Shown: positions 1 through 64,000 of the stretch, one piece after another
How the letters are laid out: every line of letters begins with the position of its first letter
Numbering within the stretch: position 1 is the first letter of the stretch
Origin: an uncultured Candidatus Rokubacteria bacterium
GTDB lineage: Bacteria; Methylomirabilota; Methylomirabilia; Rokubacteriales; CSP1-6
DNA: 64,000 bases
Assembly: GCA_963762145.1 (NCBI GenBank)
Contig: CAVXJS010000014.1
Span: 352,001-416,000 of the forward strand
Direction: 5' to 3'
The notes under the pieces: model-generated
Databases searched by the model: none
The model's input: the letters and a program-made list of their open reading frames with translations, nothing else
Told to the model about the DNA's origin: nothing
Made by a program: the position numbers and the translations under genes

Positions 1-956
1 AGCATCGGCACGAAGAACGACAGCGAGGTCACGAAGAGGCAGTAGCCGAGGAGCACCCACCGCCACGGGCCGAGTCGGACCATCCGGCGCTCGCCGCCCT
101 TGCCGGTCAGGGCCACGAACCCCTTCCGGGCGATGATCCGGTACTGCAGCCAGAACAGCCCGACCGTGATCAGGAGCAGTGGCATCGCGTAGGCCGCGGC
201 CACCTGCAGGCGCGGCGGGAACTCGAACATCTGCCAGAGCATCGTGGTCATGACCTGGAAGCGCGCGGGGAGGGCGATGAGGGCGGGGGTGCCGAAGAGC
301 GCGATCGCCTCGAGGAACTCCACGATGAAGGCGCCCATGATCGCGGGCAGCGCGAGCGGCAGGGTGACCCGCAGCGTGGTGCGGAGCGCGGAGGCGCCGA
401 GGGTGCTCGCCGCGTCCTCCATCTCCGAGGAGATCAGGTCGAGGGCGGAGCGCGTGAACACGAACATGTAGGGGAAGGAGTAGCAGGCGATGACGAGCAC
501 GAGCCCGGACATGGAGTAGATGTTGAACGGGCCGGCCGCGGCCCCGGTGAGCCCGGTGTAGATGCGGTTGAGCCAGCCCGCGTTGGGCCCGGCCATGAGG
601 ATCCACGCCACCGCGCCCAGGTAGTTCGGCATGATGAACGTACCGAGCACCGCGGCCCACACCAGGCCCTTGCCGGGCATGTCGGTGCGGGACACCGCCC
701 ACGCCATGGGCACCCCGAAGACGAGGCAGAGCGTCGCCGCGGCCAGGCCGACGACGAGCGAGTTGATCAGGGCTTCGATGTTGCGCCAGCGCCCGTAGGC
801 CGCCGCGTAGTTCTGGAGCGTGAAGGCGCCGGTCTCCGGATGCTCGAAGCTCGCCCACAGGAGGCGGGCGAGCGGGTTGACCACGAGCAGCAGCAGCAGC
901 GCGATCAGCAGCAGCCAGACGACGAGCGACCTGTCGAAGGACCGGTCAGATGCCAA
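1..956 (-). CDS. ABC transporter permease (Fe3+/thiamine/polyamine-type, FbpB-like), runs off the window edge
   Basis: Hand translation from a probable TTG at 956: MASDRSFDRSLVVWLLLIA..., many hydrophobic helices and an EAA loop (SSEMEDAASTLGASALRTTLRVTLP). Directly follows the binding-protein gene. Confidence 0.85.
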   Translation of the reverse strand, partial: MASDRSFDRSLVVWLLLIALLLLLVVNPLARLLWASFEHPETGAFTLQNYAAAYGRWRNIEALINSLVVGLAAATLCLVFGVPMAWAVSRTDMPGKGLVWAAVLGTFIMPNYLGAVAWILMAGPNAGWLNRIYTGLTGAAAGPFNIYSMSGLVLVIACYSFPYMFVFTRSALDLISSEMEDAASTLGASALRTTLRVTLPLALPAIMGAFIVEFLEAIALFGTPALIALPARFQVMTTMLWQMFEFPPRLQVAAAYAMPLLLITVGLFWLQYRIIARKGFVALTGKGGERRMVRLGPWRWVLLGYCLFVTSLSFFVPM

Positions 957-1995
957 AGGTCTCGCGGAAGAGCTCCTTGACCTCGGGGATGCCCTTCTCG
1001 ATCTCGACGGGGGTCGGCCGGATCGTCTTGATCTCCGCGATCGACTTGCCGCCCGCCATCGGCTTCACGTTCTTGTTCACCGGGTCCTGGTGCTGCTCCA
1101 CCATCACCTGGTTGCCGTCGCGGCCCAGCAGGTACTCCATGAAGAGCTTGGCCGCGTTGGGGGCGGGGGCGTTCTTGAGGATGCCGGAGGCCGAGACCAT
1201 CAGGACCGCCCCGTCTTCCGGATAGACCACCGCGAGCGGGTTGCCCTTGGCCTTGCTCTCCAGCGTGGTCGCCGACGGCCCCGCCGCCACGATGGACTCC
1301 TTCGCGTTCAGCATCGTCACGGTGTCGTTGATCGAGCGGCCGATGCGCGGCTTGTTCAGCTCGAGCTTCTTGAAATAGTCCCAGCCGTAGAGCTTCTTCA
1401 TCTGGACGACCCAGGTGCCCACGTAGCCGCTGAAGCCGGGATGACCGATCGAGACCTTGTTCTTCCACTTGGGGTCGGCGAGGTCGGTCCACTTCTTGGG
1501 GGCCTCCGAGGCCGAGACCACGCTGGTGTTGTAGGTGATCAGCACCAGGCCCGCCGCGGTCGCGATGAAGAGGTCCTCCGGATCGTTGAATGAGCGGAAC
1601 GCGTCCACCAGCTCGGGCAGGTTCTTGGGCTTGTAGGGCTGGAGCCACCCGTCCTGCTTCATCTTGGTGTAGTGGCTCTGGTCGGTGGAGCTGATCATGG
1701 AGGCCTGGGCGATGCCCGCCTTCTGGTCCTGGGCGAGCCGCTGGTAGGCCACCTGGGCGGTGGTGCGGATGTAGTTGCACTTCACGCCGGGGTACTTCTT
1801 CTCGAAGCCCTGGCAGAGTGCGGCCGCGGTCTCCGAGTTGTAGTGCGCGGTGTACCAGGTGAACTCCTTCTCCTTCTTGGCCGCCTCGTGGAGCGCCTTC
1901 TCGCCGTCGAAGGCCGCGGCGGCCCCGGCGGTGCCCAGGCCGAGCGCGACCGTCAAGGCGAGAGCTGCCAGCAGAGATCTCCGGATGGCCGTCAT
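946..1995 (-). CDS. ABC transporter extracellular solute-binding protein (Fe3+/AfuA-like family)
   Basis: C-terminal part of ORF 946..2319. ATG at 1995 gives signal peptide MTAIRRSLLAALALTVALGLGTAGAAAA; motifs APKKWTDLADPKWK and APAPNAAKLFMEYLL. Confidence 0.88.
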   Translation of the reverse strand: MTAIRRSLLAALALTVALGLGTAGAAAAFDGEKALHEAAKKEKEFTWYTAHYNSETAAALCQGFEKKYPGVKCNYIRTTAQVAYQRLAQDQKAGIAQASMISSTDQSHYTKMKQDGWLQPYKPKNLPELVDAFRSFNDPEDLFIATAAGLVLITYNTSVVSASEAPKKWTDLADPKWKNKVSIGHPGFSGYVGTWVVQMKKLYGWDYFKKLELNKPRIGRSINDTVTMLNAKESIVAAGPSATTLESKAKGNPLAVVYPEDGAVLMVSASGILKNAPAPNAAKLFMEYLLGRDGNQVMVEQHQDPVNKNVKPMAGGKSIAEIKTIRPTPVEIEKGIPEVKELFRETFGI

Positions 1996-2534
1996 GCGTC
2001 GTACCCCCCTTCGAGGACCGCGTGGCTGCGGGGACCCATCGGCGCCACGCCGAAGGTCCGGTGAAGCCGCCCGAGCATGATGAAGGCGCCGGTGATCAGC
2101 CCCAGCTCCACCAGCTCGCCGTCGGTGAAATGCGTGCGCATCTCCTTCATGAACGTGTCGTCGATCGCGGTGTGGTTCGCGGCGAGCTTCTGAGCGAAAT
2201 CCAGCGCGGCCCGCTCTCGCTCGGTCGGCTCCGTCTCCCCGCGGAGCTTCGGCAGCAGCTCGCGGTACAGTCCCGGCGCCCTCTCCGAGGGCTCGCGCGC
2301 GGTCGCTCAGCGCGCGCATTCGTTGAGCCCGGCGATCTTGAGCCGCACCAGCTCCTTCAGCGCGAAGGGAAGCCGCCCGCCGTACTTCGTGGGCCGGTAG
2401 AAGCGCAGGAAGGCCGCGAAGAGCTCGGGGCAGTGGCCGTAGATCCCGTACATCTCGTCGCCGGAGGCCTCCGCCATGCGGCGCAGCTCGGGATCGGCGA
2501 TCGCGTCGGGCGGCAGGACCTCGAGGCGGGCCAT
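1992..2534 (-). CDS. AhpD/carboxymuconolactone-decarboxylase-like protein, probable selenoprotein (CxxU), 180 aa
   Basis: ORF 2307..2534 ends ...LKELVRLKIAGLNECAR-TGA. The same frame stays open and CMD-like (ERERAALDFAQKLAANHTAIDDTFMKEMRTHFTDGELVELGLITGAFIMLGRLHRTF) to a TGA at 1992-1994 that overlaps the next ATG. The TGA replaces the second Cys of the AhpD CxxC motif. Confidence 0.85.
2278..2292 (-). promoter_or_regulatory. Candidate bacterial SECIS hairpin for the AhpD-like gene
   Basis: mRNA GCCCUC-GGA-GAGGGC, a 6-bp perfect stem with loop at +21..+23 after the UGA at 2307-2309. Confidence 0.6.
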
Positions 2535-2537
2535 CGG

Positions 2538-3365
2538 CTAGCGCCCGGTGAAGCGGGGCGCGCGCTTTTCCACGAAGTGGGCCACGCCCTCCTTGAAGTC
2601 CTCGCTGGTGAAGCTCTTCCGCATCTCTTCCTCGCCCACCGCGGTGGCTTCCGCCAGGCTCTGGAACTGCGCCTCCCAGATCTGGCGCTTCATGACCCGG
2701 AGCGAGCGGGGCGACACCAGGTCGGCCAGCTCGCGCGCGAAGGCCCGCACGTCCTCCTGGAGGGTGACGGCCGGCTTCACCTGGGAGACGAGGCCCATCG
2801 CGAGCGCCTCCGCCGCGGTGATCTTGCGCGCGGAGAGCAGCAGGTCGAGGCCGTGCTGCAGGCCCACCAGGCGGGGCAGCATCCAGCTCACCCCGTGCTC
2901 GGCGATGAGGCCGCGGCGCGAGAACGCGGTGGTGAAGACCGCGGTGTCGGCCGCGATGCGCAGATCGCAGTAGAGCGAGACCACGAGGCCGAGCCCGGCG
3001 GTCGCCCCGTTCAGCGCCGCGATGATCGGCTTGGGCACCGTCGGGAAGTAGGCGTAGGGGCCGCGGAAGTCCGGGCGCACCGCCGGGTCGCCGGCGGATT
3101 CACGCGCGGCCGCGGCTTCGCCGGGCTCCTGCCGACCCGTGCCCACGATCCCGGAGAGCAGCTGCATGTCCGCGCCCGCGCAGAACCCGCGGCCGGCGCC
3201 GGTCAGCACGATCACGCGCACCGCCTCGTCGCGCGCCGCCTCGTCCATGGCCTGCCGCACCTCGCGCCCCATCACCGCGGTCCATGCGTTCAGCTTGTCG
3301 GGCCGGTTCAGGGTGACGGTGGCGACGCGGTCCTTCACCTCGTACAGGATCTGCTCGTAGCCCAT
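2538..3365 (-). CDS. Enoyl-CoA hydratase/isomerase (crotonase) family protein
   Basis: TLNRPDKLNA, GAGRGFCAGADM, KPIIAALNG and EDFKEGVAHFVEKRAPRFTGR motifs. Confidence 0.95.
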   Translation of the reverse strand: MGYEQILYEVKDRVATVTLNRPDKLNAWTAVMGREVRQAMDEAARDEAVRVIVLTGAGRGFCAGADMQLLSGIVGTGRQEPGEAAAARESAGDPAVRPDFRGPYAYFPTVPKPIIAALNGATAGLGLVVSLYCDLRIAADTAVFTTAFSRRGLIAEHGVSWMLPRLVGLQHGLDLLLSARKITAAEALAMGLVSQVKPAVTLQEDVRAFARELADLVSPRSLRVMKRQIWEAQFQSLAEATAVGEEEMRKSFTSEDFKEGVAHFVEKRAPRFTGR

Positions 3366-3409
3366 GGTGAGCGCTCCCCCCGCGTGACGTGCCCCGCATG
3401 ATAGCCCAC

Positions 3410-3506
3410 GGGGTCAGGTCTTGAAATACGACATTTCGCGGCGGGGTCAGGTCTTACATTCCGACATTTCGACGCAGCGCGATGTCGTATTTCAAGACCT
3501 GACCCC
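3410..3506. repeat. Cluster of three REP-like 28-bp units (two direct, one inverted)
   Basis: GGGGTCAGGTCTTGAAATACGACATTTC 3410-3437; GGGGTCAGGTCTTACATTCCGACATTTC 3443-3470; reverse complement 3481-3506 overlapping the MFS stop codon. Confidence 0.9.
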
Positions 3507-4733
3507 AGATTCGCGGTCGATGGCGGGGCCCGCCAGGAGGGAGACGATCGCGACGAGGCCGGAGAGGACGGCGAAGACCGCCCAGGCGACCGCGTAGGAG
3601 TCGAAGCCCTCGAGGAGAAGGCCGAAGACGGGCGGGCCGACCAGGAGCCCCAGCACGATGGCGGCGAAGGCCACGCCGCTCAGGAGTCCGGCCTGGCTCC
3701 GGCCGCCGGCCTCCACGCTGATCACGAAGAAGATGCCGACCCAGCCGTAGGCGCCGACCCCGGTGGCGAAGGCGAGCGCGCCCGCCAGGCCGGCCGAGGA
3801 GGCGGGCCAGATCGCGTAGACCGCGAAGATGACCGCGCCCACCGCGCCGGTGAACGCGAGCCAGAGCGAGCGCCGCCCGGCGGCCCACCGATCGCTCGCC
3901 GCGCCCAGCACGAGGCGCGAGACCGCGCCGCCGGCCTGCGAGGCGGCCACGAGCAGGCCGGCGCCGATCTTGTCGAAGCCGAGCGCCTGGATCGTGAAGA
4001 GGGGCAGGTAGCTCAGCACCGCGCCCTGGACCATGCCGAGCCCCAGCCCGGTGGCGAAGAAGATGACCAGCGCGGGTCGCCGCGCCCACCACCAGCTCGA
4101 CACCGCGTCGCCCGGCCCGGCGATGGTGGCCGCGCCCCGCGCGCCCGCGTTGAAGGCGGCGAGCGGCCGCCAGCCGAGCGCGACCGGCACCGCCACGATC
4201 ACCGAGCACGCGCCGACCGCGTAGCGCCATCCCAGCGTGGCCGCGATCGCGGGCAGGGCGAGGGCCGCGACCAGACCGCCCAGCGTGAGCCCCATCTGCT
4301 TGACGCCCATCGCGATGCCGCGCTCGCTCACCGGGAAGACGTCCATGATGGCCTTGCCCAGCGCCGGGTTGACGACGCTCCACCCGCTGCCCGCCACGAA
4401 CAGACAGAAGAGGAAGGCGAGGAAGCCGGGCGCGAGCGCGGCCGCGAGCAATCCGACCGCGGCCACCGCGAGGCCGCCCAGGAACGACGGGCGCACCCCG
4501 AGGCGATCGGCGAGGCGGCCCCCGGGCAGCGAGAAGACGAGCCCGGAGAGATAGATGGACGGGACCAGGAAGGCGACCTGGAATCGGGTGAGCCCGAGCC
4601 CCTCCACGAGGCTCGGCGACAGCGGCGAGATGCCGAGCATGCCGAAGGCACCCGCGCCATAGGACACGGTGAGGATCGTCAGCAGGCGCCAGCGCCCCGT
4701 CGGCGCCGTCGGCGCGGGAGCGGTCTCGCTCAC
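3492..4733 (-). CDS. MFS transporter
   Basis: C-terminal part of ORF 3492..7937 from GTG 4733. About 12 hydrophobic segments, MFS motif A (GRLADRLGVR). Ends GVRS-stop inside the repeat. Confidence 0.9.
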   Translation of the reverse strand: MSETAPAPTAPTGRWRLLTILTVSYGAGAFGMLGISPLSPSLVEGLGLTRFQVAFLVPSIYLSGLVFSLPGGRLADRLGVRPSFLGGLAVAAVGLLAAALAPGFLAFLFCLFVAGSGWSVVNPALGKAIMDVFPVSERGIAMGVKQMGLTLGGLVAALALPAIAATLGWRYAVGACSVIVAVPVALGWRPLAAFNAGARGAATIAGPGDAVSSWWWARRPALVIFFATGLGLGMVQGAVLSYLPLFTIQALGFDKIGAGLLVAASQAGGAVSRLVLGAASDRWAAGRRSLWLAFTGAVGAVIFAVYAIWPASSAGLAGALAFATGVGAYGWVGIFFVISVEAGGRSQAGLLSGVAFAAIVLGLLVGPPVFGLLLEGFDSYAVAWAVFAVLSGLVAIVSLLAGPAIDRESGVRS

Positions 4734-7121
4734 TTGAGCCAGCGCCAGACTTGCTCCGGCGTGATCGGCAGCGAGCGGACCACCACGCCCAGGTGCGCGA
4801 GCGCGTCCTCCACCGCGTTCGCGACCGCGGCGGGGCCCGGGATCGCGCCGCCCTCGCCCACGCCCTTGGCGCCGAGCGGGGTGACCGGCGAGGGATGCTC
4901 GAGCCGGTCCACGTCGATGAGCGGCACGTCCACCGCGGTGGGCTTGAGATAGTCCATGAACGTCGAGGTGAGGAGCTGTCCCTGCGCGTCGTAGCGAAAC
5001 TCCTCGAGCAGCGCGGCGCCGATGCCGTGCGCGGTCGCGCCGTGCACCATGCCCTCGACGATCAGCGGGTTGAGCTCGCGGCCGCAGTCGTGCACCACCA
5101 GGTAGTCGAGGATCTTGACGAGCCCGGTGCGCGGATCCACCTCGACGAGGCAGCAGTGCGCCGCGTTGGAGAAGACGAGCTGGGAGCGCACGCGGCGCTC
5201 GCCATCGATCGGCTGCGCGAGCGGGTTCTGATGCGCGTGGCGGGCCTCGAGCCCCGGCTCCTCGCCGGGCGGCAGCCCGAGCACGTCGGCGTAGGCGGTG
5301 CGCGCCAGCTCCGCGAAGCCGAGCCGCCGGTCCGGCGCGCCGCGCACCGCGACCGCGCCGCCCCCCAGCTCGAGATCGGCGACCGCGGCCTCCAGGCGGT
5401 GCGCGGCGATGCGCAGCAGCTTGGCCCGCACGCGCGCGGCCGCGCCCACCACCGCGCCCACGTCGGTGACCGAGAACTTGTTGGAGTAGTTGCCGGAGAG
5501 GTAGAGCCAGGGCGTGGTCGCCGAGTCGAAGCCGCGGGCCACCGTGATCGCGTCGGGGGCGAGGCCGAGCTCGTCGGCCACGATCTGGGCGAGGACCGTC
5601 TCGTAGCCCTGGCCGCTCGGCGGATCGCCCAGGGATACCCGCACCTGGCCGTCGGGCTCCACGCGCACCATCGCCGCCTCCGCCGAGCCCGACGCGGCGC
5701 GCCGGCCGGTGACGATCTCGTAGGAGGCGAGGTTGGTGCCGGCCGGCTCTACCGAGGTGGCGATGCCGATACCGAGCAGCCGGCCCTCGCCGCGCGCGGC
5801 CGCCTGCTCGGCCCGGCGCCGCGGGTAGTCGAACCGCTCGACCGCGCGCCGCAAGGTCGCGGGGTAGTCGCCGCTGTCGTATCGGGCGCCCGGCGGTGTC
5901 GTGTAGGGCATCTGCTCGGCGGTCACGTAGTTGCGCTGCCGCAGCTCGGCCGGGTCCAGGCCGAGGCGCCGCGCCAGCAGCGCCATCGCGCGCTCGATCG
6001 CGAAGCACATGAACGGCTTGCCGATGCCGCGATTGGCCCCGCTCGGGCACTTGTTGGTCAGCACCGACCAGGCCTCGTAGCGCACCGCGGGGATCCGGTA
6101 GCCGTTGACGATGTTGCCGAGCTTGATCAGGTTGTGCTGGGTCGGGGTGATGAGGTTCTTGCCCTCGTCCGCGACGTCGCGCACCGCGAGGGCCAGCACG
6201 GTGCCGTCGTCCCGGTAGCCCAGCTCCACGTCCATGATCCCGTTGCACGCGTGCATCAGCGCGGTGAGGTTCTCGATCCGGTCCTCGATCCACTTCACGG
6301 GGCGGCCGGTCGCGCGCGCGAGCAGCGCGCAGATCAGCAGGTAGGCGGGGCGGCGCTTGTTGCCGAAGCCGCCGCCGATGTCGGGGCAGGCGAGCCGGAC
6401 CCGCGCCTGCGGCACGCCGAGCGAGGCGGCCAGCACCGAGATGGTGAGGCCCGGACGCTGGTCGTTGGTCCAGAACTCGTACCCGTCGGTGCCCGCGTCG
6501 TACTCCGCGATGCAGCCGAAGGTCTCGAGCGGGGTCGAGGCGTAGCGCTGGATCGTGAATCGCTCGCGCAGCACGCCGTCCGCGCGCGCCATCGCCTCGT
6601 CGACCGGGCCGTAGGTGAGCGTGTCGTGCCAGATCACGTTGGTGCCGAGCTGCGGGTAGAGGAGCGGCGCGCCGGGCGCGATGGCGGCTTCGGGATCCAC
6701 CACCGCCGGCAGCGGCTCGTACTCGACGCGGATCCGCTCGAGCGCGTCCTCCGCGGTCGCGCGGTCGACCGCAGCCACCGCGGCCACCGGCTCGCCCGCG
6801 TAGCGCGCGCGATCGACCGCCAGGCAGTGAGTCGGGCACCGCCGCGGTGGTGGGGATGAGCGGACGGATGGGGCCGGAGCGCGCGGCCGCCTCGGCGCCG
6901 GTCAGGACCGCGAAGACGCCGGGCATCGCCTCCGCCTCGCGCGTGTCGATCGCGACGATGCGCGCGTGGGCGTGCGGGCTGCGCAGCATGGCCGCGTGGA
7001 GCATCCGCGCGCGGCCGAGATCGTCCACGAAGCGGCCGCGCCCGGCGACGAGGCGCGCGTCCTCCTTGAGCGGCAGCGGCCGCCCGACCCAGCCCGCGCC
7101 CGGCGCCGTCTCGTGGCTCAC
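4730..7121 (-). CDS. Xanthine dehydrogenase/CoxL-family molybdopterin-binding large subunit (one frameshift near 6820)
   Basis: N-terminus VGRPLPLKEDARLVAGRGRFVDD...LRSPHAHARI in one frame, remainder in ORF 4730..6787 (GGGFGNK, GQGYET, AKGVGEGG). Active-site loop reads ANRGIGK. Confidence 0.9.
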
Positions 7122-7615
7122 GCGCGCGTTCCCGCCGCGCGCGCGGCGACCGCCTGCTCGACCGCGCGCACGATGTTGACGTAGCCGGTGCACATGCAGA
7201 GGTTGCCGGAGATCGCCTCGCGGAGGGCCTCGGTCGAGGGCGCGGGCTCCCGGGCCAGCAGCTCGGTGGTGGTCACGATCATGCCCGGCGTGCAGAAGCC
7301 GCACTGCATGGCGTGGCAGACGCGGAAGGACTCCTGGAGCGGGCTCAGGCCGTCGGGCGGCGTGAGGCCTTCGATCGTGGTCACCGCGCGGCCGTCGAGC
7401 TGCGCCGCGAAGAGCAGGCAGCTCCGCGCGCTCCGGCCGTCCACCAGCACCGTGCAGGCGCCGCAGACGCCGTGCTCGCAGCCCACGTGGGTGCCGGTGA
7501 GGCCGAGATCCTCCCGGAGGAAGTCGGCCAGCGAGCGGCGCGCCTCGACCACCTGCTCCACCGGGCGGCCGTTGACGGTGAAGCGCACCGCGATGCGCTC
7601 TCCCGGCGCGGTCAT
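7118..7615 (-). CDS. (2Fe-2S)-binding small subunit, CoxS-like
   Basis: GCEHGVCGACTV, QCGFCTPG and NLCMCTGY motifs; ATG at 7615. Confidence 0.95.
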   Translation of the reverse strand: MTAPGERIAVRFTVNGRPVEQVVEARRSLADFLREDLGLTGTHVGCEHGVCGACTVLVDGRSARSCLLFAAQLDGRAVTTIEGLTPPDGLSPLQESFRVCHAMQCGFCTPGMIVTTTELLAREPAPSTEALREAISGNLCMCTGYVNIVRAVEQAVAARAAGTRA

Positions 7616-8511
7616 CGCGCTCGTCCCGGAAGGCGCGCGGCGGCCTGGAGCAGGGCCCGCTCGGTGAGCACGGCGGCCAGATGCCGGCGATAGTCCGCCG
7701 AGCCGTGGACGTCGCTCGGCGGATCGCAGTCGGCGCCCGCCGCGGCGCCGGCGCGGGCCGCGCGGGCGGCGTCGAGGGGCGCGCCGGCCAGCAGCCGTTC
7801 CGCGCCGCTGAGCCGGACCGGCCGATCCCCGACGCCGAACCCCACCAGCCGCACCTCCCCCTCTCCCCCGCGAGGGGGAGAGGGCAGGGTGAGGGGACGG
7901 CGGTCGCGCAGGACGGCCACGACCCCGGCCAGCGCAAAGTCCCCGGGCCGCCGCGCGATCTCCACGAACCCCCACCCCGGCGGCTGCACCGGGACGTCGA
8001 TCGCGGTCAGGATCTCGTCGGCCTCGAGCGCGGTGGTGAGCAGCCCACGGAAGAACGCGTCCGCCGCGATCTCGCGCGGGCCGCGTGGGCCCGTGATCCG
8101 GACGCGCGCGTCGAGCGCCAGGAGCGTCGCGGGCAGCTCCGCGGCCGGATCGGCGTGCGCGAGGCTGCCGCCGAGGGTGCCCTGGTTGCGGATCGCGGCG
8201 TGGCCCACGTGGCGCGCGGCCTCGGCGAGGAGGGGCGCGCGCTCGATCACGGCCGGCGAGGCCGCGAGCTCGGCGTGGCGCGTGAGGGCGCCGAGGCGGA
8301 GCCCGCCGTCCGCGGTGGGCGTGATGCCGGTCAGCTCGCTCACGCGGTTGACGTCCAGCAGCACCGCGGGCCGCACGAGGCGCATGTTCAGCATCGGGAC
8401 CAGGCTCTGGCCGCCCGCGAGGAGCTTGGTGTCGGCGGGCGCCTCTGCGAGGAGCGCGAGCGCCTCGCCGAGGCTCTCCGCGCGCGCGTAGCGGAACCGG
8501 GCCGGCTTCAT
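7612..8511 (-). CDS. FAD-binding medium subunit, CoxM-like
   Basis: MKPARFRY, LAGGQSLVPMLNMRL and IRNQGTLGGSLAHADPAAE motifs. Confidence 0.95.
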   Translation of the reverse strand: MKPARFRYARAESLGEALALLAEAPADTKLLAGGQSLVPMLNMRLVRPAVLLDVNRVSELTGITPTADGGLRLGALTRHAELAASPAVIERAPLLAEAARHVGHAAIRNQGTLGGSLAHADPAAELPATLLALDARVRITGPRGPREIAADAFFRGLLTTALEADEILTAIDVPVQPPGWGFVEIARRPGDFALAGVVAVLRDRRPLTLPSPPRGGEGEVRLVGFGVGDRPVRLSGAERLLAGAPLDAARAARAGAAAGADCDPPSDVHGSADYRRHLAAVLTERALLQAAARLPGRAR

Positions 8512-8561
8512 GTGCTACCTTCGGGGCCCGAGCCGTCAACCTTCACGCGTCGAGGAGCGTC

Positions 8562-8912
8562 ATGAAAATCCATCATCTCTTCGTGGACAAGCAGGGCGAG
8601 TCGCACTTCGAGGACATGGAGATCCCGTACATCGAGACCGGTCGCGCCGGAAAGCTCTCGGCGCGGCTCCCAGCGACCGGGATCATATTCCGGGAAGTTG
8701 CGCCCGACTACGATCTCGACTGGCACCCGGCGCCGCGGCGGCAGTACATCATCAACCTCGACGCGGGCGTGCAGATCACCGCGAGCGACGGCCAGTCGCG
8801 CAAGATCGGCGCCGGCGAGGTGATCCTGGTCGAGGACACCTGGGGCAAGGGTCACCTGTCGAAAGCTCTGGACGGCAAGCTGCGCCACTGCATCTTCGTC
8901 CCGATCGAGTAG
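8562..8912 (+). CDS. Small cupin-fold protein
   Basis: WHPAPRRQY...GEVILVEDTWGKGH; RBS GAGGAG upstream. Confidence 0.8.
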   Translation: MKIHHLFVDKQGESHFEDMEIPYIETGRAGKLSARLPATGIIFREVAPDYDLDWHPAPRRQYIINLDAGVQITASDGQSRKIGAGEVILVEDTWGKGHLSKALDGKLRHCIFVPIE

Positions 8913-9041
8913 CCGGGGGCCGATAAAGGCCCCATCTGCGGGAGTGCGGCGCCCTCGACCGCACGCTCAACGTACAGGGAGTACGCCTCGCGTGCGGTCT
9001 TCGGGCGCCGCCTCGCAGCTGGACCTTTCTCGGCCCCCGGC
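8912..9041. repeat. 130-bp long imperfect palindrome (MITE/REP-like element) between convergent genes
   Basis: 12-bp perfect terminal inverted repeat GCCGGGGGCCGA/TCGGCCCCCGGC with nested stems GCGGCGCCC/GGGCGCCGC, GACCGCACGC/GCGTGCGGTC and CGTAC/GTACG. Confidence 0.8.
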
Positions 9042-9060
9042 GGCTGCATTGGGCACAGGA

Positions 9061-10227
9061 TCAGGTCCGGTTGGCGAGCACCAGCGTGCCGGCGGCGGAG
9101 AGCATGCCGCCCATGCCGTTGACGAGCGAGCAGCTCGCGCCGGGCACCTGGCGCGCGCCGCACTCGCCGCGGAGCTGGCGGGTGGCCTCGATGATCGGGA
9201 AGATGCCGTACATGCCGGAGTGGGTGTAGGAGAGCCCGCCGCCGTTGGTGTTGATCGGCAGCGTGCCGCCCGGGGTCGAGCGCCCCTCCGAGAAGAACTG
9301 CACGCCCTCGCCCGGCTTGGCCATGCCGAGCGACTCCAGCATGATCGGCGGCCCCGACGTGAAGGCGTCGTAGAGCATGACGTGGTTGAAGTCCTTGTTG
9401 GACACGCCGGCCATCGAGAAGGCGCGCTCGCCGGCCAGCCGCGTGGCCGCGCTGATCGAGAGGCTGTCCATCTGGGTCACCATCACGTGCTCGGTGGCCT
9501 CGCCGAAGCCGCGCACGTAGACCGGCGGCTTGGCGCAGTCCTTGGCCCGATCCGCGCGCGTGAGCACCACCGCGCCGCCCGCGTCGGTGACGAGGCAGAT
9601 GTTGAGCAGGTTGAACGGGTAGGAGACCGGGCGCGAGCTCAGCACGTCGGCCACCGTGATCGGATCGCGGAAGCGCGCCTTCGGGTTGAGGGCGGCCCAC
9701 TTCCGGGTGGACACCGCGACCTGCGCCCACTGCTCGAGCGTGGTGCCGTGCTCGTGCATGTGGCGCGTGGTGATCATGCCGAAGTAGCTGGTGGCGCCGC
9801 CGAAGCCGTAGGGGAACTCGAACTGCCCGCTGAGGGCGGTGTCGCGGCTGCGGGTGACCCCGGTGCCCGAGCGGCCGGATTCTCCATGAGAGACGACGGC
9901 CACCTCGCAGAGGCCGTGCTGGAGCGCGGCCACCGCGTGGCCCACCATGATGATGAACGAGCAGCCCCCGACCGTCGTCCCGTCCACGTAGCGCGGCTTG
10001 ACGCCCAGCGCCTCGCCGAGGGTGGCGGGCGAGTGCTGGCCCGCGGTGAAGATGCCGTCGACGTCCTTGACCTTGAGGCCCGCGTCGCGGACCGCGTTGG
10101 AGATCGCTTCCAGGTGCAGGGAGAGCTGGCTCGTGTTCGGCAGGGTGCCGATCTGATCGCTCTCGTCCACGCCCACGATGCAGGCGACGTTGCGCAGCTC
10201 CCGCTGGCGCTCGGAAACCGTGGCCAT
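9061..10227 (-). CDS. Thiolase-superfamily protein (SCP-x/Ltp2-like, DUF35 partner)
   Basis: ATG 10227; CLVTDAGGAVV, MLYDAFT, NTNGGGLSYTH and EATRQLRG motifs. Confidence 0.9.
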   Translation of the reverse strand: MATVSERQRELRNVACIVGVDESDQIGTLPNTSQLSLHLEAISNAVRDAGLKVKDVDGIFTAGQHSPATLGEALGVKPRYVDGTTVGGCSFIIMVGHAVAALQHGLCEVAVVSHGESGRSGTGVTRSRDTALSGQFEFPYGFGGATSYFGMITTRHMHEHGTTLEQWAQVAVSTRKWAALNPKARFRDPITVADVLSSRPVSYPFNLLNICLVTDAGGAVVLTRADRAKDCAKPPVYVRGFGEATEHVMVTQMDSLSISAATRLAGERAFSMAGVSNKDFNHVMLYDAFTSGPPIMLESLGMAKPGEGVQFFSEGRSTPGGTLPINTNGGGLSYTHSGMYGIFPIIEATRQLRGECGARQVPGASCSLVNGMGGMLSAAGTLVLANRT

Positions 10228-10232
10228 GGCGC

Positions 10233-10649
10233 TCACCGCCTCGGCTGGAACAGCGGCAGGGTCACGTCGTCGCTCACCTTGGTGAAGACCACCTCCACCG
10301 GCATGTCGCACTTGATCGCCTTCGGAGAGGGCTCGATGTTGATCAGGTTCGACATCATGCGGGGCCCCTCTTCCAGCTCGATCATGGCGAGGACGTAGGG
10401 CGGCTTGATCTTCCACGCCTTCTGGAAGGCCTGGTGGGCGATCTCGAACGAGTGGAGCTTCCCCCGGCCGCTCGCCTGCATCCAGCCGACGCGCCGCGAG
10501 TGGCAGCGTGGGCACAGGATGCGCGGGTAGAAGAAGACGTGCGCGCACTCCTCGCAGCGGGGGAGCATGAGCTTCCCGGCGTGGCAGCCGTCCCAGAACG
10601 GCTTGGCTTCCGGGGTCATCGGCGTGGGCAGCGGGCGATCGGCGTCCAT
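10233..10649 (-). CDS. Zn-ribbon/OB-fold (DUF35) protein
   Basis: PFWDG...CEEC...YPRILCPRC...ASGRG...ELEEGPRMMSN. Confidence 0.92.
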   Translation of the reverse strand: MDADRPLPTPMTPEAKPFWDGCHAGKLMLPRCEECAHVFFYPRILCPRCHSRRVGWMQASGRGKLHSFEIAHQAFQKAWKIKPPYVLAMIELEEGPRMMSNLINIEPSPKAIKCDMPVEVVFTKVSDDVTLPLFQPRR

Positions 10650-10740
10650 GAGGCTCCTCTCTCGCGACGGGGTGATGACGAGACCGCTGAGACTCTACGC
10701 GCGGGCGGGGAAGGTGTCAACGAAGGGGGCGGCGCGCCGC

Positions 10741-11523
10741 TCAGACCGCGGGCTCGCCCGCGGTGACCGCGATGCACTGGCCGGAGAGGTTCTTGGCCGC
10801 GTCGCTGCAGAGGTAGACCGCGAGGGTGGCGATGTCGTCCGCGGTGGTCATGCGCTTGAGCGGCGCGCGCTCGACGAAGCTCCGGCGCATGTCCTCGACC
10901 GCCACCCCGCGCACCTCGGCCTGCCCGGCGATGACGCGGTCGATGCGATCGCCCTCGACGGCGCCCGGGGCGATCGCGTTGACCCGGATGTTGAGCGGGG
11001 AGAGCTCGAGCGCGAGGCCGTAGGTCATGCCGACCTGCCCCGCCTTGGCCGAGCAGTAGCCGATGCGGAATGGGAGCCCGCGCCGACCCGCGGTGGACGA
11101 GACGTTGATGATCACCCCGCCGCCCGCCCGGATCATCTCCGGCACCGCGAAGCGCGTGCACATGTAGGAGCTGGTGAGGCAGGAGTTGATCGTGTAGAAC
11201 CAGTCGTCGGTCGTGTACTCCTGCACGCGCTTGGTCGGCCCGCCGTCGCCCGCGTTGTTCACGAGGACGTCGAGCTTGCCAAACGCTTTGACGCCCGCCG
11301 CGACCATTTTCTTCACGTCGCCTTCCGTGGCCGCGTCGCCGGTCACCGCCACCGCGCGGCCGCCGTCGCCCTGGATCAGCGCGGCGGTTTCCTCCACCAG
11401 GTCGCGGCTGCGAGCCGCGCAGACCACCGCGGCGCCTTCCTTCGCGAACAGGCGGCTCATCACGCGACCGATGCCCTTGCTGGCGCCGGTGATGAGCGCC
11501 ACCTTCCCGTCGAGCTGTCCCAT
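10741..11523 (-). CDS. Short-chain dehydrogenase/reductase
   Basis: TGASKGIG, NNAG and YCSAK motifs. Confidence 0.95.
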   Translation of the reverse strand: MGQLDGKVALITGASKGIGRVMSRLFAKEGAAVVCAARSRDLVEETAALIQGDGGRAVAVTGDAATEGDVKKMVAAGVKAFGKLDVLVNNAGDGGPTKRVQEYTTDDWFYTINSCLTSSYMCTRFAVPEMIRAGGGVIINVSSTAGRRGLPFRIGYCSAKAGQVGMTYGLALELSPLNIRVNAIAPGAVEGDRIDRVIAGQAEVRGVAVEDMRRSFVERAPLKRMTTADDIATLAVYLCSDAAKNLSGQCIAVTAGEPAV

Positions 11524-11693
11524 GGGTTCGTTCTCCGTCCTCGGGTAAATCTTACGCCGCCGGGAGTGTACCTTTTTCTCCGGCCGCGCGAATCACGAAG
11601 GTCCACCTCCCCAGTTGTCGGGGTTTACACGCGGCGTCGTCCTCGACCCACGATGGCATGCGGGTTGAAGAGGAGATGTGCAGGAGGTCAACC

Positions 11694-11918
11694 ATGACGA
11701 CGAAATCCGTGAAGACCAGGATCGCATCTGCCGTGATCGGCCTTTCGCTGGTCACGATTGCCACGACGGCATGTGGAACGCTGGGCGGCGCCGCGGTCGG
11801 CGCCGGTGCGGGCGCTGCGGTGGGAGCCGGAACCGGTTATGGGGCCGGCAAGGGCGCGCTGATCGGGACGGGTGTGGGCGCCGCCGCCGGCGCCATCTAC
11901 GACATCACCAAGGACTAG
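11694..11918 (+). CDS. Small glycine-zipper lipoprotein
   Basis: AGGAGG RBS, signal peptide with lipobox-like TTAC, then GGAAVGAGAGAAVGAGTGYGAGKGALIGTGVGAAAGA. Confidence 0.75.
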   Translation: MTTKSVKTRIASAVIGLSLVTIATTACGTLGGAAVGAGAGAAVGAGTGYGAGKGALIGTGVGAAAGAIYDITKD

Positions 11919-11930
11919 CCGGAGGAGCTC

Positions 11931-12212
11931 ATGAAGCCGTACAAGGCATTGGCAGTGGGTATGATGGTCGCGATCCCGCTCTGCGCGGGGTTCGCGGGCG
12001 CGCAGAGCAAGCCCGCGTGCGATCAGCAGAAGGCGGCGGCGCCTCAGAAGGTGGAGGGGCGCGTGGTGCGGGTGGACTCTGCGGGCGGCAAGGTCGCGGT
12101 GGCGGCGGCCGACGGCAAGACGCACGAGTTCCAGGTCTCGAAGGAGACGCTCAAGGATCTGAAGGTCGGGGACAAGATCCAGGCCAATCTCAGCTCGCTT
12201 CCGGCCTGCTGA
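11931..12212 (+). CDS. Small exported hypothetical protein (OB-fold-like)
   Basis: GGAGG RBS, signal peptide, LKDLKVGDKIQANL motif, two Cys in the mature part. Confidence 0.7.
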   Translation: MKPYKALAVGMMVAIPLCAGFAGAQSKPACDQQKAAAPQKVEGRVVRVDSAGGKVAVAAADGKTHEFQVSKETLKDLKVGDKIQANLSSLPAC

Positions 12213-12232
12213 TCGTGTTGCTCTAGTTAGCT

Positions 12233-12272
12233 CGCCGGCGGGGCGGTTATGCGGCCCCGCCGGCGTCATTTG
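12233..12272 (+). terminator. Probable stem-loop terminator
   Basis: CGCCGGCGGGGC/GCCCCGCCGGCG 12-bp perfect stem followed by TCATTTG, just after the two small genes; weak U-tract. Confidence 0.55.
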
Positions 12273-12322
12273 CGGTTTCGCGCGGGGGTGCGCTACGATC
12301 CGGGTCGGAGGGAGACCCGGTC

Positions 12323-13384
12323 ATGAACATCCTCAAGTCCCTGGCGGTGAAGAACGTCGAGGAGGCCACGCGCGACATCCCGGTCATCGACTTCTCGCCG
12401 GCCTTCGCTGGAACCCCGGGTGGTCTCGAGGCCGTCGCGCGCCAGGTCAAGCACGCCAGCGAGTCCGTCGGCTTCTTCTATCTGGCCGGCCACGGGGTCC
12501 CGGACGCGGTGGTGGACGCGGCCTTCGCGGCCTCGCGCGAGCTGCACGCGATCCCCGATGCGGAGAAGCAGCGGCTCAAGCTCAACGAGAACAACATCGG
12601 CTACCTGCCGGTGAACCAATCCATCCAGGGGGCCTCGACGATCCACAAGGCCACCCGTCCCAACTACAACGAGAGCTTCTTCATCAGCCACGATCGCGCC
12701 GCCGACCATCCCGACGTGGTGGCAGGCGTGCCGCTGCGCGGCCGCAACCAGTGGCCCGAGGGGCACGAGCGCATGCGGGCCGCGATGGTGACCTACTTCA
12801 AGACCCTCGAGGGAGTCGGCGAGCGCATGCTGCCGGTGCTGGCCCGGGCGCTCGGGATGCCCGCGGAGCACTTCGCCTCGTTCTTCGCCGACGAGGCGCA
12901 CATCAACCTGCGCTTCCTGCACTACCCGCCGCAGGACATCGCCGACGACGAGCAGTTCGGGCAGGGCCCGCACACCGACAACTCGTTCATCACGATCCTC
13001 GCGCGCACCGAGGTGCCGGGGCTGGCGGTGCGGCTGCCGTCCGGGGAGTGGCTGGCGCCCCCGCTGATCCCGGGCACGTTCCTGGTCAACCTGGGCAACA
13101 TGATGAAGCGGTGGTCCAACGACCGCTTCCTCTCGACGCCGCACGCGGTGCTGAACGAGTCCGGGACCGACCGCTACTCGATCGCGTTCTTCTACAGCCC
13201 CAACATCGCCACGAGCATCGAGTGCCTGCCGAGCTGCACCGGGCCGGACGATCCGCCGCGCTACCCCCCCGCGGTCTACGGCGACCTCGTGCTCGAGTTC
13301 TACAACGCGAACTACTTCCACCGGAAGAATTTCGTGCAAGCCGAGGGCGGACAAGCGCGCGAATCTACAGACGCGAACTACTAG
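12323..13384 (+). CDS. Isopenicillin-N-synthase-like 2OG-Fe(II) oxygenase
   Basis: IPVIDFS, GFFYLAGHG, HTD...H facial triad (PHTDNS, STPHAV) and RYS motif. Confidence 0.92.
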   Translation: MNILKSLAVKNVEEATRDIPVIDFSPAFAGTPGGLEAVARQVKHASESVGFFYLAGHGVPDAVVDAAFAASRELHAIPDAEKQRLKLNENNIGYLPVNQSIQGASTIHKATRPNYNESFFISHDRAADHPDVVAGVPLRGRNQWPEGHERMRAAMVTYFKTLEGVGERMLPVLARALGMPAEHFASFFADEAHINLRFLHYPPQDIADDEQFGQGPHTDNSFITILARTEVPGLAVRLPSGEWLAPPLIPGTFLVNLGNMMKRWSNDRFLSTPHAVLNESGTDRYSIAFFYSPNIATSIECLPSCTGPDDPPRYPPAVYGDLVLEFYNANYFHRKNFVQAEGGQARESTDANY

Positions 13385-13770
13385 CTAGACTGCGCCGAGA
13401 GGCAACATCGGGCACCCTTGATCGGGTGACCTAGTCCTCTTGATCCGCCTGCAACTCACCCGGCAGGATTGGCTCGTATTTCCCCAGGATGAGTAGCCGC
13501 AACTCCATCTCCAGCTCCATCACCGTTTTCGGGATGGTTTCATCGCAGACCTCACAGGGTGCGTTGATGCCGCTCCGATGAAGATCCTGTTGGGCTTCCA
13601 TGCCGGGGGATTAGCACACCTCGTGCCAGGCGGATTGTCTTTCGCCGCAAGGGTTTGAGCGCTCGCCTGTCTCTTCTTAACCAGGAGGTCGCCAAGAATT
13701 TCCGGGTAGGTTCTACCTTCGGATAGGGGCGTGGAGTCGAGTTCCGTCGGGCTCAGGGTTGGCCGCCGCG

Positions 13771-14733
13771 TCATTGAATTAGCTCATCCGCCCGTCGCAG
13801 CAGCGACGGCGCGATCGTCAGGCCGAGCCCCTTCGCGGTCTTGAGGTTGATGACGAGCTCGAACCGGCTCGGTTGCTCGATGGGCAGGTCGCCGGGCCTG
13901 GCGCCCTTGAGAATTCGATCGACGTAGCTCCCGACGCGCCGGTAGAGATCCTCCTGATGAGCCCAGTAGGACATGAGACCCCCGGCGTCCACGTATCCCC
14001 TCACGCCGTGCATGGTGGGCAGACGGCCCTTGGCCGCGAGATCGGCCAGACGGGCTCGTTGAAAAAACGTCACCGGGTCGGACAGGACCAGGACGGCCCC
14101 GGCCCGTTCCTTGGCTATCGTCGCGAACGCGTTCTCCAGGTCCTCGGGACGTCGCAGCGCCACGGATTGAAGGCCTCCTACCGCTAACGATCGGGCGGCC
14201 GTCTCGGCGCCCTTCATGGCGAGCGGGTGCCACGGATTATCGGGATTCCACAAGACCGCGATTCGCAGCGCCCGAGGGACCGCCTCCTTGAGGAGCTCGA
14301 TCTGTTTGACGCTCAGGTCTGCGCTCAGGGTGGTGGTCCCGGTGATGTTTCCGCCCGGTCGTCCGAGGCTGGCGACAAGGCCCAGCTGAACCGGATCAGG
14401 CGTGTTCACCATGACGATCGGGATCGACGCGGTCGCCCTCTTGGCGGCAAAGGTGCCCGCCGGGTTGGACGCGACGATCACGTCGACCTTGAGGCGCGCG
14501 AGCCCGGCCGCGAGCTCATCGTACCGCTCCGGCTTCCCCTCCGGATCGCGCCACTCGATAGCGAGGTTCTGCCCTTCGACGTACCCCGCTTCGCGCAGGC
14601 CCTGCGTCAAGAGCTCGGACACCCCGACTCCCAGCGCGCCGATCCGGAACACCTTCCCCGCCGGCTGCGCCTCCGCGGCGCCCGGCGCGGCGAGGATGGC
14701 AGCGGCAGTCGCGATGAAGGTGCGCCGGTTCAT
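13771..14733 (-). CDS. ABC transporter substrate-binding protein (ABC_sub_bind/Trp-Tyr type), orphan
   Basis: Tat-like MNRRTFI, DPVQLGLVASLGRPGGNITG and PGDLPIEQPSRFELVINLKTAK motifs. Confidence 0.92.
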   Translation of the reverse strand: MNRRTFIATAAAILAAPGAAEAQPAGKVFRIGALGVGVSELLTQGLREAGYVEGQNLAIEWRDPEGKPERYDELAAGLARLKVDVIVASNPAGTFAAKRATASIPIVMVNTPDPVQLGLVASLGRPGGNITGTTTLSADLSVKQIELLKEAVPRALRIAVLWNPDNPWHPLAMKGAETAARSLAVGGLQSVALRRPEDLENAFATIAKERAGAVLVLSDPVTFFQRARLADLAAKGRLPTMHGVRGYVDAGGLMSYWAHQEDLYRRVGSYVDRILKGARPGDLPIEQPSRFELVINLKTAKGLGLTIAPSLLRRADELIQ

Positions 14734-14788
14734 TCAATCTCGGGCGATGCGCGGAACGAGAGCGCGGCGGCCCGAGCGGGCTGCCGGC

Positions 14789-15526
14789 TCACGGGTCCTG
14801 CAGGATCATGCGGCGGTAGGATTCCGCTGCCTTCAGCTTCCGGCGTCGGCCCTGCTCGGCGGCCCACTGGGTGATCATCTCGGAGGGATCCCACTCGCCC
14901 ATCTGGCTCTTGTGGGCGCGCAGCGCGGCCACCTTCACGTCGAGCGTCTCCGCGATGTCCACGTAGGTATCCGCGCGCTCCGCGCCGTGGATGTAGACCT
15001 GGCGCACCTCGTGGGGCTCGAGGCCTTCCGCGAGCAGCTCGGGGAAGATCAGGCGCGTGCCCGCGGAGGGGAACACCGCGTCGAGCGCCACGTCCGCGGC
15101 GGCGCGATGGTCCGGGTGGTTCATGTACGTGGTGCCGTAGTAGCGCACGGTGGGATCGCCGGTCAGCACCGCCTCGGGCCGGTGGCGGCGGATCAGGCGC
15201 GTCAGCTCCCGGCGCAGGGGGATCGACGGCTCGAGCATGCCGTCCTCGTAGTCGAGGAAGATCGTCTCCTTCACGCCCAGGATCCGGCACGCCTCGCGCT
15301 GCTCGTCTTCCCGGATCGCGACGAGCGCCTCCCGCGTCATGTCGAGCGGCGTGTACTTGTTGGAGCCGGCGCCCCCCCGGGTGATGCAGACCGTGACGAT
15401 CTCGCAGCCGGCGCGCGCCCACTTGGCCAGCGTGCCGCCGACCGTGAACTCCTGGTCGTCCGGGTGCGCGTGGATGCTCATCGCCCGCTTGGGCGCGGGC
15501 GGCTCGCTCGGCTTCTTGACCGGCAC
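14789..15526 (-). CDS. PIG-L/LmbE family deacetylase
   Basis: AHPDD, REDEQREAC, HPDH and HKSQ motifs. Confidence 0.92.
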   Translation of the reverse strand: MPVKKPSEPPAPKRAMSIHAHPDDQEFTVGGTLAKWARAGCEIVTVCITRGGAGSNKYTPLDMTREALVAIREDEQREACRILGVKETIFLDYEDGMLEPSIPLRRELTRLIRRHRPEAVLTGDPTVRYYGTTYMNHPDHRAAADVALDAVFPSAGTRLIFPELLAEGLEPHEVRQVYIHGAERADTYVDIAETLDVKVAALRAHKSQMGEWDPSEMITQWAAEQGRRRKLKAAESYRRMILQDP

Positions 15527-15538
15527 GCGTGAGCCCGG

Positions 15539-16378
15539 CTAGCGGGCGAGCGCGTCCCAGCAGACGCGCGCCATGCGGCCGATTACGGTGTTGGCCGCGG
15601 TGAACCCGGGGGTGCCGTCGGGCAGCGCGGCGGGCACGCGATCGGTGTACGCGGTGAGGATGAAGAGCGGCCGGTCGCCCTGGTAGACGATGCCCGCGTC
15701 CATGAAGCCGCGCGATCCGGTCCCGGTCTTGTGCGCGATCTTGGTGCCGAGCGGCAGCTGCGAGGGCAGGCGCGCCTTGAGCTTCTGCCACGACAGGATG
15801 TCGAGCGCGAGCCGGCAGAGCGCCGGGGTCACGCCCAGGCGCGCCGCCGCGGCCGGATCCTCCGCGCCCTTCAGGATCGCCTCCAGCAGCAGTCCCTGGT
15901 CGTTCGGCGTGGTGCTGGTGACCTGATCGAGCGCGTGGTCGGGGCCCAGGCGCGGGGGAATGCCGAAGCGGTGAATGGTGCGCGTCATCCCGACCGCCTC
16001 GCAGAGGCGCTGGATCTCGCCGAGGCCGACCAGGTCCACCACGAGCCCGGTGCAGGCGTTGTCGCTGACGATGATCATCATCACCAGCGCGTCGCGGAAG
16101 GTGATCGAGAAGCCGGGCGTCAGGTGCTGGAAGGTGCCCGAGTCGTTGTCCTGGTACTTGGCCTCGATGGTCACCTTCTGGTCGAGCGCGAGCTTGCCGT
16201 CGTGGACCGCCTTGAGCGCGGCCATGAGGATCGAGATCTTGCGCGTGCTCGCCGAGGGCACCGGCACGTCGCCCAGGCGATCGGCGCGCTGGCCGCTCGC
16301 GAGGTCCTTGAGGTACCAGCTCGTCTGGAACGGGAGCGCGTCGCAGAGGACATTGAGACGGCCGGCCAGCTCGTTCAT
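15539..16378 (-). CDS. Serine hydrolase with class A beta-lactamase fold, no signal peptide
   Basis: SxxK (STRK), SDN and HKTG motifs. Confidence 0.88.
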   Translation of the reverse strand: MNELAGRLNVLCDALPFQTSWYLKDLASGQRADRLGDVPVPSASTRKISILMAALKAVHDGKLALDQKVTIEAKYQDNDSGTFQHLTPGFSITFRDALVMMIIVSDNACTGLVVDLVGLGEIQRLCEAVGMTRTIHRFGIPPRLGPDHALDQVTSTTPNDQGLLLEAILKGAEDPAAAARLGVTPALCRLALDILSWQKLKARLPSQLPLGTKIAHKTGTGSRGFMDAGIVYQGDRPLFILTAYTDRVPAALPDGTPGFTAANTVIGRMARVCWDALAR

Positions 16379-16382
16379 CGCG

Positions 16383-17315
16383 TCACTCCCCCAGGCCCGG
16401 CATGGTGAAGGCGGCGCGGCCGAGCTCGGCCGCGAGGGCCGCGCGCTGCTCGGGCGTGAGCGCCACCAGGGGCGGGCGCACCGTGACCCAGGCCCCGTCG
16501 CCGCCGTAGCGGGCGATGACCGCCTTGAGCGCGGGGATCATCGGGTAGCGCTGCATGATGCCGCGGATCTCGTCGAGGCGCGCCTGCTGCGCGTCCGCGT
16601 CCGGGTTCTGCCACTCGCGCTGGAGCTTCGCGATCGGGCCAGGGTTCACGTTGGCGGTGGCGCTGATGCAGCCGGCGCCGCCGTGGCGCATGTTGGCGAG
16701 CAGGAAGGTCTCGCTGCCCGCGAAGACGTCGAAGCCGCCGGCCGCGAAGGCGTCGAGCATCGCCTTGGTGTTGTTCCAGTCGCCCGAGCTGTCCTTCACG
16801 CCCGCCACGATGCCCGGGTAGGTCTTGATCAGCCGCTCGATGAGGCCGAGCGTGATCGGCACCTGCGACACCGGGGGGATGTGGTAGACGTACAGGCGCA
16901 GCCGCCGGTCGCCCACCCGCTCGATCACCTCCGCGAAGCTCCGGAAGAGGCCGTCGTCGGAGACGCCCTTGTAGTAGAAGGGCGGCAGCATCAGGACGCC
17001 GCCCGCGCCCAGCTTCATGGCGTGAGCGGTGAGCCGCACCGAGTCGGTGAGCGCGCAGCAGCCGGTGCCCGGCATGAGCCGCGCCGGATCGATGCCGCCC
17101 GCGACCAGCCGGTCCAGCAGCTCGACCTTCTCCTCGGTGGAGAGCGAGTTGGCCTCCGAGTTCGTCCCGAACACCGCGAGGCCCACGTCCTGCGACAGGA
17201 GCCAGCGGCACTGCCGCACGAAGCGCTCCGGGTCGGGGGAGAGGTCGGCCTTGAACGGGGTGACGACGGGGGAGAGGACGCCCCTGATGCGATCGGTGCG
17301 GTCTGGTGTGCTCAC
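16383..17315 (-). CDS. Dihydrodipicolinate synthase (DapA)-family aldolase/lyase
   Basis: VTPF, FGTNSEA, PPFYY, YHIP and Schiff-base Lys in GVKDSSG. Confidence 0.9.
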   Translation of the reverse strand: MSTPDRTDRIRGVLSPVVTPFKADLSPDPERFVRQCRWLLSQDVGLAVFGTNSEANSLSTEEKVELLDRLVAGGIDPARLMPGTGCCALTDSVRLTAHAMKLGAGGVLMLPPFYYKGVSDDGLFRSFAEVIERVGDRRLRLYVYHIPPVSQVPITLGLIERLIKTYPGIVAGVKDSSGDWNNTKAMLDAFAAGGFDVFAGSETFLLANMRHGGAGCISATANVNPGPIAKLQREWQNPDADAQQARLDEIRGIMQRYPMIPALKAVIARYGGDGAWVTVRPPLVALTPEQRAALAAELGRAAFTMPGLGE

Positions 17316-17339
17316 GATCTGGGCTCCTTGGCCTCTTAG

Positions 17340-18023
17340 TTAGCCTACGGGCACCCATCGGTAGCACCGAGTCCTTGCCGGTGGGCCCGGGGCCGAACCC
17401 CCGATCTGAGGGCCGGCGAGCGCGGCCGCCCGCGCGGCCGACTCCACATGGAGCCGCATGGACCCGGTCGGGGCGAGGTTCCACTTTCCCGGGCCATAGA
17501 GCTGCCCGTAGCGAGGACGAGCCTGTCGAGCCGGGGGACGGACGTCGCGAGCCGCTCGAGCGCGCCCATGCCGCGGACGATCACGAGCCGGTTGCCTTCC
17601 GCGCGCGTGTCGAGCGGATCCTCTTCCGGATGCGGCTCCGGGCCGGCGGCATACGCCCAGGCGATCGACTGGGCGACGAGGCGCGCGGGCGCCCGCGCGC
17701 ACCGCGGCGGCGACGAGGGTGCGGGTGCCCTCCACGCGGATCCGGGCGTTCCGATTCGTCATCTCGGTCAGGCCGGCGGGACCGACCTGATCCGGGAGGC
17801 TGGTGATCAGCTGGACGAGACCCCGGCCGCGCGGCCCGTCCCAGTCGCCGAAGCCGAGCCTCATCGACAAACGACGGCCACGAGGCTGCGCGCCGGCGGC
17901 TCGGATGGTCTCGGTCCGCCCGGGCGACCGCGTCCTGCCGGACACGCGGCAGCCGAGGGCCACCAGCTGTCTCACCAGCCGTTGTCCGATGACCCCGCTC
18001 GCTCCGGCCACCAGAACCTGCAT
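17340..18023 (-). pseudogene. NAD-dependent epimerase/dehydratase, fragmented
   Basis: MQVLVAGASGVIG..., RVEGTRTLVAAA, LVAQSIAWAY and RYGQLYGPG fall in different frames. Real decay and read errors cannot be separated. Confidence 0.6.
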
Positions 18024-18049
18024 GTTCTCCGGCGCGGCCGCGCCGCCGG

Positions 18050-19150
18050 CTAGCGCGAGATCAGCGCGGCGACCGACTTCAGCGGGGTGCCGTCTTTTCT
18101 CGTGATCGCCCGCCGCGCGGGCCAGGTCTGGTCCCCGAAGGTGGGCTGCCAGCAGGAGTGCTTGCCCGCGCCGCCGGTCACGATCACGGTGACGTCGTCG
18201 ACGGAGCGCACGGCCGGGACCATGGTGTCGGGCGCGTCCTTGGCCCCGCGCTCGATCAGGTGCGCGCCGGTACTCGTCGCCCAGGCGGGCGAGCGGGAAG
18301 CGGGCGTGCTCGAAGAGGAACTCCTTCACCTGGCGCTTGCTGAAGCCGTCGCGCGCGATGGTGGCGGCGTGCTCGGGGCCGAGGCAGAGCAGAGGATGGC
18401 CGCCGGCCAGGATGTTGTTGCTGCCCGCCTGGCCCATGGCGCCCGCGACGACCTTCAGGATGCCGAGGCCGGTGTAGCTGAAGTGGTCCTGGATGTTGTG
18501 CGGGCCCTCGCACGCGATCGCGGTGACCACGCTCGTGTCGGCGGGGAAGCCGTGCTCGACGTGCAGCGGCTCCCACGGATTCGCCGCCTCGTTCTCGGCC
18601 ACGCAGTAGGCGATCTTGGCCGGGCTGCCCTGGGTGGCGCGGTCGCCGGTGCCGGGCAGGCCGCCGCCGACGTTCATCAGCAGGAGCCGGATCGCGCGGC
18701 CGATCGTGACGTTGGCGCGGAAGCCCTGGCCGAAGGCGTTGTAGCCCGCGTTGATCCCGACCTCCTTCGCGATCGGCCCGTTGACGATGATCAGCGGGGC
18801 CACCGGATGCGTGGTGGCCTGGATCGGAGTCGAGGTTGAAGAGCGGGATCGGCCAGCGCCTCGACCGCGGTGATGATGACCGGCAGGTACTCCGGCCGGC
18901 AGCCCGCCATCACCGCGTTGATCGCGATGCGCTCCACCGTGGCCTCGCCCTGCCGCGGCGGCAGCACCGCCGACCAACTCGCGCGGGGCGCGGTCGGTGA
19001 AGCGCAGGAACTCGCGCACGTCGCGTCGGTCGGGCGGGACGATCGGCAGCCCGTCCGTCCAGCCGCGGTCCTGGTAGTGGCGGTTGATCGTCCGCGTAGC
19101 CGCCCTCGAAGCCGGAAGTCTTCGCCGCCGGGCCCGAGCGACGCGCTCAT
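18050..19150 (-). CDS. Conserved hypothetical protein, UGSC-protein partner type (several frameshifts)
   Basis: Pieces across frames: GWTDGLPIVPP, ATVERIAINAVMAGCRPEYLPV, NGPIAKEVGINAG, RANVTIGRAIRL, AENEAANPWEPLHVEHGF, LGPEHA, GGAGKHS; TAG at 18050-18052. Confidence 0.75.
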
Positions 19151-19677
19151 GCGTCGGGTGACGCGCCTTCCGGACGACCTCGACCGCCAGGTCCGCCTTC
19201 TTCATGACCTCGTCCTCGCGGATGCCGCCCAGCGGATGGGGGATCAGGGCCAGGGGCAGCTCGGCGAGCCCGCGGTTCTTGGCCTCGAGCCTGGCGAGCT
19301 GCTCGAACTCATACGTCCCCATGACCACCGTCGGGATCCCCCGCTGCTCCAGCACGATTGCGCCGTGGATACTCCACGACGTGCACGACCCTCAGTCGGC
19401 GCTGCCGACCAGGACGAAGTCGCACGTCGTGAGCGCGGCGAGGATATCCGGGTTGGGCGCGCCCGCGATGCCCTTCTCGCGCTTGACGACGTCGCGGACG
19501 CCGTAGCTCTCCTTGAGGCGCTGCGACCACCGCCAGCATCAAGGTGCCCGCGTTGGCCTTGCTGTTGTCGAGGATGCCCGCCCGCTTGCCCTCGAGGCTC
19601 GCCAGGCGCGGGGCCAGGCCGGAGGCCAGGATGCGCGGCTCGGCGGTGGGGTCGTAGAGAATCTGCTCGTCGCTCAT
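19147..19677 (-). CDS. UGSC-family probable selenoprotein (one frameshift near 19530; 3' end approximate)
   Basis: MSDEQILYDPT...LASLEGKRAGILDNSKANA...CDFVLVGSAD-TGA-GSCTSWSIHGAIVLEQRGIPTV...IPHPLGG; in-frame TGA at 19392-19394. Confidence 0.82.
19361..19381 (-). promoter_or_regulatory. Candidate bacterial SECIS hairpin for the UGSC gene
   Basis: mRNA CGUCGUGGA-GUA-UCCACGGCG, a 9-bp stem with one G-U pair, loop at +20..+22 after the UGA. Confidence 0.65.
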
Positions 19678-20175
19678 CGGTTGATCTCCTTCCGCTCGCG
19701 TAGCAGCGTCAGCATCCGGTCCACGCCCAGCTCGAGGCACCGCTTGATCTCGTCCTTCGTGGCGCGGTAGCGGTCCTCGCCCTGGCCGAACGGGTCGTCC
19801 ACGTCGCCGCCCTCGCCGGCCAGTTCGTGGAGCGTGAGGATCGGGCGGCCCTGCGCCTCCTCGTAGGCGCCGATCATGGCCTTCTGCTGCGCGGTCATGG
19901 TCACGATCAGGTCGGCCGCGGCCACGATCGTCGCGGTGGCGGCGCAGGTCGGTCGAGGCGAAGGCGTTCTCGGCGAGGTGGATGTCGTCCTCGCGCAGCA
20001 CGATGCGCGCGTCGAGCGAGGGGATCATGCCGTCGCGCGCATGGTTGGCGACACCGCCCGAGCTCACGCGGACGTTCCCATTCACCCCGCGCGCATCGAG
20101 CATCTTCTCCAGGAGGACGTGGGCCATGACGCTTCGGCAGGTGTTGGCGTGACAGACGAGCAGGACGTTGGTCAA
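19674..20175 (-). CDS. Low-molecular-weight phosphotyrosine phosphatase/ArsC-fold protein (frameshift near 19935)
   Basis: P-loop VCHANTCRS (CX5R); ADLIVTM and DVDDPF lie in the second frame (19674..19925). Confidence 0.85.
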
Positions 20176-20418
20176 CGCGACTCCTATGGAGGCTGTTGTA
20201 AGGTGATGCGGCGGTGCCAGTCTAGCAACAAGGCGGGCCGACAGGAAGATGTGGCGGATGGCCCGAGGGCGGGTGTAAGGTCACCCCGCCTGGCCGTCCT
20301 TTCGCTCGATCCCCCTAGACGCGCGGTCAGACGGGAGTGTCTTGGTGGAGCGGTCGATCGACCTCAGTACCGCGGTGCGCGCCACCGAGATCTTGCGCGT
20401 TGCGGGAGTCCTTCGGCC

Positions 20419-20592
20419 ATGCTGAGCGGACTCATCCTGGTCGGGGCCCTCCAGGGCTGCTCGGTGTCGCCGGCCCAGCAGGAGGCCATCCGCCAGGCGT
20501 GGCAGGAGAAGGACGCGGAGCGGGCCGCGGAGTGCCGCCGGGCGGCCCGTGGGTTCGTGGCCGGAGGCTGCACCGGTGGCGGCGGGCCGTGA
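20419..20592 (+). CDS. Small putative lipoprotein (start uncertain)
   Basis: LILVGALQGC lipobox-like, AEC...GGC; stop overlaps the GTG of the next gene. Confidence 0.5.
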   Translation: MLSGLILVGALQGCSVSPAQQEAIRQAWQEKDAERAAECRRAARGFVAGGCTGGGGP

Positions 20593-20957
20593 AGACCCTC
20601 ATCGTGGCTGACGATGACCGGGACTACTGTTATTTCGTTGGCGTCCTGCTCGTGCCGTTGGCCGATACCGTGACCATCGTGGGGGAGGCGGGGAGCGGCG
20701 AAGAGGCCCTGGCTCTCGTCTTGCGCAAGAAACCCGACATCGTCGTGGCCGACTTGCTCATGCCTCGCGTCAACGGGATCGAGCTGACGAGGCGCATCAA
20801 GCGAGAGCTGCCGGACACGAAGATCATCCTGATGAGCGCCTACCCCACCGAAGCCAACAAGCGCCTGGCTCTCGTTGGCGGCGCGGACGGCTTCCTGGAC
20901 AAGACGGCACTCGCCAGCGAACTACTCCCGGCGATCCGGGATATCGCGACCGGCTAA
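20589..20957 (+). CDS. Stand-alone response-regulator receiver domain
   Basis: IVADDD, PDIVVADLLMP and GADGFLDK; no output domain. Confidence 0.85.
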   Translation: MKTLIVADDDRDYCYFVGVLLVPLADTVTIVGEAGSGEEALALVLRKKPDIVVADLLMPRVNGIELTRRIKRELPDTKIILMSAYPTEANKRLALVGGADGFLDKTALASELLPAIRDIATG

Positions 20958-21949
20958 CGCGCCTCCCAGGGCGACTGCCAGTACCGCACGCCCTTGCCGA
21001 GATCCTTCCACTCCTGCTTCGGCCGCTCGGCGAGGCTCTTGCCGAAGTTGGTGCCCGGCGGCTCGTGGAGGCCCTTGCCGAGCGTGTCCGGGAAGAGCTT
21101 GGCCAGCTCCTCGGGCTCGAGCTTCCGGTCCGCCTCGATGCGGCGGATTGGCTCGGGCAGCGCCATCAGGGTGTAGCCGTAGCCGAACGAGTGGAAGACT
21201 TGCCCGTTGACGTGGCCGGCGCCCTCGCTGGCCAGGTAGACCACGAGCGGCGCCACGTTGTCGGGATCGCGCTCGGTGCCGATGGCCTGCTCGCTCGGCC
21301 ACTTGCCGGTCTGCTCGAAGACCTGCCGGCCGCGAGGGGTGGAATCGATCATCCGGGTCGCCCCGCTTGGCATGATCGCGTTCGAGGTCACGTTGTACTT
21401 GGCCATGCCGTTGGCGGTGGACCAGGAGAGTCCGATGATGCCGGCCTTGGCCGCCCCGTAGTTGGGCTGGCCCGGCGAGCCGAGCGCGGAGACCGACGAC
21501 ATCGAGATGATGCGCCCGTACTTCTGCTCGCGCATGTGGGGGGCGGCGGCCCGGGTGCAGAAGTAGGTGCCGTCCAGATGCACCGCGAGGACCGCGTCCC
21601 ACTCCTCCTTCGCCATGTTGAAGATCATCCGGTCGCGCAGGATGCCGGCCACGTTGACCAGGATGTCGATGCGGCCGTAGGTCTTGACCACCTGCTCGAC
21701 CATCTCGTTGGCCGCCTTGTGATCGGCCACCGAGCCGTAGTTGGCCGACGCGGCGCCGCCGTCCTTGACGATCTCGTCCACCACCTGCTGGGCCGGACCG
21801 GTGCCGACCCCCTCGCCGTCGAGCCCGGCGCCCAGGTCGTTCACCACCACCTTGGCGCCGGCCTTGGCCAGCGCGATCGCGATGCCGCGGCCGATGCCGC
21901 GCCCCGCGCCCGTCACGAGCGCGGCCCTGCCCTCGAGGAGCTTGGCCAT
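20954..21949 (-). CDS. Short-chain dehydrogenase/reductase (3-hydroxyacyl-CoA DH/MFE-2-like)
   Basis: TGAGRGIG, VVVNDLG, AGILRDRM and YGAAK motifs; ATG 21949. Confidence 0.92.
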   Translation of the reverse strand: MAKLLEGRAALVTGAGRGIGRGIAIALAKAGAKVVVNDLGAGLDGEGVGTGPAQQVVDEIVKDGGAASANYGSVADHKAANEMVEQVVKTYGRIDILVNVAGILRDRMIFNMAKEEWDAVLAVHLDGTYFCTRAAAPHMREQKYGRIISMSSVSALGSPGQPNYGAAKAGIIGLSWSTANGMAKYNVTSNAIMPSGATRMIDSTPRGRQVFEQTGKWPSEQAIGTERDPDNVAPLVVYLASEGAGHVNGQVFHSFGYGYTLMALPEPIRRIEADRKLEPEELAKLFPDTLGKGLHEPPGTNFGKSLAERPKQEWKDLGKGVRYWQSPWEAR

Positions 21950-21963
21950 GTCCGGGCCTCCGG

Positions 21964-23681
21964 TTACGCGGTCGCCCGCGCGAGCGGGCCGCGCAGGAGC
22001 CGTCCGGGATGCGCGCCGGTGTGCTTGCCGTCGCGCAGCAGGATCTCGCCGTTGACCACGGTGGCCGCGATGCCGCGGGTGCGCTGGATCAGCCGCTTGG
22101 CCCCCGCGGGCAGGTCCCGCACCACCTCGGGCAGCTCGGCCGCGATGGTGTCGGGGTCGAAGACCACGAAGTCGGCGGCCATGCCCTCGCGGATCAGGCC
22201 GCGGTCGGTGAAGCCCCAGTAGCTGGCGGGCACGAACGACAGCATGCGCACCGCCTGCTCGAGGGTGAGCGCCTGCTTGGTGCGCACCCAGTGGCTCAGC
22301 AGGTAGGTCTGGAGCGAGGAGTCCATGAGCTGGGAGACGTGGGCGCCCGAGTCGGAGAAGGTCACGACCGCCTGCGGGTGCTTGATCAGCTCGATCGCGT
22401 GCTCCTGGTTCTCGTTCGCGATCGGATTGAAGAAGAAGCGGTCCATGTCCTTCTCGAGGGCGAGGTCGATCATCGCCTCGACCGGGTCCACGCCGCGCTC
22501 GCGCGCGATCTCGGCCACCGACCGGTGCGGCGGATCCACCTGATCCATCACGAAGAGCCAGTCGTAGGCGGCCTGCCGCGCCTCGGTGCCGAGCGCCTTG
22601 CGGGTGTCCGCGCTCGCGCGCGGCCTCGACCAGCTTCTTGCGCAGCTCGGGATCGCGCAGGCGCGTCTGCTGCTCGGCGAGCGGCAGCGCGCGCAGCTCC
22701 TTCCACACCGGCAGCCGGTCGAACGGGAGCTGGGTCTTGAACGAGAGGACCACGCTGAGGGCCCGGCTGTGCACCTGGGCGAACATCCGCCCGCCCGCCG
22801 CGTTGGTCTCCTCGATCAGCTTCACGTAGTGGCGCCACATGTCGGGCGCGTCCTTGCGGGTGAAGAGGCCGAAGGTGATCGGCCGGCCGGTCGCGACCGC
22901 GAGGGCCTTGAGCCGCTTGTGGTAGTCGGGCAGGTCCGGGTGATCCACCTTGCGATCCACGCCCTCGCCCGCGAGCTCGAAGATGCCCGCGTTCAGCTCG
23001 CCCATCGCGCCGACCAGCCGCTGCACCTCGCTCCAGCGCGGCCATGCGGCTCGCCACCGGCTTGGAGTCGGGCGTCTCGTGGCTGGGCGACCGCGACGTC
23101 GTGAAGCCGATGGCGCCGGCCATCAGCGCGTTGCGCAGCTCGCGCTCCATCGCGGCCAGGTCGTCCTCGCTCGCGGGCCCGTCGAACGCGCGCTCGCCCA
23201 TCACGTAGGTGCGCAGCGCGGAGTGGCCGATGTAGCCCGAGTAGTTGATGCCCTTGGGCAGCGAGTCGAGCGTGTCGAGGAACTCGGGGAAGGTCGTCCA
23301 GCGCCAGTCGATGCCGGCCTCCATGGCCTCGCCCGCGATGTCCTCCGCGCGCTCGAGGTTGCGGATGACGAGGTGCCGGTCTTTCTTGGCGCAGGGCGCG
23401 AGCGTGAAGCCGCAGTTGCCCATGACCACGCTGGTGATGCCGTGCCAGCAGGACGAGGTGCCGAGCGGGTCCCAGAAGACCTGCGCGTCCATGTGGGTGT
23501 GCCCGTCCACGAATCCCGGCGCGACGACTCTGCCCTCCGCGTCGATGACTTCCTTGGCGCTTTCGCGGAGTCGACCGATGGCGACGATCTTGCCGTCCTT
23601 CACGCCCACGTCTCCGCGGTACCGCGGCAGGCCGGATCCGTCCACCACCCATCCGTTCTTGATCAGCAGGTCGTAGGCCAT
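21964..23681 (-). CDS. N-acyl-D-amino-acid deacylase-like amidohydrolase (frameshifts near 23035 and 22610)
   Basis: MAYDLLIKNG, PGFVDGHTHMD, GNCGF, SDSGAH and DRGLIREGMAADFVVFDP across three frames. Confidence 0.85.
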
Positions 23682-23805
23682 CGCGCTGGCTCCTCTCACA
23701 CCCCACCCCGGGGGTCCTTCTGGAAAGCGGCCCCATGGTACCCTGACCTGCCGGTCCCGCCACCAGACGGGGGGAAGCCGGCCCCCGCGGGCCCCGGGAG
23801 GGCAC

Positions 23806-24826
23806 ATGGACCTGGGCATCTTCGATCACCTCGACCGGCGGGACATGCCGGTGGCCGAGTTCTACGAGCACCGGCTGCGGCTGCTCGAGAAGTACGACGC
23901 GGCGGGCTTCTACTCCTACCACCTGGCCGAGCACCACGCGACGCCGCTCGGGCTGGCGCCCATGCCGGGCATCTTCCTGGCCGCGGCCACCCAGCGCACG
24001 CGGCGCATCCGCCTCGGGCCCTGCGTCTACTGCCTGCCGCTCTACAACCCGCTGCGATTGATCGAGGAGGTCTGCATGCTCGACCATCTCTCGCGGGGCC
24101 GGTTCGACTTCGGGGTGGGCCGCGGCATCGTGCCCGTACGAGATGGCGTACTTCGATCTCCACCATCTCGAGACCGAGGACATCTACCGGGAGACGCTCG
24201 AGATCGTCCTGCAGGGCCTGACGACCGACGTGCTCGACCATCGCGGGCCGAAGTACACGTTCAGAAAGGTGCCCGATGATCCTGAGGCCGCTCCAGCAGC
24301 CGCACCCGCCGCTCTGGTACGGGCTCGGCCACGCGGCGGGCGCCGAGTGGGCGGCCACCAACCGCGTCAACGTGATCACGAACTGGGGGCCGAGATGTCG
24401 GCGCCGCTCTTCGACGCGCTACCGCGAGGTGTGGCAGCGCAAGCACGGCGATGCCGCGATGCCGAGGCTCGGCATGGGCCGCCACGTGGTGGTCGCTCCC
24501 ACCGAGGACGCGGCCAGGCGCTCGGCCGCGCCAACTACGCGGTCTGGTACGCCAACCTCACCAAGCTCTGGCGCGACTTCGGCGCGGTCCCGTATTCGCT
24601 TCGCGCCCGACTTCGACGAGGCCGGCGCGCGCGGCGTGGCCATCGCGGGTACCCCGGCCCAGGTGCGCGCGGAGATCGAGCGGCAGGTCGACGGCGAGCG
24701 GCTGCAGCTACATGACCTGCCGGCTGATGTTCGGCGAGATGACCGAGGCGGAGGCGGCGCGCCAACGTCGACCTGTTCGTCGCCGAGGTCATGCCGTCCG
24801 TCACCGCGCTGGCCGTGCCGGCCTGA
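23806..24826 (+). CDS. Luciferase-like (LLM) flavin-dependent oxidoreductase (several frameshifts)
   Basis: AEHH, LPLYNPLRLIEE, DHLSRGRFDFGVGRG, PLQQPHPPLW and LFVAEVMP in shifting frames. Confidence 0.8.
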
Positions 24827-24830
24827 CGCG

Positions 24831-25598
24831 GTGAGACTCCAGGGGCGCACCGCCTTCGTCACCGGGGCGAGCCGCAACATCGGGCGCGCCATCGCGCTGG
24901 CCTTCGCGGCCGAGGGCGCGGATCTCGTGCTCAACACCCGCTCCAACCGCGACGAGCTGGAGGCGGTGGCGGAGGAGTGCCGCCAGCGCGGGGTGCGCGC
25001 CGCGGCGGTGCTCGGCGACATCGGCGATCCCGACGCGGTCGAGAGCATGGTCAAGAACGGGCTCGCGGTGTTCGGGGCGATCGACGTGCTGGTGTGCAAC
25101 GCGGCCATCCGGCCGCACAAGGCGGTCACCGAGACCTCGCTGGAGGACTGGCACCGCGTGTTCGCGGTGAACCTGCACTCCGCCTTCTACCTGGCGCGCG
25201 CGGTCGTCCCCGGCATGAAGGAGCGCGGGCGGGGGAGCATCATCGCGCTCGGCGGACAGTCGAGCATCACCGGGCGGCCGGGCACCGCCGCGGTCACCGC
25301 GGCCAAGACCGGATTGCTGGGTCTGGTGCGCGCGCTGGCCGCGGAGCTCGGGCCCTCGGGCATCCGCGTCAACATGGTGGTGCCGGGGACCATCGACACC
25401 GAGCGCCGTTACGCCGAGTGGTACCCTGAGTTCCGCCAGGCGCCGCCGGGCGGGGCGGAGCAGCTCAAGCGCATCCCGCTAGGCCGGCTGGGCCGCCCGG
25501 AGGAGATCGCGGAGGCGTGCCTGTTCCTGGCATCCGACGCCTCCGCGTACGTCACGGGCGACACGATCCGCGTCATGGGCGGCAGCTTCATCGGTTGA
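24831..25598 (+). CDS. Short-chain dehydrogenase/reductase, atypical catalytic motif
   Basis: TGASRNIG, CNAA, IPLGRLGRPEEIA; YxxxK appears as VTAAK. Confidence 0.88.
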   Translation: MRLQGRTAFVTGASRNIGRAIALAFAAEGADLVLNTRSNRDELEAVAEECRQRGVRAAAVLGDIGDPDAVESMVKNGLAVFGAIDVLVCNAAIRPHKAVTETSLEDWHRVFAVNLHSAFYLARAVVPGMKERGRGSIIALGGQSSITGRPGTAAVTAAKTGLLGLVRALAAELGPSGIRVNMVVPGTIDTERRYAEWYPEFRQAPPGGAEQLKRIPLGRLGRPEEIAEACLFLASDASAYVTGDTIRVMGGSFIG

Positions 25599-25640
25599 CG
25601 GCAGAAGTGGGGTTGACGGCAGAAGTGGGGTTGACCGCAG
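25593..25640 (+). repeat. 18-bp tandem repeat (~2.6 copies)
   Basis: GGTTGACGGCAGAAGTGG x2 plus partial GGTTGACCGCAG, starting in the SDR stop codon region. Confidence 0.85.
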
Positions 25641-25665
25641 CGCTGGAGATAGAGAGGAGAACAAC

Positions 25666-26043
25666 GTGGCCGCACAGGCGATGGTGCTCGAGTTCGGGAT
25701 GGGCGTGGACGTGCACGGAGACGAGGGGACGAAGGCCGCGTGCCGCGCGGTGTCGGACGCGATCCGGCACTCGAGCCTGCCGCTCTTCACCGAGGTGCGC
25801 GCCAAGGGCGGGCGCATGCTGGTGGACGTGACGGTCGGCGTACCCGATCCCGGCAAGGTGGACGTGGAGCGGGTCAAGAAGGAGCTGCCCCACGGCGAGG
25901 TGACGGTGCGCCCGGTGCAGGGCGGCCTGCGCGTGCCCAACGCGGACACCATCATCGCGTGCGCCGCGATCACGGTGAGCGTGGAGTACCCCGCGATGAG
26001 CGCCCGGGAACCGGGCGCATCCCCGGTGGAGGTCGCGGCATGA
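25666..26043 (+). CDS. Lin0512-family protein
   Basis: LEFGMGVDVHG..TKAACRAVSDAIRHSSL, LPHG and GGL motifs. Confidence 0.85.
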   Translation: MAAQAMVLEFGMGVDVHGDEGTKAACRAVSDAIRHSSLPLFTEVRAKGGRMLVDVTVGVPDPGKVDVERVKKELPHGEVTVRPVQGGLRVPNADTIIACAAITVSVEYPAMSAREPGASPVEVAA

Positions 26044-26525
26044 CCGGGATCGGTCTCAAGCGGCTGCAGCACCTCGTGCTCTGGGTGTCCGACGTGGACC
26101 GGAGCGTGCGCTTCTACTGCGACGTGCTGGGCTTCGAGGTGAAGGCGCGCTACCCGAACGCGGCCTTCCTGCGCATCGCGGGGAGCAGCGAGGATCACCA
26201 CCTGGGCCTCTTCGAGCAGCCCGGGGTCACCGGCCCCGACGAGGGCGCGGTGCGCATGTACCACTCGGCGTGGGAAGTCGGTGAGCTCACCGATCTGGTG
26301 CGCGCGCGGCGCCGGCTCATCGAGGCGCGCTCGCTGGTGGGCTCCTCGGACCACGGCGTGAGCCTGTCGCTCTACGCCAAGGATCCCGACGGCCTCGAGT
26401 TCGAGGTGTTCTGGACCGTGCCCGGCGGCCGCCCGGTGGGCACGCGCGCGCTCGACCTGGAAGGGGAGCTGGCCCGCCGGGGCATCCCGATGCCCCAGGA
26501 GATCGACGTCGCCCCGTCCACATGA
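26040..26525 (+). CDS. VOC/glyoxalase family protein
   Basis: HLVLWVSDVDRSVRFY, HSAW and SLYAKDPDGLEFE. Confidence 0.9.
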   Translation: MTGIGLKRLQHLVLWVSDVDRSVRFYCDVLGFEVKARYPNAAFLRIAGSSEDHHLGLFEQPGVTGPDEGAVRMYHSAWEVGELTDLVRARRRLIEARSLVGSSDHGVSLSLYAKDPDGLEFEVFWTVPGGRPVGTRALDLEGELARRGIPMPQEIDVAPST

Positions 26526-29500
26526 CGTGTAGCGGCTGCGGCTTCGAGGCTCCCGCCGACTTCGCGTTCTGTCCGAAGTGCGGAGGCAGGCTGGCCGCTG
26601 CGCCGGCAGCGCCGCCACCGCCTCCGCCCCCGCCGACCCCCGCGCCCGACAGCGACCGCCGCCCGGTCACCGTGCTCTTCGCGGATTTGGTCGGCTTCAC
26701 CGCGCTCAGCGAGGGGCTCGACGCCGAGGACGTGCGCGCGATCCAGGCCGACCTCTTCCGCGAGATGTCCGCGTCGATCGAGCGCTACGAAGGCTTCGTC
26801 GAGAAGTTCGTGGGCGACGCGGTCATGGCCGTGTTCGGCGCCCCGATCGCGCACGAGGACGATCCCGAGCGCGGCCTGCGCGCCGCGCTTCTGATGCGCG
26901 AGCGGGTGGGCGCGCTCAATCTCCGCTGGGAGCGGCGGCTCGGGCGACCCCTCGCGCTCCACATCGGCGTCAACACCGGCCCGGTGGTGGCGGGCCGGAT
27001 CGGCGCGACCGCCGACGCCGCCTACGCGGTGACCGGCGATACCGTCAACACCGCCTCTCGCCTGCAGAGCGCGGCGCCCTCGGGCGAGATCCTGATCGGC
27101 GACACGACGTATCAGCTCACCCATCACGCCTTCGCGTTCGCCCCGCGCGAGGAGATTCCCCTCAAGGGCAAGAGCGAGCCGGTCGGGGTCCATCGCGTAC
27201 TGGGCCCGCTCGCGGCCCCGCGTTCGGCCCGCGGGCTCGAGGCCCTCGGGCTGGCCGCGCCGCTCGTGGGGCGCGAGCGCGAGCTGCGCCGGATGGACGC
27301 GGCCTTCGACGACATGCGGGCCGGCCGTGCCCAGGTGCTGAGCCTCATCGGCGAGCCGGGGGCGGGGAAATCGCGGCTACAGCGGGAGTTCTTCGCGCGC
27401 CTCCAGGGGGCCGGGCACCTCGAGGGCACCACGATCCGCCGCGCGGCGTGCTCCGCCCTGGGCGAGCAGACCTACGGAGCGGTGGCCGCGCTCCTGCGCG
27501 ACGCCTACGGGGTGGAGCACGGTGATTCCGTCGACGTCACGCGGAGCAAGCTCGCGGCGGGCCTGGAGACGCTCGGGGTCGACGCGGAGGAGCGGGCCGC
27601 GATGGTGGCCGCGCTCGCCCGGGTGTTCGGGCTCGAGCAGGACGACGCGCGCATCCGCCATCTGGAGCCCGAGCAGCTCAAGCGCCAGATCTTCATGGCC
27701 ACCTACGTGCTCGTGGAGCGGAGGCTGGCCACCGGTCCGCTGGTGCTGGTCGTCGAGGATCTGCACTGGGCCGACGCCGCCTCCATCGAGCTGATCGGTG
27801 CGGTCGCGGACCGGCTCGCCGATCGTCCGCTCCTGGTCCTCCTGATGTATCGGCCCACGCTCGAGCCGGATGCGCTCGGCACGAGCCGGACCCCGCACAC
27901 CGCGATCGAGGTCACGCCGCTGTCGCGGTCCGGGAGCGAGGACCTCCTGGCCGCGTGGTTCGGGGACTCGACGCACCTCTTCCCGGAACACCTGCGCGCC
28001 CAGATCCTGGAGCGGGCCGGCGGCAACCCGCTGTATCTCGAGGAGGTGGTGCGCGCGCTGCTCGTGGCGGGGGTGCTGGTCCGCGACGGCGAGGCGTGGC
28101 GCTGCACCGCCGAGGCCTCGACCGCGCAGGTGCCCGCCACCCTGCACGGGCTGCTGCTCGCGCGCCTGGACCGGCTCGACGCCGTGGAGCGACGGGTCAT
28201 CCAGGAAGCGGCGGTGATCGGACCCCACTTCGAGGTGTCCCTGCTGCGGGCGGCCTCGGCGGAGCCCGCCGCGGTGGACGCGGCGCTCGCCGCGCTCGCC
28301 GGCGCCGACCTGGTGACGCCGGGGCCGGATCACCAGTTCCTCCACGGCCTCCTCCAGGAGATCGTGTACCAGAACATCCTCGTGGCCCGTCGCACCGAGC
28401 TGCACACGCGCGTGGGGACGGCCCTCGAGGCCCAGGGCGCGGAGAATCCGGAGAGTCTCGAGCGACTGGTGGTCCTCGGCCACCACTGGTCGCTCGGCGC
28501 CGACAAGCGTCGGGGCGCGCGTTACCTGATGTCGGCGGGTGACTGGGCGCGCGGCATGTACGCCAACGCGGACGCGATCCTGCACTATCAGCGGGCCCTC
28601 GACGCGCTCGAGCGCGCCGACGCGCCGGCCGGGGCGGCGCAGATCGAGGCGGAGCGCCTCGTGGCCCGGGAGCGGATGGCCGACCTGCTCGGCCCGACCG
28701 GACGCCGGACGTCCGCGCTCGGCGAGTACGAGATCGTCGAGGCCGGATACCGCGCGGCGGGGGACGCGGCGGCCGAGGCGAGGATCCTTCGCAAGATGGG
28801 GGGCCTCCACTGGGACGCCGGCGCGCGAGCACGGGCGCTCCAGTGCTTCGAGGCCGGGCTCGCCCTGCTCGGTGACCATCGCGAGCACATCGAGCAGGCG
28901 CATCTCTACCAGGAGATGGGCCGGCAGGCCTTCCGCAGCGGCGACAGCCAGCGCGCCCTCGAGTGGGCGGAGCAGGCCCGGCTCCACGCCGAGCGGCTCG
29001 CCGCCGACCCCGCGCTCGACGCGGACGGGCGCGTGGAGGCGGTGACCGCCGCCGCGCAGAGCCACAATACCCTCGGCGTGGCCTGCGCCCGGCTGGGCCG
29101 GCTGGAGGAGGCGGTCGCGCACATCGAGCGCAGCGTGGCCCTCGCCCGGGAGACCGGGCTGCTGCAGGCCGCCTGTCGCGGGCTCGCGAACCTGAGCGTG
29201 CTCTACAGCACGCTCGATCCGGCGCGGGCGATCGAGACCTGTGCCGCCGGCCTCGAGATGGCCAAGAAGATCGGCGACCTCGGGTTCCAGTCGCGTCTCT
29301 ACACGAACCTCGCGGTGGCCTATTGCGCGCTCACCAACCGATGCGACGAGCAGGGCGTCGGCGCCGCGCACACCGCGATCGACCTCGACCGGCGCCTCGG
29401 GCAGCTCGATCACCTCGCGGTGCCGCTGATCGTGCTCGGGCAGATCTACCAGTGCCACGGGGATCCGACCCGCGCGATCGCGCACTACCGGGAAGCGCTC

Positions 29501-29683
29501 GCGCTCGCCGAGGAGGCCGACGAGCCGCAGCTGCTGTTTCCCTGCTACGATGGCCTCGCCACCGTCCACCTGGATCTGGGCGACGAGGCGCAGGCCGAGG
29601 ACTTCATGCAGAAGGCCCAGGCGGTCTGCGAGCGGGCCGGGCTCGAGCCCGACGCGCTCGTGGTGCTCCCGTTCCTGGATTGA
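26522..29683 (+). CDS. Zn-ribbon / class III adenylate-guanylate cyclase / AAA ATPase / TPR protein
   Basis: CSGC..CPKCG, VLFADLVGFT, KFVGDAVM, GDTVNTASRL, GEPGAGKSRL, VEDLHWAD and TPR-like helices. Confidence 0.93.
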   Translation: MTCSGCGFEAPADFAFCPKCGGRLAAAPAAPPPPPPPPTPAPDSDRRPVTVLFADLVGFTALSEGLDAEDVRAIQADLFREMSASIERYEGFVEKFVGDAVMAVFGAPIAHEDDPERGLRAALLMRERVGALNLRWERRLGRPLALHIGVNTGPVVAGRIGATADAAYAVTGDTVNTASRLQSAAPSGEILIGDTTYQLTHHAFAFAPREEIPLKGKSEPVGVHRVLGPLAAPRSARGLEALGLAAPLVGRERELRRMDAAFDDMRAGRAQVLSLIGEPGAGKSRLQREFFARLQGAGHLEGTTIRRAACSALGEQTYGAVAALLRDAYGVEHGDSVDVTRSKLAAGLETLGVDAEERAAMVAALARVFGLEQDDARIRHLEPEQLKRQIFMATYVLVERRLATGPLVLVVEDLHWADAASIELIGAVADRLADRPLLVLLMYRPTLEPDALGTSRTPHTAIEVTPLSRSGSEDLLAAWFGDSTHLFPEHLRAQILERAGGNPLYLEEVVRALLVAGVLVRDGEAWRCTAEASTAQVPATLHGLLLARLDRLDAVERRVIQEAAVIGPHFEVSLLRAASAEPAAVDAALAALAGADLVTPGPDHQFLHGLLQEIVYQNILVARRTELHTRVGTALEAQGAENPESLERLVVLGHHWSLGADKRRGARYLMSAGDWARGMYANADAILHYQRALDALERADAPAGAAQIEAERLVARERMADLLGPTGRRTSALGEYEIVEAGYRAAGDAAAEARILRKMGGLHWDAGARARALQCFEAGLALLGDHREHIEQAHLYQEMGRQAFRSGDSQRALEWAEQARLHAERLAADPALDADGRVEAVTAAAQSHNTLGVACARLGRLEEAVAHIERSVALARETGLLQAACRGLANLSVLYSTLDPARAIETCAAGLEMAKKIGDLGFQSRLYTNLAVAYCALTNRCDEQGVGAAHTAIDLDRRLGQLDHLAVPLIVLGQIYQCHGDPTRAIAHYREALALAEEADEPQLLFPCYDGLATVHLDLGDEAQAEDFMQKAQAVCERAGLEPDALVVLPFLD

Positions 29684-29717
29684 CGCGAACCCGACCCGAA
29701 CAGAAAGGCACTGAGCC

Positions 29718-30386
29718 ATGGCGTCCATGCTCCTTCGACCCGGTGATCCCGCCCCCGACTTCGCGCTGCCCGCGGTCAATCGAGAAGGCCAGGTCTCGCT
29801 CGATGATTATCGCGGTCGCAGTCCGGTCCTCGTTGCCCTGTTCCGCGGCCTGCACTGTCCCTTCTGCCGGCGCCAGCTCGTACAGCTGGGCACCACGCAG
29901 GAGAAGCTGAAGGCGGTAGGCGTCGAGACGATGGCGGTGGTCAATACCCCGCTGGAACGCGCGCAGCTTTACTTCAAGTATCGCCCCGCGCGGGTGCTCC
30001 TCGCCGCGGACCCGGACGCGAAGACGCACCAGGCGTTTCGGGTGCCCGCGGGCACCCTCGTCGAGAACGAATCGGAAGCCTCGTGGTCCAAGGGGACGGT
30101 CACGATGGGTCAGATGCAGGCGGCCCGGATCAATCCGACCGGAGAGCTGCCGGAGCCGCAGAATCCCTTCGTGGCGATGGAGACCCTGAACAAGAAGGAC
30201 GGGTTCGAGGTGACCGAGGTCGATCACCAGATCGCGGCCAAGCACGGCATGCAGCTGGGCGGGCACTTTCTCATCGGCCGGGACGGGATCGTTCGCTGGC
30301 TGCAGATCGAGGGTTTGGAGCGGGTCGAGGACATCTCCAAGTTCCCGAGCGACGACGAGATCGTGGCCGCGGCCCGCGCTCTCTAG
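29718..30386 (+). CDS. AhpC/TSA (peroxiredoxin-like) redoxin
   Basis: PGDPAPDFAL, FRGLHCPFC (CxxC) and FLIGRDGIVRW. Confidence 0.85.
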   Translation: MASMLLRPGDPAPDFALPAVNREGQVSLDDYRGRSPVLVALFRGLHCPFCRRQLVQLGTTQEKLKAVGVETMAVVNTPLERAQLYFKYRPARVLLAADPDAKTHQAFRVPAGTLVENESEASWSKGTVTMGQMQAARINPTGELPEPQNPFVAMETLNKKDGFEVTEVDHQIAAKHGMQLGGHFLIGRDGIVRWLQIEGLERVEDISKFPSDDEIVAAARAL

Positions 30387-30397
30387 GAGATCACCCC

Positions 30398-31063
30398 ATG
30401 GACATAGCCATCCCGATCTTCGAGGGCATCACCGCGCTCGACGCCATCGGCCCCTACGAGGTGCTCTCGCGCCTGCCCGGCGCCCGGGTCCGCTTCATCG
30501 CGGTGACGGCCGGTCCCTATCGCACCGACAATCGCCAGCTCACCCTGATGGCGGACGAGCCGCTGTCCGCGGTGCCGCATCCGGAGGTGGTCATGGTGCC
30601 GGGCGGCTTCGGGACGCGCGCGCTCGAAACACCGAACCCGCTGCTGGACTGGATCCGCACGGCCCACGCGACGAGCCAGTGGACCACGTCGGTCTGCACC
30701 GGCTCCATGCTGCTGGCCGCCGCGGGCGTCCTGAAGGGGCTCGAGGCCACCACGCACTGGATGTCGCTCGACCGGCTGCCCGCGTACGGCGCGCGGCCGA
30801 CGCTCAAGCGGGTGGTGGAGCAGGGCAAGGTGATCACCGCGGCGGGTGTGTCCTCGGGCATCGACATGGCGCTCACCCTGGCCGCGCGCATCGCGGGGGA
30901 CGACGTGGCCCAGGCCATCCAGCTCGGTATCGAGTACGACCCGCAGCCGCCGTTCCGGGCCGGCTCTCCCGCCACCGCTCCCGCGCACATCGTGGAAGGC
31001 CTGCGCGCGCGGATGCGGGCGCGGATGGAGCGCGACGAGGCGGCCGCATCCCGGACGGCCTGA
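30398..31063 (+). CDS. DJ-1/PfpI family protein (isonitrile hydratase-like)
   Basis: LDAIGPYEV, SVCTG, ATTHW, AGVSSGIDM and EYDPQPPF. Confidence 0.92.
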   Translation: MDIAIPIFEGITALDAIGPYEVLSRLPGARVRFIAVTAGPYRTDNRQLTLMADEPLSAVPHPEVVMVPGGFGTRALETPNPLLDWIRTAHATSQWTTSVCTGSMLLAAAGVLKGLEATTHWMSLDRLPAYGARPTLKRVVEQGKVITAAGVSSGIDMALTLAARIAGDDVAQAIQLGIEYDPQPPFRAGSPATAPAHIVEGLRARMRARMERDEAAASRTA

Positions 31064-31076
31064 CCCGCGTTCGGTC

Positions 31077-31970
31077 ATGGAGCGTCGCCGGCTGGGACGG
31101 ACCGACATGGACGTGAGCGTGCTCGGCTTCGGCGGCTCCGAGATCGGCTACGAGCGAGCCGGCGGGCGCACGGTGGCCCGCCTGCTCGACACCGCGCTGG
31201 ACGCCGGTCTCAACGTGATCGATACCGCGGAGTGCTACGAGGACAGCGAGGCGCTGATCGGCGCCGCGCTGGGATCCCGCCGGGACGAGATCTACCTCTT
31301 GACCAAGTGCGGCCATCCGCGGGGCTACGGCCGCGGGGACTGGCGCGAGGCGTCCCTCCTCTCGAGCATCGAGCGGAGCCTCGAGCGGCTGCGTACCGAC
31401 CGGCTCGACCTGATCCAGCTCCACAGCTGCGACCTGTCCGATCTCCGGAAGGGGGAGGCCATCACCGCCCTCGAGCGGGCGCGGGAGCGCGGGTGGACCC
31501 GCTACATCGGCTACAGCGGCGACGGGGAGGCGGCGCGCTTCGCGGTCGAGTGCGGGCGCTTCGACACGCTGCAGACCTCGGTGAGCATCGCGGACCAGGA
31601 GGCGATCGAGCGGACGCTGCCGCTCGCGGTCGAGCGGGGGATGGGGGTGATCGCCAAGCGGCCGATCGCCAATGCGGCGTGGCGCTACGCGCGCCGCCCG
31701 TCCGAGCCCTACTACCAGCCCTACTGGGAGCGGCTCCGCGCGCTGGAATATCCGTTCCTGCGTGACGCGGAGCGGGTGGTGTCCACCGCGCTACGCTTCA
31801 CGCTGGCCGCGCCGGGCGTGCACACCGCGATCGTCGGGACCAAGCGGCCGGAGCGCTGGCCGGAGAACGCGCGCCTGCTCCAGGCGGGCCCGCTCCCCGC
31901 CGAGGAGGTCGAGCGGATCCGCGCTCGATGGAGGGAAGTCGCTCAGCCCTCCTGGACCGGCGAGGTCTGA
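31077..31970 (+). CDS. Aldo/keto reductase
   Basis: LGFGG, IDTAECY, TKCG and SLERLRTDRLDLIQLH. Confidence 0.92.
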   Translation: MERRRLGRTDMDVSVLGFGGSEIGYERAGGRTVARLLDTALDAGLNVIDTAECYEDSEALIGAALGSRRDEIYLLTKCGHPRGYGRGDWREASLLSSIERSLERLRTDRLDLIQLHSCDLSDLRKGEAITALERARERGWTRYIGYSGDGEAARFAVECGRFDTLQTSVSIADQEAIERTLPLAVERGMGVIAKRPIANAAWRYARRPSEPYYQPYWERLRALEYPFLRDAERVVSTALRFTLAAPGVHTAIVGTKRPERWPENARLLQAGPLPAEEVERIRARWREVAQPSWTGEV

Positions 31971-31974
31971 CCGC

Positions 31975-33063
31975 CTAGCCGATTTGGTAGCGCTTGATCG
32001 CGGCCTGATCGAAGGCCAGGCCGAGGCCGGGCTTGTCGGGCACCACGAGCTGGCCGTTCTCGATCTTCGGCGTCTCCTCGTAGAGCTGTAGCGTCCACGG
32101 CATGTACTCGACGGTGAGCCCGTGCGGAATCGCCGCGATCAGATGCACGTGGATCTCCGGAATCAGGTGGCTCACCACCGGCAGGTTGAACGCCTCCGCC
32201 ATGCCGGCCACCTTCATCCACTGGGTGATGCCGCCGACCCGCAGCAGATCGATCATCACGATGTCGATCGACCGCGCCTCGAGGAGATGCCGGAACGGGA
32301 CGATGCCGTAGTGGTATTCGCCCGCCGCGATCGGGGTGTCGAGCGCGTCCGCGATGCGCGCGAGGCCCGGGTAGTCGTCGTGGGCGGTGGGGTCTTCCAG
32401 CCAGAAGAGGTGGTGGTCCCGGATGCGCTGGCCCACGTCGATCGCGTGATGAACGCTCCAGAGCTGGTTGATGTCGCACATCAGGTCGATGTCGGGGCCG
32501 ATCGACTCGCGCATCACCCGCACCCGCTCGACCGACGCGGCGATCGTCGCCTCGCTCCCGCACTGCATCTTCATCTGGCGGAAGCCCATGTCGCGCAGGC
32601 GCGGGCCCGCCTTGGCCAGGTAGTCCACCGGGTGCTGGCGCATGAGCGCGCCGCTCGCGTACGTGGGCGCGCGGTCGCGCAGGCCGCCCAGCAGCGCGCA
32701 GACCGAGCGGCCCGCCGCCTTGCCCATGAGGTCCCAGCACGCCATGTCCACCGCGGACAGCGCGAGCGCGAAGATGCCCCCCGGGCCGCAGCTGCCCGCC
32801 ATGCGCCGGCACTTGCCCGCGACCGCCTCGACCTGGCTCGGGTCCATCCCGATCGTGAGCCGGGCGAGGCCCTCCACCGCGGCCCGCAGCGCCGGGGTCA
32901 GCGCGCCGCCGAAGAACGTGAGCCCGATGCCGACCAGCCCCTGGTCGGTGCCGAGCTCGAGCAGCACGAACTCCCGCGTGTCGGCCGGGGCCGGCAGCCC
33001 CACGACCAATGGATTATCCGCCGGGGTGGAGAGGACGCGCGTGGTGACGTGGGTGATCTTCAT
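31975..33063 (-). CDS. Mandelate racemase/muconate lactonizing enzyme family
   Basis: DMACWDLMGK, KMQ, DINQ, WLEDP, AGE and GGIT..SH. Confidence 0.92.
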   Translation of the reverse strand: MKITHVTTRVLSTPADNPLVVGLPAPADTREFVLLELGTDQGLVGIGLTFFGGALTPALRAAVEGLARLTIGMDPSQVEAVAGKCRRMAGSCGPGGIFALALSAVDMACWDLMGKAAGRSVCALLGGLRDRAPTYASGALMRQHPVDYLAKAGPRLRDMGFRQMKMQCGSEATIAASVERVRVMRESIGPDIDLMCDINQLWSVHHAIDVGQRIRDHHLFWLEDPTAHDDYPGLARIADALDTPIAAGEYHYGIVPFRHLLEARSIDIVMIDLLRVGGITQWMKVAGMAEAFNLPVVSHLIPEIHVHLIAAIPHGLTVEYMPWTLQLYEETPKIENGQLVVPDKPGLGLAFDQAAIKRYQIG

Positions 33064-33067
33064 ATCT

Positions 33068-33994
33068 TCATTTCTTGTGCTTGCCGGTGAGCTGAGGCGT
33101 GGTGCCCTCCTGGCCCTTCTCCTGCCGGTCGAGCCGCGTCTCGCGGGACCACGTGCGCTTGAGCTCGTCCTTGATGTTGAAGTGCAGCGTGCCGAGCCCC
33201 TCGGTCTCGAGCTCGATGCGGTCGCCGTCCTGGAACCCGGAGAGCCCGCGGTGGTTGGTGCCGGTGGCGAGGATGTCGCCCGGCTCCAGCGTGTGGATGC
33301 TCGTCACCCACTCGATGCAGCGGGGGATCTTGTGGGCCATGTCGCTGGTGTTGAACGCCTGCTTCACGGTGCCGTTCACCGAGAGGCGGATCGCCAGCTT
33401 GTGCGGATCCGTGATCTCGTCGGCGGTCACCAGGTAGGGGCCGATGGGCGCGAAGGTGTCGCGCGACTTCATCTGGTAGAACGTGTTGCCGGTCGGCAGG
33501 AGGCCGCGCGCGGAGCCGTCGATGAAGTTGCAGTAGCCGAAGACGTACTCCATCGCGCGGGCGGCCGGCACCGCGGTGGCGCGCTTGCCGATCACGAGCG
33601 CCATCTCCGCCTCGCCTTCGAAGATGGTGGCGGGCACGTCGGGCAGCACCATGGTCTCGTTGGGGCCGATCACCGCGCCCGGCGACTTCATGAAGGCGTT
33701 GATCGGCGCCGGCTCGGTGCGGGTGCCGTCCTCCATGTAGTTCACCGCCATGCAGACGATGTTGGTCGGCTTGGGCAGCGGGGGCCGGATCCGGACTCCG
33801 GTCACCGGGACGGGCTTGCCGCGGCCGGCCGCGTCCTCGATCTTCTTGCGGTAGTCCGCGAAGCGGGCGATGAGGCCGCTCATCAGGTCCCCGGGGCCGG
33901 TGTGCGGGATGTCCTTCACGGTGTCCGAGACGTCCACCACGCCATCGCCACGGAGCACGCCGAGCCGGTAATCGTCGAAGAGCAGTAGTTTCAC
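33068..33994 (-). CDS. Fumarylacetoacetate hydrolase family protein
   Basis: GTG 33994 with AAGGAGG RBS; AVNY, EAEMALVIGK, KSRDTFAPIGP and TLEPGDILATGT. Confidence 0.92.
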   Translation of the reverse strand: MKLLLFDDYRLGVLRGDGVVDVSDTVKDIPHTGPGDLMSGLIARFADYRKKIEDAAGRGKPVPVTGVRIRPPLPKPTNIVCMAVNYMEDGTRTEPAPINAFMKSPGAVIGPNETMVLPDVPATIFEGEAEMALVIGKRATAVPAARAMEYVFGYCNFIDGSARGLLPTGNTFYQMKSRDTFAPIGPYLVTADEITDPHKLAIRLSVNGTVKQAFNTSDMAHKIPRCIEWVTSIHTLEPGDILATGTNHRGLSGFQDGDRIELETEGLGTLHFNIKDELKRTWSRETRLDRQEKGQEGTTPQLTGKHKK

Positions 33995-34119
33995 GGAATC
34001 CTCCTTGTCGTTCGGGAGCTGCCTCGCAAGCCGCCCCATCCTACTCGCGGGCCCGGGTGTTGACAACGGGGCCGCCCGCGGCCACCCTCTCGCTGAATCC
34101 ATTCCAGGGAGGAGCCCCA

Positions 34120-35241
34120 ATGAAGGGACGGGTGGCGGTTCTCAAGGCGTACGGCGGCGAGTTCGAGCTGCGCGAGTACCCGGTGCCGGATCCGGAGCCC
34201 GGGGCGATCCTGATCAAGCTGACCCGCGCGGGCGTGTGCGGCTCCGATCTCCACATCTGGCGGGGGGAGATGAAGGAGACGTACGGCGCGCTGCCCAAGG
34301 ACCTCACCTTCGGCCACGAGATGTGCGGGCGGGTCGAGCGGCTCGGCGCCGGCATCACCACGGACTCGATGGGCCGCCCGCTGCGCGAGGGCGACCGCGT
34401 GACCTTCTGCTACTTCTTCCCGTGCGGGCGCTGCCCGGTGTGCCTGAACGACGAGATGGGCAGCTGCCCGCAGAAGGGCCGGCCGAACCGGGTCGCGGGC
34501 ACCGCGCCCTACTTCAACAACGCCTACGGCGACTACTACTACCTCCGGCCGAACCACTTCATCTTCAAGCTGCCCGACGAGATTCCCGAGGACATGGCCA
34601 CGCCGATCAACTGCGCGCTGTCCCAGGTGCTCTACGGGCTGCGCAGGGCGGGGTTCCGCGCGGGGCAGTCGCTGGTGGTGCAGGGCGCGGGCGGGCTCGG
34701 CGTCAACGCGGTGGCGGTGGCGCGGGACATGGGCGCGGACACCGTGATCGTGGTGGACCGGCTCCCGGAGCGGCTCGCGCTCGCGAAGGCGTTCGGGGCC
34801 GACCACACCGTGAACGCGAGCGAGATCACCAGCGCCGACAAGCGCGTGGACGCGGTGAAGGCCCTCACCGGCGGCTTCGGCGCCGACGTGGTGGCCGACT
34901 TCGTGGGCTACGCGGACGTGATCCCGGAGGGGCTGCGCATGCTGCGGGGCGGGGGCTGCTACCTGGAGGTCGGCTCGATCTCACCCGGCAACGTCTTCTC
35001 CTACGACGCGACCGCGCTCGTGCGCGGCAACACGCACCTCGTCGCCACGTCCAACTACTCGCCGTGGGCGCTCGAGCAGTCGCTCTCGTTCATGAAGCGC
35101 AATCTCAAGCGGTTCCCGTTCGACCGCGTGATCTCCCACGTGTTCCCGCTCGAGCGCATCTCGGAGGCCTTCGCCCAGTCCGACTGGGCCCGCCGCGGCG
35201 GCGACCCCGCCGGCGTCTCCCGCGCCGCCATCTCGATGTGA
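34120..35241 (+). CDS. Zn-dependent alcohol dehydrogenase (MDR)
   Basis: GVCGSDLH, GHE, CGRCPVC..C and QGAGGLG. Confidence 0.93.
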   Translation: MKGRVAVLKAYGGEFELREYPVPDPEPGAILIKLTRAGVCGSDLHIWRGEMKETYGALPKDLTFGHEMCGRVERLGAGITTDSMGRPLREGDRVTFCYFFPCGRCPVCLNDEMGSCPQKGRPNRVAGTAPYFNNAYGDYYYLRPNHFIFKLPDEIPEDMATPINCALSQVLYGLRRAGFRAGQSLVVQGAGGLGVNAVAVARDMGADTVIVVDRLPERLALAKAFGADHTVNASEITSADKRVDAVKALTGGFGADVVADFVGYADVIPEGLRMLRGGGCYLEVGSISPGNVFSYDATALVRGNTHLVATSNYSPWALEQSLSFMKRNLKRFPFDRVISHVFPLERISEAFAQSDWARRGGDPAGVSRAAISM

Positions 35242-35244
35242 GAT

Positions 35245-35331
35245 GGGGTCAGGTCTTGAATTACGACATTTCTCCGCCTAGCGGGCAGGCAGGCTCCGTC
35301 GCGGAAATGTCGTAATTCAAGACCTGACCCC
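35245..35331. repeat. Inverted pair of 28-bp REP-like units between convergent genes
   Basis: GGGGTCAGGTCTTGAATTACGACATTTC 35245-35272 and its exact reverse complement 35304-35331. Confidence 0.92.
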
Positions 35332-36432
35332 ATAGCGGCGGATCAAGGCTTCGTCGAGGACGAGGCCGAAGCCGGGCGCGTCGGGGATCTCGAACAGGCC
35401 GTCCTTGGCTGCGGGGCGGTTGGCCCAGAGGGCTTGCCAGGCCGGGTCGCGCTCGGGGTCGGCGAAGCACTCCACGTAGGTGCCGTGCGGCACCGCGGCC
35501 AGCAGGTGGCCGGCGATCTGAGGTTCCTCGTGGTGCGCCATCTTCACGCCGGCGGCCTCGCACAGCGCGGCGGCTCGGCGCCACTCGGTCACGCCGCCGC
35601 CCTCGGAGGCGTCGAAGTTGACCAGGTCCACCGCGCCCGCGTCCAGGAGCCGTCGCACCGCGTGGCTGGTGATCTCGGACTGGCCCGCGGTGATCGGGAT
35701 GCGCGTCGCCCGCCGCACCTCCGCCATCATGCGCGCGTCGTCGTGCCAGTGGCACGGCTCCTCGAACCAGCGGATGTCGAGCGGCTCGACGAGGCGCGCG
35801 AACCGGACCGCGTCGTCCACCGACCACCCGCGGTTGGCGTCCACCGCCAGGACGAAGTCGGGGCCCGCGGCGCGACGGGCCGCCGCGACCCGCTCGGCGT
35901 CGGCCTCCGGCGCGAGGCCGCCCACCTTGAACTTGCAGCCCGCCATCCCGGCCTCGCGATAGCTCTCCATCTCGCGGCCGATGTCGGCCAGGGTCTTGCC
36001 GTCGCGGTAGTAGCCGCCGATGGAGATGATGGGCAGGCGCCGGCGGGGCGAGCCGCCGAGGAGCGCGCACACGCTCTGCCCCCGCGCCTTGCCGACCAGG
36101 TCCCAGATCGCGCAGTCCACGCAGGCGATGGCCTCCACCAGGGTCTTGCGGTCGCGGCTGCTGTGGGTGAGGGAGAAGAGGCGATCCCAGATCTGCTCGC
36201 CTTCGAGCAGGTCCCGGCCGCGCAGGAGCGGGGCCAGCTCCTCGTGGATCAGCCGGACGATCTCGATCCCGTGCTCGCGGTTGTCACCGTTGTAGACACA
36301 GCTGACGAGGCCCTCGTCGGTGCGCAGGCGGGTGACCACGGTGGAGCGCTTGAGGACCGCGTAGGTGCTCCCGCCGAAATTGCGCGTGAGCGGGATGTCG
36401 AGCGCGATCGCCTCGATGCTGTGGAAGCGCAT
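35317..36432 (-). CDS. Mandelate racemase/muconate lactonizing enzyme family
   Basis: DCAIWDLVGK, KFKVG, DANRG, WFEEP; ends GVRS-stop inside the repeat. Confidence 0.92.
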   Translation of the reverse strand: MRFHSIEAIALDIPLTRNFGGSTYAVLKRSTVVTRLRTDEGLVSCVYNGDNREHGIEIVRLIHEELAPLLRGRDLLEGEQIWDRLFSLTHSSRDRKTLVEAIACVDCAIWDLVGKARGQSVCALLGGSPRRRLPIISIGGYYRDGKTLADIGREMESYREAGMAGCKFKVGGLAPEADAERVAAARRAAGPDFVLAVDANRGWSVDDAVRFARLVEPLDIRWFEEPCHWHDDARMMAEVRRATRIPITAGQSEITSHAVRRLLDAGAVDLVNFDASEGGGVTEWRRAAALCEAAGVKMAHHEEPQIAGHLLAAVPHGTYVECFADPERDPAWQALWANRPAAKDGLFEIPDAPGFGLVLDEALIRRYGVRS

Positions 36433-36443
36433 GCCCGCTCCCG

Positions 36444-36490
36444 GAAATGTCGGAATGTAAGACCTGACCCCGGCGTCCTGACCCCGGCGT
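36444..36490 (-). repeat. Single REP-like unit plus 14-bp tandem duplication of its end
   Basis: Reverse complement of GGGGTCAGGTCTTACATTCCGACATTTC at 36444-36471; CCTGACCCCGGCGT repeated at 36463-36476 and 36477-36490. Confidence 0.88.
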
Positions 36491-36978
36491 CAGCCGATGG
36501 CCTTCTCGACGGCTTGCTTCACCTCGGGCGCGCTGGGCGCGGTCTTGGGCTCGAAGCGCGCGGCGACCTGGCCGGTCTTGTCGACCAGGAACTTGGCGAA
36601 GTTCCACTTGATGTCGCCGGGCCCGTCGGGCTTGGTCGTCAGACCGGTCAGCCAGGCGTAGAGCGGGGCGCGGTCGCTGCCGTTGACGTCGATCTTGGAG
36701 AACATCGGGAACGTGACGCCGTAGTTGGTCGAGCAGAACGCCTTGACGTCCGCGTCGCTGCCCGGCTCCTGCCCCGCGAACTGGTTGCAGGGGAAGCCCA
36801 GCACCGCGAAGCCGCGGGGGCCGTACTCAGCCTGCATCGCCTGCAACGCTTCGTACTGCGGCGTGAGGCCGCACTTCGACGCCACGTTGACCACGAGCAG
36901 TGCCTTGCCGCGATAGTCCGACAGCGACTGCTCTTTCCCGTCGATCGTCTTCACCGTGAAATCGTAGATCCCAGCCAT
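36490..36978 (-). CDS. Glutathione peroxidase family (Cys type)
   Basis: VNVASKCGLT, GFPCNQF and IKWNFAKFL. Confidence 0.95.
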   Translation of the reverse strand: MAGIYDFTVKTIDGKEQSLSDYRGKALLVVNVASKCGLTPQYEALQAMQAEYGPRGFAVLGFPCNQFAGQEPGSDADVKAFCSTNYGVTFPMFSKIDVNGSDRAPLYAWLTGLTTKPDGPGDIKWNFAKFLVDKTGQVAARFEPKTAPSAPEVKQAVEKAIG

Positions 36979-37022
36979 CGTGGGCTCCTTCTCGTCACGC
37001 GGCCATCGGGAGGCCGTCGAGG

Positions 37023-37050
37023 GAAATGTCGTATTTCAAGACCTGACCCC
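37023..37050 (-). repeat. Single REP-like unit overlapping a stop codon
   Basis: Reverse complement of GGGGTCAGGTCTTGAAATACGACATTTC. Confidence 0.9.
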
Positions 37051-37632
37051 AGTCAGGGGGGCCGGCAGGGCCGCGAGGGCCTTGCGGAATCGGGAGGCCT
37101 GGCCGATCAGGTCCTGGTCGAAGGGGGCGGTGGAGGGGCCCTTGTCGATCTTCACCACCACGATGAACGGGCCGTCCTCCGTCAGGATCCGGCCCGTCGC
37201 GCGCTCGAGCTCCTCCTGCGTGCGCACCTCGATGCCCTTCTCGATGCCGGCGCCGCGCGCGATGCCGACCAGGCTCGCCTTGCGGGCGGTGGCGGTGGCC
37301 TGGCCGCCGGTGGTCTGGTGGACCTCGTTGTCCCAGACCATCAACACGTAGTTCTTCGGCGCTTCCGCCGCGATCGTGCAGAGCGAGCCCAGGTTCATGA
37401 GCAGCGAGCCGTCGCCGTCCAGGCAGATCACGCGCACGTCGGGGCGGCCGATGGCGATGCCGAGGCCGATCGAGGAGCACTGGCCCATGGCCCCGAAGGT
37501 GTAGCAGTTGAGCGGGCGGTCGGCGATCTGGAGGAGGTCGAGTGAGGCCTGCCCGAGGTTCGAGACCACGACCTCGTTGGTCAGCCGGGAGGCGAGGCAC
37601 CTGGTGGCGCCGGCGCGGGTGAGCGGGCTCAT
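37036..37632 (-). CDS. TPP-binding decarboxylase beta subunit (ComE / phosphonopyruvate decarboxylase-like)
   Basis: GAMG, GDGSLLMNLGSL..WDN..TGGQ; ends GVRS-stop inside the repeat. Confidence 0.88.
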   Translation of the reverse strand: MSPLTRAGATRCLASRLTNEVVVSNLGQASLDLLQIADRPLNCYTFGAMGQCSSIGLGIAIGRPDVRVICLDGDGSLLMNLGSLCTIAAEAPKNYVLMVWDNEVHQTTGGQATATARKASLVGIARGAGIEKGIEVRTQEELERATGRILTEDGPFIVVVKIDKGPSTAPFDQDLIGQASRFRKALAALPAPLTGVRS

Positions 37633-38144
37633 CCGCGCTTGCCTCCGGTCAGCTCGGAGGGCAGCACGATGGCCACCGGCTGCGAGCTCACGTAGCAGAG
37701 CTTCACCAGCCCGTCGGTCTGGTGCTCCAGCTCCGCGATCGACATCGGCCGGATCCACCGGATGCCGAGCGCGTCCAGGATGTGGGTGACCGCCCGGCCC
37801 ATCGGCACCTGGGCCGGGTTGAACTCGCCCAGGTCGCCGCGGTGGCTCATCACCAGGACCATCGGGATCATGCTCGCCATGTTGAGCGAGGCGAGCGCGT
37901 TCGTGCAGTTGCCGAGGCCGCTGTTCTGCATCAGCAGCGCGCCGCGGTGCCCGGCGAGCCAGGCGCCGGAGAGCAGCCCCACCGCCTCTTCTTCTCTGGT
38001 CGTCGTGACCACGCGGCACTGGGAGTCGGCCCACAGCTCGTCCAGCACGTGGCTCACGATGTAGTCGGGGACGGTGGCGAACAACCGGATATCGTTGCGG
38101 CGCAGCACGTCCGCGACGTGCTTGGCCCAGCTCGGCTCGGTCAT
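37629..38144 (-). CDS. TPP-dependent decarboxylase alpha subunit (ComD-like)
   Basis: TVPD, TREEEAVG, LMQNSGLGN and RGDLGEFNPAQVPMG. Confidence 0.88.
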   Translation of the reverse strand: MTEPSWAKHVADVLRRNDIRLFATVPDYIVSHVLDELWADSQCRVVTTTREEEAVGLLSGAWLAGHRGALLMQNSGLGNCTNALASLNMASMIPMVLVMSHRGDLGEFNPAQVPMGRAVTHILDALGIRWIRPMSIAELEHQTDGLVKLCYVSSQPVAIVLPSELTGGKRG

Positions 38145-38167
38145 TTGCGGAATCGCCTGGTCGGGAT

Positions 38168-39280
38168 CTAGTTCGGGACGATCGCGGCGCGGGTGACGTG
38201 GCCCTTGTCCTGCTGGACGAACGCCTCCTCGATCGATTCGAGCGGGAACTTGTGCGAGATGATCTTGTTCCACGGGTAGCGGCCGCGGGTACGCGTCATC
38301 ATGTCGAGCGCGCCGCGCAGGTGCTCGGCCTCGTAGTGGGAGAGACCGATGATGCGGCGGTTGCCGAAGATGATCCAGGCCGGATCGAACTCGGCCTTCC
38401 AGCCCACGTTGATGTTGCCGATCTCCACGTAGGTACCTTCCGGCGCGGTCATGCGGAGCCCCTCGTCCACCACCTTGGGGTTGCCCACCAGCTCCATGAC
38501 CACGTCGCCGCCCCAGTCGTCGGTGAGCTTCCGGACCGCGTTGATGCGATCGTCCGGCGTCTTGTGCTCGCGCATGTCCACCACGTCGGTGGCCCCGAAC
38601 GAGCGCGCGAGGGTCAGCCGCTCCTCGACGCCGTCGATGACGATGACGCGCGCCGCTCCCATCTCCTTCGCGACCGCGCACGCGTAGACGCCGAGGCCAC
38701 CCGCGCCCTGGATCACCACCGTCTGCCCCGCGCGCACCGCCGCGATGTCGAGGCCCGCGTAGACCTGGGAGAAGGCGCAGTTGACGCCCGCGGCCATGTC
38801 GTCGGTGATGTCGTCGGCCAGCTTGAAGACCGCGTGATTGGGCCGCAGGTAGAAGTACTCGCCGAAGCCGCCCTGGAAGTGCGGCCACACCTCGCAGGAG
38901 ACGAGGAAGTTGGCCTGGCGCACCGGGCAGGACTTGGTCTTGCCCTTGAGGCACATGCGGCAGCGCCCGCAGGGGAAGAAGAAGCGGTAGGCGACGCGGT
39001 CGCCGACCGCGAGCGGCCGGCCTGCCGAGTCGGTGGTGACGCCGGGGCCGAGCTTGGCCACGCGTCCCACGTGCTCGTGCCCGGTGTTCAGCGGCAGCGG
39101 CCGGCCCATCTTCACGTAGTCGAGCTCGCCCCGCCAGTAGTGCAGGTCCGAGCCGCACACGTTGGCCATCGCGACCTTGACCAGGATCGCGCCGGGCTCG
39201 GGATCGGGCACCGGATACTCGCGGATCTCGAACGGTTTGCCCGCGCCGTGGAACACCGCCATCCGCGCCGTGTCTGCCAT
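38168..39280 (-). CDS. Zn-dependent alcohol dehydrogenase (MDR), paralog of 34120..35241
   Basis: VCGSDLH, GHE, CGRCRMC and QGAGGLG; shares REYPVPDPEPGAIL with the paralog. Confidence 0.93.
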   Translation of the reverse strand: MADTARMAVFHGAGKPFEIREYPVPDPEPGAILVKVAMANVCGSDLHYWRGELDYVKMGRPLPLNTGHEHVGRVAKLGPGVTTDSAGRPLAVGDRVAYRFFFPCGRCRMCLKGKTKSCPVRQANFLVSCEVWPHFQGGFGEYFYLRPNHAVFKLADDITDDMAAGVNCAFSQVYAGLDIAAVRAGQTVVIQGAGGLGVYACAVAKEMGAARVIVIDGVEERLTLARSFGATDVVDMREHKTPDDRINAVRKLTDDWGGDVVMELVGNPKVVDEGLRMTAPEGTYVEIGNINVGWKAEFDPAWIIFGNRRIIGLSHYEAEHLRGALDMMTRTRGRYPWNKIISHKFPLESIEEAFVQQDKGHVTRAAIVPN

Positions 39281-39357
39281 GAGCTCGCCTCCTCAGATGA
39301 TGGACGACGGGCGGAGTCTAGCATGGTAGGCTACGTGGCGCCCGGGAGGGCCAAGCC

Positions 39358-40344
39358 ATGAAGATTGCGATCCTCGACGACTACCAGGACACGATCCGCA
39401 CGCTGCGCAGCTTCCCCAAGGTCGCGAGCCATGACGTCACGATCTGGAACGATCACACCAAGGACGTCGACACCCTCGCGGGCCGTCTCAAGGACACCGA
39501 GGTGCTCGTGCTTCTGCGCGAGCGCACCCCGATCCGCGGGCCGCTGATCGAGCGCCTCGACCGGCTACGCATGATCACGCAGGTCGGCGTGGTCCCGAAC
39601 ATCGACGTCCCCGCGTGCACAAAGCGCGGCGTCATCGTCTCCTCGAGCCAGCAGCCGGGCCGGCCGTCGTACGCGACCGCGGAGCTGACGTGGGGCCTCG
39701 TGATCGCCGCGATGCGGCGAATCCCGCAGGAGATGATCGCGATGCGCGCGGGCAAGTGGCAGGCCTACCCGATCGGCCTCGGCCTGCGCGGCAAGACGCT
39801 CGGCATCCTGGGCTACGGCAAGATCGGGGCGGTGGTGGCGGGCTACGGGCGCGCCTTCGGCATGAACGTGCTGGCGTGGGGCCGCGAGAGCACGCTCGAG
39901 AAGGCGAAGGCCGACGGCTACACCGCGGCGGCGAGCCGCGAGGCGTTCTTCGCCGACTCCGACGTGGTCTCGATCCACGTGCGCCTGATCGACGCGACGC
40001 GCGGCATGGTGACCGCGGACGATTTCGCCCGCATGAAGCCCTCGGCGGTGTTCGTCAACACGAGCCGGGCCGGGCTCGTGGTGCCCGGCGCGCTCGAAGC
40101 CGCGCTCGCCAAGGGACGGCCGGGCATGGCCGCGGTCGACGTGTTCGAGGACGAGCCGGTATACGGCGCCAAGCATCCGCTGCTCGCGATGGACAACGCG
40201 ATCTGCGTGCCGCACCTGGGCTACGTCGAGCGCGACAGCCTCGAGCAAATGTACGACACCATCTTCGACCAGGTGCTGGCCTACGGGGCGGGCAAGCCGA
40301 TCAACATCCTGAATCCGGAGGCCCTGGCGGCCGCCAAGTCATGA
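39358..40344 (+). CDS. D-2-hydroxyacid dehydrogenase family
   Basis: LDDYQ, GYGKIG, NTSR, DVFEDEP and PHLGY. Confidence 0.93.
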   Translation: MKIAILDDYQDTIRTLRSFPKVASHDVTIWNDHTKDVDTLAGRLKDTEVLVLLRERTPIRGPLIERLDRLRMITQVGVVPNIDVPACTKRGVIVSSSQQPGRPSYATAELTWGLVIAAMRRIPQEMIAMRAGKWQAYPIGLGLRGKTLGILGYGKIGAVVAGYGRAFGMNVLAWGRESTLEKAKADGYTAAASREAFFADSDVVSIHVRLIDATRGMVTADDFARMKPSAVFVNTSRAGLVVPGALEAALAKGRPGMAAVDVFEDEPVYGAKHPLLAMDNAICVPHLGYVERDSLEQMYDTIFDQVLAYGAGKPINILNPEALAAAKS

Positions 40345-41510
40345 GCATCCGGGACAAGGCGTACATCGTCGGCGTCTTCGAGCATCCCACCCGCAAGGCG
40401 GATAGCATCTCGCTCGCCCAGCTCCACGCGGACGTGGCGCACGGGGCGCTGGCGGACGCGGGGCTCTCCAAGGACGACGTGGACGGGTACTTCTGCGCGG
40501 GCGACGCGCCCGGCCTGGGCGGCCTCTCGATGGCCGACTACATGGGCCTGCGTCTGCGGCACATCGACACCACCGAGACCGGGGGCTCGTCGTACGTGGT
40601 CCACGTGGCCCACGCCGCGGAGGCGATCGCGGCGGGGCGCTGCGACGTGGCCCTGATCACGCTGGCCGGGCGGCCGCGCGCGGAGGGCATGGCCACCGGG
40701 ACCGCGCCGCGCAACTACGGCAGCACCGCGCCCGACGTGGCCTTCGAGGCGCCGTTCTCGCCGACGGTGGTCAACCAGTACGCGATGGCGGCGATGCGTC
40801 ACATGCACGAGTTCAAGACCACCAGCGAGCAGCTCGCGTGGATCAAGGTCGCGGCCTCCCAGCACGCCCAGCACAATCCGCTCGCGATGCTGCGCGAGGT
40901 GGTGACGGTGGCCGACGTGGTCGGCTCGCCCATGATCTCGGATCCGCTCCATCGCTTGGACTGCTGCGTGATCAGCGACGGCGGCGGGGCGGTGATCGTG
41001 GCGCGGCCCGAGGTGGCGAGGCGGCTCAAGCGCCCGCCGGTGACGGTGCGCGGGGCGGGGGAGGCGGTGAAGCACCAGATGGGCGGCCAGGTGGATCTCA
41101 CCTACACCGGGGCGCGCTGGTCGGGCCCCGCCGCGTTCGAGAGCGCGGGCGTGACCCCGGGCGACATCAAGTACGCCTCGATCTACGACAGCTTCACGAT
41201 CACGGTGCTGATCACGCTCGAGGATCTGGGGTTCTGCCCGAAGGGGCAGGGCGGGCGCTTCGTCTCCGACGGCAACCTGATCGCGGGCGTCGGCAAGCTG
41301 CCGTTCAACACCGACGGCGGCGGCCTCTGCAACAATCACCCGGCCAACCGCGGCGGGATGACCAAGGTCATCGAGGCGGTGCGCCAGCTCCGCGGCGAGG
41401 CGCATCCGGCCGTGCAGGTGAAGAACTGCGACCTGGCCCTGGCCCACGGCACCGGCGGCTCCCTCGCCACGCGGCACGCCAGCGCCACCCTGATCCTGGA
41501 GGCCAGATAG
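40341..41510 (+). CDS. Thiolase-superfamily protein (DUF35 partner)
   Basis: ETGGSS, CCVISDGGGA, IYDSFT and NTDGGGLCNNHP. Confidence 0.9.
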   Translation: MSIRDKAYIVGVFEHPTRKADSISLAQLHADVAHGALADAGLSKDDVDGYFCAGDAPGLGGLSMADYMGLRLRHIDTTETGGSSYVVHVAHAAEAIAAGRCDVALITLAGRPRAEGMATGTAPRNYGSTAPDVAFEAPFSPTVVNQYAMAAMRHMHEFKTTSEQLAWIKVAASQHAQHNPLAMLREVVTVADVVGSPMISDPLHRLDCCVISDGGGAVIVARPEVARRLKRPPVTVRGAGEAVKHQMGGQVDLTYTGARWSGPAAFESAGVTPGDIKYASIYDSFTITVLITLEDLGFCPKGQGGRFVSDGNLIAGVGKLPFNTDGGGLCNNHPANRGGMTKVIEAVRQLRGEAHPAVQVKNCDLALAHGTGGSLATRHASATLILEAR

Positions 41511-41512
41511 CC

Positions 41513-41905
41513 ATGGCCGCGAGCGCGCCGAAGATTCCGGCTCCGATCCCGTCGCCCGAGACCGCGCCCTTCTGGGAAGCGGCGGCCAAGGGCAAGCTGC
41601 TCGTGAAGCACTGCACCGCCTGCGGGCGCGCGCATCACTACCCGCGCCCCCACTGCCCGTTCTGCGGCAGCGACCGCACCGAGTGGAAGGAGTCCGCGGG
41701 CCGCGGGGTCATCTACTCCTACAGCGTGATGCGGCGTGCGACCCCGCCCTACACCATCGCCTACGTGACGCTGGAGGAAGGGCCCACCATGATGACCAAC
41801 CTGGTGGACTGCGACGTCGACGGGCTCCGCGTCGGCCAGCCGGTGCGCGTGGTGTGGACGCCGACCGACGGCGGCCCGCCGGTGCCCATGTTCACCCCCC
41901 GGTAG
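41513..41905 (+). CDS. Zn-ribbon/OB-fold (DUF35) protein
   Basis: PFWEA..CTAC..YPRPHCPFC..GRGVIYSYS..LEEGPTMMTN. Confidence 0.92.
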   Translation: MAASAPKIPAPIPSPETAPFWEAAAKGKLLVKHCTACGRAHHYPRPHCPFCGSDRTEWKESAGRGVIYSYSVMRRATPPYTIAYVTLEEGPTMMTNLVDCDVDGLRVGQPVRVVWTPTDGGPPVPMFTPR

Positions 41906-41914
41906 CTCTCCCTC

Positions 41915-43960
41915 GTGGGACGCTACCGGCTCGGCATCGACATCGGCGGGACGTTCACCGACTTCAGCCTCCTGGACGAGAGAACCGGCGAGCTCTCGAG
42001 CTTCAAGTCGCCGACCGTGCCGGGCGATCCCGCCCGGGGCGTCCTCGACGGCTTTCGCGCCCTCGTGGCGGAGCGGGGGTTCGACCCGGGGGCGCTCGAC
42101 TACCTGGTCCACGGCGCGACGATCGCCATCAACACCGTCATCCAGCGCAACGGCGCCTCGCTGGGGCTCCTGGTCACCGCGGGCTTCGGCGACGTGCTCG
42201 AGATCCAGCGGCTCCGGCTCGCGAGCCCGGTGAACTTCACGGCCACGCGCCCGCGGCCGCTCATCCCGCGCTACCGCGTGGGCGAGGTGACCGAGCGCAT
42301 CCTGACCGACGGCACCGTCGACACCCCGCTCGACCGCGCGGAGCTCCTGCGCGAGGCGACCCGGCTCGTCGAGCGGGAGGGCGCCGAGGCGCTCGTCGTC
42401 TCGTTCGTCAACGCCTACCGCACCCCCGCGCACGAGGCGGAAGCGCGCAAGGTCCTGGCGGAGCGCTTCCCCGGGCTCCACGTCACGTGCTCGCACGAGA
42501 TCTGGCCCCAGATCCGCGAGTACGAGCGCACGATGGTGGCCATCCTGAGCGCGTACGTGCGGCCGCGCGTGGATCAGTACCTGGGGCGGCTCGAGCGGGA
42601 GCTGGGCGGCGTTGGAGTGCGCGTGCCGCTGTACATCACGAAATCGAACGGCGGTGTGACCACCGCACGCGACGCGCGCCAGGCCACCGCGGAGACCATG
42701 CTGTCGGGCCCGGCCTCGGGTGTCATCGGTGCGACGCACGTCTGCGTCCGGGCCGGCTACCGCGACCTGATCACCTTCGACATGGGCGGCACCAGCGCCG
42801 ACATCGCCCTCGTGCGAGACGGCCGCCCGGTGTACTCGACCAGCGAGACGGTGGGCGACTTCCCGATCGTCATGCCGGTGGTCGGCGTGTCGTCGATCGG
42901 GGCGGGCGGCGGCTCCATCGCGTGGCTCGACCCGGTCGGGGTCTTGAAGGTCGGCCCGCGCAGCGCGGGCGCCGATCCGGGGCCCGCCTGCTACGGCCAT
43001 GGCGGGACCGAGCCGGCGCTGTCCGATGCCTTCCTCCTCTGCGGCTTCCTCAACCCCGACAACTTCGTCGGGGGCCGGCTTCGCCTCCATCCCGACCAGG
43101 CCGCGCGGGCCATGCGGCCGCTCGGCGAGGCGCTCGGCCTCGACGTGCACGAGACCGCCGAGGCGGTGATCGAGGTGGCCACCGCCAACATGTACGCGGC
43201 CTTCTCGAACGTGCTCGCCCGGCACGGACTCGACCCGCGCGACTTCGCCCTGGTCGCCTTCGGCGGCGCCGGCCCCATCGAGGCGTGCTTTCTGGCCGAG
43301 GAGTTCCACATCCCTCGCGTCATCGTGCCGCCGTCCCCGGGCACGCTCTGCGCGCAGGGCGCCATGATGGCTGACGTCAAGAGCGACTACGTGAAGACGA
43401 TTCACCGGAAGCTCTCCGCGACCTCGGGCAAGCTGCTCGCCGCCGAGTGCGCGGACCTGTCGGCGCGCGCGACGCGCTGGCTCCGCGAGGAGGCGCCCGC
43501 CGTCCCGGAGAGCACGATCGCTTACAGCGCGGACCTCCGCTACGTGGGGCAGGCCTTCCAGATCGAGGTGCCGATCGAGCCCGCGTGGCTGGAGGAGCCC
43601 GGCCCCGATCGTCTCCGGGACGCGTTCCACGATCTCCACGACCGCCTGTACGCCCACGCCGACCGCGCCGCCGACGTCGAGCTCATCGACCTACGCGCGA
43701 CGATCACCGGCGCCACCCCGAAGCCCGCCCTCCGGGCGGTCCCGAGCGGAGGCGGGCCGGCGACGCCGGCGGGGCAGCGCGCGATCCACTACCGCAAGCA
43801 GCGCCACCACGCCGCGGTGTACCACCGGGGCGACCTCCTGGCTGGCCAGCATCTCGTTGGCCCCGCCGTCGTCGAACAGGAGGACACGACCACGCTGGTG
43901 CCGGCGGGCTTCCGCGCCACCGTCGACGCGTTCGGCAACCTCGTCATCGAGGCTGCGTAG
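41915..43960 (+). CDS. Hydantoinase/oxoprolinase A subunit (ATP-binding)
   Basis: DIGGTFTD, SGPASG, DMGGTS, GAGGGSI, GPRSAGADPGP and RYVGQ. Confidence 0.95.
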   Translation: MGRYRLGIDIGGTFTDFSLLDERTGELSSFKSPTVPGDPARGVLDGFRALVAERGFDPGALDYLVHGATIAINTVIQRNGASLGLLVTAGFGDVLEIQRLRLASPVNFTATRPRPLIPRYRVGEVTERILTDGTVDTPLDRAELLREATRLVEREGAEALVVSFVNAYRTPAHEAEARKVLAERFPGLHVTCSHEIWPQIREYERTMVAILSAYVRPRVDQYLGRLERELGGVGVRVPLYITKSNGGVTTARDARQATAETMLSGPASGVIGATHVCVRAGYRDLITFDMGGTSADIALVRDGRPVYSTSETVGDFPIVMPVVGVSSIGAGGGSIAWLDPVGVLKVGPRSAGADPGPACYGHGGTEPALSDAFLLCGFLNPDNFVGGRLRLHPDQAARAMRPLGEALGLDVHETAEAVIEVATANMYAAFSNVLARHGLDPRDFALVAFGGAGPIEACFLAEEFHIPRVIVPPSPGTLCAQGAMMADVKSDYVKTIHRKLSATSGKLLAAECADLSARATRWLREEAPAVPESTIAYSADLRYVGQAFQIEVPIEPAWLEEPGPDRLRDAFHDLHDRLYAHADRAADVELIDLRATITGATPKPALRAVPSGGGPATPAGQRAIHYRKQRHHAAVYHRGDLLAGQHLVGPAVVEQEDTTTLVPAGFRATVDAFGNLVIEAA

Positions 43961-43962
43961 CC

Positions 43963-45948
43963 ATGGCCATCGACCGGGTCACGCTGGAGATCCTGCGCAA
44001 TCACTACCAGGCGGTGGTGGAGGACATGGCGCGGATCATGGAGCGCACCGCCTACACCACGTTCGTGAAGGAGACCGCGGACTTCTCGACGGGGCTCGTC
44101 TCGACGGGTGGGGAATACGTGGCCTATCCCTGGAGCCTGGGCGCCTCGTCGTATCTCGGGCTCAACATGGCCCACACCCTCGCCTACTTCGACCACTACG
44201 ACGAGGGCGATATCGTCATCTGCAACGACGCGTATCTGTCGGGCCCGCTGTGCACGCACTTGCCGGACATCCACATCCTCCGCCCGATCTTCCACGAGGG
44301 GCGCGTGATCTGCTGGGGCTACGCCTTCGTCCACTCCTCCGACATCGGCGGCGCGGTGCCGGCCAGCGTCTGGCCGCGGGCGACCGAGATCTTCCAGGAG
44401 GGTCTGCGGCTTCGACCCACCAAGCTCTACCGGGCCGGGGTCCTCCAGGAAGACGTCAAGAACCTGATCGGGGACAACTGCCGCATCCCCGACGTCAACT
44501 GGGGCGACATCAAGGCGATGGTGGCCGCGGTCAGCTCGTGCGACCGGCGCGTCCAGGAGATGATCGGCAAGTTCGGCCTCGCCACCGTGGAGGAGGGGAT
44601 CGACGCGGTCCTCGACTACGCCGAGCAGCGGGCGCGCGTGGCGATCCGCAAGATTCCCGACGGCACCTATCGGTTCACCGAGTACATGGAGGACGACCTC
44701 CGCTCGGAGGTGCCGGTCCGCATCCAGGTCGCCCTGACGATCGAGGGTGACGCGATCCATCTCGATTTCACCGGCACCGATCCCCAGGTGGGCTCGGCGC
44801 TCAACATGGCGACCCATGGGGTGACGCATCCATTTCTATGCCAGGCGATCAACGCCTACCTGGTCACCGAGGATCCGGGAATCCCGAAGGCCTCCAGCAT
44901 TCTCCGACCGGTGCGGGTCACGGCGCCGCCCGGCTGTCTCGTCAACGCGCTCTTCCCATCGCCGATCGGCGTGCGCTACGGGACCGTGCTCCGGGTCTTC
45001 GACGCGGTCCTCGGCGCGCTCGCCCAGGCGCTCCCCGGCCGCGTGCCTGCCGCGCCGGCGGGCGGGATCTCCCCCGTGGTGGCCTCGGTCCTGGACCTGA
45101 TGACCGGCCAGCGGCAGGTCCAGGTCGTCGAGCCGATGCTGGGCGGCGGCGGCGGCCGCCCCGGCATGGACGGGATCAGCGGCGCCGATTCGACCGCGGG
45201 CTTCCTCCGGAACACGCCGGTCGAGAGCATCGAGGCCGAGGTGCCGATCGTCATGCGCCGCTATCACCTGATTCCCGACACGGGCGGAGCGGGAGAATTC
45301 CGCGGTGGCCTCGCGGTGCGCCTGGACTTCCAGGTGTTTCACCCGCACGCCATCGTCACCGCGCGCGGGATGGAGCGGTGCCGTCTGGAGCCCTGGGGCG
45401 TCGGCGGGGGCCGTGCGGGCACGATGGGGAGCTGCGTGGTCAATCGCGGGACGTCGCGGGCGCGCGACATCGGCAAGGTCGACGTGCTGCACCTCGAGCC
45501 CGGCGACGTGGTGAGCTTCTTCTCGCCGAGCGGGGGCGGCCACGGCGATCCGCGCCGCCGGGACCCGGAGGCGGTGCGGGCCGACGTGCGCGCGGGATTT
45601 CTCAGCGCCGAGCGGGGCCGCGAGGCCTACGGCGTCGTGCTCGCCGACGGGGAGGTCGACACGGAGGCGACGGCGCGGCGGCGCGCGGCCATGCCGGCCT
45701 CGCCCGGCGAGGGATTCGACTTCGGCGCGCGCCGCGCCGAGATGGAGCGACGCTGGCCGCCCGCGATCCAGGATGCCGCTCACCGGGTCCTCGGGAGTGT
45801 GCCGCCGGCGGTGCGCGACTGGGGCAAGCACCAGATCTACGAGCGGATTCGCGAGATCACGGTCACTCGCCCGCCGACCACGGCCGACGTGGACGCGGCC
45901 TGGGCCGACATCCGGGCGCGCCTGGCGCGCGCGCTCGGGGAGACGTGA
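43963..45948 (+). CDS. Hydantoinase/oxoprolinase B subunit
   Basis: ETADFS, HLPD, DIGGAVP, EIFQEG, DFTGTDPQ, NTPVE and DTGGAGEFRGG. Confidence 0.95.
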   Translation: MAIDRVTLEILRNHYQAVVEDMARIMERTAYTTFVKETADFSTGLVSTGGEYVAYPWSLGASSYLGLNMAHTLAYFDHYDEGDIVICNDAYLSGPLCTHLPDIHILRPIFHEGRVICWGYAFVHSSDIGGAVPASVWPRATEIFQEGLRLRPTKLYRAGVLQEDVKNLIGDNCRIPDVNWGDIKAMVAAVSSCDRRVQEMIGKFGLATVEEGIDAVLDYAEQRARVAIRKIPDGTYRFTEYMEDDLRSEVPVRIQVALTIEGDAIHLDFTGTDPQVGSALNMATHGVTHPFLCQAINAYLVTEDPGIPKASSILRPVRVTAPPGCLVNALFPSPIGVRYGTVLRVFDAVLGALAQALPGRVPAAPAGGISPVVASVLDLMTGQRQVQVVEPMLGGGGGRPGMDGISGADSTAGFLRNTPVESIEAEVPIVMRRYHLIPDTGGAGEFRGGLAVRLDFQVFHPHAIVTARGMERCRLEPWGVGGGRAGTMGSCVVNRGTSRARDIGKVDVLHLEPGDVVSFFSPSGGGHGDPRRRDPEAVRADVRAGFLSAERGREAYGVVLADGEVDTEATARRRAAMPASPGEGFDFGARRAEMERRWPPAIQDAAHRVLGSVPPAVRDWGKHQIYERIREITVTRPPTTADVDAAWADIRARLARALGET

Positions 45949-46058
45949 GGCCGCGGAACCCGGCCGCCGGCGGCCCGCTGGGGCCGACGTTCACGCCGCG
46001 GCAGCGATAACCCGCTCGTCCTCGAGCACGTCGGCGCTATAGTAGCGGCGTGCTGCTG

Positions 46059-46268
46059 CTGGAGCCGATCACGTGTCCGCTGGGCGTCGCGGCGGCTCTA
46101 CCTGATGCGTGACCAGGTGCTCGGCGTGCTGAGCGAGTTACCGGTCGCGCGGTGCGAGGGCTGCGGCCTCCTCGATCAGAACCCGAGCGGGCGCGTCGAC
46201 CAGCTCGGCCTGGCTTGTCCTCCGGATTACCCCGCGCACGCCCGCGACCCGGAGCTCGGGCGTATCGT
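46059..46268 (+). pseudogene. Degenerate duplicate of the 5' ~220 bp of the downstream methyltransferase
   Basis: Aligns to 46493-46713 with an 11-bp deletion and scattered substitutions of all base types. Confidence 0.85.
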
Positions 46269-46465
46269 AGTCGGTGGGGGGCTTTCTGCCGGTCCAGGGC
46301 GGAACCGTCGCGGTCACCGCGATCCATGCCTTCACCGACCAGGTCACCGGAGTCGGCGGCTCCATGAAGCGCAGCATCGACAGCAAGGTCATGGCGGGCA
46401 AGATGAAGGAGATGTACGAGGCCGCGCGGGAGAGGAGCCAGAAGGAACGTTGACGCCCCCTCTAT

Positions 46466-47494
46466 ATGCCGAATAGCGACCGCATGCTCGCCCTGGAGCC
46501 GATCACGTGTCCACTGTGCGGGTCGGGGGCGTCTCGGCGGCTCTACCTGATGCGCGACCAGGCGCTCGGCGTGCCGGGTGAGTTCCCGCTCGCGCGCTGC
46601 GAGGGCTGTGGCCTCCTCTATCAGAACCCGCGCGTGCGCGTCGACCAGCTCGGCCTGGCGTACCCGCCGGATTACCCCGCGCATGCCCGCGACCCGGAGC
46701 TCTGGCGGATCGTGCGTCAGCTCGACGCAGGCGGCCGCTGGTTCCTGGCCACGCGGCTCGGCTACGCGCACCTCCGCCCGGATCGGGTGAGCGCGGCCGA
46801 GCGGCTGCGCGCGCTGGGCCGGCGCCGCAAGTATCTCGAGCTGTTCCCACCGTGGGCGCCCGAGGGACGCCTGCTTGACGTGGGCTGCGCGACCGGAAGA
46901 TACCTGCGCCAGATGGGCGCGGTGGGCTGGCAGCTCGCCGGGATCGAGTTCGATCCGGAGGCCGCCGCGAAGGCGCGCACGGTCACGCCGGATGTCTTCG
47001 AGGGCGATCCCGTCGACGCGCCCTTTGCGCCGGGCCGCTTCGATGTGGTCACCGCGTTCCACGTGATCGAGCACCTCCCCGACCCGCTCGGGGCGCTGCG
47101 GCGCATGGTCGAGTGGCTCGCCCCGGGCGGCCTCATGATCGTGGAGGTGCCGAACGTGGGCGGGGTGGGGGGGCGCGTGTTCGGACGCTACTGGTCCGGT
47201 CTCGACTTCCCGCGTCACCTCATACACTTCACGCCGGAGACCATGGGGGCGATGGTGGCGCGCGCCGGAGGCCGGGTGGAGCGCGCCGCGCATCGCACCA
47301 AGCCGCGCTACCTGATCCGGAGCCTGCGCAACCTGCTGGGCGACCGATCGGGCCCGGCCGCGCGCTCCGCGCTGGCGTTGAGCCGGAGTCGCGTGGGCGC
47401 CGGAGCGATGAAGCTCGTCCTCGAGGGACTGATGCCGCTGGCCCGGCCCACCGGCCTCGGTGAGGCGGTGCGCTACTTCATCCGGCGCGCCTGA
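46466..47494 (+). CDS. Class I SAM-dependent methyltransferase with N-terminal CxxC..CxxC
   Basis: CPLC..CEGC, LLDVGCATG, FHVIEHLPDP and PRHLIHFT. Confidence 0.92.
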   Translation: MPNSDRMLALEPITCPLCGSGASRRLYLMRDQALGVPGEFPLARCEGCGLLYQNPRVRVDQLGLAYPPDYPAHARDPELWRIVRQLDAGGRWFLATRLGYAHLRPDRVSAAERLRALGRRRKYLELFPPWAPEGRLLDVGCATGRYLRQMGAVGWQLAGIEFDPEAAAKARTVTPDVFEGDPVDAPFAPGRFDVVTAFHVIEHLPDPLGALRRMVEWLAPGGLMIVEVPNVGGVGGRVFGRYWSGLDFPRHLIHFTPETMGAMVARAGGRVERAAHRTKPRYLIRSLRNLLGDRSGPAARSALALSRSRVGAGAMKLVLEGLMPLARPTGLGEAVRYFIRRA

Positions 47495-47516
47495 CCGCAC
47501 GCCGGCGCCGTCCTCG

Positions 47517-48260
47517 ATGGACGCGGGCCCGCTCCTCGTCGGTATCGCGTGCGCCGCCGCCCTCGTGACCGGCTTCCTGCGCAACGCGGTGGGCGGAGGC
47601 ATCGGGCTCGCCCTCACGCCGATCCTGACGATCGTCCTGCCGCCCCAGCAGGTGCTCGCGATGATCGGCCTGCTCCTGCTCCTGAGCGACCCCATCTCGC
47701 TCTGGCTCTACTGGGGGCGCTGGGACCGCGGGGAGGCGCGCCGGCTCGTGCCCGCGATGCTCGTCGGCATCGCGCTGGGCGGCTGGCTGGTGGCCGGCCT
47801 CTCCGCGACGTCGCTGCGCCACGCCATCGGCGCGGCCGCTCTGGTCTTCGGATCGGTGCAGCTCGCGGTCATGCTGCGCGGCGGGACGCCGTCCGCAGCG
47901 CCGGTCGCGCGGCCGGTGGCGATGGGCGTCGGACTGGTCGCGGGGGTGGCCTCGACGGTGGCACATTCGGGCGGCGTGGTGCTCGGACTCTATCTGGTCG
48001 GCCGGCCCCTCAGCAGTGCCGGCGTGGTGGCGACCGGCACCCTGGCCTACGCCATGTCCGACGTGGTGAAGGTCGGCACGTACGCCGCGATCGGCTGGGT
48101 CACGCCCCCGCTCCTGCTCGCCACCGTCGCGGCGACGCCGTTCCTGTACCTCGGGAGCTGGCTGGGATACCGGCTGAACGCCCGGCTGCCGCGGCGGGCC
48201 TTCGCGCTGACCCTGGTGGCCATCGCGCTCGCCGGCGCGCTCCGTCTCCTGCTGAGCTGA
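47517..48260 (+). CDS. TauE/SafE (TSUP, sulfite exporter-like) membrane protein
   Basis: About 8 hydrophobic segments, GGGIG and STVAHSGG motifs. Confidence 0.8.
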   Translation: MDAGPLLVGIACAAALVTGFLRNAVGGGIGLALTPILTIVLPPQQVLAMIGLLLLLSDPISLWLYWGRWDRGEARRLVPAMLVGIALGGWLVAGLSATSLRHAIGAAALVFGSVQLAVMLRGGTPSAAPVARPVAMGVGLVAGVASTVAHSGGVVLGLYLVGRPLSSAGVVATGTLAYAMSDVVKVGTYAAIGWVTPPLLLATVAATPFLYLGSWLGYRLNARLPRRAFALTLVAIALAGALRLLLS

Positions 48261-48301
48261 CGCGCCGAATTTCCGCGGCTCGACCCGGCGAGCGTGGGAG
48301 G

Positions 48302-49387
48302 ATGGACGGCGTCGGAGCGAACGTGGACGACACCTCCTCGCCGTTGAAATCGATCATGAAGTGGGTCGGCATCGTGGCGGCCGTGCTGTCGCTGATTGCC
48401 GGGGTGCGCCAGTTCCTCACCCTGAGCGCCGACTCCGCGGAGCGCGAGCGGCGGATCGGCGAGCTGCTGGCGACCGGCGCGGCCCAGCAGCAGGCCCGGG
48501 ACTATCCGCAGGCGTGGACGACGCTCGAGACCGCGCTGGCGCAGGCCGAGCAGGGCAATCTCCTCGCCAAGCTGACGCGTCGGCTGGGCGAGCGGCGGCG
48601 ACAGGTGAGGGCGGCGCAGGAGAACCTGGCGATGCAGTGGCTGGAGAACATCTCGGTGCCGCAGGGGCAGACGTTCACGAGCATCGTCGACAAGGTGCTG
48701 CCCGTGCTTCATCGGGGCGCGCTCGAGGCCTCCGGGGCGCGGGTCGGTGACCTGTACGCGCACATCGGCTGGGGATACTTCCTGAAGCGGCGCGACGGGC
48801 CGTCGACGCTGGATCCCGCCCCGTGGTACGCCAAGGCGCTGGAGAGCGATCCCGCCAATCCTTACGCCCACGCCTTCTCGGGTCACTGGAAGATGTGGAG
48901 CAACGAGCCGCTCGACGCCGCGATGGGGGAGTTTGCCAGGGCGGTGGCGAGCGATCGCGAGCGCCCGTACGTGCGCGGCGTGCAAGTGTCGGCGTTGCTG
49001 AACCGGGGCAGCGTCGACGCCCGCCTGGAGCTCGTCAAGGTTGCCAACGAGATGCGCAAGAACGGCGAGCCCATCGACGGCCGATTGCTCCGTGAGCTGA
49101 GGGGGATCTACCAGGCCGCGCTGCACGACAAGCCCTCGAGTGACCGCCTGATCGTCGCGGTGCCGGCGCCGGAGCATCTGGCGACGATCCAGATGATCAA
49201 GGCGGGCTCCTCCTCCGCGGCAGGGTCGGACGAGTCGCTGGATGTGGCGAGAGCGCTCCTGGAAGAGGCGGGAGGCCTCCCGGAAGACGCGCTGAAGACC
49301 TGGCGCGCGGTGCGCGCGAATCAGCCGGAGGCGGCCAGTCCGATCGCCCGGCGTGCCGACGCGGCGATCAAGCGCCTGGCGAGATGA
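48302..49387 (+). CDS. Membrane-anchored helical (TPR-like) hypothetical protein
   Basis: One N-terminal TM helix (WVGIVAAVLSLIAGV), then AHIGWGYFL and YAKALESDPANPYAHAFSGHW. Confidence 0.7.
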   Translation: MDGVGANVDDTSSPLKSIMKWVGIVAAVLSLIAGVRQFLTLSADSAERERRIGELLATGAAQQQARDYPQAWTTLETALAQAEQGNLLAKLTRRLGERRRQVRAAQENLAMQWLENISVPQGQTFTSIVDKVLPVLHRGALEASGARVGDLYAHIGWGYFLKRRDGPSTLDPAPWYAKALESDPANPYAHAFSGHWKMWSNEPLDAAMGEFARAVASDRERPYVRGVQVSALLNRGSVDARLELVKVANEMRKNGEPIDGRLLRELRGIYQAALHDKPSSDRLIVAVPAPEHLATIQMIKAGSSSAAGSDESLDVARALLEEAGGLPEDALKTWRAVRANQPEAASPIARRADAAIKRLAR

Positions 49388-49416
49388 GCGGTCGGCCCTT
49401 GCGCTGCGCGGACCAT

Positions 49417-50478
49417 CTATAGCTTCGCCATCACCCGATCCGCGAAGTCCTCGATCACGCGGTACTGCCGGTTGAGCGGCGGGTAGAGCATGATCTGGCT
49501 CAGCCCCTGGCTCTCCAGCTCCTTCAGGCGCTCCACGATGCGCTGGGGCGCGCCGGTGAGGCACGTGGCCTCGATCAGCTCCGGAGTGACGAAGCGCGCC
49601 TCCTCCGGATCCACGAAGCTGTAGTGGCTGCCGTGCAGGCGCTGGTGCCGGACCTCGGGCGGCGCCTCGTTGAGCCACCCGAGATAGGCCTTCCACACCG
49701 GCCGCGCGTAGGCGGGCGGCTCCGCGCCGGTCTCCAGGTGGTGCGCGACCAGGTAGTGCAGCCCGGTGATCACCGCGGCGCCGCACTCCGCGATGATGCG
49801 CTCGGAGTTGGCTGCCTCGCCCGGTTGCAGCAGCGCCACGTTCACCATGGCCGAGGTGTAAAAATCCTTCGGCAGCGCGCGCCCGGCCTTCTGGGCGCCG
49901 CGGCGCGCGTTGGCGAGCATCTCCGGGACCGTGCCGCCGCGGGGCAGGCCCGAGACGAGCCCGTCGCCCAGCTCGCCGGCCAGGGCCTGCGCCTTCGGGC
50001 CGAACGCCGCGATGTAGACCGGGATCGGGTGGTCGAGATCGATGAAGCGATGCTCGCGCATCTGGAACCGGATCGGGTGAGTCTCGCCGTTCAACGTGTA
50101 GTCGACCTCTTCGCCGCGGAGCAGGGCGCGGACGGTCTGCACGTACTCCTTGAACGGAGCGAGGCGCATCGGCTTCTGGCCGAGCGTGCGCATCGCGGTG
50201 TGACCGGTGCCGAGCCCGATGAAGCAGCGGCCGGGCGCGAGGCGGTTGATGGTGGCGATGCCGTTCGCCGCCACCGGCGCGAGCCGGAGCCCGGGCACGT
50301 TCACCCCGGTGCCGAGGCGCATGCGCCGCGTCTGCTGGGCGGCCAGGGCCAGCACCGCCCAGCAGTTCGACCGGATCATCTGGCTGTCGGTGACCCAGCA
50401 GTGCGAGTAGCCGAGGTTCTCGGCGTGGGTGATGTAGCCGATCTCGTCGATCTTGGCGTGGACGATGCCGAAGTCCAT
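49417..50478 (-). CDS. Luciferase-like (LLM, Mer-like) oxidoreductase
   Basis: AENLGYSHCWVTDSQ, LGTGV, APGR..GLGTG and IPVYIAAFGPK; ATG 50478. Confidence 0.9.
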   Translation of the reverse strand: MDFGIVHAKIDEIGYITHAENLGYSHCWVTDSQMIRSNCWAVLALAAQQTRRMRLGTGVNVPGLRLAPVAANGIATINRLAPGRCFIGLGTGHTAMRTLGQKPMRLAPFKEYVQTVRALLRGEEVDYTLNGETHPIRFQMREHRFIDLDHPIPVYIAAFGPKAQALAGELGDGLVSGLPRGGTVPEMLANARRGAQKAGRALPKDFYTSAMVNVALLQPGEAANSERIIAECGAAVITGLHYLVAHHLETGAEPPAYARPVWKAYLGWLNEAPPEVRHQRLHGSHYSFVDPEEARFVTPELIEATCLTGAPQRIVERLKELESQGLSQIMLYPPLNRQYRVIEDFADRVMAKL

Positions 50479-50480
50479 GG

Positions 50481-52109
50481 CTACTTGTCCAGCCACACCT
50501 CTTGCATCCGCCCGTAGTTGTAGAGCGCGTTGTGGGGGACGAGGTTCTTCACGTGGGGCCAGCGCGCGAAGTATTCCTTGCGCCAGCCCAGCATCGGGCG
50601 CGCCACGTCGGTCTCGAGCTTGCGCTGGATGTCGGCCACCAGCTTGAGCCGTTTGGTGCGGTCCAGCTCCTGCGACTGCTGGTCGATCAGCCGGTCCATC
50701 TCCTCGCTGCAGTAGTCGGTGTAGTTGCGCGGTGACCCGCACTTGTAGTTCTCGAAGAGGTACGCGTCGGGATCGTCGAACCCGCCAGCGGTCAGATTGG
50801 CCCCGATCTGGAAGTCCCGCCGCGAGAGGGCCGGGAACCAGGCCGCGGTGTCGAGCTGCTTGAGAGTGGCCTCCATCCCGATCAGGCGGAGCTGGTCCAC
50901 CACGTAGGACGCGAGGTCGAGGTAGATCGGCAGCGTCCGGGTGACGAGGTCCACTCGGAGCGGCTTGTCGGGCCCATATCCGGCGCCGGCGAGGAGCCGC
51001 TTGGCCTCTGCCTTGTCCTTGGCGGGGTCGCGGTAGCCGGCCAGCGTGCGGAGCTCCGCGTCGGGCAGACCCCAGAAGCCGAGCGGCTTGGGCATGAGGG
51101 CGGCGCCGGTGACCGCGCCGTTCTGGCGGACGCCCCGGACGTAGGCGTTGCGGTCGAGCGCGAGGTTGACCGCCTGGCGCACCACCGGGTTGTCGAACGG
51201 CGCGCGCTTGTGGTTCAGGATCACGTTGTCGCTGCCGTTCTGCCCGACCTCGGTGATGACGATCGCCGGCGCCTGGGCCTTGACCGCGTCGGCCATCGCC
51301 TTCGTCATCTCGAGCGGCAGGAAGGCCTCGACCCGCCCGGCCTGCAGCGCGGCGAGGCGCGTACCCCGCTCCCGGATGATGGTGTAGCGGATGCCGTCGA
51401 GGTAGGGCCGATCCGGCACGAAGTAGCTCGGGTTGCGCTCCAGCTCGATGAGCTGCCCTCGCAGGTACTCCTTGTGGCGGAAGGGGCCGGTGCCGACGCA
51501 GCGCTGACGGAGATCGGCGACCGGCACGTGGGCCGGATAGACCGGGGAGTAGCCGGAGGCGAACATCAGGAGCAGCGACGGCTGCGGCCGCCTCAGCCGG
51601 AAGACCACCGTATGGGGCTCCGGGGTCTCGATGGCTTCCACGTTCGCGTACCAGTCCTTGCGGGGGCTCGTGCGCATCTTGGTCGCGCTGTCCGGCGCCT
51701 CGCGGACCATGTCGAAGGTGTGCTTGACGTCGCGCGCGGTGAACGGCTTGCCGTCGTGCCACGTCACGTTCTTCCGCAGGAAGAGCACCAGGTTCCGGAA
51801 GTTGTCCTGCCACGACCACCGCTCTGCGAGCTCGGGGATGACCGTCTCCGCGCTGTCGAGCGGCTTCAGCGGGTCGAAGATCACGAGGTTCGAGTAGCAC
51901 GGCGACATGGGCCAGACGTTCGAGATGGTGGCCGATTCGTGGACGAGCAGCCCCGGGGGGTCCTCGGTCAGCACCGAGTTGAGGATCCCTCCGCGCTTGG
52001 GCGTGGCGCTCTGGGCGCTCGCGGGCTTCGTGACGAGGACCGCCGTGACCAGGATCAGGAGCGCGAGGACCACGGACGGCAGAGCACGTCGGGGCATGGA
52101 GTTCTCCAT
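50481..52109 (-). CDS. Peptide/nickel ABC substrate-binding protein (family 5), orphan
   Basis: Signal peptide, PELAERW, WHDGKPFTARDV, GTGPF and PFDNPVVRQA. Confidence 0.93.
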   Translation of the reverse strand: MENSMPRRALPSVVLALLILVTAVLVTKPASAQSATPKRGGILNSVLTEDPPGLLVHESATISNVWPMSPCYSNLVIFDPLKPLDSAETVIPELAERWSWQDNFRNLVLFLRKNVTWHDGKPFTARDVKHTFDMVREAPDSATKMRTSPRKDWYANVEAIETPEPHTVVFRLRRPQPSLLLMFASGYSPVYPAHVPVADLRQRCVGTGPFRHKEYLRGQLIELERNPSYFVPDRPYLDGIRYTIIRERGTRLAALQAGRVEAFLPLEMTKAMADAVKAQAPAIVITEVGQNGSDNVILNHKRAPFDNPVVRQAVNLALDRNAYVRGVRQNGAVTGAALMPKPLGFWGLPDAELRTLAGYRDPAKDKAEAKRLLAGAGYGPDKPLRVDLVTRTLPIYLDLASYVVDQLRLIGMEATLKQLDTAAWFPALSRRDFQIGANLTAGGFDDPDAYLFENYKCGSPRNYTDYCSEEMDRLIDQQSQELDRTKRLKLVADIQRKLETDVARPMLGWRKEYFARWPHVKNLVPHNALYNYGRMQEVWLDK

Positions 52110-52118
52110 CGGTCTGGG

Positions 52119-52914
52119 CTAGTGCATCACGAGGCCACCGGTGACGTTGATGGCCTGGCCGGTCATGTAGGACGACTTGCTGGAGGCGAGGAAGCCCACG
52201 AGGTTGGCCACGTCCTCCGCGGTCTCGATGCGGCCCAGCGGGATCTGCTCGACGCGCTGCTTGAGGTACTCGCCGGGCTTGAGGCCGAAGAGCTTCTCGC
52301 CCGCTTCCCGATCGATCTGGAAGATCATGTCCGTCTCCACGATGCCGGGGCACACGCAGTTGGCGCGGATGCCGTCGGCGGCGTGAGCCAGGGCCAGGCT
52401 CTTGGTCATGCTGATCACCGCGGCCTTGGTGATGCCGTAGACCAGCGAGGTCTTGAGCCCGATCTTGCCCGCCATCGAGGCCAGGCTGATGATGTTGCCG
52501 CGTTTTGCCTTCACCATGTGGCGCAGCACCGCCTGGCTCGCGAAGAAGACGCCCTTGGCGTTGACCGCGAGCAGCCGGTCCCAGTCGTCCTCGGTCACGT
52601 CCACGGTGTGGGCGGAGCGATGGATGCCCGCGTTGTTGACCAGGATGTCGATGCGCCCGAGCTCGGCCACGGTGCGGTCGGCCATGGCCTGCAGATCGGC
52701 CATGCGGGTGACGTCGGTGCGGAGGGCGAGCGCCCGGCGCCCGAGCTTGCGCACCTCGTCCGCGGTGCGCTTGACTGGTGGCCTCGTCCATCTCGGCCAC
52801 CACGATGTCGGCCCCCATGCTCGCGAGCTCCATCGCGATGGCGCGGCCGATGTTACGCCCCGCGCCGGTGACGATCGCGGCCTGTCCCTGGAGGTCCATC
52901 TGGGTGCCGGCCAT
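52119..52914 (-). CDS. Short-chain dehydrogenase/reductase (frameshift near 52775)
   Basis: TGAGRNIG in one frame; NNAG, YGITK and GQAINVTGG in ORF 52119..52754. Confidence 0.88.
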
Positions 52915-52915
52915 C

Positions 52916-53332
52916 TCAGCAGCAGCCGCCGGCGATCGTCGCCTTGGTCCGCTGGATCAGCTCGAGGCGCACGTCGTCCGGGGCCTGCACGAAGCAGATG
53001 CGGGGGCCGCCCGGGATCTCGATCGGTCCTTCGAGCAGCCTGGCCCCCAGGCCTTCCAGCCGCATGATGTCGGCCTCGAGGTTCTCGGAGTCGAACCCGA
53101 AGTGCTCGAGACCGTGGTGCGCCTTCGCATCGCCCGCGCCGAGCTTCTCATTGGTCCGCGCGCCCGAGATGTTCACCGGGGTGCCGTCCTCGCTCTGGCA
53201 GCGCACGAAGCGGTCGCCGAAGACCCGCGTCTCGTCGGAGAGGATCTTGAACGCGAAGGCCTTCACGTACCAGTCGGCGGTCTTGCGGGGATCGGAGGCC
53301 TTCAGATGGATGTGATTGATCCGGTAGGGCAT
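52916..53332 (-). CDS. VOC/glyoxalase family protein with C-terminal CC
   Basis: HIHL, EHFG and APDDVRLE; ends GGCC-stop. Confidence 0.85.
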   Translation of the reverse strand: MPYRINHIHLKASDPRKTADWYVKAFAFKILSDETRVFGDRFVRCQSEDGTPVNISGARTNEKLGAGDAKAHHGLEHFGFDSENLEADIMRLEGLGARLLEGPIEIPGGPRICFVQAPDDVRLELIQRTKATIAGGCC

Positions 53333-53449
53333 GGCGGTGTCCTTTCGGCTGAGGTATCGTCGGTGGCGCTGCCGCGCTCGGTGCCGCGCTAGAGAATAGT
53401 AGGACCCGCTCGCCGGTTCAAGGACCGGTGCGTTCAAGAGGAGCGATCC

Positions 53450-54343
53450 ATGGACATCGGCTGCCACCTTCCCAACCAGGGCCCGCTGGCCAACGGCGAG
53501 GCCCTCACCCGCTTCTGCCGCGAGGCCGAGCAGCGCAACGTCGCCTCGCTCTGGGTGAGCGACCACGTGATCTTCCCGCGCACCGCCACCGGCAGCTATC
53601 CGGGCGGGCGCTTCCCGCATCCGCCCGACAAGCCGTATCTGGAGCCGGTGACGGTGCTGGCCGCCGCCGCGGTCCTCACGGCGCGCGCGCGCCTCGGGGC
53701 CTCGGTCTTCATCCTCGGGCACCGCCACCCGGTGGCGATGGCCAAGATGCTCACCAGCATCGACGCGCTCTCCCGCGGCCGGCTCATCTGCGGCGTGGGC
53801 GTGGGGTGGTGGAAGGAGGAGCTCGAGATCCTGGGCGTGCCCTTCCACGCGCGCGGCCGCCACGGCGACGAGATCCTGCGCGCGTTCAAGGCGCTCTGGA
53901 CCGAGGACAACCCGCGTCTCGACGGCGAGTTCTTCCGCTTCCGCGATCTGGGCTTCGCGCCCAAGCCGGTGCAGAAGCCGCACCCGCCGATCTGGGTCGG
54001 CGGCGACAGCCCGGGCGCGTTCCGCCGCGTGGTCACGCTGGGCGACGGCTGGCACGCGACGTCCAAGGATCCGGCCCAGCTTCGCGAGGGCCTGGGGCGC
54101 CTGGGCAAGGTCGCCGACCAGCACAAGCGCGACATGAAGACGATCGAGATCTCGGTGCGCTACAGCCTGCCCGACACGCTGATCGCGGGCGGGCCCCAGG
54201 CGGCGATCGACGAGCTCGCCGGCTACAAGCGCCTCGGCCTGACCCACGTCCTGATCGACTTCCGCCGCGACGACCTGACGCGCATGCTCGAGCTGCTCGA
54301 CCTGGTGACCGCTACCATCCGCCCCGCCGTGGAGAAAGCCTAG
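53450..54343 (+). CDS. LLM class putative F420-dependent oxidoreductase
   Basis: LWVSDHV, GVGVGWWKEE, PKPVQKPHPPIWVGG and GDGW. Confidence 0.9.
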   Translation: MDIGCHLPNQGPLANGEALTRFCREAEQRNVASLWVSDHVIFPRTATGSYPGGRFPHPPDKPYLEPVTVLAAAAVLTARARLGASVFILGHRHPVAMAKMLTSIDALSRGRLICGVGVGWWKEELEILGVPFHARGRHGDEILRAFKALWTEDNPRLDGEFFRFRDLGFAPKPVQKPHPPIWVGGDSPGAFRRVVTLGDGWHATSKDPAQLREGLGRLGKVADQHKRDMKTIEISVRYSLPDTLIAGGPQAAIDELAGYKRLGLTHVLIDFRRDDLTRMLELLDLVTATIRPAVEKA

Positions 54344-54347
54344 GGCT

Positions 54348-54433
54348 GGGGTCAGGTCTTGAATTACGACATTTTCTAGCCGGTCAGCCGATACGGCGCG
54401 CGGCGGAAATGTCGTAATTCAAGACCTGACCCC
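54348..54433. repeat. Inverted pair of REP-like units between convergent genes
   Basis: GGGGTCAGGTCTTGAATTACGACATTT from 54348 and reverse complement 54406-54433. Confidence 0.92.
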
Positions 54434-54436
54434 TTT

Positions 54437-55839
<1,403 letters not shown>

Positions 55840-55843
<4 letters not shown>

Positions 55844-57048
55844 CGTCTGCTCCCGGGGCAGGGTTCCGTCACCGGCGGCGCGGTGACCGCGGCCGCCGCC
55901 TCGCGGAGGCCGAGGATCTCGTAGAGCGTCTCGCGATCCTTCATGCCCTTGAGCTTCGGCGAGCCGAGCTCGCGATACCGCACGAGGTCCTCGACCTCGC
56001 CGGAAGGTGCCTCCTCGGCGGCGATGATATGCGCGTCGAACAGGCGTGTCATGCGCTGGATGCGCGCGGCCGCGATCATGGGCCGCCCCACCACGATCAG
56101 CTCGCGGCGCTCGGCGGAGCCGATCGTGCCCGCCATCACCGGGCCCGAGGCGATCCCGACGCCGATGTCGAAGCGGGGCAGGCCCTCGGCGGCCCAGCGC
56201 GCGGCGAGGCGCCGGACCGCCGCCACCATGTCGATGGCGGCGCGCACCGCCCGCGCCGGCGCGTCCGGGCCCGTCCTCGGTGCACGCCGAACAGCACGAC
56301 GATCTCGTCGCCGATGAGCTGCTCGACCGTGCCCTGGTGGCGGAAGATCACCTCGATCATCTCGGCGAGGTACCCGTCGAGGAGGCGGATGACCACGGGC
56401 CCGGGCGTGGTCTCGATCAGGCGGGTGTAGCCGCGGATGTCGGCGAAGAGCACGGTGGCCTCGCGCCAGTCGCCGGTGCGCGGGCAGGAGCTCGGGGTTG
56501 CCGAGCGCCATGTCGGCGAGCCGGGGCGAGACGTAGCGCTGGAGCTGGGCGCGCACCGAGGCCTCGCGGACCAGCGCGGTCCTGGGTCGGCCCGCAGGTG
56601 GCGAGGGTCTGCCTCGAGGTCGGCGTTCTTCGCCGCGAGGTCGCGCAGCGAGCTGCTCGCGCTCGCTCGCGCAGGCGATGGCGCTCCACGCCGCGGCCGG
56701 ACGGTGTGACGGAGCTCCGTGGGGTCCCACGGCTTGAGGAGGAAGTGGTAGATGTTCGCCGCGTTGATCGACTCCATCAGCGCGTCGGCGTCGGTGAAGG
56801 CGGTGAGGAGGACGCGCACCGCGTCGGGCGCGACCTCGCGGCGCGCGGGTCAGCAGCTCGGTGCCGCGTCATCCCGGGCATGCGCTGGTCGCTCACCACG
56901 ACCGCGACCTCCTCCCGGCCGAGGAGGTCGAGGGCGGCGGCGGGCCGGTCGGCCCGCAGCACGCGGTAGTCCATGGCGAGCAGCGCCTCGAGGGAGTCGA
57001 GCACCCGCGGCTCGTCGTCGACGAGGAGGACGGTCGCCTGGCGGTCAC
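55840..57048 (-). CDS. Response regulator-adenylate/guanylate cyclase fusion, multiple frameshifts
   Basis: REC (SDQRMPGM, LLKPWD) plus cyclase (VLFADIRGYT, LIGDEI, IGVGIASG, AARIQ). Confidence 0.8.
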
Positions 57049-59304
57049 TGGGCGCTCGGGGCCGCGGTCCGGCTCATCGGCAGGCGGACCGTGAAGACCG
57101 CGCCGCCGTCCGGCGGGCTCTCGGCCCGGATCTCGCCGCCGTGCTTCTTGACGATCTCGTAGCTGATCGACAGCCCGAGGCCGGTGCCCTCGCCGACCGG
57201 CTTGGTGGTGAAGAACGGGTCGAAGACGCGGCCGATCACGTCGGCCGGAATGCCGGGCCCGGTGTCGGCGATGCGGATCACCGCGCATCCCGTCCTCCGA
57301 CCGCGTCTCGATGGTGATGGTGCCCTGGCCCGGGGATCGCCTGGGCGGCGTTGGCGAGCAGGTTCAGGAAGACCTGGTCGATCTGCGAGCGGACGCACTC
57401 GACGGTCCGCGAGCTCGCCCGTAGTCACGGACCACCGTGACCCGGTCCTTCAGCAGGTGGTTCAGCAGGGTGAGGCTCGACTCGAGCTCCTCGTGCAGGA
57501 TCGACCGCCTGCCACACGTCGTCCGGCGTGCGGGCGAACACGCGCAGGTCGCGCGACGATCTTGCGCGTGCGCTCGGCGCCCTCCCGGATGCCCGCGGGT
57601 CATCGAGTCGAGGTACTTGAGCGCGTAGTCGACCTGCAGCTCGCCCCTCCGCGCCTGGATCCGCTCGCGGGCCGCCTCCGGGAGCGGCGCGTCCTGGTAG
57701 ATCTCGAGCATGCCCCGGAGGCGCCGGACGAAGTCGTCGAGGGTGGCGACGTTGGAGGAGACGAAGCCGATCGGATTGTTGAGCTCGTGGGCGACGCCCG
57801 CCACGAGCTGGCCGACCGAGGCCATCTTCTCGCGCTGGATGAGCTGCATCTGGGTGGCCTGCAGATCGCGGTAGGCGCCCCGCAGCTCCTCGTTGGTGAC
57901 CCGCAGCTGCTCGGTGCGGACCCGCACCTTGTCCTCGAGGCTGCGGGACAGCTCCTCGATGGTCTGGAAGCTCTCGGCCTTGTCCACGGCGAGCGCCACC
58001 TGGTTGGCCACCGCGGCGAGCAGCTCCACGTCCCCCTCGTGGAACCGGTCCGGCTCCTCGGCGCTCACGGTGAGGACGCCCAGGACCCGGTCTCGCACGC
58101 GCAGCGGCGTGGCGAGGAAGCTGCGGACGCGGTGGGCGCGGACGAGGTCCCGGTGGATGGGGACCGACGCGCGCTCCACGTCGTTGACCAGCACCGGCTC
58201 GCCGGTGACCGCGGCGCGGCCGCTCGCGCTCGCCTCCGCGTCGAGTGGCAACTCGATCCCCTCGAAGGATGCGAGCGCTCGGATCGGTAGCCGCCATCTG
58301 ATGGCCGCGCAGTACACGGCGCGGCCGGTCCACCAGGAAGAGCTGCGCGCGCTGGTAGCCCATGCGGTGGACGAGCCGGGTCGAGGGTCTGGTCGTAGAT
58401 CTTCTCGGGGTCCAGGGTGGCGCTCACCGCTGCGCTCAGGTCGGTGAGGAGGGAGAGCTGCTCGATCCTGGTCTCGAGCTCGGCGAAACTTCTTCTCGAG
58501 CTCGCGGTTCGAGTAGATGATCTCCTCGGACTGCAGATCGAGGAGCCGCTGGGTGTGGCGGCGCCGGCGTCCCTCGCGGACCGAGTAGCCGAGGGCCCCA
58601 CCCGCGATCAGGGGGAGCGGCGTCAGCGCCGCGAGCAGCCAGCCGCCCCCCGTGACCGCGTCCACCACGCCGAGGGCGGTCGATCCGGCTGCGCCCGCGA
58701 GAGTGGGCAGCCAGAAGTGCCGACCGAGCGAGGGATTCCTCCACCGCACCTCCCACCGGCAGGCGTCGCCTCCGCGGGCCGCGCAGGTGCTCTCGATGAT
58801 CCGGGCGCGGGGCAGGCCCCAGTTGGTCGGGAAGCGCTCGATTTGCGCCTTGAGCCACGCGCACGTCCAGAGAGGCATCCAGTACCCGGGGAGGAGCGTC
58901 CACTTGTAGCGGGCGCGGCGGCGACCGACCTCGAGCACCTCGAGCCGGTAGAATCGGCTCTGCTGCTGGTAGATCGTCGCAATGCGCTCGTACGCGGCGC
59001 GCGGATGGCCGATGCCCATGGAGTACGTGCCCAGGTAGGACCGCTCCTCGCGCGGCTTCCAGTCCATGAAGGACTCGCCGAAGCGGCGGGCCCAGCGCTC
59101 CTCGTCCGGCTCGTTCATGAGCCGCTGGGCGACCCGCACCACCTGGTCGGCGACCTCGAGCGGAATCCAGTTGTGGTCGGCCATGAGGTAGTCGCGCGAG
59201 CGGCCCGCGACGCGGCAGATCGCGGCGACCCCCTCGGCGCCTACCTCCTTCTCCACGAAGGGGATGAGCCCCTTCGTGAAGATGCAGTTGACCTCGCCCG
59301 GCAC
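57045..59304 (-). CDS. Sensor histidine kinase: V4R/H-NOX-like domain, 2 TM, GAF, HisKA, HATPase (multiple frameshifts)
   Basis: N-terminal ...[18 protein letters not shown]; TM pair; GAF (FLATPL..GVL); GVAHELNNP; [20 protein letters not shown]. Confidence 0.85.
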
Positions 59305-59310
59305 GGGGGC

Positions 59311-59874
59311 TCAGCTCGGCTTGAAGACGAGCTTGGAGCTGACATTCACCGGCTTGGCGATGGTATCCCCCACCGGGGACTTCCGATCGATGGTCTCCTT
59401 GACCCGGCGGATCTTCTCCTCGGAGGCCGGGCTCTGGATGGTCACGGTGTAGCGGATGTCGGCGAAGCCGTTGCGCACCGACTTGTCGTGGCCGAGCAGG
59501 CCGCGGAAGTCGATGTCCGCCTCCATGTCCACCGTGATCCCGTCGATCGGGATGTCGAAGAGCGCTCCGTTGGTGGCGATGCCGGAGATGAGGCACCCCG
59601 CGAAGGCCCCCACCAGGCTCTCCGCCGCGGTCGGGGCCGCGTCCACTCCACCCAGCGCCCCCGGGCCGTCCATGGTGACGAAGAAGCGCCGGGTGGGCGG
59701 GGTGACCGCGGCTCCCGCGCTCTCCTGCGCGCCGATCTCGACCAGGGCCTTGATCCCGCGCTTCCACGTCGAGCGCACCTTCACCGTGCGCTTGCCCGCC
59801 TCCGGATTCTCACGGACCCGCTTGTCGAATGCCTTGATGCCGTCCACGTCCACGTCGTTCAGTCCGAGTGCCAT
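59311..59874 (-). CDS. OsmC/Ohr-like protein
   Basis: AAGGAGG RBS; DGPGALGG..APTAAE..AGC, DIDFRGLLG; second Cys position reads KSPV. Confidence 0.85.
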   Translation of the reverse strand: MALGLNDVDVDGIKAFDKRVRENPEAGKRTVKVRSTWKRGIKALVEIGAQESAGAAVTPPTRRFFVTMDGPGALGGVDAAPTAAESLVGAFAGCLISGIATNGALFDIPIDGITVDMEADIDFRGLLGHDKSVRNGFADIRYTVTIQSPASEEKIRRVKETIDRKSPVGDTIAKPVNVSSKLVFKPS

Positions 59875-59929
59875 GGTGTCCTCCTCCTTGTCGAATGGGT
59901 CGGGGGTACAGGGAATGCCCGGGAGCGTG

Positions 59930-62024
59930 TCATCGGCGCCCTCCGATCAAGGGCGCGAGCAGCGCGGCGGCGCGACGGGCGCCGTTTGTGTCGACGTCGC
60001 GATACAGCACCGGATGCTTGAGCCCTTCCGCGACCGCGTGGGCGAGCGTCTCGGGATCGGTCTCCGCGTAGTCCATGCGCACTCCGGCGCGGTAGCGGGC
60101 GAGCCGGTGCGGCACGTGGACGTTCTGCTCGAAGTGATTCCGGATCGGAAAGTAGAGGAACGGCCGCTTGGTGGCGGTCAGCTCCATGCAGGTGCTGAGG
60201 CCGCCCTGCACGATCGCCAGGTCGCAGCCGGCCAGGTGCGCGTAGAGATCGGGCACGAAGGATCGCAGCTCGACCCCGGGAGTCGGCGGGAACGCGGCCG
60301 GGTCGATCCGCGGCCCGGTCACCACGATCAGCCGGACCTCCGGGGATCGCCGTCGGATCTCGGGCCCGGCCGCGACCACCTTGGCGAGCAGGTGCCGGCC
60401 GACCGCGGTGCCGCCCACCGCGGCGAGGACGACCCGCTCGTCCGGCCGGAACCCGAGCCGCGCGCGCAGCGCGTCGCGGTCCGCGAACTCGGCCGGGTCG
60501 AAGGGCAGCACGTAGCCCGGGAACTCGTAGTGGGCGCTCGTCCACTCCCGGATGCCGGGGAGGCCCGGCCCGAATGGGCGGTCCACCACGTCGTCGGGGT
60601 CGCCCACGAAGAGGGCCCGGTCGCGGACACGCGGGAACCGGGCGACGTGCTCGATCATCTCCGCGTTGTAGTCGGCGGCCAGCGCGGCCTCGCGCGCGCC
60701 GGGTCGCGGGTCCATCGGCAGCCAGCCCACGAAGTCGGTGAGCCACGCGAACGGGGCCCGCTTCAGCTCCGGGTTCTCGTGGAGGTAGTGGTCGATCTCC
60801 CAGGCCTCGTCGCCGATCACCAGATCGTACGGCTCGGCCTCGAGTACGTCGTGGAGGACCATGAAGTTGGCGAGCAGGATCTCGTCCATGTTCCGCCAGG
60901 CCTGGAAGACGTGGAGATCGTGCTCCCCCGCCTCGGACTCCAGATGAACCGACTCCCCGGCCAGGAGCCGGCTCGCCGGGTGGACATGCTCCCCCCGCGC
61001 CTCCAGCACGCGGGTCACCGGATCCTGGGCGAGCCAGTGGATCTCGAGCTCAGGGTGGAGCGCGCGGAGCTCGCGGGCGATCGCGACATCACGAAGGGAG
61101 TGGCCGAGGCCGATCGGGCTCGAGACGAACAGGGCGCGCTTCGGCCGCGCCATCGCCCGCCGCCACGTCCGGCGCAATGGGGCCGGCGCCTGAAAGAAGT
61201 CGCGGAGCAAGAGGTTCGTACCGGACCGGCTGGCGGGCTCCGGGGGCGTGACCCGTGCCTTCGAAGACGCACCAGCGCGGAGCCGGCGATCGCCGCGTGA
61301 GCGCGCTCGGCGAGGCGCGAGGGGGCGGATCCGGTCCGAGTCCCCGTGAATGATGAGCGTCGGCACGAGGACCCGGGGCAAGAGCTTTGCCAGCGGCTCG
61401 TGATGCGGATACTCATTCATCGTCGCAATCAGGATATCCGGGGTGGTCTCGCGCCCCCACGACACGCCGTCCTCGCGCGGCTTCGTCGAGTGAGGCTCGG
61501 GGAAGCACTCGTCGAAGAAGAACTCCAGGAAGTCCTCGAAGTGCTCGCGCCAGTAATGGGCGTTGAACCGCTGCCAGCCGTCGTAGCTGGCGCGGGGCGT
61601 GTGGAAGTGCTCAGCCCCACGGAGCGCGTCGTCGAGCCCGGGCGCGACCAGAACGAGCCGCTCGACGCGCTCTGGGTGGTCCGCGGCGAGGATCGCGCCG
61701 TGCCAGGCACTGCGGGACTTGCAGACCAGCGAGGCCCTCGCGGTCCCCGTCGCGTCGAGCACGGCGAGGGCGTGGGCGACCGCGGTGCCGTGATCGTAGC
61801 CGCGCTCGGGACGCCCCGACCGGCCGTTCCCGGGCGGATCGAACGTGATCACGCGGAAGTGCCGCGCGAAGTACGGGACCTGCATCTTCCAGATCCGGCT
61901 GTCGGACGATCTGCCAAGGCGGAATGAGCATGACGGTGCGCTCACCGGCCCCGTGCTCCTCCCAGTAGATCCGCGTTCCCTGCGACTCCGCGTACCCTTC
62001 CCGATCCGGCTCGTGCGCGCGCAT
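59930..62024 (-). CDS. Alpha/beta hydrolase-glycosyltransferase (GT-B) fusion, copy 2 (frameshifts)
   Basis: ATG 62024; WKMQVPY..FDPPGNGRSGRP, EPHSTK, PTLIIHG; then SSPIGLGHSLRD, TDFVGWLP, DLAIVQGGLSTCMEL..PFLYFP..HFEQ. Confidence 0.85.
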
Positions 62025-62031
62025 CGATCGC

Positions 62032-64000
62032 CTACGAGCAGCTCCGCGATGAGGCGCGCGGCGCGGTCGGTGCCGTCGAGCGGCATCGTCGCGGAGTGGA
62101 CCGGCTTGCCCAGGTGCTCGACGATGGCGGCCGCCCAGGGCCTCCGGGCTCGTGCGGTCGTAGTCGAGGCGCACGCCCGCCCCGAGGCGATCGAGCCGGC
62201 GGGCCACGTGGAGCTGCTGCTCGAAGTGGTGCCGGAGCGGGAAGTAGAGGAACGGCGTGCGCACCGCGGCGAGCTCCATCGTGGTGGTGAGACCCGCCCT
62301 GCACGATCGCCAGGTCGGCGGCCGCGTGGTGCTCGAAGAGATCCGGCACGAACGACCGGATCTCGACGCGCGGATGCGGGGACGGCCCGAGCTCCGCCGC
62401 GCGGGCCGCCCACCAGCACCATGCGGGCCTCCGGGATCTGGGCCGCGATCAGCGAGAAGGCCTCCGCGCACTTCTCGAGGAGGCCGCGGCCGACCCGGGT
62501 GCCCCCCACCGAGGCCAGGATCACCCGCTCGTCCTCGCGGTAGCCGAGCCGGTGGCGCAGGGCGGCGCGGTCCCGGAAGGCGGCGCGGGTCGAAGTGGTA
62601 GGTGTAGCCGGAGAAGCGGAAGTGCTCGCGCGCCCACTGCGCGCATGTTCGGCAGGTCGGGGCCGAACTCCCGGTCGAGCACGTCGTCCTCGTCGCCGAC
62701 GAGGATCGAGCGGTCACGCACGTCGGGGTGCAGGCGCAGGTGGTCGATATTCTCCGCGTTCTTCTCCCAGCACACGGATGAACTCGGTGGAGCTCCGGTC
62801 GTCCCGCATCGGCAGCACGCCGATGAAGTCGGTGAGGAAGGCGTAGGGCGCCCGCTTCAGGTCCGGGTTCTCGTGCAGGAAGTAGTCGAGATCCCAGCCC
62901 TCGTCGCCGACCCAGAGGTCGTAGCGCTCGCGCTCCACCACGTCCGCGAAGGTCATGAAGTTCGCGGTCATGATCTCGTCCATGTCCCACAGCGCGTTGA
63001 ACGCGTGCAGCTCGTGGTCGGCGGCCCAGCCCTCGAAGTGCGCGGTCTCGTTCTGCAGCAGCGCGGTGGCCGGGTGCAGCCGCTCGCCCCAGTGGCGGAC
63101 CACCCGGTCGGCGGGAGCGGCGGCGAGGAAGTCCACCGTGGCGTCGGGATGGAGCTCGCGCAGCCGCCGGGCGATCGCGAGGTCGCGCTGGATGTGGCCG
63201 AGGCCGATCGGGCTGGACAGCCACAGGATCTTGCGCTGGCTGGTGGGCCGCGGCCGGCGGGCCGACGTCCCCGGCGTCTCCGCGGGCACCGTGCGCTCGG
63301 GCCGGGCCGGGACGGCGGCCGCGTCGACCGGGCGGTCGAGCACGAAGTCGCGGATGAGCCGGTTCACCTTGACCGCGTCGCGGCCGAAGAGGCAGTGGCC
63401 GCCGCCCTCGAACGTCGACGAGCCGCGCGCCCGGGATCGCCGCCACCATCTTCTGGGCGTGCGAGTAGGGCACGATCTTGTCCTGGGTGCCGTGCAGGGC
63501 CAGGGTCGGCACCGCGATCCGTCCGAGGAGGGTCGTGGGTGTCGGTGCTGTCGATGGCCCGGAGCGACTCGATGAGGACGTCGGGCGTGCGTCTCGCCCG
63601 CCCACGCCGATCCCGTCCTCGATGCCCTTCAGCGAGTGGGGCTCCGGCAGCATCCGCTTGAACAGGCGCGTGACGCCAGTCGTCGAAGTCGTCCGCGGAT
63701 CACCGGCGCCACCTTCTCCTCGAACGGCTCGCGGCAGGGACTCCGCGTACTGCGCCAGAGAGCAGGATCAGGTGCGAAGGCCGGTCGGGATGCTCGATCG
63801 CGTAGCGGAACGCGAGCAGGCGCCGCGCACGAGAAGGCGAGGAAGGCGAAGGGCGGCCGGGCGACCTCGTCCAGCACCGCCAGCAGGTCGCCGTAGCGGG
63901 TGTCGAGGTCGTAGCCGGTCGCCGGCCGGTCCGAGCGGCCGTTGCCGCGCGGATCCATCGTGATGACCCGGAAGTAGCGGGACAGATACGGGAATCTGGT
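62032..64000 (-). CDS. Alpha/beta hydrolase-glycosyltransferase (GT-B) fusion, copy 1 (5' end outside the window; frameshifts)
   Basis: QIPYLSRYFRVITMDPRGNGRSDRP, PEPHSLK, PTLALHG; SSPIGLGHIQRD, TDFIGVLP, DLAIVQ..TTTMEL..PFLYFP..HFEQ. Confidence 0.82.

Follow-up and report, generated by a model that had tools for sequence, protein, structure and literature searches.

A UGA-interrupted AhpD-like gene in a Candidatus Rokubacteria genome very probably encodes a 180-residue CxxU selenoprotein

Introduction

AhpD-like and CMD selenoproteins with a CxxU motif were described in 2005 (PMC1088965) and 2008 (PMC2398784). The AhpD-like (COG2128/TIGR01926) and CMD-domain (PF02627) families reported by Zhang, Fomenko and Gladyshev (2005) and by Zhang and Gladyshev (2008) are presented there with selenocysteine (Sec) as the second residue of the motif, with a SECIS immediately 3' of the UGA that has a G in its small apical loop, and with widespread Cys homologues (PMC1088965; PMC2398784). 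The Methylomirabilota and Rokubacteria are reported to be rich in selenoproteins, and 63 selenoprotein genes are attributed to one MAG (Deng et al. 2026, as cited in PMC13188914).

Three proteins help to frame what such an enzyme might do. The AhpD of Mycobacterium tuberculosis reduces AhpC via the CxxC redox pair Cys130/Cys133, and Cys133, not Cys130, is the residue reported to cross-link with AhpC (PMC6626918). PA0269 of Pseudomonas aeruginosa (PDB 2o4d, 2ijc), also AhpD-like, is described as a weak peroxidase, in a report that gives the proton relay of AhpD-like proteins as Glu, Cys, Cys and His and calls the His invariant (PMC3141380). The debrominase Bmp8 (PDB 6ohi, 6ohj) is an example of an AhpD-like protein whose substrates are small molecules and not peroxiredoxins.

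Here we analyze a locus within a stretch of 64,000 nucleotides (hereafter the window) from the genome of an uncultured Candidatus Rokubacteria bacterium. Its product would have the same CxxU motif, with Sec second, and belong to the same fold family as the proteins described in 2005 and 2008, and the SECIS position, the G in the loop and the Cys homologues are also as in those reports. This kind of selenoprotein is already known; specific to the present group are an Arg in place of the relay His, which the families as described carry four residues past the second Cys, and scores that reach no NCBIfam cut-off. The group also comes from soil Rokubacteria and Methylomirabilota, and not from marine samples as in the earlier accounts (PMC1088965; PMC2398784).

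Results and discussion

One reading frame with an internal TGA

On the minus strand of the window, an ORF of 75 codons (2534..2310) opens with an ATG at 2534 and stops at a TGA (2309..2307) directly after N-E-C-A-R, codons 72–75 being E-C-A-R. The TGA is codon 76, past which the frame stays open for 104 codons (77–180) and ends at a terminal TGA (1994..1992) within GCATGACGG, overlapping as ATGA the start codon (1995..1993) of a gene for an ABC solute-binding protein (SBP). All of this is read directly from the sequence and its translation, and had been described in the same terms in an earlier, sequence-only reading of this DNA. That reading had proposed a single AhpD/CMD-like selenoprotein (C-A-R-U) of 180 aa, split by the ORF caller, and the frame, the conservation and the Cys homologues agree with it. 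Translated with TGA as U, the complete gene (1992..2534, minus strand) has 180 codons plus the terminal TGA. We hold with high confidence that 2534..1992 is one gene, for an AhpD-like redox protein that would have the CMD fold and the motif Cys73-Ala-Arg-Sec76, with the UGA read as selenocysteine.

Conservation of codon 76 and of the downstream half

The assignment of the codon at 2307..2309 to Sec, as the second position of the C-x-x-C-type motif C73-A-R-U76, draws on the TGA of orthologs and on the Cys of homologues. A TGA is found at the position of codon 76 in 14/14 genome orthologs, which share 65–92% identity, and in all 21 of the metagenome orthologs examined (25 were fetched); the resulting 35/35 does not stand for 35 independent events, since kinship is close among many of these orthologs and, in the stretch shown, some metagenome loci hardly differ from one another. 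The orthologs have a common frame and a length of 178–183 residues, and among them no start codon is conserved past the TGA. Over 91 pairs of the 14 genome orthologs, dN/dS is 0.20 upstream of the TGA, 0.17 in the hairpin-coding codons and 0.36 downstream, which indicates purifying selection on the downstream half in its frame, and hence translation.

Alignment of the read-through protein placed Cys opposite the TGA in its homologues. The nearest full-length ones carry C-Q-R-C (P0043, 49% identity) and C-E-R-C (P0044, 47%) at this site, and Cys is likewise found there in the more distant CxxC proteins P0009, P0010, P0013, P0014, P0016, P0025 and P0030. Among orthologs above 60% identity, none has Cys at the Sec position. 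Both forms coexist in the source genome, where six of eight AhpD-like matches are CxxU and two are CxxC (paralogues CRYC and CAHC). The Cys-form homologues are single proteins of 170–200 aa. Public gene calls are fragments, ending at residue 75 or beginning at residues 80–89; these are pieces around residue 76 and not a consistent pair of genes with their own starts.

The hairpin 3' of the UGA

The loop of a GCCCUC/GGA/GAGGGC hairpin (2292..2278) lies at +21..+23 past the TGA, a spacing of 20 nt, as the sequence-only reading had seen. The candidate SECIS (2276..2294, minus strand) is an 8-bp stem with one A.G mismatch, in which a 6-bp core (2292..2287 with 2283..2278) closes the GGA loop (2286..2284). 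It was judged by energy, by covariation and by the bSECIS model, which is given as a loop of 3–9 nt with a G in its first two positions, a stem of 4–16 bp, a spacing of 16–37 nt from the UGA and an MFE of at most -7.5 kcal/mol (PMC13188914). With the GGA loop, the 6-bp core stem (8 bp if the mismatch is included), the 20-nt spacing and a free energy of -10.5 kcal/mol, the hairpin fits this model on every point. So do 36 of 37 orthologs and paralogues, with the loop 17–20 nt past the TGA and nine different stem sequences, compared to a control rate of 595/4847 (12%) at other in-frame positions of these GC-rich genes.

For DNA this rich in GC, the energy of the hairpin is unremarkable (z of -1.46, against shuffles, and of +0.46). 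Because these z values are not significant and the control rate is 12%, folding energy was dropped as evidence for a SECIS, and the case for the predicted element is made by conservation and not by energy. Across paralogue classes, 8/8 hairpin pairs change on both sides in 25 sequences, and 91% of cells are paired in their alignment compared to 34–55% when the partners are slid, a percentage inflated by the choice of these 25 out of 37 sequences for a common hairpin register. An Rfam search returned no family match for the hairpin at E up to 10.

Sec machinery and the meaning of TGA

The genes selA, selB, selC and selD are all present in the genome: selA scores 500 bits, selB 363 bits (cut-off 242), and there are two selD genes. 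A tRNA-Sec(UCA) called by ARAGORN lies 1.6 kb from selA and scores 69.3 bits against Rfam RF01852 (threshold 47). TGA is the stop codon of 5/6 neighbouring genes checked, and of the selenoprotein gene itself; since it ends these neighbours, TGA is not reassigned. ARAGORN also called a 98-nt 'tRNA-Thr(CGU)' at 42373-42470 and five other long tRNAs, which we take as false positives: Rfam supported none of them, although it recognised the tRNA-Sec control at 69.3 bits.

Alternative readings of the TGA

Under translation table 11 the 75-aa ORF is all that is read, and public callers do give such fragments (for example P0048 and P0050, ending at residue 75). High-GC DNA moreover keeps long frames open by chance, and a spurious ORF of 1481 aa lies nearby, so that the TGA could be a true stop, with the locus a pseudogene or the source of a 75-residue N-terminal fragment only, and the downstream frame a remnant. 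Against this, the 104 downstream codons are conserved in frame across 14 genomes down to 65% identity, at the dN/dS given above, the AhpD fold needs both halves, and more than 35 orthologs, together with five other paralogue classes, have the nonsense codon exactly where the catalytic Cys would be; we therefore consider a true stop extremely unlikely. A split into two genes, a 75-aa N-terminal protein and a C-terminal protein initiated on its own, would fit those callers that start a second ORF at V/M-REPSE... (P0045, P0068, P0004). These 'starts' sit in the SECIS stem without a conserved ATG, however, and the window has GCG-CGC-GAG there; both parts share one frame without a spacer in 35/35 orthologs, and the unsplit Cys-form homologues also argue against it, which leaves the two-gene arrangement a vanishing probability.

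It is also conceivable that near-cognate read-through or a reassigned code places Trp, Cys or Gly at the UGA. Sec insertion is incomplete when selenium is scarce, and two JGI protein records (P0002 and P0003) show W at the Sec site. In the DNA of the relatives of these two records, however, the codon is TGA and not TGG in 21/21 cases, so that the W most likely stems from codon translation; TGA as the terminator of neighbouring genes speaks against reassignment, and the covarying SECIS hairpin and the full Sec machinery speak for Sec, which makes insertion of another residue very unlikely. The TGA at 2309..2307 is known from assemblies, and assembly or sequencing error could have turned a TGC or TGT into TGA. 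Nearby, the assembly does contain at least one probable indel error, an inserted base at about 6829 that 5/5 relatives lack. The identical TGA in separate records from 13 other genomes and 21 metagenome contigs, and the lack of Cys at the Sec position in every ortholog above 60% identity, make the chance of such an error next to nil. Taking these points together, the apparent stop at 2309..2307 is very probably, and on the comparative record almost certainly, read as selenocysteine.

Fold, family membership and active-site residues

An AF2 model of the read-through protein is a single domain with a pLDDT of 90.8. In Foldseek it reached a TM of 0.74 to the D. radiodurans AhpD (6k40), and all 18 matches listed, down to E = 1.7e-3, are AhpD/CMD-family structures; the protein is thus predicted to have the all-helical AhpD fold. 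A profile of the family (from the 32-sequence alignment A4) matches 17 PDB AhpD/CMD chains and names PA0269 (2o4d) as the closest solved relative, with E = 6.6e-24. Bmp8 has the same fold (Foldseek TM 0.71, profile E = 5e-11) at 17–18% identity, and nothing here points to halogenated substrates. The Mtb AhpD has a CxxC redox pair in the same helix motif, but it differs in topology and overall identity is very low, in line with the account of the family in PMC3141380.

Family models place the protein less readily. As a single sequence it scores 22.3 bits with Pfam CMD (PF02627), against a gathering score of 23, and the match covers model positions 1–42 of 84; most of the Cys-form homologues P0009-P0042 carry a precomputed PF02627 match. 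Its best NCBIfam match, NF053654 (YciW-related (seleno)protein), gives 28.9 bits against a cut-off of 310, and TIGR01926 (peroxidase-related enzyme) gives 28.7 against 81.8, so that membership of either was rejected on the scores; the protein lies below the cut-off of every NCBIfam model. In this the group departs from the 2005 and 2008 CxxU families with respect to both TIGR01926 and Pfam CMD. A true member of NF053654 is found in the same genome, in the form of a C-E-F-U paralogue (G000:C9:213022-213495; 337 bits), whereas the window protein belongs to a different paralogue class, with the motif C-A-R-U followed by AREPSERAPGLY.

The window protein and PA0269 have in common an ELV...NxC-x-x-C helix-turn-helix, with a Glu 12 residues before the first Cys, while the N-terminus of PA0269 is shorter by about 35 residues. 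Glu61 (codon 2352..2354, minus strand) aligns to Glu36 in the ELV motif of PA0269 and lies 12 residues ahead of Cys73, as the proton-relay Glu36 does to Cys48; both Glu61 and Cys73 (codon 2316..2318, minus strand), the first residue of the redox motif, are invariant in A4. The Cys-x-x-Cys of the relay is represented by C73-A-R-U76, with a helix that begins at residue 74 in the model, and Sec takes the position of Cys51 of PA0269. The relay His four residues past the second Cys is absent: in the profile alignment, His55 of PA0269 corresponds to Arg80 (codon 2295..2297, minus strand; C-a-a-C-k-a-a-r vs C-A-Y-C-V-N-M-H), and Arg is found at this position also in the closest Cys-form homologues. 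Since Arg80 replaces the relay His in the whole of this subfamily, we file the protein as AhpD-like in fold and not as a canonical AhpD, and canonical AhpD chemistry is not assured.

Possible mechanism and function

The comparative evidence indicates that the genome's SelB and tRNA-Sec decode the UGA at 2309..2307, and that the mRNA hairpin at 2294..2276 recruits them. Sec76 would then stand in place of the second Cys of CxxC, the position of the partner-attacking Cys in the Mtb AhpD (PMC6626918). By analogy with Cys133 of that protein, Sec76 may attack a partner protein, after which the first Cys would resolve the mixed bond, as in Mtb AhpD. The protein would thereby alternate between a selenol/thiol state and one with an intramolecular selenenyl-sulfide bond, and an oxidised thiol peroxidase or a small-molecule substrate might receive the reducing equivalents. 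Neither ahpC nor a gene of the lipoamide system adjoins the selenoprotein gene, another difference from the Mtb AhpD.

A more specific proposal, modelled on Bmp8, is that the C-x-R-U...R80 group forms a distinct subfamily without a curated model and with Arg for the relay His, which does not serve a peroxiredoxin but acts as a selenol reductase on a small-molecule or CoA-linked intermediate, and which was recruited into a crotonase/ABC-importer operon in one Rokubacteria genus. We regard this combination as speculative and on the whole unlikely.

Gene neighbourhood

The selenoprotein gene lies in a run of co-directional genes, all on the minus strand. The crotonase gene, for an enoyl-CoA hydratase (2538..3365; Pfam ECH_1 179 bits; NCBIfam NF004857 383.8 bits, cut-off 341), has its TAG stop 3 nt before the selenoprotein ATG. 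On the other side lie the SBP gene (946..1995; Pfam SBP_bac_6 106 bits; best NCBIfam match phnS2-like, 113.5 bits, below cut-off) and an ABC permease gene (3..956; Pfam BPD_transp_1; NCBIfam PhnU-like, below cut-off) that runs off the window. Further upstream, Pfam and NCBIfam identified a run (3492..8511) made up of the FAD-binding (8511..7612), 2Fe-2S (about 7600..7118) and MoCo large (about 7100..4730) subunits of a xanthine-dehydrogenase-family enzyme, and an MFS transporter (about 4700..3492). The neighbours named by the sequence-only reading, a molybdo-hydroxylase, MFS, crotonase and ABC importer, were thus borne out by Pfam. That reading had also noted no indels, which stands for the selenoprotein gene but not for the run, as the MoCo subunit gene is frameshifted near 6829 by the 1-base insertion mentioned above, a probable assembly indel error.

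A REP-like palindromic repeat (3380..3500), recognised by its sequence and copy count, lies between the MFS and crotonase genes, and its 12-mer GAATGTAAGACC has 45 copies in the genome. It probably separates two transcription units. Near the gene, the only Rfam matches, all below threshold, fall on the REP-like palindrome (3408-3508).

The order FAD-binding/2Fe-2S/MoCo/MFS/crotonase/Sec gene/SBP/permease is kept, as far as contigs reach, in 9/12 loci (81–92% identity), and in this genus the gene would be translationally coupled between the crotonase and ABC importer genes. The order is not seen near L036 and L037, orthologs with 72% identity: the former has luciferase-like monooxygenases as neighbours, the latter an amidohydrolase and a carboxyl transferase, while L035 is too short for a decision. 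It is absent also from L012 and from 25 metagenome loci (46–75% identity). Upstream of one metagenome locus there is only an ABC exporter, and another has nothing recognisable. Because the order is confined to the closest clade, conserved gene context was rejected as a clue to function, and the case for connecting the gene to one particular catabolic pathway is weak. Since the crotonase/importer arrangement is missing from more distant orthologs, a role in general redox chemistry is just as likely as one within a single pathway.

Place among the selenoproteins of the lineage

In the Rokubacteria and Methylomirabilota, CxxU AhpD-like proteins have undergone a large lineage-specific expansion, to which the gene adds one subfamily, with Arg for the relay His. 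Its biological significance as a selenoprotein gene is modest; the finding is solid but ordinary, and opens no new question. Public protein sets systematically truncate the gene and its paralogues at the Sec codon, with W given there in some records. Eight paralogue classes were scanned, including that of the window protein, and just two reach an NCBIfam cut-off, the paralogues that pass being L049 and L041. With paralogues cut at the Sec codon and few reaching NCBIfam cut-offs, these genomes under-report their selenoproteomes.

A probable selenocysteine codon in an AhpD-like gene

The gene for an AhpD-like protein starts at an ATG at position 2534 (minus strand), reads ...L-N-E-C-A-R and directly thereafter meets a TGA as codon 76 (2309..2307, minus strand). 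When this TGA is read as U, the frame stays open for 104 further codons and ends at a terminal TGA (1994..1992, minus strand). Because the terminal TGA sits inside GCATGACGG, the stop and the ATG of the next gene, which encodes a Pfam SBP_bac_6 solute-binding protein, share ATGA. The sequence-only reading had described this ORF, its TGA, the open frame, the overlap and a hairpin, and all are present in the sequence. We hold with high confidence that the gene is real and that its product is very probably a genuine selenoprotein. Five of the six neighbouring genes checked end in TGA, as does the gene itself, so this codon is not reassigned in the genome. The machinery that the same reading proposed to look for is encoded in the genome: selB (G000:C9:751777-753660; 363 bits, cut-off 242), selA (C9:753893-754987; 500 bits), a tRNA-Sec(UCA) called by ARAGORN (C9:756629-756726; Rfam RF01852, 69.3 bits, threshold 47), and two selD genes (G000:C11:419505-420437, L024; G000:C14:136744-137655, L025), of which one, encoding a selenophosphate synthetase of the Sec form, has an in-frame TGA and one does not.

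Six-frame searching of 41 genomes, 40 of them relatives and one the window's own, returned 11 loci at 65-99% identity, the window's own counted; three further orthologs, at 72% identity, came from scanning GTDB species genomes. TGA occupies codon 76 in 14 of 14 genome orthologs, and in all of them C-x-R-U is followed by a near-invariant AREPSE[RK]APGLY. Across these orthologs (91 pairs), dN/dS was 0.20 for the part before the TGA, 0.17 for the 14 hairpin-coding codons and 0.36 for the downstream part, from which we conclude that translation continues in frame through the second half. At the Sec position, Cys stands in the nearest relatives that are full-length and stop-free, as C-Q-R-C (P0043, 49% identity) and C-E-R-C (P0044, 47%), and also in more remote 'AhpD family alkylhydroperoxidase' proteins; the alignment of Cys with the TGA that the sequence-only reading proposed to look for is therefore present. 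Two JGI proteins of a sister clade, P0002 and P0003 (65-66% identity), have W at this position. A true Trp variant is unlikely: of 25 related metagenome loci (L058-L082), all 21 examined, the other four having no clean N-terminus, have TGA in the DNA at the Sec codon. Judged from these contigs, the W is most likely an artefact of codon translation.

A SECIS-like hairpin supported by comparison

The hairpin GAGCCCUC-GGA-GAGGGCGC starts twelve nucleotides after the UGA, and its core of six pairs, GCCCUC/GAGGGC (-10.5 kcal/mol), holds the GGA loop at +21..+23. The folding energy is not unusual (z-scores against shuffles of -1.46 and +0.46), and in 70%-GC DNA folding energy alone proves nothing. 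As a control, the published bacterial SECIS criteria (PMC13188914) were applied to 4847 in-frame positions elsewhere in the same genes, and 595 (12%) pass. Among orthologs and paralogues 36 of 37 pass, and in these the loop lies 17-20 nt downstream of the UGA; the sole failure, locus L014, has a six-pair stem, cgcctt/aaggcg, at -6.2 kcal/mol. Nine stem sequences, unrelated to one another, occur among the 36 passing hairpins: gccctc/gagggc, gagccttc/gaaggctc, tatgccgg/ccggcatg, ctcatcc/ggatgag, gcatcc/ggatgc (two of its three members add a t-a pair), gctgcc/ggcagc, gcgcatc/g[ga]tgcgc, tccgtcc/ggacgga and acggagc/gctccgt.

Twenty-five of the 37 sequences share one hairpin register. In this subset, picked by eye and hence favouring the structure, both sides change at 8 of 8 pairs, and 91% of cells are paired vs 34-55% after shifting the 3' partners by 1-3 columns. 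In the 12 sequences outside this subset the hairpin is of the same kind and its loop begins 2-3 nt earlier. Within the ortholog group CCCUC/GAGGG and CCUUC/GAAGG alternate, and the A.G mismatch of the stem is A-U in locus L012 as well as in some members of the metagenome clade. An Rfam search found no family matching the hairpin. It is the comparative picture across orthologs and paralogues that we regard as decisive for the predicted SECIS element.

Fold and putative active site

As a single sequence the window protein is a weak match to family models: Pfam CMD gave 22.3 bits (threshold 23; first half of the model only), NCBIfam TIGR01926 28.7 bits (cut-off 81.8) and NF053654, 'YciW-related (seleno)protein', 28.9 bits (cut-off 310). 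A profile of 32 homologues matched 17 solved AhpD/CMD chains, the best being PA0269 (2o4d, E = 6.6e-24) and Atu0492, with peroxidase-related proteins and the debrominase Bmp8 ranking next. The AlphaFold2 model built on this alignment is one all-helical domain (mean pLDDT 90.8), and 18 of the 18 Foldseek matches listed down to E = 1.7e-3 belong to the AhpD family; the TM to D. radiodurans AhpD (6k40) is 0.74.

Glu61, invariant in the alignment, lies 12 residues before Cys73, the same spacing by which Glu36 precedes Cys48 in PA0269; Cys51 and His55 of PA0269 align with Sec76 and Arg80 in the profile alignment. In PMC3141380, from which the proton-relay residues are taken, the relay His is described as invariant in six structures. 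Arg at the relay-His position is common to the Sec forms and the closest Cys forms. Because Arg80 replaces the relay His, the window protein is assigned to the AhpD-like fold and not to canonical AhpD.

Sec usually takes the place of the attacking nucleophile, and by analogy its location at the second motif position fits this pattern. In M. tuberculosis AhpD, the second motif Cys (Cys133) cross-links with AhpC and the first Cys is partly buried (PMC6626918). The Sec76 selenolate would attack an oxidised partner, Cys73 would resolve this adduct to a selenenyl-sulfide, and the selenenyl-sulfide would then be re-reduced.

Paralogues and known families

CxxU is present in six of the eight AhpD-like matches of the window's genome. 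Besides C-A-R-U these are C-R-Y-U (G000:C14:582793-583326), C-V-H-U (C9:331039-331542), C-P-F-U (C21:984307-984672) and two C-E-F-U (C9:213022-213495 and C21:1067802-1068305). In each of these five, the hairpin downstream of the TGA has a sequence of its own. Across the 41 genomes, 111 among the 150 matches listed have at least one in-frame TGA, and its position was verified as C-x-x-TGA with open flanks in 40 of 43 loci. Eight classes were scanned against NCBIfam, seven of paralogues and one for which an ortholog of the window gene (72% identity) stood in; a curated cut-off is reached only by C-E-F-U (NF053654, 337 vs 310 bits) and C-T-Y-U (TIGR01926, 227.6 vs 81.8), the former, through C9:213022-213495, being the only one of the four classes of the five paralogues to do so.

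Such proteins have been catalogued before. The respective papers list an 'AhpD-like protein' (COG2128, CxxU, 27 sequences) and a 'CMD domain-containing protein' (Pfam02627, CxxU) from the Sargasso Sea in 2005 (PMC1088965), 'AhpD-like 1' (299 sequences) and 'AhpD-like 2' (70 sequences) in GOS data (PMC2398784), and, in a 2026 review, four AhpD-related CxxU families and a Methylomirabilota MAG with 63 predicted selenoprotein genes (PMC13188914, citing Deng et al. 2026). The window gene adds to these known selenoproteins, as a new subfamily at most; its value lies in an annotation correction and the Arg-for-His variation and not in a new principle.

Genomic context

The gene order is FAD-binding, 2Fe-2S, MoCo large subunit, MFS, crotonase, Sec gene, solute-binding protein (SBP) and permease. 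Three nucleotides separate the crotonase stop from the Sec gene ATG, and the Sec gene stop overlaps the SBP start; these three genes are thus probably translated as a unit. A REP-like palindromic repeat (...GGGGTCAGGTCTT...AAGACCTGACCCC..., window 3380-3500) intervenes between the crotonase gene of this unit and the MFS gene, setting the unit apart from the MFS and hydroxylase genes. Its 12-mer GAATGTAAGACC has 45 copies in the 6.26-Mb genome, and Rfam gave only sub-threshold chance matches to the element (MIR5084, SECIS_3). The element also lies beside paralogous selenoprotein genes in related genomes (L003:540-640, L005:560-620, L015:2090-2130, L019:2030-2060).

The suggested tie to a specific catabolic pathway is weak. 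The order recurs in 9 of 12 GTDB-scan loci, all at 81-92% identity, as far as each contig reaches. Elsewhere the neighbours differ: the L036 ortholog adjoins luciferase-like monooxygenases, the L037 ortholog adjoins carboxyl transferase and amidohydrolase genes, and none of the window's neighbour genes was found in the flanking DNA covered for L012 and the 25 metagenome loci (46-75% identity). Since the order is absent from more distant orthologs, the pathway link is a genus-level arrangement and not a property of the family.

Some long tRNA calls by ARAGORN are probably false positives in GC-rich DNA: a 98-nt 'tRNA-Thr(CGU)' (window 42373-42470, minus strand) has acceptor-stem mismatches, Rfam at E up to 1 finds no tRNA there, and five other long calls in the genome are likewise unsupported. 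A 1-base insertion in the window at about 6829 (minus strand, within 6780-6900), GACTCACTG vs GACT-ACTG in five of five relatives, shifts the MoCo large-subunit frame (N-terminal hammerhead domain 7697..6831; MoCo-binding domains 6838..4733); this is an assembly error or else a pseudogene of recent origin. In the closest relative contig (L026, 92% identity) the alignments of the genes for the FAD-binding subunit, MoCo subunit, MFS, crotonase and SBP are each broken into 2-3 pieces, which suggests several frameshifts in that assembly; its selenoprotein gene is unbroken.

What the first reader, a model, noticed from the sequence alone, without database searches (positions are those of the whole stretch)
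18050..20175. UGSC selenoprotein operon coupled to an ArsC/LMW-phosphatase-fold enzyme and a conserved unknown partner
Seen: ...VLVGSAD-TGA-GSCTSWS... (UxxC) at 19392-19394 with a 9-bp hairpin whose GUA loop is at +20..+22. The gene start overlaps (ATGA) the stop of a CHANTCRS (CX5R) protein, and it is directly followed by the GWTDGLPIVPP protein. Established: UGSC-motif (seleno)proteins are a recognised family of unknown function; CX5R LMW-PTP-fold proteins include tyrosine phosphatases and thiol-dependent arsenate reductases. Inference: a three-gene redox module in which the Sec protein and its partner recycle or protect the CX5R enzyme, or jointly reduce a metalloid/organosulfur substrate. 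The CX5R linkage could be a functional clue for the family.
Basis: partly seen in the sequence, partly recalled or inferred. Interest (0 to 1): 0.85.

Follow-up and report, generated by a model that had tools for sequence, protein, structure and literature searches.

The report
UGSC selenoprotein pair beside a phosphatase
A genuine selenocysteine gene of the long-unexplained UGSC family sits with its usual partner gene in a soil bacterium, but the phosphatase-like gene in front of it is a neighbour in one genus only and says little about what the family does.

Summary
On the minus strand of 18050-20175 lie three genes coupled by ATGA overlaps. The first is an LMW-phosphatase-fold protein (CHANTCRS). 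The second is a UGSC-family selenoprotein with its Sec codon at 19394-19392 and a conserved 9-bp hairpin. The third is a 365-aa protein (GWTDGLPIVPP). SelA, SelB, SelD and tRNA-Sec are all present. The frame breaks are nine single-base insertions that clean orthologs and short-read contigs lack.

UGSC plus partner is the conserved unit: 8 of 8 loci in this genome and 42 of 44 in other phyla, and it is often fused. The partner is the 'Unknown_1' domain that was reported fused to UGSC in 2008. This scan has noted the pair about 400 times on other DNA.

The CX5R gene is not part of that unit. UGSC follows it in 18 of 79 ortholog loci, all from one Rokubacteria clade. It is next to 0 of 44 UGSC loci elsewhere and fused in 0 of 45 long partner relatives. 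Its steady neighbour is an upstream SDR (66 of 79), and its closest solved relatives are YwlE phosphatases, not ArsC.

Two results add to the picture. UGSC is a remote homolog of the Sec domain of GrdB/PrdB (hhalign 92.6%), and the partner is fused to thioredoxin-reductase-like flavoproteins in 21 of 45 long relatives.

The parts
19674..20175 (-). LMW phosphatase-fold gene (CX5R: CHANTCRS; GDVDDPF loop). TTG start at 20175, TGA stop at 19676-19674. One spurious inserted base near 19929.
   Evidence: Pfam LMWPc on both pieces (38.7 and 27.1 bits). The clean ortholog scores 61.8 bits. Best PDB relatives are YwlE 4pic at 1.3e-15 and 4kk3 at 2e-14.
19147..19677 (-). UGSC-family selenoprotein gene. 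ATG at 19677, true stop TGA at 19149-19147 once the inserted bases near 19522, 19163 and 19153 are discounted.
   Evidence: PF24696 at 111.6 bits and NF041046 at 102 bits on the window piece. The clean ortholog scores 158.9 bits, and 127.1 bits against a cut-off of 125.
19392..19394 (-). Sec codon (UGA) of the U-G-S-C motif
   Evidence: TGA stands at the same codon in 8 of 8 paralogs and 9 of 9 orthologous loci.
19361..19381 (-). SECIS-type hairpin: 9-bp stem with GUA loop, starting 13 nt after the UGA, inside the coding sequence
   Evidence: 88.9% of cells paired, 4 pairs with changes on both sides, slid controls 22-46%.
18050..19150 (-). Partner gene ('Unknown_1' family, GWTDGLPIVPP ... NAVMAGCRPEY). 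ATG at 19150 overlaps the UGSC stop; TAG stop at 18052-18050. Broken in the assembly by inserted bases near 19091, 18972, 18842, 18827 and 18268.
   Evidence: Clean orthologs are 363-365 aa and open. The family has 5544 representatives at E<=0.001. The motif matches Fig. S1A of PMC2398784. AF2 model pLDDT is 95.9.
20176..20953 (+). Segment of about 780 bp, specific to this genome, inserted between the SDR gene and the LMWPc gene. It carries a stand-alone receiver-domain gene (20589-20957, +).
   Evidence: In clean orthologs the SDR stop overlaps the LMWPc TTG. Response_reg scores 75.8 bits. Only partial similarities elsewhere in the genome.
20954..21949 (-). SDR (adh_short) gene, the widely conserved upstream neighbour of the LMWPc gene (start coordinate approximate)
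   Evidence: The ortholog matches adh_short_C2 at 147.7 bits. It lies directly upstream of LMWPc in 66 of 79 loci.

Best explanation
The region holds a genuine UGSC selenoprotein gene and its obligate partner gene. In one Rokubacteria (Methylomirabilota) genus, this two-gene module has come to lie directly behind an older SDR-LMW-phosphatase gene pair and is co-translated with it.

Shown: UGA 19394-19392 is read as selenocysteine with the help of the hairpin at 19381-19361. UGSC and the 365-aa partner occur together or fused almost everywhere. UGSC is a flavodoxin-like alpha/beta domain whose U-G-S-C sits at the N-terminus of a helix, and it is remotely homologous to the Sec-bearing C-terminal domain of selenoprotein B of the glycine/proline reductases. 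The partner is often fused to thioredoxin-reductase-like flavoproteins.

Inferred: the partner binds a still unknown substrate. The selenol of UGSC attacks it and ends as a Se-S bond with the nearby Cys (or a partner Cys). A thioredoxin-reductase-type flavoprotein re-reduces it with NAD(P)H. On this reading the pair is a two-component reductase that works like protein B of the Stickland reductases.

The CX5R protein is a YwlE-like phosphatase. It is most likely a passenger of the same transcript and not a component of the enzyme. The frame breaks in the window are assembly errors.
For: Sec decoding: SelB 363 bits, SelA 577 bits, two SelD, tRNA-Sec 69.3 bits; hairpin covariation.

Pairing: a partner paralog lies beside 8 of 8 UGSC genes in this genome, and two of these are single-frame fusions. 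A partner is adjacent at 42 of 44 UGSC loci from Actinomycetota, Myxococcota and others. Of the 20 partner relatives I picked by length and scanned, 14 carried UGSC at E<=0.001, in both gene orders. The fusion has been in print since 2008.

Homology: hhalign of UGSC against a GrdB/PrdB-like alignment gives 92.6% probability, E 4.6e-7, 92 columns, with Sec aligned on Sec. The control against GrdE gives 1.2%.

Electron source: 21 of 45 long partner relatives carry Pyr_redox_2 and are named thioredoxin reductase by JGI. P0172 has the CAVC motif.

LMWPc as passenger: 18 of 79, 0 of 44, 0 of 45, and 1 of 8 loci. The SDR is upstream in 66 of 79 loci, including Binatia. In three other genera of the family the LMWPc ortholog lies apart from UGSC, and in two of them (G021, G022) a sensor-kinase gene follows it.

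Assembly errors: 9 insertions and no deletions against 7 clean orthologs. Short-read contigs of three studies leave out the letter at 7 of these sites.
Against: No substrate, activity or complex has been shown; the complex prediction could not be run. No thioredoxin-reductase gene was found by tblastn within 4-7 kb at 50 UGSC loci, so the flavoprotein link rests on fusions alone. The partner has no clear solved relative, and it is unrelated to GrdE/PrdA and to the N-terminal part of GrdB, so the analogy to protein B covers only the Sec domain. Within the genus the LMWPc-UGSC junction is a conserved ATGA overlap (16 of 20 genomes). All 16 linked LMWPc keep the second P-loop Cys, against 13 of 61 unlinked ones. 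Both facts are compatible with real coupling.
Confidence: 0.7

Rival explanations
1. The three genes form one redox module in which UGSC plus partner re-reduce or protect the CX5R enzyme (for example an oxidised Cys8-Cys13 P-loop), or resolve an arsenate or other metalloid adduct on its catalytic Cys.
For: ATGA overlaps at both junctions in all five fully read clean orthologs. The colinear locus is in 16 of 20 genomes of the genus. The P-loop CHANTCRS keeps both Cys in 16 of 16 linked genes, against 13 of 61 unlinked ones. That LMW-PTP-fold enzymes include thiol-dependent arsenate reductases and redox-regulated phosphatases is recalled knowledge.
Against: The link is absent from 61 of 79 ortholog loci, 60 of which have at least 1 kb downstream. 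It is absent from 44 of 44 UGSC loci elsewhere, from 7 of 8 loci in this genome and from 45 of 45 long fusions. The Cys13 pattern follows kinship and is not independent evidence. ArsC models score far below their cut-offs. The conserved partner of the LMWPc is the SDR.
Confidence: 0.12
2. The locus is decaying: the nine frameshifts are real and all three genes are pseudogenes in this strain.
For: The assembled sequence carries 9 frame-breaking single-base insertions in 2.1 kb.
Against: All nine are insertions, and the amino-acid sequence is conserved in every frame piece. In the fetched orthologous loci of the other two low-contig assemblies (G013, G008) the three genes are likewise out of the expected frames (L018, L023), while the seven loci from many-contig assemblies are in register. 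Near-identical short-read contigs from three studies lack the extra letter at 7 of the 9 sites, among the rows shown.
Confidence: 0.05
3. UGSC is a stand-alone thioredoxin-like disulfide oxidoreductase, as suggested in 2008. The partner is merely one of its clients and not a subunit of one enzyme.
For: The UxxC motif sits at a helix N-terminus, as in thiol oxidoreductases. The 2008 paper proposes a Trx-like fold (passages read). The gene contexts of the 8 paralogs are very diverse.
Against: The AF2 model is a five-strand flavodoxin-like alpha/beta domain, and its Foldseek matches are flavodoxin-like proteins (TM 0.40-0.52). Near-obligate adjacency and fusions in both orders fit subunits better than a client. 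Homology is to the GrdB/PrdB Sec domain.
Confidence: 0.13

Closest known systems
UGSC-containing (seleno)protein family (Pfam PF24696, NCBIfam NF041046; Zhang and Gladyshev 2008, PMC2398784), with its 'UGSC/Unknown_1' fusion
   Same: The HMM matches are above cut-off. The U-G-S-C motif is encoded by TGA. The partner carries the A(V/I)N(A/G)VMAGC(R/K)PEY block shown for Unknown_1 in Fig. S1A.
   Different: Here the two parts are separate genes overlapping by ATGA, and an LMW-phosphatase gene precedes them. The function is still unknown in print: the 2026 review PMC13188914 (passages read) lists the family among selenoproteins whose biological functions remain largely uncharacterized.
Selenoprotein B of the glycine/sarcosine/betaine reductases and PrdB of D-proline reductase (Pfam GRDB PF07355)
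   Same: The Sec domain is remotely homologous (hhalign 92.6%, E 4.6e-7). The GrdB-like genes of relatives even read U-G-S-C, with G-I-P at the same spacing after Sec. The thioredoxin-system link resembles that of the glycine reductases (recalled knowledge).
   Different: UGSC has only about 175 aa and does not match PF07355. Its partner is unrelated to GrdE/PrdA (0.14%) and to the N-terminal part of GrdB (0.13%). No pyruvoyl proprotein is evident.
YwlE-type LMW phosphatases (PDB 4pic, 4kk3, 1zgg)
   Same: C-X4-C-R-S P-loop with Thr before the second Cys (NTCRS), the GD(V/I)xDPFG loop, and full-length alignment at E 1e-15 to 2e-14.
   Different: No experimental data exist for this protein, and the sequence relationship is distant. 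It forms its own ortholog group, tied to an SDR gene in Methylomirabilota and Binatia.
Thioredoxin-coupled arsenate reductase ArsC (pI258 family, TIGR02691)
   Same: Same LMWPc fold and catalytic Cys-X5-Arg.
   Different: It scores 27 bits against a cut-off of 174.3. No cysteine stands in the region where the family's Cys82/Cys89 relay lies (sequence; those positions are recalled).

Membership tests
UGSC family (PF24696 / NF041046) | Profile match above the curated cut-off | tested here: met
   Window pieces score 111.6 and 26.4 bits (cut-off 25). The clean ortholog scores 158.9 bits and 127.1 bits against NF041046's cut-off of 125. The window piece alone scores 102 bits against 125, because of the frameshift.
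UGSC family (PF24696 / NF041046) | U-G-S-C motif with U encoded by in-frame TGA (Cys in some members) | tested here: met
   GSAD-TGA-GSC at 19394-19392. Database homologs carry Cys at this column; 42 of 47 rows of A4 read C, and 7 of those rows are my own TGA read-throughs.
Bacterial selenoprotein gene | SECIS hairpin shortly downstream of the UGA | tested here: met
   A 9-bp stem with a GUA loop starts 13 nt after the UGA. 88.9% of cells are paired and 4 pairs are compensatory across 8 paralogs. The C19 copy departs from this structure.
Bacterial selenoprotein gene | SelA, SelB, SelD and tRNA-Sec in the genome | tested here: met
   all above the curated cut-offs. selA, selB and tRNA-Sec cluster on contig C9.
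'Unknown_1' partner domain (Zhang and Gladyshev 2008) | The conserved block around ...NAVMAGC(R/K)PEY(L/M)P... and association with UGSC | tested here: met
   The Fig. S1A alignment was read and compared with the partner sequence. Adjacency is 8 of 8 and 42 of 44; fusions.
LMW phosphatase (Pfam LMWPc PF01451), YwlE-like | C-X5-R-(S/T) P-loop and the Asp-Pro general-acid loop, with a profile match | tested here: met
   CHANTCRS and GDVDDPF are present. LMWPc scores 61.8 bits against 23.2. YwlE structures are the best PDB relatives.
LMW phosphatase (Pfam LMWPc PF01451), YwlE-like | Phosphatase activity and its substrate (pTyr or pArg) | not testable with these tools
   Needs an enzyme assay.
Arsenate reductase, thioredoxin-coupled (TIGR02691 / NF010053) | Equivalog score above cut-off | tested here: not met
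   27 bits against 174.3, and 24.9 bits against 215.
Arsenate reductase, thioredoxin-coupled (TIGR02691 / NF010053) | Second and third redox cysteines (Cys82/Cys89 of pI258 ArsC; positions recalled) | tested here: not met
   The ortholog has cysteines only in the P-loop (8, 13) and near the C-terminus (IKRCLE), with none between.
GrdB/PrdB selenoprotein B (PF07355) | Match to the GRDB profile | tested here: not met
   No PF07355 hit at E<=1 for the UGSC ortholog.
GrdB/PrdB selenoprotein B (PF07355) | Homology of the Sec-bearing domain | tested here: met
   hhalign of A4 against A5 gives 92.6%, E 4.6e-7, with Sec on Sec. Against a single PrdB-like sequence it gives only E 0.013. The negative control gives 1.2%.
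GrdB/PrdB selenoprotein B (PF07355) | Pyruvoyl proprotein partner (GrdE/PrdA, PF09338) | tested here: not met
   Partner against a GrdE-like alignment gives 0.14% probability. No Pfam hit for the partner.
Thioredoxin fold (proposed for UGSC in 2008) | Trx-like beta-alpha-beta-alpha-beta-beta-alpha topology | tested here: inconclusive
   The AF2 model (pLDDT 92.6) has five beta-alpha units. The Foldseek matches listed are flavodoxin-like, GTPase and Rossmann-type domains at TM 0.40-0.52. A family that is not listed is not thereby excluded.

The most novel reading that the evidence does not exclude
In this Rokubacteria genus the UGSC/partner reductase has been captured into the SDR-phosphatase operon because it serves the CX5R enzyme. 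It might re-reduce the enzyme's Cys8-Cys13 P-loop, or resolve a metalloid adduct on Cys8. If so, this would be the first physiological client of the UGSC system and a selenium-dependent control of a YwlE-like phosphatase.
Probability: 0.1. Interest if true: 0.7.

Novelty: new member of a known kind. Interest (0 to 1): 0.35.

Why it matters
[quoted passage not shown] This locus adds a clean negative result: the phosphatase-fold neighbour is a local accident of one genus, so effort should not go into an 'arsenate reductase' model for the family. It also sharpens the positive picture. UGSC is a detached copy of the Sec domain of the Stickland-type reductases. It works with a large unnamed family (5544 representative clusters) and probably draws electrons from thioredoxin-reductase-like flavoproteins. 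That gives a concrete three-protein reconstitution to try.

Tried and rejected
- The search for related loci with the UGSC alignment A2 failed for lack of a conserved stretch. Single-protein scans replaced it.
- Fold searches of the partner gave nothing clear. Foldseek found no match at E<=0.001; the best was class I fumarate hydratase 7xky_A at 1.4e-3, TM 0.24-0.29. VIA-align wide gave a best Z of 5.5, and 7xky_A at Z 4.6 over 185 residues. Only residues 183-341 were well tested, so I do not claim a new fold.
- phmmer of the partner against PDB sequences gave 0 hits at E<=10.
- The ESM Atlas returned only unnamed clusters.
- tblastn with the TrxR part of P0172 found no relative at 50 UGSC loci.
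- The Pfam survey of the other seven loci showed mixed contexts: amidases, peptide and TRAP transporters, CoA-transferases, an NDH2-type flavoprotein. It had no control for how common these are in the genome, so it is a lead only.
- The promoter/terminator scan found nothing useful.
- RNA-library contigs cover parts of the UGSC and LMWPc genes at 90-95% likeness. That shows neither expression nor a joint transcript.
- Among the rows shown, no other letter is listed at 19392-19394, but 114 rows were not shown.
- The earlier-findings search by place returned nothing.
Full report
**What is there.** All features lie on the minus strand. Translating 20180-18000 in three frames, with TGA read as U, shows three consecutive genes broken into frame pieces.

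- Gene A (20175-19674) starts with TTG and reads MTNVLLVCHANTCRS... Both pieces match Pfam LMWPc.
- Gene B (19677-19147) starts at an ATG that overlaps the TGA stop of gene A (ATGA). It contains VLVGSAD-TGA-GSCTSWS, with the TGA at 19394-19392. It matches Pfam UGSC PF24696 (111.6 bits, plus 26.4 bits for the N-terminal piece) and NCBIfam NF041046.
- Gene C (19150-18050) carries GWTDGLPIVPP and matches nothing in Pfam or NCBIfam.

**The frame breaks are assembly noise.** The window is G000:C14:352001-416000 of a 6.26-Mb, 25-contig, roughly 70% G+C genome. Names attached to close protein relatives place it in Methylomirabilota/Rokubacteria.

A DNA search of 40 relatives found the whole three-gene stretch, or at least the A/B junction, in 16 of 20 genomes of the same genus at 86-92% identity. 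All 9 loci fetched keep CHANTCRS, GSAD*GSC and GWTDGLP. In five many-contig assemblies (L019, L020, L024, L025, L026) all three genes are open, at 166-171, 175-176 and 363-365 codons, and overlap by ATGA at both junctions.

Against seven such orthologs the window has nine single-base insertions and no deletions, near 19929, 19522, 19163, 19153, 19091, 18972, 18842, 18827 and 18268. Logan contigs of soil and rhizosphere runs from three studies leave out one letter at 18267, 18826/18827, 18972, 19090, 19151, 19163 and 19522. That covers 7 of the 9 sites among the rows shown; 10 rows were not shown.

**Selenocysteine decoding.** The genome has SelB (363 bits) and SelA (577 bits) next to tRNA-Sec (69.3 bits) on C9. 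It also has two SelD genes, one with its own in-frame TGA.

There are 8 UGSC genes, each with one in-frame TGA. In 7 of the 8, a 9-bp hairpin with a GUN loop starts 13 nt after the UGA. On the alignment of all 8 copies, 88.9% of cells pair, against 22-46% for slid controls, and four pairs change on both sides. The single-sequence fold is not exceptional for this G+C content (z = -1.18), so the support comes from the comparison. Because the hairpin is coding, the residues after UGSC co-vary (SWSIH, SGSVL, SCSLH, SSSVL) as the stem requires.

**The conserved unit is UGSC plus partner.**

- tblastn with the pieces of gene C finds a paralog beside each of the 8 UGSC genes, in either order. The pieces of gene A hit only themselves.
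- Two of the 8 loci are single-frame fusions.
- The partner family is large: 5544 representatives at E<=0.001.
- I picked 20 relatives by length and scanned them. Eight are UGSC-partner fusions. Five or six are fusions that the gene callers cut at the TGA. Two are partner-UGSC in the reverse order, three have no Pfam domain, and one is a partner-Pyr_redox_2 fusion.
- Among 44 UGSC loci found with an actinobacterial Cys-form (Actinomycetota, Myxococcota, a few others), the partner is adjacent in 42. Three of those hits are fragmentary.

This pairing is in print. Zhang and Gladyshev 2008 (PMC2398784; passages and supplementary Fig. S1 read) describe a 'UGSC/Unknown_1' fusion, and their Unknown_1 alignment shows the AVNGVMAGCRPEYMP block of gene C. 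A 2026 review (PMC13188914; passages read) lists UGSC among the prokaryotic selenoproteins whose biological functions remain largely uncharacterized. Two full-text searches for 'UGSC' found no functional study. The scan's own notebook holds 401 earlier notes on this pair in at least 283 genomes, so the pair is not new to the scan either.

**The CX5R gene.** The clean ortholog matches LMWPc at 61.8 bits. Its best solved relatives are YwlE arginine/tyrosine phosphatases: 4pic at 1.3e-15, then 4kk3 and 1zgg at 2e-14. The ArsC equivalogs score 27 and 24.9 bits against cut-offs of 174 and 215. No cysteine lies between the P-loop and the C-terminal IKRCLE.

I collected 79 loci of its orthologs from species-representative genomes. 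UGSC and the partner follow it in 18, all at 84% identity or more. Neither is within 3 kb in the other 61 loci (55-79% identity; other Rokubacteria genera and Binatia), and 60 of those have at least 1 kb of downstream sequence.

What is conserved is an SDR gene directly upstream: 66 of 79 loci, and 64 of the 74 with room upstream. In three other genera of the same family the LMWPc ortholog lies on a different contig from the UGSC-partner ortholog or is not next to one. In G021 it sits between the SDR and a large sensor kinase, and in G022 a kinase-like gene follows it.

No LMWPc lies within 4 kb of the 44 UGSC loci from other phyla, with the caveat that my HMM was built from this subfamily only. 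None appears among 92 ORFs around the other seven loci of this genome. None of 45 long partner relatives carries PF01451.

Those groups are kin, so this is not independent evidence. The GD(I/V)xDP loop is conserved in all of them.

**How the pair may work.** The UGSC model (pLDDT 92.6) has five beta-alpha units, with Sec95 at the N-terminus of helix 96-111. Foldseek finds only generic flavodoxin-like and Rossmann-type domains, at TM 0.40-0.52.

The genome also encodes a PrdB-like selenoprotein (C8:71665-72807, U-P-F-C). GrdB-like genes of relatives read ...T-U-G-S-C-x-R-C-G-A-T-I-x-K-E-I-E-R-x-G-I-P..., with G-I-P at the same distance from Sec as in UGSC. Profile-profile comparison of UGSC (A4, 47 rows) with 11 GrdB/PrdB-like sequences (A5) gives 92.6% probability and E 4.6e-7 over 92 columns, with Sec on Sec. 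The control against GrdE-like proteins gives 1.2%.

The partner model is confident (pLDDT 95.9, pTM 0.94). It has no clear solved relative and is unrelated to the N-terminal part of GrdB (0.13%) and to GrdE/PrdA (0.14%). Its alignment keeps two cysteines (C84, C182) and D33-G-L-P, R151 and E185.

The 45 long relatives break down as follows: 21 carry Pyr_redox_2 (several named thioredoxin reductase by JGI), 16 carry UGSC, 7 carry no Pfam domain (apparent tandem partners), and 1 carries an amidohydrolase domain. Against that, tblastn with one such reductase domain found no relative at 50 UGSC loci.

I therefore infer, and have not shown, a two-subunit reductase. The partner binds the substrate, the selenol attacks, and a thioredoxin-reductase-type flavoprotein restores it.

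**Verdict.** The region is a new member of a known, still unexplained kind. The locus-specific angle is ordinary. The general question stays open and testable.

Noticed in passing
window 20176-20953: A segment of about 780 bp splits the otherwise overlapping SDR stop and LMWPc start (TTGA in orthologs). It carries a small lipoprotein-like ORF (20421-20592, +) and a stand-alone receiver-domain gene (20589-20957, +; Response_reg 75.8 bits). Two other loci of the genus (L048, L050) also have about 1.1 kb between the SDR and the LMWPc.
   Followed up: partly
G000:C8:71665-72807 (outside the window; L122:1498-2640): A PrdB/GrdB-like selenoprotein gene with in-frame TGA (ALVTPT-U-PFC) and a long C-terminal extension. 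Orthologs are present in several relatives.
   Followed up: partly
G000:C11:419505-420437 and C14:136744-137655: Two selD genes, one with an in-frame TGA (Sec form) and one without.
   Followed up: no
L037-L115 (LMWPc ortholog loci): An MFE-2-like SDR and this LMW phosphatase form a gene pair conserved across Methylomirabilota and Binatia (66 of 79 loci). In many Rokubacteria a sensor histidine kinase of about 1160 aa follows it. The function of the pair is unknown.
   Followed up: partly
G000:C11:389027-390613 and C7:194740-196305: In two of the eight UGSC loci of this genome, UGSC and the partner are fused in one reading frame.
   Followed up: partly
G000:C19:53033-53467: A divergent UGSC copy reads U-G-T-C and lacks the family hairpin. 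A different local stem is predicted instead.
   Followed up: no
window 19361-19394 and paralogs (alignment A1): The residues after the UGSC motif co-vary among paralogs (W..H, G/S..L, C..H) exactly as the SECIS stem pairs require. This is RNA structure shaping protein sequence.
   Followed up: partly
window 17340-23819: Neighbouring genes (NAD(P)-binding protein downstream, SDR and D-aminoacylase-like amidohydrolase upstream) also appear as fused or broken frames. The indel noise is therefore not confined to the three genes.
   Followed up: no
G021:C196:1432-6470 (L167, L190, L197, L201): Other genera of the order carry tandem GrdB-like (U-G-S/T-C) and GrdE-like genes. Stickland-type reductase genes therefore occur in Rokubacteria relatives.
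   Followed up: partly
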